Virus record (IMG/VR): IMGVR_UViG_3300013115_000259
DNA length: 20,000 bases
Reading direction: 5' to 3' (one strand)
Source: an uncultured virus (IMG/VR IMGVR_UViG_3300013115_000259)
Lineage: Duplodnaviria > Heunggongvirae > Uroviricota > Caudoviricetes
A program made the translations under genes and the position numbers. Shown here piece by piece: positions 1 through 20,000 of this stretch. The stretch's first letter is position 1. Every line of letters starts with the position of its first letter. The notes under the pieces were generated by a model. It searched no databases, was not told the DNA's origin, and was given only the letters and a program-made list of their open reading frames with translations.

Positions 1-239
1 ATCGTATCCTGCAGTCACTAAAAAAACCTCATGACGCTCGTGTAATGGTGCCGCTTTTGACGCGTGTATTGAAGTCGGTTACAAAGGGTGGCGTGTCTTC
101 TAAACAAACAGCAGATGCCACCAGCGCCCCGCCGGCGAAGCTGGCCAACGTAGCCGAAGCAATGGGAGAAGGCATCTTAAAAGAATCTGTCCTTGGCAGA
201 TGGAAGACGCTATCAGGAATTAGCAAGGGTGATGGATGA
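1..239 (+). CDS. 5'-truncated hypothetical protein, possibly an internal head/prohead-associated protein
   Basis: The frame is open from position 3 (RILQSLKKPHDARVMVP...) to TGA at 237-239, which overlaps the next ATG (ATGA). The C-terminus LKESVLGRWKTLSGI resembles the scaffold C-terminus (LDRMKRLAGI). Confidence 0.6.
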   Translation, partial: RILQSLKKPHDARVMVPLLTRVLKSVTKGGVSSKQTADATSAPPAKLANVAEAMGEGILKESVLGRWKTLSGISKGDG

Positions 240-652
240 AGAAGTCAGATCTCAAACGCTTAATCAAGCCTGTAGTTAAAGAGTGTATTCATGAAGTCCT
301 TCTAGAAGAGGGGCTTCTCTCGAATGTGGTGGCTGAAGTAGCTAAGGGCATGCAAGGTAATCTCGTTATGGAAACAAAAGAGGCTGCTCCGAAACGCATG
401 TTTAATGAAGATATGAAGATGCGCAAGCAGTCTAACGAATCGAGAAAGAAGGTTCAAGAACACCGTCAAAAATTGATGGAATCTATGGGAGCAGACGCAT
501 ATAATGGCGTTGATTTGTTTGAAGGAACTGAGCCGATGTCACACAGGCAGTCTGCCGCCGGCGCACCCGATTTGGGTCCTCCCGGCGATGCAGGGGTAGA
601 TATTAGTTCTATTCTCGGACATTCTTCCGCGATTTGGAAAGCAATGAAATAG
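236..652 (+). CDS. Hypothetical phage protein (138 aa, helical charged N-terminus)
   Basis: ORF coupled by an ATGA overlap to the upstream gene. N-terminus MKKSDLKRLIKPVVKECIHEVLLEEG. No function recognised. Confidence 0.7.
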   Translation: MKKSDLKRLIKPVVKECIHEVLLEEGLLSNVVAEVAKGMQGNLVMETKEAAPKRMFNEDMKMRKQSNESRKKVQEHRQKLMESMGADAYNGVDLFEGTEPMSHRQSAAGAPDLGPPGDAGVDISSILGHSSAIWKAMK

Positions 653-659
653 GTATATA

Positions 660-902
660 ATGGCAAAAACATATAATATTGGCGTAACTTCAAGAGAGAC
701 AAGGGGTAACGTTGAGAGAATGATAAAAAAATTCACTAAGAAAGTCAAGAAAGAACGCATTATTGAAGAGGTGCGTGATCGTAAGCGATATAAAAAACCA
801 TCTGTTGCTAAGAAAGAAAAACGAATTCGAGCACAACGGATGAGATTAAAAGAAGAACGAAAAAAACGTAAAGCCCAAGAAAGACGCAATAGAAAAAAAT
901 AG
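660..902 (+). CDS. rpsU: Phage-encoded 30S ribosomal protein bS21
   Basis: 80 aa, very basic. NVERMIKKFTKKVKKERIIEEVRDRKRYKKPSVAKKEKRIRAQR follows the bS21 pattern (ExxLxxFKxxxxKxxIxxExRxRxxYxKPS followed by a basic helix). Confidence 0.88.
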   Translation: MAKTYNIGVTSRETRGNVERMIKKFTKKVKKERIIEEVRDRKRYKKPSVAKKEKRIRAQRMRLKEERKKRKAQERRNRKK

Positions 903-904
903 AG

Positions 905-912
905 ACTATTTA
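905..912 (+). promoter_or_regulatory. ACTATTTA box, putative late promoter
   Basis: Exact copy of the recurring intergenic octamer, 30 nt upstream of ATG 943 and its AGGAG RBS. Confidence 0.65.
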
Positions 913-942
913 CATTGAACATAATTATTTTAGGAGATTCAT

Positions 943-1386
943 ATGCCAGGCGATTCATGGAAATTAGCACCAGGCCTACACAACGTTGGCTCTTATCAGG
1001 TGAGCGGCATTCCCTTTGTATCGGGTGGAATTGATGCTAGGACAGCCCTCAAGATTCAATTCCCCTCTGTAACTAAGTGGGTGTGGGTGCAGAATAGAGA
1101 CGACTCCAATGATTTAAAAGTGGGCTTTTCTGAAGCTGGAGTGAGAGCCGACGCTGCATGGACTGGCGCAGGATATGCGGCAGGAACGTATTTTTTTACC
1201 GTGGAAGACACTTCGACGGCGCCCGATAGAGCTTCTCATTTACCTACATTGCCCGTAAAGATTAGCGAATTGTGGCTTTCGGGATCGACTGCCGTAGATG
1301 TAATGGCTGGATTGACTTATGTTCCTAAACAGCGTACTGATACTACCCAAGGCACAAGTTGGTCGGGCTCTAACGGGGTAGGATAG
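943..1386 (+). CDS. Hypothetical virion protein, paralogue 1 of a tandem pair
   Basis: 147 aa with TAGGAG RBS. Near-identical N- and C-termini to 1421..1840 (MPGDSWKLAPGL ... AGLTYVPKQRTDT..GTSWSGS.GVG). Confidence 0.8.
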   Translation: MPGDSWKLAPGLHNVGSYQVSGIPFVSGGIDARTALKIQFPSVTKWVWVQNRDDSNDLKVGFSEAGVRADAAWTGAGYAAGTYFFTVEDTSTAPDRASHLPTLPVKISELWLSGSTAVDVMAGLTYVPKQRTDTTQGTSWSGSNGVG

Positions 1387-1420
1387 TAATGATTAAATTT
1401 ATTAATTTAGGAGATTCTTA

Positions 1421-1840
1421 ATGCCGGGAGATTCATGGAAATTAGCGCCTGGATTAAATGCTGTTGGAGCTTATCAAGTTAGCGGCATTCCATTTGCGTC
1501 GGGTGGTATTGATTGTACCACTGCTACGAAAGTTCAGTTCCCACATGTGACTAAATGGGTGTGGGTACAAAATAGATTTTCGGGAACTGGGGTTACCAAC
1601 CTTAAAATAGGCTTTTCGCAATTGGGAGTAGAAGGCGACAATTGGATTGCGTTGCCCGATAAACATTCGGGAGCACCAGATCGTGCGTCGTATCTTCCCA
1701 TTATTGATGTGAAGGTAAGCGAAATATGGCTTTCAGGATCGAGCAACGTGGATATAGTTGCAGGATTAACGTATGTTCCTAAACAAAGGACTGATACTGA
1801 CAAGGGTACCAGTTGGTCTGGTTCTGCAGGGGTAGGATAA
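1421..1840 (+). CDS. Hypothetical virion protein, paralogue 2 of a tandem pair
   Basis: 139 aa with the same TTTAGGAGATTC RBS context as paralogue 1 and a clear protein-level duplication. Confidence 0.8.
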   Translation: MPGDSWKLAPGLNAVGAYQVSGIPFASGGIDCTTATKVQFPHVTKWVWVQNRFSGTGVTNLKIGFSQLGVEGDNWIALPDKHSGAPDRASYLPIIDVKVSEIWLSGSSNVDIVAGLTYVPKQRTDTDKGTSWSGSAGVG

Positions 1841-1843
1841 GAG

Positions 1844-2524
1844 ATGGCATCGTTTGGATGGGCATATGTTGATTGTACAGAGACTGATGGAGCTTTTAGT
1901 GGGCCCACTGGTTCGGTTTTATTTGTAACGGGTACAAAAAAAGCCACTGGTGTTACTAATTTTATGTACTATACAGCCTCTACTGGCGAATTAGCAGCTA
2001 GTACATTGGTGTTGACAGGAACTCTTATTGTTAGTGGGAATATTAGCGCTAGCCATTATCATATTGAAAATGTTGCTGTTATTGATTCCACTGGTTCTAC
2101 TTATTTCGGTAATAGTAACGATGATATGCATCGCCGTACCGGTAGTTTAACTGTGATGTCGGGCGCAACGTATTTATTTAGTGCATCGGCTATAACAGAA
2201 AGGGTGTGGGTAAGAGGATTTGGCGCAAAATATTCAGCAGTTGGAGTAGCCGCTAATCCGTATCATGTTTCTTCTAGTGATTATATTTTGGGAGTTAAAG
2301 ATAGTAATAATGTAACCATATATCTTCCTAGCGCATCAGTGTCGCGACCCGGGGCCATGTTATTGGTAAAAGATCAAGTTACTTCCCGCGCCACTAAAAT
2401 AGTAATTTCAGCTTCTGTTCCTGCGGGCGGTTTCACTATTGATGGCGATTCTTATTATACTATGGCTGGCACCATGGCAGCAATTAGTCTATATTCGGAC
2501 GGAACGAATTGGTTTGTATATTAG
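1844..2524 (+). CDS. Fibre/decoration-like structural protein (paralogue family member 1)
   Basis: 226 aa, S/T/G/A-rich. C-terminal domain DYILGV..NVTIYLPSA..G..LLVKD..TIDG..ISLYSDGTNWFVY is shared with the next three genes. Confidence 0.65.
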   Translation: MASFGWAYVDCTETDGAFSGPTGSVLFVTGTKKATGVTNFMYYTASTGELAASTLVLTGTLIVSGNISASHYHIENVAVIDSTGSTYFGNSNDDMHRRTGSLTVMSGATYLFSASAITERVWVRGFGAKYSAVGVAANPYHVSSSDYILGVKDSNNVTIYLPSASVSRPGAMLLVKDQVTSRATKIVISASVPAGGFTIDGDSYYTMAGTMAAISLYSDGTNWFVY

Positions 2525-2539
2525 GAGGAGCGGTGTTGA

Positions 2540-3589
2540 ATGGCATACAATGTTTTATCTGGCACCGTAATTGCCGCCCAAGAATATACACCTAGTACGC
2601 TTGTTGTCGGAAACATTGTTTCCGGAAATCTGAGCACTTCGGATGGAGCTAACGTTATTAATGTTCCACGTGTATCTAATGCCACTAATAATGCGATTCT
2701 TACTAATGTAGGTGGTGACGCGAACTCTATAACGTGCGAATCAAATCTGACTTTTGATGGGAGCACGTTGTCTCTCACTGGCGATCTTACTGCTAGTGTG
2801 GGAGTTTCTGCGTCCTATTTTGAGGGCGACGGCAGTAGATTAACAGGAATTAGTGCCGGCGGTGGTGGTGGAGGGGGTTCCGCCTCTGCAGGGCCCGCAT
2901 ATTCATTACAGTTTGTAACAGCATCGGGAAGAAGCGGCACAACCGGATCCGTCAAATTATTATACTCTAGTAATAATTTAACGTTTACAGGAAGTCTTAG
3001 GGTGAGTGGCACCACTTATTTGGATGGCAATTTGGTGCCTACTTTGGGAAGTACTCATGACTTAGGAACGTCTGCTAATCCGTGGGGATCATTATATGTG
3101 GATGCCGGCACAATTTATATGGGCTCTGACGCTCTTACGGTAGCTGATAATAACTTGAAATTTGGCTCTGGAAGTACTACAAAAGGCTTTGATGTAGGCT
3201 TTATGAATTTTAAGAATAATGGAATCTTTATGGATCCAGGATTTTTGTTTAAGCTCCGAGCTTATCAAATTCAAATGTTTGGGGGGATTGGATATGTTAG
3301 AAGAGTAGTGGCAGATGATTATACAATTCAAGAAATTGATTATTTAGTAGGAATCCAATCAGACACTCTTACAGCTTCAGTTACATTAACTCTTCCTTCT
3401 GCCGATGGTGTCTTAAATGGGCAGACATATGCTATAAAAGACGAGGGAGGTAACGCTTCAACGTATCCAGTGATTATAAGGACTCAGGGAAGCGATACTA
3501 TTGATGGGCAAACTTCAATAGTTTTAGAATCACCTTATGCAGCAATTCAGCTTTATTGCAACGGGCTCAATAAATACTTCGTTTACTAG
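2540..3589 (+). CDS. Fibre/decoration-like structural protein (paralogue family member 2)
   Basis: 349 aa with AGGAGG RBS. Contains SNLTFDGSTL, a Gly6 linker, the fibre-type motif LVPTLGSTHDLGTSANPWGSLY, and the shared C-terminal domain (TLTLPSA..IKDEGG..TIDG..ESPYAAIQLYCNGLNKYFVY). Confidence 0.65.
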   Translation: MAYNVLSGTVIAAQEYTPSTLVVGNIVSGNLSTSDGANVINVPRVSNATNNAILTNVGGDANSITCESNLTFDGSTLSLTGDLTASVGVSASYFEGDGSRLTGISAGGGGGGGSASAGPAYSLQFVTASGRSGTTGSVKLLYSSNNLTFTGSLRVSGTTYLDGNLVPTLGSTHDLGTSANPWGSLYVDAGTIYMGSDALTVADNNLKFGSGSTTKGFDVGFMNFKNNGIFMDPGFLFKLRAYQIQMFGGIGYVRRVVADDYTIQEIDYLVGIQSDTLTASVTLTLPSADGVLNGQTYAIKDEGGNASTYPVIIRTQGSDTIDGQTSIVLESPYAAIQLYCNGLNKYFVY

Positions 3590-3609
3590 AAATTTAAAGG
3601 ATCCAGGCG

Positions 3610-3617
3610 CCTATTTA
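3610..3617 (+). promoter_or_regulatory. CCTATTTA, variant of the putative late promoter box
   Basis: 7/8 match to ACTATTTA, intergenic, just upstream of the twin-hairpin leader. Confidence 0.55.
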
Positions 3618-3622
3618 GTAAT

Positions 3623-3684
3623 AAGCGGGGATACGTGTATGCGTAATCTCGCTTGCATTTGGATAGGTGTATGCCTATTCAGAT
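3623..3684 (+). promoter_or_regulatory. Structured 5' leader: two tandem hairpins sharing a GTGTATGC apex
   Basis: Hairpin 1 (3623-3654) has 13 pairs including G-U plus one A-A mismatch. Hairpin 2 (3657-3684) has 12 consecutive pairs including G-U. Both have a GUAU loop closed by U-G then G-C. Confidence 0.65.
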
Positions 3685-3714
3685 AAGCTAACTATTTCTT
3701 GGAGGATATATAAT

Positions 3715-5274
3715 ATGGCTTATAAATTTCAATTTGGGGCTGCTACTATGAGTGGCTCCTTAGTACAGGAGGAAGGTATTACTACGACCACACTTAGTGC
3801 AACTGGTGATGTCGATCTGGGTAACGCTACTACCGATACTGTTACAGTAACCGGTCAGTTTGATTCGGATCTTATCCCTTCTACTGATAGTGCCCGTGAT
3901 TTGGGTACTTCTGCTAAACAATGGGCGGAAGCTCACATCGATGCTGGTTACATCGATGCAATTACAGTAACTGGTACGTCAACTTTGACTACTGTTGATA
4001 TCAACGGTGGTAATATTGATGGAACCGTAATTGGTGCTGCATCCGTTGCAGCTGGTACATTTGCCGCTGTTGCTGGAACAACGGGTACCTACTCTGGTGT
4101 TCTTAAGACAGACGATACAACTGAAGCAACTTCAACAACTGACGGTTCTTTACAGACCGATGGTGGTTTAAGTGTTGCTAAGAGTGCAGTTATCGGTGAT
4201 GACTTGGACCTCTTGTCTGATTCGTCAGTTCTTTCGATGGGCCTCGGCTCGGATATTACGTTTACTCATGATGGTACAACTGGTCTAACCATTGCTGCTA
4301 CGCCAATCTCTGTTAAATCAGTTGGAGATTTAACTCTGTCTTCGTCCACCGACATCGTTCTCGATGCTATTGGTGGAAACTTTGAATTCAAAGATGCCGG
4401 TACTGCAAAATTGACTATCGATCTTGATACCACTGCAGGCGACGTTGATGTAAATCTCATGGTTGATGGCGATGATTTGGTTTTCAATCAGTTTGATGGA
4501 ACTGAAGTAATGAGATTAACGGATGACGGCGAAGTTCAAATTACGGCAGGACTCATACCAGACGCCAACGATGGTGCTTATCTCGGTACAACTGCCAAAC
4601 AGTTTAGCGATCTCTTCCTTGCGGAAGGTGCCGTTATCAACTTTGATAATGGTGATTTGACGCTGACACAAACTGGCGATGCTCTGGTTCTTGCCGGCGA
4701 CGGTGTTCCTAAGTTAACTGCTACTCTGACTAACGCGCTTTCTAAAGCTGCTAACTCAGGTTTGGGCGGAACGACTTATGACGCTTCTTCTGCTGTTTCC
4801 GACTGGAAACTAGACATGAACACGCTAACCGCAGCTGCAGTTGATGTGGCTCTCGATAGTGTTGCTATCATTGATTCTAGTGACTCTAATCAAACACGCA
4901 AAGAAAGCATTGCGGACTTAGTTTCAGGAATGGCGGGAACTGGTCTTTCCGCTACCAATGGAGTACTTTCTGTTGGCGCTGCAAGCACTCCTAATGGAAT
5001 TGGAGATGCCAATGCAGTCATGGCAGAAGGGCTTAACTATGGTACCGCTACTTTCACTGCTGCTCGTGTTTGGACGATGCTTGGTTCGGTTAACTTATCT
5101 GCTGGCGATGTTGTTCGCGTGAAGGCTCCTGCTGGAGTTTCCACTACTAACACGTTGACGATCACTGCTAGTGGTGCACAGACTTTCGATGGAGAATCAA
5201 TCTTGAAGATTGAATCACCTTATGGTGGTATCTCTCTTTTCTACGTTGCTGCTGATACATTTGTGATTATCTAA
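3715..5274 (+). CDS. Long fibre-like structural protein (paralogue family member 3), 519 aa
   Basis: Start moved from GTG 3667 to ATG 3715 because GGAGG lies at 3701-3705 and MAYKF matches the MAYNV starts of the paralogues. T/D/G/A-rich, with two LIP..D...LGT..KQ(W/F) repeats and the shared C-terminal domain (TFDG..IESPYGGISLFYVAADTFVII). Confidence 0.7.
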   Translation: MAYKFQFGAATMSGSLVQEEGITTTTLSATGDVDLGNATTDTVTVTGQFDSDLIPSTDSARDLGTSAKQWAEAHIDAGYIDAITVTGTSTLTTVDINGGNIDGTVIGAASVAAGTFAAVAGTTGTYSGVLKTDDTTEATSTTDGSLQTDGGLSVAKSAVIGDDLDLLSDSSVLSMGLGSDITFTHDGTTGLTIAATPISVKSVGDLTLSSSTDIVLDAIGGNFEFKDAGTAKLTIDLDTTAGDVDVNLMVDGDDLVFNQFDGTEVMRLTDDGEVQITAGLIPDANDGAYLGTTAKQFSDLFLAEGAVINFDNGDLTLTQTGDALVLAGDGVPKLTATLTNALSKAANSGLGGTTYDASSAVSDWKLDMNTLTAAAVDVALDSVAIIDSSDSNQTRKESIADLVSGMAGTGLSATNGVLSVGAASTPNGIGDANAVMAEGLNYGTATFTAARVWTMLGSVNLSAGDVVRVKAPAGVSTTNTLTITASGAQTFDGESILKIESPYGGISLFYVAADTFVII

Positions 5275-5311
5275 TCTACGGCTTTCCTTAGATTTAAGAT
5301 CATATCTTTTT

Positions 5312-5346
5312 GGATGTCCCTCTTTACGGGGGGCATCCTTTTTTTT
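5312..5346 (+). terminator. Rho-independent terminator
   Basis: GGATGTCCCTC-ttta(c)-GGGGGGCATCC stem followed by T8. Confidence 0.85.
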
Positions 5347-5348
5347 AG

Positions 5349-5356
5349 ACTATTTA
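5349..5356 (+). promoter_or_regulatory. ACTATTTA box, putative late promoter
   Basis: Exact octamer 2 nt after the terminator T-tract, upstream of ATG 5392. Confidence 0.65.
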
Positions 5357-5391
5357 AGTAATGAAGCTAATTATTTGCGAGAGGATATAGA

Positions 5392-6537
5392 ATGGCTTAT
5401 AATGTTATTAAAGGGAAAATGGATGGTTTAGTAGGGCAACACGGCGATCAAGAAATAGAAGGAATTAAAGTTTTTAAAAATGTATTGAGCGCCAGTGTTT
5501 TTTACGATACTGATGCTGAAAGTCCTTGTGCTACTGAAAACAAAGTTGCTTTTGACGAATTAGTATTTGGGATCCCCAATGGCATCCTTGTATATGAAGG
5601 AGATAAAAAAGTCAAAACACCTTCTAATTTAACTTTTGATGGAAGTACACTTCATGGAGATCATGCTCATTTTGGCTTTTTTAAAGGATCCGCCAAAGAG
5701 CTACACCATATTCCGGGAGAGAAGGTAATTGGAAAGGTAAAGGGCGAAAATGTTAATTATGGTAGTGGTTTAGAAGCACACAGAGGCGTCTTAAAAGTGT
5801 GCGCTAAAAATGGCATCACTGTACTGGAAGAAGGAGTTCAGGTAGATGTGGCAATGGATGGTGGACTATCCTTTAAAAATCAAAAGCTTGTTATTAATCC
5901 TTCTCATACTGTAGACATCGCCACCGGTGGCCAGAACATTAGTGATGGCGATATGATTCTCATACACGATTTAACACGAGGAGAAGTAAGACACACTACA
6001 GTAAAAAATTTATATGATGCCTCTATTGCGTTAAAGATTCCTCAGCCCGCCGGCGTTCGACACAGTCTCCAATACAAGGGCGCCAAAGAATGTGAGGGCA
6101 GCGCTAACTTGATATTTGATCCTCGCAGCGATGTTCTATCTGTCAAGGGAACTGTTAAAGCATTAAGTGCACAAATTTCGGAGAAGATGGAGATAAATGG
6201 CGATTTAGAAATAAATGGCGCTCTCTATAAAGACATAAAAGTTGTCAAAGATAAAACATACGACTTCCAGGCGTCAGATAGTACAGTGTTGTTTGATACT
6301 ACCGAACACAGAATTGAGGCAACGCTACCTCATCCTAAAGATAATCGCGGCAGAATTATTACAATTAAAACTTTTGCAGAACAAAAATATAAATTAAGCT
6401 GCCATGCTTTAACCATTGCCGCAGAGGATGGCTTGATAGATTTTTCTAAAGAAATCCGAATTAAAAATAATTATTCAATTCGTACCTTTCACTGTGATGG
6501 CGAGAATTGGTGGATTGTAAACAGAAGTGGCACATAA
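5392..6537 (+). CDS. Fibre/decoration-like protein (paralogue family member 4, charged variant)
   Basis: 381 aa with GAGAGG RBS. MAYNV start and SNLTFDGSTL shared with 2540..3589. C-terminal ATLPHP..GRIITIK..LIDF..TFHCDGENWWIV. Confidence 0.65.
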   Translation: MAYNVIKGKMDGLVGQHGDQEIEGIKVFKNVLSASVFYDTDAESPCATENKVAFDELVFGIPNGILVYEGDKKVKTPSNLTFDGSTLHGDHAHFGFFKGSAKELHHIPGEKVIGKVKGENVNYGSGLEAHRGVLKVCAKNGITVLEEGVQVDVAMDGGLSFKNQKLVINPSHTVDIATGGQNISDGDMILIHDLTRGEVRHTTVKNLYDASIALKIPQPAGVRHSLQYKGAKECEGSANLIFDPRSDVLSVKGTVKALSAQISEKMEINGDLEINGALYKDIKVVKDKTYDFQASDSTVLFDTTEHRIEATLPHPKDNRGRIITIKTFAEQKYKLSCHALTIAAEDGLIDFSKEIRIKNNYSIRTFHCDGENWWIVNRSGT

Positions 6538-6562
6538 TAATAGTCTTTTTGCTATAGAGGGT

Positions 6563-6570
6563 ACTATTTA
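6563..6570 (+). promoter_or_regulatory. ACTATTTA box, putative late promoter for scaffold plus major capsid
   Basis: Exact octamer in the intergenic gap before ATG 6604. Confidence 0.65.
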
Positions 6571-6603
6571 TTTTTGAATTATTGTTTTTTTAGGAGCTAA
6601 TTA

Positions 6604-7902
6604 ATGTCAACATTGCTAAAAGAAGCCATCATTGATGCTAAGGCGTTACGAGATGCCGCATTAAAGACGGCAGAATCCTCGATTGTAGAGAAGTATTCTG
6701 ATGAGGTGCGCACAGCACTCGATAAACTTTTAGAACAAGAAGATCCCCTTGCCGCCGATCCAATGGCGGCCGATCCGATGGCGGCCGATCCGATGGCGGC
6801 GGATCCCTTGGCTGCTGATCCCATGATGGGGATCGAGGGAGCAGAAGGAGCCGAAGTTGAAGATATCGTGGATGGAGTTCCTTTATCTGCAACAGATAAT
6901 TTGTCTGAAATGGAAGGCGAAGGATTAAAACATTTAGAAGATGAAGGAGAAAATGTGAAAGTGACTGTTGATTTAGATGCTCTTGCGGAGGCTATAGAGT
7001 CTCTACAAACTGAGACGGGTGGAGGCGGACGATCTCCTAGTGATCCGGGCGTAGCTAAAAAAGACATCGCCGGAAAACAACCCAAACATTCATGGGAATC
7101 CGAAGAGGATGATGAACTAGAAGAAGAAATTGATATTAATGAAGAAGATTTAATTAAGATGGTGGCAGAAGCTACAGCAGGAATTACTGCTGCAGCACAA
7201 GAAGAAGCCGATGTAGACGCTATGGACTCTTTAGAAGGGGGTGGAAAATCAAGTGGCGGAAGCGAAGCTGTTGAGGCTGATGTCATGGGAACGGAAGACG
7301 AAGAAGGCGAAAAACAAGAAGAAGGCCTAGAGATTCCCGATGAGTTAATTGATGCCATCGCAGAAAAGCTCACAGTAGATATGGGCGCCACATTAGGTGG
7401 ATGGGCAGGACGCTCATCCGAAAGTCAGAAGTGGGAGATGGGAAAAGAAATTGCTCATCGTCGTACTACTGATGTTAAAAAAGATTTAGATGTTTTGAGA
7501 AAAGCTCAAGAAGAGTTGGTTTTTGAAAATAAGCAACTCAAAGCGAGCAATAAAAAATATAAGCAGGCTGTTGGAGAAATAAAAGAAACCTTGCAAGAGG
7601 TTAATATTTCAAATGCGCGCTTGCTTTACACGAACCGTGTTTTGAGAAATACCTCCCTAAATGAGCGGCAAAAAGATAAAATTGCCGAAGCTATTTCTAA
7701 TGCTGGTTCAGTTATGGAGGCAAAGACAATATTTGAAACGCTTGAAAGCGCAGCGCCGGCACAAACTAAACGTGCCCCACAATCGTTGAGCGAAGCAATC
7801 AATCGTCCGTCTTCAATTATCCGTGCATCTCGCAGAGAAGCACAAACAACTGATCCATTCTTAGACAGAATGAAAAGGTTAGCCGGAATTAAGAATAACT
7901 AA
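6604..7902 (+). CDS. Prohead core/scaffolding protein (positional analogue of T4 gp22)
   Basis: 432 aa, very acidic low-complexity middle and coiled-coil C-terminal third, directly upstream of the MCP. Many (L/I)xE motifs. TAGGAG RBS. Confidence 0.75.
   Translation: MSTLLKEAIIDAKALRDAALKTAESSIVEKYSDEVRTALDKLLEQEDPLAADPMAADPMAADPMAADPLAADPMMGIEGAEGAEVEDIVDGVPLSATDNLSEMEGEGLKHLEDEGENVKVTVDLDALAEAIESLQTETGGGGRSPSDPGVAKKDIAGKQPKHSWESEEDDELEEEIDINEEDLIKMVAEATAGITAAAQEEADVDAMDSLEGGGKSSGGSEAVEADVMGTEDEEGEKQEEGLEIPDELIDAIAEKLTVDMGATLGGWAGRSSESQKWEMGKEIAHRRTTDVKKDLDVLRKAQEELVFENKQLKASNKKYKQAVGEIKETLQEVNISNARLLYTNRVLRNTSLNERQKDKIAEAISNAGSVMEAKTIFETLESAAPAQTKRAPQSLSEAINRPSSIIRASRREAQTTDPFLDRMKRLAGIKNN
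6742..6828 (+). repeat. 15-bp tandem repeat encoding DP(L/M)AA x5 plus a partial DPMM
   Basis: GATCCN(A/C/T)TNGCNGCN units read in frame within the scaffold gene. Confidence 0.9.
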
Positions 7903-7920
7903 AAAGGAGGTATTTAAATT

Positions 7921-9738
7921 ATGGCTGGTATTGTAGAAAGATTAACTGAAGGTATCATTAATCGTGATATGCGTGCCGAAGGTAACGCATTGTTAAATAA
8001 GTGGGAGGCTACTGGTCTTCTCGAAGGGCTTGGTTCTGATCAAAAGCGTCAGACAATGGCTCGATTGCTTGAAAATCAAGCAAAGGAACTCCTCCGTGAG
8101 AGTTCATCCATGGCAGCAGGTGATGTCGAAGGCTTCGCAGCCGTCGCGTTCCCCATCGTTCGCCGTGTTTTTGCAGGCTTGATCGCCAACGATCTCGTTA
8201 GTGTTCAGCCCATGAGTCTCCCAAGTGGACTCATTTTCTTCCTGGACTTCGTGTTCTCCCCTGACTTGGGAGCATCCGCTAGCCAGACCGACCGTTTTGG
8301 TAACTTAGTTAATAAGTCCATTTACGGTACTGATCAGGTTGGTAGCCAGATCACAGGTGGTGTAGACTTAGTCTCTTCAGACGCGTCCTCACTCTCTGGT
8401 CCGCGCAACAGTGCTCGCGGTTATGCATACGCATCTCCGTCCGCTAGTAGCGTTCAGTTCGCTGCTGGTACCGGCGTTGCTCTCAAGGATCAGTTCTACC
8501 TAGGCGGTGGCAACAGTATTACTTATGCTACTGACGCTCAGCTTAAGCTTATCGAATGGGATCCTGATCTCGTTGCGTTATCAGGCGGAAGCACTGCGTA
8601 CAAGGTAGTTGTTCTCGATCTCTTGAAGTCTACTTATACGGATGCTCAAACTGATATGGACAACTTGGCTGCATTCGAGATTAGTGGTGCCGCATGGAAC
8701 ACTTGTCTTGATGGACTCGCTAGTGATACTGCTTGTTCTTCAGTGCGTCGATTGACGACATTTGTTGCAGCAGGTAATACCGATCTGGCAACAGCAGCAG
8801 TTCGACATATTGGTATTATGACATCTGCAAGTATTGGTGGAGCAGGCTCTGCTTCTGTCGGTGCTGGACTTGGTGTACAGGTGCCAATTTATGACAATCT
8901 CACTAATGCTTCTGCATTGGGCGCGGTTGTCGGTACGACTGAATGGGGACTCGAAGGAAACGACCAAATCCCAGAGATCGACATCAAGGTCGACTCAGTG
9001 GCAGTCACCACGCAAACCAAAAAGCTCAAGGCTAAGTGGACGCCAGAGTTGGGGCAGGATCTTAATGCCTATCACAACCTTGACGCCGAAGTCGAGCTTA
9101 CCAGTATTCTTTCTGAGCAGATTGCTCTTGAAATTGACCGTGAGATTCTTGCGGATCTGGTAAATGGTGCAACCGCCAGTACGTACTACTGGGCTCGCTC
9201 ACCGGGCTTGTTCGTAGATCGTACAACTGGTACGGAGGTTGGTGCTAGCGCTGCTGCTCCAGACTTCACCGGTACCGTTAGCGAGTGGTATGAGACTCTG
9301 ATTGAGACCATCAATGATGTGTCCGCTCAGATTCATCGTAAGACTCTGCGCGGTGGAGCTAACTTCATCGTCTGCGGACCTGAAGTTGCTAATATCCTTG
9401 AGTTCACGGCTGGTTTCCGCGCAAGCGTAACCGCTGATGACGACAGGGGTACTGCTGGTGCAGTTAAGGTTGGTTCTCTTTCCAAGAAATTCGACGTTAT
9501 CGTTGATCCTTACTTCCTGCGCAACGTTGTCCTAGTAGGACGCCGAGGCTCTAGTTTCCTAGAGAGTGGATATGTATACGCACCTTATGTGCCACTACAG
9601 ACTACCCCCACGATCTTCGGCCCTGAAGACTTCGTGCCGAGAAAGGGTGTTATGACTCGTTATGCAAAGAAGATGGTTCGTCCTGATATGTATGGCTTGG
9701 TTATCATTCGCGGCTTGCTTGGTGAGTCTGGTTCCTAA
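7921..9738 (+). CDS. gp23: Major capsid protein, T4 gp23-like
   Basis: 605 aa. PIVRRVF..LIANDLVSVQPMSLPSGLIFFL, KLKAKWTPELGQDLNAYHNLDAEVELTSILSEQIALEIDREI and GYVYAPYVPL..FVPRKGVMTRY are gp23-family motifs. Perfect AAGGAGGT RBS at 7904-7911. Confidence 0.96.
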   Translation: MAGIVERLTEGIINRDMRAEGNALLNKWEATGLLEGLGSDQKRQTMARLLENQAKELLRESSSMAAGDVEGFAAVAFPIVRRVFAGLIANDLVSVQPMSLPSGLIFFLDFVFSPDLGASASQTDRFGNLVNKSIYGTDQVGSQITGGVDLVSSDASSLSGPRNSARGYAYASPSASSVQFAAGTGVALKDQFYLGGGNSITYATDAQLKLIEWDPDLVALSGGSTAYKVVVLDLLKSTYTDAQTDMDNLAAFEISGAAWNTCLDGLASDTACSSVRRLTTFVAAGNTDLATAAVRHIGIMTSASIGGAGSASVGAGLGVQVPIYDNLTNASALGAVVGTTEWGLEGNDQIPEIDIKVDSVAVTTQTKKLKAKWTPELGQDLNAYHNLDAEVELTSILSEQIALEIDREILADLVNGATASTYYWARSPGLFVDRTTGTEVGASAAAPDFTGTVSEWYETLIETINDVSAQIHRKTLRGGANFIVCGPEVANILEFTAGFRASVTADDDRGTAGAVKVGSLSKKFDVIVDPYFLRNVVLVGRRGSSFLESGYVYAPYVPLQTTPTIFGPEDFVPRKGVMTRYAKKMVRPDMYGLVIIRGLLGESGS

Positions 9739-9762
9739 TCCGAATCCTTACTTGCTATTGAT

Positions 9763-9795
9763 AAAACCCCCACCTGTTGGTGGGGGTTTTTGTTT
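9763..9795 (+). terminator. Rho-independent terminator after the MCP
   Basis: AAAACCCCCACC-tgtt-GGTGGGGGTTTT followed by TGTTT. Confidence 0.9.
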
Positions 9796-9802
9796 GTCTG
9801 GA

Positions 9803-9810
9803 ACTATTTA
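9803..9810 (+). promoter_or_regulatory. ACTATTTA box, putative late promoter
   Basis: Exact octamer just after the terminator, followed by a small GAGGC-gaaaa-GTCTC hairpin (9816-9830). Confidence 0.65.
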
Positions 9811-9870
9811 CGAACGAGGCGAAAAGTCTCACCATAATATTAAACATGATTATAAACGGAGGGTTTAAAA

Positions 9871-10458
9871 ATGGGAAAAAGAATAGGCTTGAAGAGGACT
9901 CAAGCATTAATTGAAGGCTTGAGAAGAGAGATAGAAATGAACGGCGCACAACTCACAGGAGTTAAGCAGATCAGCTATTCCGCTGTTCAAGACAGTTACG
10001 GTGTGTACGAGGCTGTGTTTGAAACTGATTTTGGTGGTTATACCGCTACGGCTACCGACAACGGTCTTCAGAAAACTGTTGCAACATTACCAGCATCAGC
10101 GCGTGTATTGGATTGTCACGTTATTTGCAGCGAAGCTTTTAGCGATGCAAACGCAAATTCAACCGATTTGGTACTTACAGCCACAACGGCCACGGCGGAT
10201 GCCGCTGTGACGGCGACATTGACAATTCTTGACGGAATCGATTTTGGTAGCGATGCCAACGGTGCCGCTGGGATGATCACTGGTGCTGGCTTCGCTAGCA
10301 CAACTGCGAGTTACGTCGGTGACGGTAGTACCGGAACGACTCTCTGCTGGATTAACAAGGGTACCGGCAACGGCACCACTGAGAAAACTAGTGGAAAGCT
10401 TGTTGTGTACATTAAATACATTGGTTCAGCCCAGGCTACGGCGAACACCGACGTTTAA
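9871..10458 (+). CDS. Hypothetical structural protein, possibly capsid decoration
   Basis: 195 aa with GGAGG RBS. Basic helical N-terminus then a T/A/G-rich beta-like domain. Lies directly after the MCP with its own box and terminator. Confidence 0.6.
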   Translation: MGKRIGLKRTQALIEGLRREIEMNGAQLTGVKQISYSAVQDSYGVYEAVFETDFGGYTATATDNGLQKTVATLPASARVLDCHVICSEAFSDANANSTDLVLTATTATADAAVTATLTILDGIDFGSDANGAAGMITGAGFASTTASYVGDGSTGTTLCWINKGTGNGTTEKTSGKLVVYIKYIGSAQATANTDV

Positions 10459-10484
10459 AGTACGTAAAATTTAAATAAAAATTT

Positions 10485-10513
10485 CCCCCCTCTTCGGGGG
10501 GGGTTTTCTTTTT
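10485..10513 (+). terminator. Rho-independent terminator with cUUCGg tetraloop
   Basis: CCCCCCTC-TTCG-GGGGGGG followed by TTTTCTTTTT. Confidence 0.9.
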
Positions 10514-10525
10514 GTTAATTTGTAT

Positions 10526-10533
10526 ACTATTTA
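10526..10533 (+). promoter_or_regulatory. ACTATTTA box, putative late promoter
   Basis: Exact octamer after the terminator, upstream of ATG 10567. Confidence 0.65.
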
Positions 10534-10566
10534 TAACATGTATTCACATAATAAGGAGAAAATGCA

Positions 10567-10773
10567 ATGAACCCAAGAAGAAGATTATGGCTGAAAAACC
10601 TCCATAAAGAAAAAAAAACGACGGTAGAAACTGCTGTTGCGCCCACTCCCCCTGTTACCGCACCTAAGACTACGAGTACTGTGGCGCCTGCTGCTCCTAA
10701 AAAAGTGGTAAAAAAAGCTGCTCCCGCCAAAAAGCCTCTTAAGAAAGAGAAGAAGAAAAGTTCTAAGAAGTAA
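10567..10773 (+). CDS. Small Lys/Ala/Pro/Thr-rich basic protein (histone-H1-tail-like composition)
   Basis: 68 aa with AAGGAG RBS. APKKVVKKAAPAKKPLKKEKKKSSKK. Flanked by its own box and terminator. Confidence 0.7.
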   Translation: MNPRRRLWLKNLHKEKKTTVETAVAPTPPVTAPKTTSTVAPAAPKKVVKKAAPAKKPLKKEKKKSSKK

Positions 10774-10795
10774 TTTCTTTTCACTTATTGAAACA

Positions 10796-10824
10796 GCCCC
10801 TAGGATGTCTAGGGGTTTTGTTTT
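10796..10824 (+). terminator. Rho-independent terminator
   Basis: GCCCCTAG-gatgt-CTAGGGGT followed by TTTGTTTT. Confidence 0.85.
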
Positions 10825-10831
10825 ATGAACT

Positions 10832-10839
10832 ACTATTTA
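10832..10839 (+). promoter_or_regulatory. ACTATTTA box, putative late promoter
   Basis: Exact octamer after the terminator, upstream of ATG 10869. Confidence 0.65.
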
Positions 10840-10868
10840 TTTAATGAACGTTCAAGGAACCTTTAATA

Positions 10869-12140
10869 ATGCCCACTGATTTATCTCCCAGGTCTACGCA
10901 GAGTGCCGTAATCTTAACATCTACGGGCTCTGCTGCTCTCGTAGCCGCAGCTGTTCCTTTTGGGATTTATACCGGCTCTAGTGATTTTTTGAGCGGAGCC
11001 GCTCTGCAAGTAAACTATGTTTATAAAAAACTAGGAGGGGATGTAGTTGATATTGAGCTAACCCCTGCTAATGTTTATGCAGCTTATGAAGAAGCTGTGT
11101 TGGAATATTCATATATTTTCAATCTTCATCATGGAAAAAACACGCTCTCTAGTGTTCTTGGTGCAACCACTGGAACCTTTGATCACAAAGGGGACAGATT
11201 GACGGGCCCCACTGGGGTGAATTTAAAGTTTCCTCGTTATCAATTTACATATGCGATGACAGTTGGTGATGGATTGGCTGCAGCAGCAGGCTTTGGAGGA
11301 ACTATTCCAGAGTACTCTGCTTCATTCAAGCCTAGAACTAATGTGCAGGATTATAATATTCAGAACATCATTTCAAGTTCTTCAGCATCCGGAGTGGATG
11401 ATGGAGGCAGTGCAGTGGCGTATGCCGGAAAAGTTGAAGACAACCGGGTGTTCATCACAAAAGTTTTTTATAAGTCTCCACGGGCTATGTGGCGCTTCTA
11501 TGGGTATTATGGAGGTATAGGAGTGGTAGGCAATTATTCCACCTATGGACAATTTGCCGATGATGCCACATTTGAAATTATTCCCACTTGGCAAAATAAA
11601 CTACAAGCCATTATGTACGAGGATTCTATAGTAACCCGAACTTCTAATTATTCCTATGAATTAATAAATAATAAATTGAGGCTGTTTCCTAATCCAAGCG
11701 ATTGGGCTTTTAAAGACGCAGATAGGATATGGGTTAAATTTTATATTAAGACTGATGCATGGGAAGAAGATGATAACTATAAAACAGGCAGAGAAGGTGT
11801 AAATAATGTTAACACCATTCCTTTAGACAATATTCCCTATACTAATATTAATGCAATAGGCAAACAGTGGATTCGAAAATATGCCCTGGCAGTATGTAAA
11901 GAAATGTTAGGACAAATTAGGGGTAAATTTACAACGATTCCCATTCCCGGAGAAAGTGTAACTTTGAATCATTCGGAATTGCTAGCCCAAGCGAAAGAAG
12001 AGCAAACAACACTTAGGGATAAATTAATGGAAATGTTGAAAGAAATGGAATATGCAGAATTGGCGAAGAGAGATGCAGAGATCACCGATGCCACTACCAA
12101 TACTTTAAAGAACTCGCCATTACCAATTTTTGTAGGATAA
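10869..12140 (+). CDS. Neck protein / head-tail adaptor (T4 gp13-like)
   Basis: 423 aa. KLGGDVVDIELT..NVYAAYEEAV near the N-terminus and WIRKYALAVCKEMLGQIRGKF..IPIPG..VTLN..ELLAQAKEE near the C-terminus match the gp13 pattern. Gene order fits. Confidence 0.8.
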   Translation: MPTDLSPRSTQSAVILTSTGSAALVAAAVPFGIYTGSSDFLSGAALQVNYVYKKLGGDVVDIELTPANVYAAYEEAVLEYSYIFNLHHGKNTLSSVLGATTGTFDHKGDRLTGPTGVNLKFPRYQFTYAMTVGDGLAAAAGFGGTIPEYSASFKPRTNVQDYNIQNIISSSSASGVDDGGSAVAYAGKVEDNRVFITKVFYKSPRAMWRFYGYYGGIGVVGNYSTYGQFADDATFEIIPTWQNKLQAIMYEDSIVTRTSNYSYELINNKLRLFPNPSDWAFKDADRIWVKFYIKTDAWEEDDNYKTGREGVNNVNTIPLDNIPYTNINAIGKQWIRKYALAVCKEMLGQIRGKFTTIPIPGESVTLNHSELLAQAKEEQTTLRDKLMEMLKEMEYAELAKRDAEITDATTNTLKNSPLPIFVG

Positions 12141-12147
12141 GTAGAGT

Positions 12148-12636
12148 ATGTCTAATGAATGGAAACGCCCAGCACAGCCGCCCCCTCCGCTTTTTCTAGG
12201 TAAAAAAGAAAGAGATCTTGTCAAACAAGTTAATGACGAGCTTATCGAAAAGGTAATCGGTCAACAACTTCTTTATTATTCTATTGATTTAGAAACTACA
12301 GATTTTCATGAATTATATGGCGAAGCGATTGTTAAAACTTATTTGCCTCCCGTCCGTGTATACGCCCTTATTGAATTTACCGAGTTTTCTACTCAATATA
12401 TGGAAGACGGTGGCGTTGACAAAACTTGGGAAATTAATGTACATTTTCATAAAAGACGATTAGAAGAAGATCAGAACATGTATGTAAGAGAAGGGGACTT
12501 TGTACTTTATAATGATTATTATTATGAGATTGTAAAACTTACTGAGCCCAAATTATTGTTTGGACAAGCAAACAGGGAATTTGAAATTTCGGCACTATGT
12601 AAGAGAGCACGTAAGGGATTGTTCGATGCTACCTGA
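12148..12636 (+). CDS. Neck/head-closure protein (T4 gp14-like)
   Basis: 162 aa with LYGE and REGDFV..YYEI motifs, following the gp13-like gene. Confidence 0.65.
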   Translation: MSNEWKRPAQPPPPLFLGKKERDLVKQVNDELIEKVIGQQLLYYSIDLETTDFHELYGEAIVKTYLPPVRVYALIEFTEFSTQYMEDGGVDKTWEINVHFHKRRLEEDQNMYVREGDFVLYNDYYYEIVKLTEPKLLFGQANREFEISALCKRARKGLFDAT

Positions 12637-13501
12637 TAACTTTGATTTTGCCCAACTGCCTCCCGGAACTTATAACTTGCGGGAAATAGGGATGCTGGAG
12701 TCTACTATTGAGACGATAGATATGGCATTGGTGTCCTGGGTAAAGAAAGATTTAAATTTGAGCGCTCGATCCAATGAAGGCTTTAAGGAGGTGCCGGTTT
12801 TATGGCAAGCTCCAGAAAGGGCGTATCAAGTGAAACACAATAAAGATTTAAGAGACGATGCTGGAGCACTTAAGCTTCCTTTAATTTCCGTAAACAGAAC
12901 GGGCATTACTAAAGATCCCGCAAAAAAAGGCGCCTTTCAAGCCAATTATTATTCTAAAAACCGTAATGGGAGAGCAGGACGCTGGGTTATTGCTAAACGG
13001 ATTGTGGAAGACAAAACTCGAAACTATGCAGTGGTGGGAAATACCCGCAATGAGAACTTTACTTCCGGAACTGATCAAAGATATTACCCTCGTGTAAACA
13101 AAAAGATTGTTATTCAGAGTTTGTCTATTCCTATTCCGGTATATGTTAATGTAGAGTACAAGATTTTTATTAAAACGGAATATCAACAACAAATGAACGA
13201 TCTCTTAGCTCCGTTTTTAGCACGCACTGGTCAAATTAATGCTTTTGTAATGAAGCGAAACGGCCATTTATATGAAGCATTCATTGATCAAGGGTTTTCT
13301 CACAATAACAACGTGAACAATCTTGGGGAAGATATGAGGATGTTCAATTCCGAGATTACAATTAGAGTATTGGGATATTTAATTGGCGAAGGCGAAAATG
13401 ATGATAGGCCTATCGTGAGAATAGATGAAAATACAGTGGAATTAACGTTTCCTTCCGAAGGCCCAGTTCCTGAAGGTAATCCCGACTTTTTTCTTCCATA
13501 A
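12626..13501 (+). CDS. Tail completion/terminator protein (T4 gp15-like), 291 aa
   Basis: Start moved from TTG 12560 to ATG 12626 (AAGGG upstream, short overlap with the previous stop). VPVLW..PER, LPLISV.R and IPVYVNVEYKIFIKTEYQQQMNDL resemble gp15. Lies directly before the sheath gene. Confidence 0.65.
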   Translation: MLPDNFDFAQLPPGTYNLREIGMLESTIETIDMALVSWVKKDLNLSARSNEGFKEVPVLWQAPERAYQVKHNKDLRDDAGALKLPLISVNRTGITKDPAKKGAFQANYYSKNRNGRAGRWVIAKRIVEDKTRNYAVVGNTRNENFTSGTDQRYYPRVNKKIVIQSLSIPIPVYVNVEYKIFIKTEYQQQMNDLLAPFLARTGQINAFVMKRNGHLYEAFIDQGFSHNNNVNNLGEDMRMFNSEITIRVLGYLIGEGENDDRPIVRIDENTVELTFPSEGPVPEGNPDFFLP

Positions 13502-13525
13502 AGAAAGCGTTTTGAGATCAAAAAT

Positions 13526-13533
13526 ACTATTTA
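13526..13533 (+). promoter_or_regulatory. ACTATTTA box, putative late promoter for the sheath gene
   Basis: Exact octamer in the intergenic gap, followed by a small AATGAT-tgcact-ATCATT hairpin (13537-13554). Confidence 0.65.
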
Positions 13534-13585
13534 ATTAATGATTGCACTATCATTTACATGATTTTAATAATGAGGAACCCACAAT

Positions 13586-16495
13586 ATGTCAGTTAAAAGT
13601 TTTAAGTTTGTATCTCCTGGGGTGTTTATCAATGAGATTGATAACTCCTTTATTCCAAAGTCTGCCGATACTATCGGCCCCGTCGTTGTCGGGCGCGCAT
13701 CTCGCGGCTTAGGCATGAAGCCTGTTAAGGTAGAATCTTATTCTGATTTCGTTACAATGTTTGGCGAAACAGTTCCTGGGAATGCCGGCGGTGATATTTC
13801 ACGCTATGGTAATTACCAGTCTCCAATGTATGGAACGTATGCCGCTAAGGCTTTTTTGAGAGCAAATGTAGCACCTTTGACATATGTACGTTTATTGGGA
13901 ACTCAAAACACCGATGCCACAACTGCTGGATATGCAGGCTGGGAGACGGAAAAAGATCCTGCCTCCACCATTGCTGAAAACGGAGGAGCTTATGGGCTCT
14001 TTATGTTCCCAAGTGCATCCGTGGTTTCTACTTCTTCAGTGGGCACTGGCTCATTAGCTGCCATTTGGTACCTTGATCAGTCTGCCTCCATTCAATTAAG
14101 TGGAACAATTTACAACAAAGCTGAAGGCGCCGGCACTGCTGATAATCGTACTGCGGGTATAGCTAAAGTATTATCGACTGATGCAAACAACCTTTTTACA
14201 GTAATACTCTCCAGTTCGGCTGCAGGTTCTGAACAGAAGATTAAATTCGGTTGGGACGACTCTGCTGAAACTTTCATTCGTGAACGTTTTAATACTAATC
14301 CTCAGCTAGTGTCAACGGCAGGGGCTTTTTACCCCAGTTCTGCACAGCAGCGTTATTGGCTTGGCGCTACTTTCGAGCAAGAAGTACGAGATAGAAGCAT
14401 GGTAGGTGCAGCAGCATATGGTGTTATTCTTCCCATCGCTCAACATACGACTGCCACCAAGGGCCCACATGCCCTGAGACAGTCAACTCGCGAAGCTGTT
14501 GCTGGATGGTTTATTGGACAAGATTTGAGTGGCGTTACTGGAAGCTATGCTCCCGCTGCCATGCAAAAACTATTCCGTCTGAAGGGAAGAGGACACGGTC
14601 AATGGCTTGATCGAAATGTTAAAGTTAGCATTGAAAAGCTCAGAGCATCGACAACTACTCTTAATAACTATGGAACGTTCTCGGTAGTTCTTCGCGACTT
14701 AAACGATAGTGACAACAAACAAGTTGTTTTGGAGCGTTTTGATAACTTGACTTTAGATCCTACGAGCCCTAACTATGTTGCGCGCAAGATCGGAGACAAA
14801 TATGAGGAATGGAGTTCGACTGAACGCCGATTGAAAGAATACGGCGATTATGATAACAAGTCTAAATTTGTCTACGTGTCGATGAACGATACAGTTGATG
14901 CCGGCGGAACTGACGAAGCTCTGTTGCCGTTTGGCTACTTTGGACCTCCTAAATATAATGATGCAACCCGAATCACGGGCAGTTTCTCCGATACGGTGAT
15001 TAACAATACCTTCATTTTCTCAGGTTCTAACCTCTTAAACGCCAACATGAACGCGATTTTAAGTGGAAACTACCAAGGTGATGGCGGTGCCGGTTTCCTA
15101 ACAGGATCGCTAACAGGATCGTTGAAGTTCCCACATGTTCGTTTGCGCGCATCTGCCTCCGATGGCGGATTAAGCGATCCAACACGAGCATGTTTTGGTA
15201 TGCAGACTACCCGAGAAGCAAACGGAACTACAGCCGATGCTAGCGTAGCTGATTACCATAAACTACTTTTTGCTGATTTCCCGGATGATCCTACGACATA
15301 TGGTTCGCAGGCACCTACTCAGCTTTCCGGCGCTCTCGCATGGGGGTATATCTTCTCGATGGATGACATTGGAACATCTTCAGCGAACGTATACCATTAT
15401 GTCTCAGGCGCCCGCAAGGCAGGTACTAGCGTGGGAAGTTATACTACTCTTTTGAATGCAGGATATGATAGTTTCACTGCCCCCTTCTGGGGAGCATATG
15501 ACGGTTTTGATATCAAGCTGCCGGATCCTCTATATAATGGCGGAATGACTGCGGGAACGAGTACTGAGCTTAATAGTGCTCCATACAACACCTACAAGCA
15601 AGCTCTTGATAGTGTTGCGGATCCTGAAGCAGTAGATATGAACTTGCTCGTTACTCCGGGTCTAACGTTTGATGCACTGACTGCGCATATGGTTAATGTA
15701 TGTGAAGAGCGTGCAGATTCCTTGGCTCTGATTGATTTGGCAAATGTTTACATCCCATCTTCAGAGGCATATTATTCTGATAAATCATCTAGAATTGGGA
15801 CAACCCCCACCAATGCATCTACTGCTCTTCGCGACAGGCGTATAGATTCCAGTTACGGCTGTACTTTCTATCCATGGGTACAAACCCGTGATGAAGCTAC
15901 TGGCCGACTATTGTGGGTTCCGCCCAGTGTCGCTATGATGGGTGTTCTTGCCTCTTCTGAGGCTAAAACCGAAATTTGGTTTGCACCCGCAGGATTTAAT
16001 CGTGGTGGTTTGAGTGAGGGTGCCGCTGGCATCCCCGTCACCGGTGTGACTGAGAAGCTGACATCTAAACAAAGAGATACGCTTTACGAGTCTAACATCA
16101 ACCCCATTGCCTCCTTCCCCTCCACAGGAATAGTTGTCTTCGGACAAAAAACACTACAAGAGCGTCAATCTGCTCTTGACAGAATTAATGTAAGACGATT
16201 GGTTATCTACTTGAAGAAGCAGATTTCGATTCTGGCAACACAGATTCTGTTTGAACAGAACGTTCAGGCTACGTGGAATCGGTTCAAGTCACTTGTTGAG
16301 CCGTTCCTTGCGAATGTTAAAACCCGATTTGGTATAACGGACTATAAGTTGATTCTAGATGAATCTACTACGACTCCCGACTTAATTGATCAAAACATTC
16401 TGTACGCCAAAATTATGATTAAACCGGCACGTGCTATCGAATTCATCGCAATTGACTTCGTGGTTATGTCAACCGGCGCATCATTTGAAGATTAA
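13586..16495 (+). CDS. gp18: Contractile tail sheath protein
   Basis: 969 aa. N-terminal FVSPGVFINEID and C-terminal WFAPAGFNRG, LYESNINPI, VVFGQKTLQ..SALDRINVRRL, FEQN and IKPARAIEFIAIDF are sheath signatures. Confidence 0.96.
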   Translation: MSVKSFKFVSPGVFINEIDNSFIPKSADTIGPVVVGRASRGLGMKPVKVESYSDFVTMFGETVPGNAGGDISRYGNYQSPMYGTYAAKAFLRANVAPLTYVRLLGTQNTDATTAGYAGWETEKDPASTIAENGGAYGLFMFPSASVVSTSSVGTGSLAAIWYLDQSASIQLSGTIYNKAEGAGTADNRTAGIAKVLSTDANNLFTVILSSSAAGSEQKIKFGWDDSAETFIRERFNTNPQLVSTAGAFYPSSAQQRYWLGATFEQEVRDRSMVGAAAYGVILPIAQHTTATKGPHALRQSTREAVAGWFIGQDLSGVTGSYAPAAMQKLFRLKGRGHGQWLDRNVKVSIEKLRASTTTLNNYGTFSVVLRDLNDSDNKQVVLERFDNLTLDPTSPNYVARKIGDKYEEWSSTERRLKEYGDYDNKSKFVYVSMNDTVDAGGTDEALLPFGYFGPPKYNDATRITGSFSDTVINNTFIFSGSNLLNANMNAILSGNYQGDGGAGFLTGSLTGSLKFPHVRLRASASDGGLSDPTRACFGMQTTREANGTTADASVADYHKLLFADFPDDPTTYGSQAPTQLSGALAWGYIFSMDDIGTSSANVYHYVSGARKAGTSVGSYTTLLNAGYDSFTAPFWGAYDGFDIKLPDPLYNGGMTAGTSTELNSAPYNTYKQALDSVADPEAVDMNLLVTPGLTFDALTAHMVNVCEERADSLALIDLANVYIPSSEAYYSDKSSRIGTTPTNASTALRDRRIDSSYGCTFYPWVQTRDEATGRLLWVPPSVAMMGVLASSEAKTEIWFAPAGFNRGGLSEGAAGIPVTGVTEKLTSKQRDTLYESNINPIASFPSTGIVVFGQKTLQERQSALDRINVRRLVIYLKKQISILATQILFEQNVQATWNRFKSLVEPFLANVKTRFGITDYKLILDESTTTPDLIDQNILYAKIMIKPARAIEFIAIDFVVMSTGASFED

Positions 16496-16523
16496 AAAGG
16501 ATGGGGGATTTTTCCCCCACCAC

Positions 16524-16531
16524 ACTAATTA
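16524..16531 (+). promoter_or_regulatory. ACTAATTA, variant of the putative late promoter box for the tail tube gene
   Basis: 7/8 match, right after a GC hairpin (16502-16519) and upstream of the TAGGAG RBS. Confidence 0.5.
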
Positions 16532-16558
16532 AAAATAGATTATAGGAGTCCCTAAAAA

Positions 16559-17146
16559 ATGGCATTTTGGTCAACCAACTTTGGTGAAGATACAACCCTT
16601 AAAGATCCAAAAAGAAAGTTTCGATTTACAGTAGAATTTCAAGGAATTCAGGCAGCACAGGGTGGTGCAATATTATGGTATGCAAAAACTGCAGCCAAGC
16701 CTAGTTTCCAGGTGGCAGAGGCAACTCATAAGTTCCTTAACCACACCTTTTATTACCCAGGTTCAGTAACATGGCAAGATATCTCTATAACGCTGGTGGA
16801 TCCAGTCGATCCAGATATGGCTGCAACTCTTTCTGACATTGTGGTACAATCAGGATATACTCCACCAACGGATGCTAATTCGTTATCTACGATGTCTAAG
16901 GCTAAGGCCGCTGGTGCTTTAGGGACAGTTATTATTACTCAAATCGATTCAGATGGAAAGCCGCTTGAAACATGGACTCTTTGGAATTCCTGGATTAAAG
17001 AAGTTAAGTATGGCGATCTAGGATATGATACCGATGATCTTACCGAAATGACGGTAGCTCTTAAATATGACTGGGCACGCGTAGAAACAGCTGGTCCCTC
17101 CGTCGCAGTTGCTGGCGCTGGTGGAACAGAATTCTTTAACGTTTAA
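16559..17146 (+). CDS. gp19: Tail tube protein (T4 gp19-like)
   Basis: 195 aa directly after the sheath. DPKRKFRF, YYPGSVTWQDISITLVD and ETWTLWNSWIKEVKYGDLGY..MTVALKYDWA match gp19-family tubes. Confidence 0.88.
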   Translation: MAFWSTNFGEDTTLKDPKRKFRFTVEFQGIQAAQGGAILWYAKTAAKPSFQVAEATHKFLNHTFYYPGSVTWQDISITLVDPVDPDMAATLSDIVVQSGYTPPTDANSLSTMSKAKAAGALGTVIITQIDSDGKPLETWTLWNSWIKEVKYGDLGYDTDDLTEMTVALKYDWARVETAGPSVAVAGAGGTEFFNV

Positions 17147-17171
17147 AGATTGATAAAACAAGAGGTGTAAA

Positions 17172-18029
17172 TTGTCAAGAAATAAAGGACGCTCAGGGGG
17201 CGCCCAACAACCGGACACAAGTCCACCACCACAAGTACTACAAGGGGAGCCTAGCGGTTTCTCCTTTGTTGTTCCTACAGAATTTGTGGAACTACCTTCA
17301 GGGGGTGAGCTATATCCGGAAGGGCATCCGCTCCATGGCGAGAGTACGATTGAGATACGTCAGATGACGGCGAAAGAAGAGGACTTGCTTACGTCCAGAA
17401 CCCTCCTTAAAAAAGGTGTAGCCCTGGACAGGGTGTTAGCTAATTTGATCGTAGACAAGCGCATTGACGGCGATTCTCTGTTGGTAGGAGATCGCAATGC
17501 GATCATCATTGCTATGAGAGTATCGGGATATGGTAATGATTATAATACTAAGGTAACATGTCCAGCCTGTAATGAGACTCAAGAATTTAATTTTGATTTG
17601 AACGAGGCTAATATCTACCACGGAGAGACAGAGAAAGAAGGTTGGGACATTACAGATAATGGAAATGGAACATTTGATCTTGTGCTTCCGAAGACACAGG
17701 TAACCGTAACCTTTAGGCTCTTAACGGGCAAAGATGAAAAAGCTCTATTCAGTGGAATGGAACAAGATCGTAAGCGCAAGACTTATGAGCAGACTGTGAC
17801 GCGTCAATTGGTAAATACAGTTGTGGCAGTCAATGGAGACAATTCTCCAGAAGCAATTAATTATTTGATTAATAATATTCCTTCATTAGATTCGAGGCAT
17901 ATTAGGCTTGCTTATCGCTTTGTGGCACCCAATGTTGATTTGACTCAACACTTTGAGTGCGGCGAGTGTGACTATGCGCAAGATATGGAGGTTCCGCTCA
18001 GCGCGGACTTTTTTTGGCCTGACCGGTGA
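17172..18029 (+). CDS. T4 gp26-like baseplate-hub / tail assembly chaperone
   Basis: 285 aa, TTG start with AGAGGT RBS. VELPSGG..YP and IRQMTAKEEDLL, two CxxC pairs (CPAC, CGEC), ending ADFFWPDR. Located between the tube and tape measure genes. Confidence 0.75.
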   Translation: MSRNKGRSGGAQQPDTSPPPQVLQGEPSGFSFVVPTEFVELPSGGELYPEGHPLHGESTIEIRQMTAKEEDLLTSRTLLKKGVALDRVLANLIVDKRIDGDSLLVGDRNAIIIAMRVSGYGNDYNTKVTCPACNETQEFNFDLNEANIYHGETEKEGWDITDNGNGTFDLVLPKTQVTVTFRLLTGKDEKALFSGMEQDRKRKTYEQTVTRQLVNTVVAVNGDNSPEAINYLINNIPSLDSRHIRLAYRFVAPNVDLTQHFECGECDYAQDMEVPLSADFFWPDR

Positions 18030-18282
18030 GTATATGGAGAGCGTGTATGAACAGTTCTTCTTCATGAAATATTCAGGAGGATGGAGCTTTTCAGAGGCTT
18101 ATAATTTACCGGTTGGCTTGAGGAAGTGGTTTGTAGAAAGATTGATTAAACAGCTACAAGCAGAGAAAGAGGCAATTGAAAGCGCATCAGGCGGCAGTGC
18201 AGGCAGTAAAGCTCAAACATTAACGTCACGTAACCAGCCACAAATGCCCCCACAACTAGCGAATAGAAGGAGACAGGGTTAG
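18010..18282 (+). CDS. Small gp51-like / gpT-like chaperone ORF, probably a frameshift extension of the upstream gene (alternative own start ATG 18034)
   Basis: +1 frame relative to 17172..18029, overlapping it at T7 (18009-18015). FFGLTGEYMESVYEQFFFMKYSGGWSFSEAYNLPVGLRKWFVERL resembles the helical W-S-x-x-E..P...R.W pattern of chaperone extensions. Confidence 0.7.
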   Translation, partial: FFGLTGEYMESVYEQFFFMKYSGGWSFSEAYNLPVGLRKWFVERLIKQLQAEKEAIESASGGSAGSKAQTLTSRNQPQMPPQLANRRRQG

Positions 18283-18296
18283 ACCTGTCTTTTTTT
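18271..18296 (+). terminator. Rho-independent terminator
   Basis: AGACAGG-gttaga-CCTGTCT followed by T6. The stop codon lies in the loop. Confidence 0.8.
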
Positions 18297-18303
18297 GTAG
18301 CAA

Positions 18304-18311
18304 ACTATTTA
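18304..18311 (+). promoter_or_regulatory. ACTATTTA box, putative late promoter for the tape measure gene
   Basis: Exact octamer after the terminator, upstream of GTG 18341. Confidence 0.65.
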
Positions 18312-18340
18312 CCTTAGTAACAATATAAGAGGATTTTATT

Positions 18341-20000
18341 GTGGCTAAAACCCCAAACCAGATACAAGCAGAACTTAATAAGCTTCTGGAAGAAAACAAA
18401 AGTATTACAACTGAGATAGCTGCACTTACCGGTGAAGAGCTAACGAAACAAATTAGCATAAATGCTAGCAATGAAGAGCTTCTTGTACCGCTCAAAAAGC
18501 AGTTAGAACTTCGCCAGCAAATCGCTGACAAGTTGAAAGAGGAACTTCAAACCGCCCAGCAACAGGCGACACAGGCAGCTGCGATCTACAAAGATCAAGA
18601 GGAAGCTCATCGTGCTCGCCTCGACGCTTTTGCTGCAGAAAAACGACACTTGGAGTCCCTTCACGAGCTTGGCGAATTAGATGCCAAGCAATTACGTGAA
18701 GCGTTAGAACTGCTAGATAAGAAAAAGAAGAAATTAGAAGAAATTGTAAGCGTTGCCAAAGCGCTGGGTGAAGAGTTGGAAGGCGCCTTTGGTATGGACT
18801 ATAGTGTTAATTTTGTTGGCACTATGAACAAAATAGGAACAGCCCTAAGCACTACAGAAGGCGCTGCCATGCTCTTCCAAAAAGCAATGGTAGGCATTGC
18901 CACCGCTGCTATAAATAATATGGTTGGACTGGTCAAGGCGCTATATGATGCAGAGAATGAGTTTCGAAAAGCAACAGGCGCCTCAGTTGAGTTTGCTAGT
19001 AGTCTGCGAGATGTCTATGAAACTACAAGAATAGCCGGCGCAACGATAGAAGACGCTTCAGCCGCAATGACATCGTTGCATGGCACATATACCGATTTCA
19101 CAATGCAAAGTAAAGCTACACGCGAAGAGCTAGCGGAAACCGCAGTTGTTCTCGGTAGATTGGGCGTCGGACACGAAGAGTTTGCCAAAGGCGTACAGAT
19201 GTCTACGAAGGCTTTTGGTGTATCTGCAGGAATGGCTGACAATACTATGCGCGAACTGGTGGCGCATGCTAAAGATTTAGGAGTAGCTCCTCAGAGGATG
19301 ATGCAAGATTTTGCAGGCGCCGGCAACACTCTCGCTAAGTTTGGAGATCAGGGCGTAAAAGCATTTAAAGATATGCAGTACGCCGCAAAGATCACTGGTA
19401 TGGAAATGGACAAGATCCTAGGCATTGCGAATAAGTTTGACACATTTGAAGATGCAGCAGGCATGGCAGGCAAGCTGAACGCAGCGCTGGGTGGCAACTT
19501 TGTTAATGCTATGGACATGATGATGGAAACGGATCCTGCCGAAAGATTCAACATGGTTCGCGACTCTATTCTAGATGCTGGTTTAAGCTTCGATGAGATG
19601 AGTTATTACCAGAAACAATTTTATACAGAATCCCTAGGACTTTCTGATGTTGGCGATCTGGCGATGATGCTTTCAGGAAACATGGATGGCTTAACGGGAG
19701 CACTTGGAAAGAATAGCGATGCTTTAGTTGCGCAAAAGAAAAACGCTGCAGCCGTTCAAAAGCTTTCAGAACAATGGAATGCTGTCTTAGCGGAATCGGT
19801 TGTTATAATAGAGCCTCTTATTGATTTGCTGAGAGGTTTTATGGGCTTTCTTATAGAATATAGTGAAATAGTTGCAGCGCTTATAGTGGGTTCCATGGCA
19901 TATATAGCTGTAATGAAGGTTCAATCTATATGGACAGCAACCTTGGCTTTGGCTCAAGGCTCTTTGGCTACGGCAACTTGGATGACTGCTGTTAAAATGG
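18341..20000 (+). CDS. Tape measure protein (3'-truncated by the window edge)
   Basis: Not in the ORF track, presumably because it has no stop in the window. GTG start with AAGAGG RBS (MAKTPNQIQAELNKLLEE...). The frame was open wherever spot-checked up to the window end. Ala/Glu/Lys/Met-rich helical sequence following the tube and chaperone genes. Confidence 0.82.
   Translation, partial: MAKTPNQIQAELNKLLEENKSITTEIAALTGEELTKQISINASNEELLVPLKKQLELRQQIADKLKEELQTAQQQATQAAAIYKDQEEAHRARLDAFAAEKRHLESLHELGELDAKQLREALELLDKKKKKLEEIVSVAKALGEELEGAFGMDYSVNFVGTMNKIGTALSTTEGAAMLFQKAMVGIATAAINNMVGLVKALYDAENEFRKATGASVEFASSLRDVYETTRIAGATIEDASAAMTSLHGTYTDFTMQSKATREELAETAVVLGRLGVGHEEFAKGVQMSTKAFGVSAGMADNTMRELVAHAKDLGVAPQRMMQDFAGAGNTLAKFGDQGVKAFKDMQYAAKITGMEMDKILGIANKFDTFEDAAGMAGKLNAALGGNFVNAMDMMMETDPAERFNMVRDSILDAGLSFDEMSYYQKQFYTESLGLSDVGDLAMMLSGNMDGLTGALGKNSDALVAQKKNAAAVQKLSEQWNAVLAESVVIIEPLIDLLRGFMGFLIEYSEIVAALIVGSMAYIAVMKVQSIWTATLALAQGSLATATWMTAVKM

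What the first reader, a model, noticed from the sequence alone, without database searches (positions are those of the whole stretch)
3623..3705. Twin stem-loops with an identical GUGUAUGC apex in the leader of the largest fibre gene: candidate cis-regulatory RNA
Seen: between the promoter-like box (3610) and the GGAGG RBS (3701) lie two long hairpins 2 nt apart. Their stems differ in sequence but both carry GTGTATGC at the apex (3635-3642 and 3667-3674). Several G-U pairs point to RNA rather than DNA structure, and there is no U-tract. This leader (about 100 nt) is the longest in the window. Inference: a bivalent protein-binding operator (translational control or autoregulation), a processing or stability element, or a small RNA. 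I do not recognise it as a known family.
Basis: partly seen in the sequence, partly recalled or inferred. Interest (0 to 1): 0.75.

Follow-up and report, generated by a model that had tools for sequence, protein, structure and literature searches.

The report
Conserved structured leader of phage fibre gene
The two hairpins are real and are one phage's version of a folded RNA leader that many uncultured marine T4-like phages keep in front of the same tail-fibre-like gene, probably to control how long that messenger lasts or how much protein it gives.

Summary
Observation confirmed. Hairpin 1 (3623-3654) and hairpin 2 (3655-3688) fold far better than shuffles (z -4.6 and -3.4). Both carry GTGTATGC at the apex.

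They lie between a promoter-like box CTATTTA (3611-3617) and GGAGG/ATG (3701/3715). All 9 copies of that box in the window are on the + strand upstream of genes.

The structure is not private. In 93 distinct orthologous leaders from IMG/VR it starts exactly 12 nt after the box in 69. Mean fold z is -3.5, and the mRNA strand folds better than its complement in 86. Thirty other box-led genes have short leaders, median 12 nt.

Hairpin 1 keeps only its shape: 9 of 9 pairs covary. Hairpin 2 keeps shape and sequence (AUYUGGAUARG helix; 6 of 11 pairs covary). Its loop varies, and it occurs in two permuted topologies. It is single copy per phage record and matches no Rfam family.

The twin identical apex is private to this lineage and looks like a local duplication (16 of 19 bases, one compensatory pair).

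Best reading: a gene-specific cis-acting 5' leader RNA, with a 5'-terminal protective hairpin and a sequence-specific helix read by an unknown factor. The mechanism is inferred. The transcript start is not mapped.

The parts
2540..3589 (+). Upstream gene, a baseplate-like protein of 349 aa. No terminator lies between its stop codon and the leader.
   Evidence: phrog_20556 baseplate protein, E 9.8e-07. Weak Pfam T4_gp9_10_N hit, 22 bits against a cut-off of 25. No terminator-like site between 3589 and 3715.
3611..3617 (+). Promoter-like box CTATTTA, a candidate late promoter. The predicted transcript start is about 12-13 nt downstream of the C.
   Evidence: All 9 copies in the window are on the + strand in intergenic DNA upstream of + strand ORFs. 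The same box precedes the orthologous leaders. The start site is inferred, not mapped.
3623..3654 (+). Hairpin 1: 12 pairs plus an A.A mismatch, loop UGUAUG. It begins at box+12, so it would be the 5' end of the mRNA.
   Evidence: -14.6 kcal/mol, z -4.64. The orthologous position always forms a hairpin of unrelated sequence: 9 of 9 pairs have changes on both sides and 81% of cells pair. The first paired base is at box+12 in 69 of 93 leaders.
3635..3642 (+). GTGTATGC copy 1, at the apex of hairpin 1.
3655..3688 (+). Hairpin 2: core helix 3657-3667 paired with 3674-3684, loop 3668-3673.
   Evidence: -13.2 kcal/mol, z -3.43. Model R1 hits only this site in the window, E 9.4e-08. Covariation is shown.
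3657..3667 (+). Conserved helix strand AUUUGGAUAGG (family consensus AUYUGGAUARG), the sequence-conserved core of the family.
   Evidence: Invariant or nearly invariant columns T, G, G, A, A, G, T in alignments A4, A5 and A6. It sits 59-77 nt before the ATG in 32 of 118 leaders under a strict regular expression that misses the CTGGAT variants.
3667..3674 (+). GTGTATGC copy 2, at the apex of hairpin 2.
3689..3700 (+). A/U-rich spacer predicted to be unpaired. It holds a box-like CTATTTC (3692-3698) that lies too close to the RBS to serve this gene.
   Evidence: In relatives the spacer is A-rich (ACCAUAAAAAAACUAUAAU) and unpaired in the predictions.
3701..3705 (+). Shine-Dalgarno GGAGG, 9 nt before the ATG.
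   Evidence: Conserved as GGAGG(G) in the orthologues.
3715..5274 (+). Fibre-like or baseplate-attached protein of 519 aa (MAYKFQFG...). The N-terminal ~120 aa are widely shared and the rest is variable.
   Evidence: translation; 516 related stretches, many matching only residues 23-135. No PHROG, Pfam or PDB hit. Atlas leads point to tail-fibre C-terminal and T4 gp9/10 clusters, score 0.90-0.92.
5312..5338 (+). Intrinsic terminator ending the fibre transcript, followed by the next box at 5350.
   Evidence: 11-pair stem followed by TTTTTTTT. Box at 5350.

Best explanation
The twin hairpins are this phage's version of a conserved, gene-specific, structured 5' leader RNA. It belongs to a baseplate-fibre gene in a clade of uncultured marine T4-like myoviruses.

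Shown:
- The structure is on the mRNA-sense strand.
- It begins at a fixed distance (12 nt) from a recurrent promoter-like box.
- It is kept by compensatory change.
- It is single copy per phage record.
- It leaves the RBS outside the helices.

Inferred:
- Transcription starts at about 3623, so hairpin 1 is the extreme 5' end. Only its shape is conserved. It would shield the 5' end from 5'-end-dependent decay, as a 5'-terminal stabiliser stem-loop does.
- Hairpin 2 is an 11 bp helix of conserved sequence (AUYUGGAUARG with its partner strand, including G.U wobbles). It is kept even when its connectivity is permuted. This argues that an as yet unknown trans-acting factor, a phage or host protein or a nuclease, reads the helix and sets the stability or translation of this one late mRNA.
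- In this phage the upper part of hairpin 1 has become a copy of the top of hairpin 2, which gives two such sites.
For: Fold strength: z -4.9 for 3623-3688, against -15.1 kcal/mol for the complement.

Orthologous leaders (93 distinct leaders):
- Mean z is -3.47, and 73 of 93 are below -2.
- The + strand is more stable than the - strand in 86 of 93 (-19.3 against -12.1 kcal/mol, Wilcoxon p 1e-15).
- The first paired base is exactly at box+12 in 69 of 93, and within 1 nt in 80 of 93.

Control: 30 other box-led genes in the same loci have a median of 12 nt between box+12 and the RBS. Only 3 of 30 have 40 nt or more.

Covariation:
- Hairpin 1: 9 of 9 pairs change on both sides, 47 cells, 0 of 500 shuffles reach the score.
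- Hairpin 2: 93% of cells pair, 6 of 11 pairs change on both sides, 0 of 500 shuffles, slid controls reach 29-49% paired.
- Type B topology: 89% paired, 6 of 21 pairs change on both sides, and several G.U pairs are nearly invariant.

Copy number and context:
- Model R1 hits only the leader in 295 kb of loci. It is single copy or absent in records of 115, 72, 72, 45 and 18 kb.
- The 18-mer motif scan of IMG/VR gave 48 distinct contexts. Eighteen are this leader; the other 30 are scattered elsewhere, apparently in unrelated coding DNA.

Promoter box: 9 of 9 copies lie on the + strand upstream of genes.

Natural variants: the three SNPs inside the hairpins (3623 A>G, 3626 C>U, 3656 C>U) all keep the pair as G.U.
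Against: - No transcript start is mapped. The single RNA run covered only diverged coding parts, as contigs.
- No trans-acting factor is identified.
- The conserved GUGUAU stretch sits in a loop in some members and in a stem in others. That is unusual for a loop-reading protein.
- Part of the sequence conservation could be shared descent. The sequences are related, so the shuffle controls overstate significance.
- The predicted RBS accessibility is only moderate (0.44-0.75). Removing hairpin 1 and the 5' arm of hairpin 2 left it essentially unchanged in 6 of 8 leaders. No simple RBS switch is seen.
- My shuffles use a segment-swap method with 50 per sequence.
Confidence: 0.6

Rival explanations
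1. Translational operator. A specific RNA-binding repressor, possibly the gene's own product or another late protein, binds hairpin 2 (two sites in this phage) and blocks ribosome entry. This would work like the T4 gene 43 hairpin operator.
For: The helix sequence is conserved next to a freely varying hairpin 1. The element is gene-specific and single copy. [quoted passage not shown] This phage has a duplicated site.
Against: Hairpin 2 ends 27-42 nt before the ATG and does not overlap the RBS. The loop is not conserved. The motif context differs between topologies. No candidate protein is known. This reading overlaps the best explanation and differs only in the claimed output.
Confidence: 0.2
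2. Ribonuclease processing site. RNase III would cut the long helix (type B, or the stacked twin hairpins), or RNase E would cut the AAAUUU linker. That would mature or inactivate the fibre mRNA, or separate it from read-through transcripts of the upstream gene.
For: No terminator separates the upstream gene from the leader, so read-through RNA must exist. Type B forms 21 pairs with small internal loops. In type A an A/U-rich linker lies between two stems.
Against: Type A stems have 11-13 pairs each, which is short for RNase III (recalled knowledge). In type B the AAAU stretch is partly inside the helix. Neither enzyme is known, as far as I recall, to need this much sequence conservation.
Confidence: 0.1
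3. An RNA element that acts on RNA polymerase. It would be a promoter-proximal pair of hairpins that modifies elongation, in the manner of HK022 put or lambda nut.
For: Two hairpins lie directly after the promoter box. One part has a conserved sequence.
Against: No terminator lies between the leader and the end of the gene. The only strong one (5312-5338) is followed at once by a new box. Type B has a single hairpin. There is no match to any Rfam model.
Confidence: 0.05
4. A DNA-level element or no function. It could be a protein-binding palindrome, a recombination linker for fibre-gene swapping (like PeSL cassettes), a coding N-terminal extension from GTG 3667, or chance.
For: The conserved motif is quasi-palindromic (AUCUGGAU). 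Fibre genes are mosaic: the N-terminus is conserved and the rest is variable.
Against: The + strand folds better than the - strand in 86 of 93 leaders, and conserved G.U pairs cannot be DNA or minus-strand pairs. The element is single copy per record, whereas PeSLs are multi-copy (title and abstract in the listing). In L004, L005 and L008/L009 the open frame begins 3 nt before the ATG. The hairpins are far more stable than shuffles.
Confidence: 0.04

Closest known systems
5'-terminal stabiliser stem-loops of bacterial and phage mRNAs, such as the two-hairpin ompA 5' UTR (recalled knowledge; no paper read here)
   Same: A hairpin at the predicted first nucleotides of the transcript, a second hairpin behind it, and an open A/U-rich stretch with the RBS after them. 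Hairpin 1 is conserved in shape only.
   Different: Hairpin 2 has a conserved sequence across distant phages. The 5' end is not mapped and no half-life data exist.
T4 gene 43 (DNA polymerase) translational operator hairpin (PMC3014915, passages seen)
   Same: A T4-family phage, a hairpin some tens of nucleotides upstream of the start codon, gene-specific, and the top of the hairpin conserved between related phages.
   Different: The T4 operator also overlaps the RBS and its loop bases are the determinant. Here the loop varies and the helix strand is conserved. This is a late structural gene, not an early replication gene. No binding protein is known.
HK022 put and lambda nut promoter-proximal RNA elements (recalled knowledge)
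   Same: Stem-loops directly downstream of a promoter, acting in cis.
   Different: There is no downstream terminator to overcome inside the unit. One family topology has a single hairpin. There is no sequence or Rfam match.
PeSL promoter/stem-loop cassettes of T4-type phages (PMC2839356 and PMC4122927; titles and abstract starts seen in the listing)
   Same: A T4-type phage and a composite of promoter plus stem-loop next to variable genes.
   Different: PeSLs are early-promoter/terminator composites repeated many times in a genome and are proposed to drive DNA shuffling. This element is single copy, lies downstream of a late-type box and covaries as RNA.

Membership tests
Any Rfam 15 family | A covariance-model match at or near the family's gathering score. 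| tested here: not met
   Window 3400-3900 at E up to 10 gave only two noise hits (RNaseP_bact_b, 13.2 bits against 97; PutA thermometer, 15.5 against 51). Twenty related loci at E up to 1 gave no hit.
5'-terminal stabiliser stem-loop | The stem-loop begins within a few nucleotides of the transcript's 5' end. | tested here: inconclusive
   The first paired base is at box+12 in 69 of 93 leaders and within 1 nt in 80 of 93. The start site itself is inferred from box spacing and is not mapped (one search was uninformative).
5'-terminal stabiliser stem-loop | Function depends on structure, not sequence. | tested here: met
   In hairpin 1, 9 of 9 pairs change on both sides and there is no conserved sequence beyond the first GA.
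5'-terminal stabiliser stem-loop | It lengthens mRNA half-life. | not testable with these tools
   This needs decay measurements.
T4 gp43-type translational operator | A hairpin upstream of the start codon with conserved loop bases. | tested here: not met
   The hairpin is present, but the loops vary: UGUAU, UGCAU, UGCGU, UACGU, UUUA, UUCG.
T4 gp43-type translational operator | The operator overlaps the ribosome binding site and is bound by the gene's product. | tested here: not met
   Hairpin 2 ends at 3684-3688 and the GGAGG is at 3701. In relatives 20-35 nt of open spacer lie between them. Binding cannot be tested here.
HK022 put-like antitermination RNA | Two promoter-proximal stem-loops, plus terminators downstream in the same unit that are read through. 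| tested here: not met
   Two hairpins occur only in type A. There is no strong terminator before the end of the gene, and a new box follows the terminator.
Intrinsic terminator | A G+C-rich stem followed by a U-tract. | tested here: not met
   No terminator-like site is called at 3623-3690 on either strand.
PeSL or other repeated palindromic elements | Many copies per genome. | tested here: not met
   One R1 hit in the 20 kb window. In records of 18-115 kb the model hit at most one site per record (on both strands in two of them) and none in one record.
RNase III site (T7 type) | About two turns of near-continuous helix with an internal loop. | tested here: inconclusive
   Type B has 21 pairs. 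Type A, including this window, has two separate 11-13 pair stems. Cleavage cannot be tested here.

The most novel reading that the evidence does not exclude
The hairpin 2 helix (AUYUGGAUARG with its partner strand, including conserved G.U wobbles) is the operator of an undiscovered RNA-binding regulator. That regulator would set the amount or timing of one baseplate-fibre protein in a large clade of marine T4-like phages. It would be the first dedicated post-transcriptional switch for a late structural gene in this superfamily. The helix is recognised whichever end is closed by a loop, and this phage has evolved a two-site version.
Probability: 0.25. Interest if true: 0.75.

Novelty: new variant of a known kind. 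Interest (0 to 1): 0.55.

Why it matters
Structured leaders are known for a few early genes of T4. I know of no conserved, covarying, gene-specific leader RNA described for a late structural gene, and none for uncultured marine myoviruses.

The basis for "not described" is limited. Rfam 15 has no model for it. Two full-text searches found nothing relevant, but these were narrow word searches.

If the helix is a regulatory site, it would show that fibre dosage is controlled after transcription in abundant ocean phages. It would also give a compact RNA-factor pair to look for. Even as a plain stabiliser, it marks this fibre gene as the one late gene in the module that needs special mRNA handling. 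It also supplies a clean candidate late-promoter motif with a predicted start site for this phage group.

Tried and rejected
- **Close relatives among cultured phages.** Megablast of 2500-5500 gave none. tblastn of the 519 aa protein gave none. Only the capsid finds distant relatives: Flavobacterium phage immuto 44%, Microcystis phage Mel-JY01 48%, RM378 44%.
- **RNA evidence.** The one RNA run (X20) held only diverged coding pieces as contigs and nothing over 3300-3785. It gives no information on expression or 5' ends.
- **rRNA mimicry or pairing.** The best match of hairpin 2 to E. coli rRNA is a 9-mer in 23S at position 2115. It is reached by 94 of 300 shuffles, so it is chance.
- **Anti-RBS switch.** Removing hairpin 1 and the 5' arm of hairpin 2 lowered the predicted RBS accessibility in only 2 of 8 leaders. 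The script stopped at the ninth on a pattern error.
- **Pairing of the conserved strand with the promoter-box RNA in read-through transcripts.** This is possible in the window (centroid). However, box variants CTACTTA and CTAATTA are not matched by changes in the motif (by eye). Rejected.
- **Upstream ORF.** The ATG inside the GTGTATGC copies is not conserved; the family has GTGTATC. Rejected.
- **Host identification through genome contigs.** This is too weak to name a host.
- **Earlier notes of this scan.** None exist for this place or sequence.

Full report
**Observation**

- The upstream gene ends with TAG at 3587-3589.
- A box CTATTTA lies at 3611-3617.
- Hairpin 1 spans 3623-3654. It has 12 pairs, one A.A mismatch, two G.U pairs and the loop UGUAUG.
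- Hairpin 2 spans 3655-3688, with its core at 3657-3684 and two or three G.U pairs.
- GGAGG is at 3701-3705 and ATG at 3715. The 519 aa ORF runs to 5274.
- GTGTATGC occurs only at 3635-3642 and 3667-3674 in the window.

The count of the 8-mer alone is not beyond chance: 18 of 200 shuffles give at least two copies. The folds are beyond chance:
- hairpin 1: -14.6 kcal/mol, z -4.64, 0 of 200 shuffles as good;
- hairpin 2: -13.2 kcal/mol, z -3.43, 1 of 200;
- both together: -28.5 kcal/mol, z -4.92, 0 of 200;
- the complementary strand: only -15.1 kcal/mol.

The upper 19 nt of the two hairpins (3630-3648 and 3662-3680) are 16 of 19 identical. One C-G to G-C exchange keeps the pair. The shared apex therefore looks like a local duplication or conversion, not two independent stems.

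**Context**

The window is the structural module of a myovirus. It holds a baseplate-like protein (2540-3589), the major capsid protein (7921-9738), the tail sheath (13586-16495), the tail tube (16559-17146) and a baseplate hub (17172-18029).

The capsid protein is only 44-52% identical to those of Flavobacterium phage immuto, Microcystis phage Mel-JY01, Rhodothermus phage RM378 and uncultured phages. This makes it a distant T4-like phage. No cultured phage has a close DNA match or a relative of the 519 aa protein. DNA runs that hold the stretch are labelled marine or seawater metagenomes.

The 519 aa protein has no PHROG, Pfam or PDB hit. It is Thr/Ser/Gly/Asp-rich. It shares its N-terminal ~120 residues with hundreds of viral contigs, while the rest varies. 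Its nearest Atlas clusters are leads only, towards tail-fibre C-terminal and T4 gp9/10 clusters at scores 0.90-0.92. "Fibre-like baseplate protein" is therefore a reasonable label but not a proven one.

**The box is a likely promoter**

All 9 copies of CTATTTA in the window are on the + strand. All lie in intergenic DNA upstream of + strand ORFs, several directly after terminators. Chance expectation is 3.8 copies on both strands together.

The distance from box to start codon is 36-42 nt for five genes, then 59, 67 and 104 nt. By analogy with T4-type late promoters (recalled knowledge), the start would lie a few nucleotides after the box. The start was not mapped. The only RNA run held diverged coding fragments as contigs.

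**Orthologous leaders**

I gathered leaders in three ways: with the fibre protein, with a pattern for the RBS plus the MAYKFQ start and with the motif itself. These gave 118 distinct leaders of this gene from IMG/VR. In 93 of them a box could be placed.
- The segment from box+12 to the RBS is on average 67 nt long.
- It folds with mean z -3.47. In 73 of 93 z is below -2, and in 3 of 93 it is above 0.
- The mRNA-sense strand is more stable than its complement in 86 of 93 (-19.3 against -12.1 kcal/mol, Wilcoxon p 1e-15).
- The first paired base is exactly at box+12 in 69 of 93, and within 1 nt in 80 of 93.

As a control I took 30 other box-led genes in the same loci. Their median is 12 nt between box+12 and the RBS, and only 3 of 30 have 40 nt or more. 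One of those three precedes a gene related to the fibre gene (L007).

The long structured leader is thus specific to this gene. It starts where the transcript is predicted to start. It is an RNA structure of the coding strand.

Caveats: the leaders are related to each other, and my shuffles (segment swaps, 50 per sequence) are rougher than the tool's.

**Two parts with different conservation**

*Hairpin 1.* In 19 two-hairpin leaders aligned from box to RBS (A5), hairpin 1 has unrelated sequences but the same shape.
- 81% of cells pair even though MAFFT misaligns some rows.
- 9 of 9 pairs have changes on both sides, in 47 cells.
- The covariation score is 0.663 against 0.258 in shuffles. None of 500 shuffles reach it.
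- Slid controls give 31-55% paired.

*Hairpin 2.* This keeps both shape and sequence. In 14 leaders (A4):
- 93% of cells pair;
- 6 of 11 pairs change on both sides, for example G-C to A-U next to the apex and U-A to C-G;
- 0 of 500 shuffles reach the score, and slid controls give 29-49% paired.

The conserved part is the strand AUYUGGAUARG (3657-3667 here), with invariant G, A, G and T columns.

*The loop is not conserved.* It reads UGUAU, UGCAU, UGCGU, UACGU, UUUA or UUCG. In a longer variant GGUGU pairs downstream and the loop is AUCU. GTGTATC is still enriched. It occurs in 14 of 91 leaders, 1.64 per kb against 0.07 per kb in all the loci then held. It is not a fixed apical signal, however. 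Only this lineage carries two copies: 19 occurrences of GTGTAT in 18 of 91 leaders. Among the first 81 loci, paired + strand copies of GTGTATGC occur only in L001 and L002, the near-identical records.

**A permuted helix**

A second group of leaders (type B) has one long hairpin. There the same strand AUCUGGAUAGG is the 3' arm, paired to an upstream CCUAUCUGGAU across a CAA loop. The following GUAUCUCGUUC pairs back to the first nucleotides GAGCGGGUAC.

On 10 such leaders, 89% of cells pair and 6 of 21 pairs change on both sides. Several G.U pairs are nearly invariant: 10 of 10, 9 of 10, and twice 8 of 10.

The same 11 bp helix therefore exists closed at either end. The window's hairpin 1 resembles the outer part of type B and of L003 (GAGCGGG ... 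GUGUAU ... CUCGYU). Its hairpin 2 is the type A form. This explains why the window has two copies of the core.

**Copy number and specificity**

A covariance model of hairpin 2 (R1) was run over 295,103 bases of the window and loci.
- It found 16 hits at E up to 1. All were at the orthologous leader, and three were the reverse-strand echo of a hit.
- In the window it hit only 3654-3690, E 9.4e-08.
- In five larger records (115, 72, 72, 45 and 18 kb) it hit at most one site per record, on both strands in two of them, and none in the record of L003, whose variant the model does not cover.

The 18-letter motif scan of IMG/VR gave 48 distinct contexts. Eighteen were this leader. The other 30 were scattered elsewhere, apparently in unrelated coding DNA, many in one prophage family.

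Only one of the 120 had the leader context, a 21 kb contig binned in a Legionellales MAG. That is a weak host hint at most.

**Natural variation**

Contigs of a marine run (X7) give two variants across 3532-3686. The three differences inside the hairpins are 3623 A>G, 3626 C>U and 3656 C>U. Each turns a Watson-Crick pair into G.U (with the pairing). This is a small count, but it agrees with selection on the sense-strand RNA.

**What it is not**

- It matches no Rfam 15 family.
- It is not a terminator, having no U-tract on either strand.
- It is not coding. Orthologues keep ATG plus the MAYKFQ start behind a spaced GGAGG. In L004, L005 and L008/L009 the open frame begins 3 nt before that ATG. 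The ATG inside GTGTATGC is not conserved.
- It is not a repeated element.
- It is not a DNA palindrome, given the strand asymmetry and the conserved G.U pairs.
- It is not an rRNA mimic by the one test I could make.
- It is not an obvious RBS-masking switch.
- There is no terminator inside the gene for an antitermination element to overcome. The strong terminator at 5312-5338 is followed by the next box at 5350.

**Mechanism: inference**

The anatomy is that of a leader built for post-transcriptional control:
- a stem-loop that begins at the predicted first nucleotide, with only its shape conserved;
- a second helix with a conserved sequence;
- an open A/U-rich spacer followed by a strong RBS.

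The first feature is what is known to protect bacterial mRNAs from 5'-end-dependent decay (recalled knowledge; the ompA leader is the textbook two-hairpin case). The second needs a reader that recognises sequence in a helix.

The closest T4-family precedent is the gene 43 operator. [quoted passage not shown] That operator, however, also covers the RBS and is read through its loop.

My estimates:
- about 0.85 that this is a selected, cis-acting leader RNA;
- about 0.6 for the composite reading (a 5' protective hairpin plus a factor-read helix that controls stability or yield);
- the pure translational-operator, processing-site and polymerase-modifier readings share most of the rest.

**Novelty**

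The general kind, a structured phage mRNA leader, is known. This family, its permuted conserved helix, its restriction to one late fibre gene and its spread in uncultured marine myoviruses are, as far as my checks go, undescribed. Those checks were Rfam and two narrow full-text searches. PeSL papers were seen only as titles and abstract starts. Supplements were not consulted.

Noticed in passing
window 906, 3611, 5350, 6564, 9804, 10527, 10833, 13527, 18305: CTATTTA occurs 9 times. All copies are on the + strand in intergenic DNA upstream of + strand ORFs, often right after a terminator. It is a candidate late-promoter motif of this phage group, with the RBS about 24 nt downstream in most genes.
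   Followed up: partly
window 10567-10773: A small ORF of 68 aa, very basic and Lys/Pro/Ala-rich (MNPRRRLWLKNLHKEKK...). It has its own box at 10527 and lies between two terminator-like hairpins. It is possibly a DNA-binding or internal virion protein.
   Followed up: no
window 2540-3589, 3715-5274, 5392-6537: Three consecutive genes start MAYN/MAYK/MAYN. The first two end with a shared ESPY..I.L(Y/F) motif. They look like paralogous baseplate-fibre proteins, but only the middle one has the long structured leader.
   Followed up: partly
loci L112, L142, L159, L191; L089, L090, L141, L160: More distant relatives of the same gene carry other structured leaders. One is a long GCGCCA...CCATGGCGCG hairpin abutting the RBS. 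Another is a long-range ACGGATGTGGATA ... CACCCGTTT closure. A structured leader seems to be a trait of this gene beyond the motif family.
   Followed up: no
L313 (contig PBLX01000051.1, 14628-15045): The same box, hairpin 1, hairpin 2, RBS and MAYKFQ arrangement lies on a 21 kb contig binned in a marine Legionellales MAG. This is either a mis-binned phage contig or a weak hint at the host.
   Followed up: partly
window 3692-3698: A second, imperfect box (CTATTTC) sits 3 nt before GGAGG, too close to give a leader with an RBS. Relatives have ACTATAAT or ACTTATAAT there. Its meaning is unknown.
   Followed up: no
window 7921-9738 and 13586-16495: The capsid protein (605 aa) matches the T4-type capsid profile only in residues 345-584. 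The sheath (969 aa) matches sheath profiles only in its C-terminal ~360 residues. Both carry large extra N-terminal parts.
   Followed up: no
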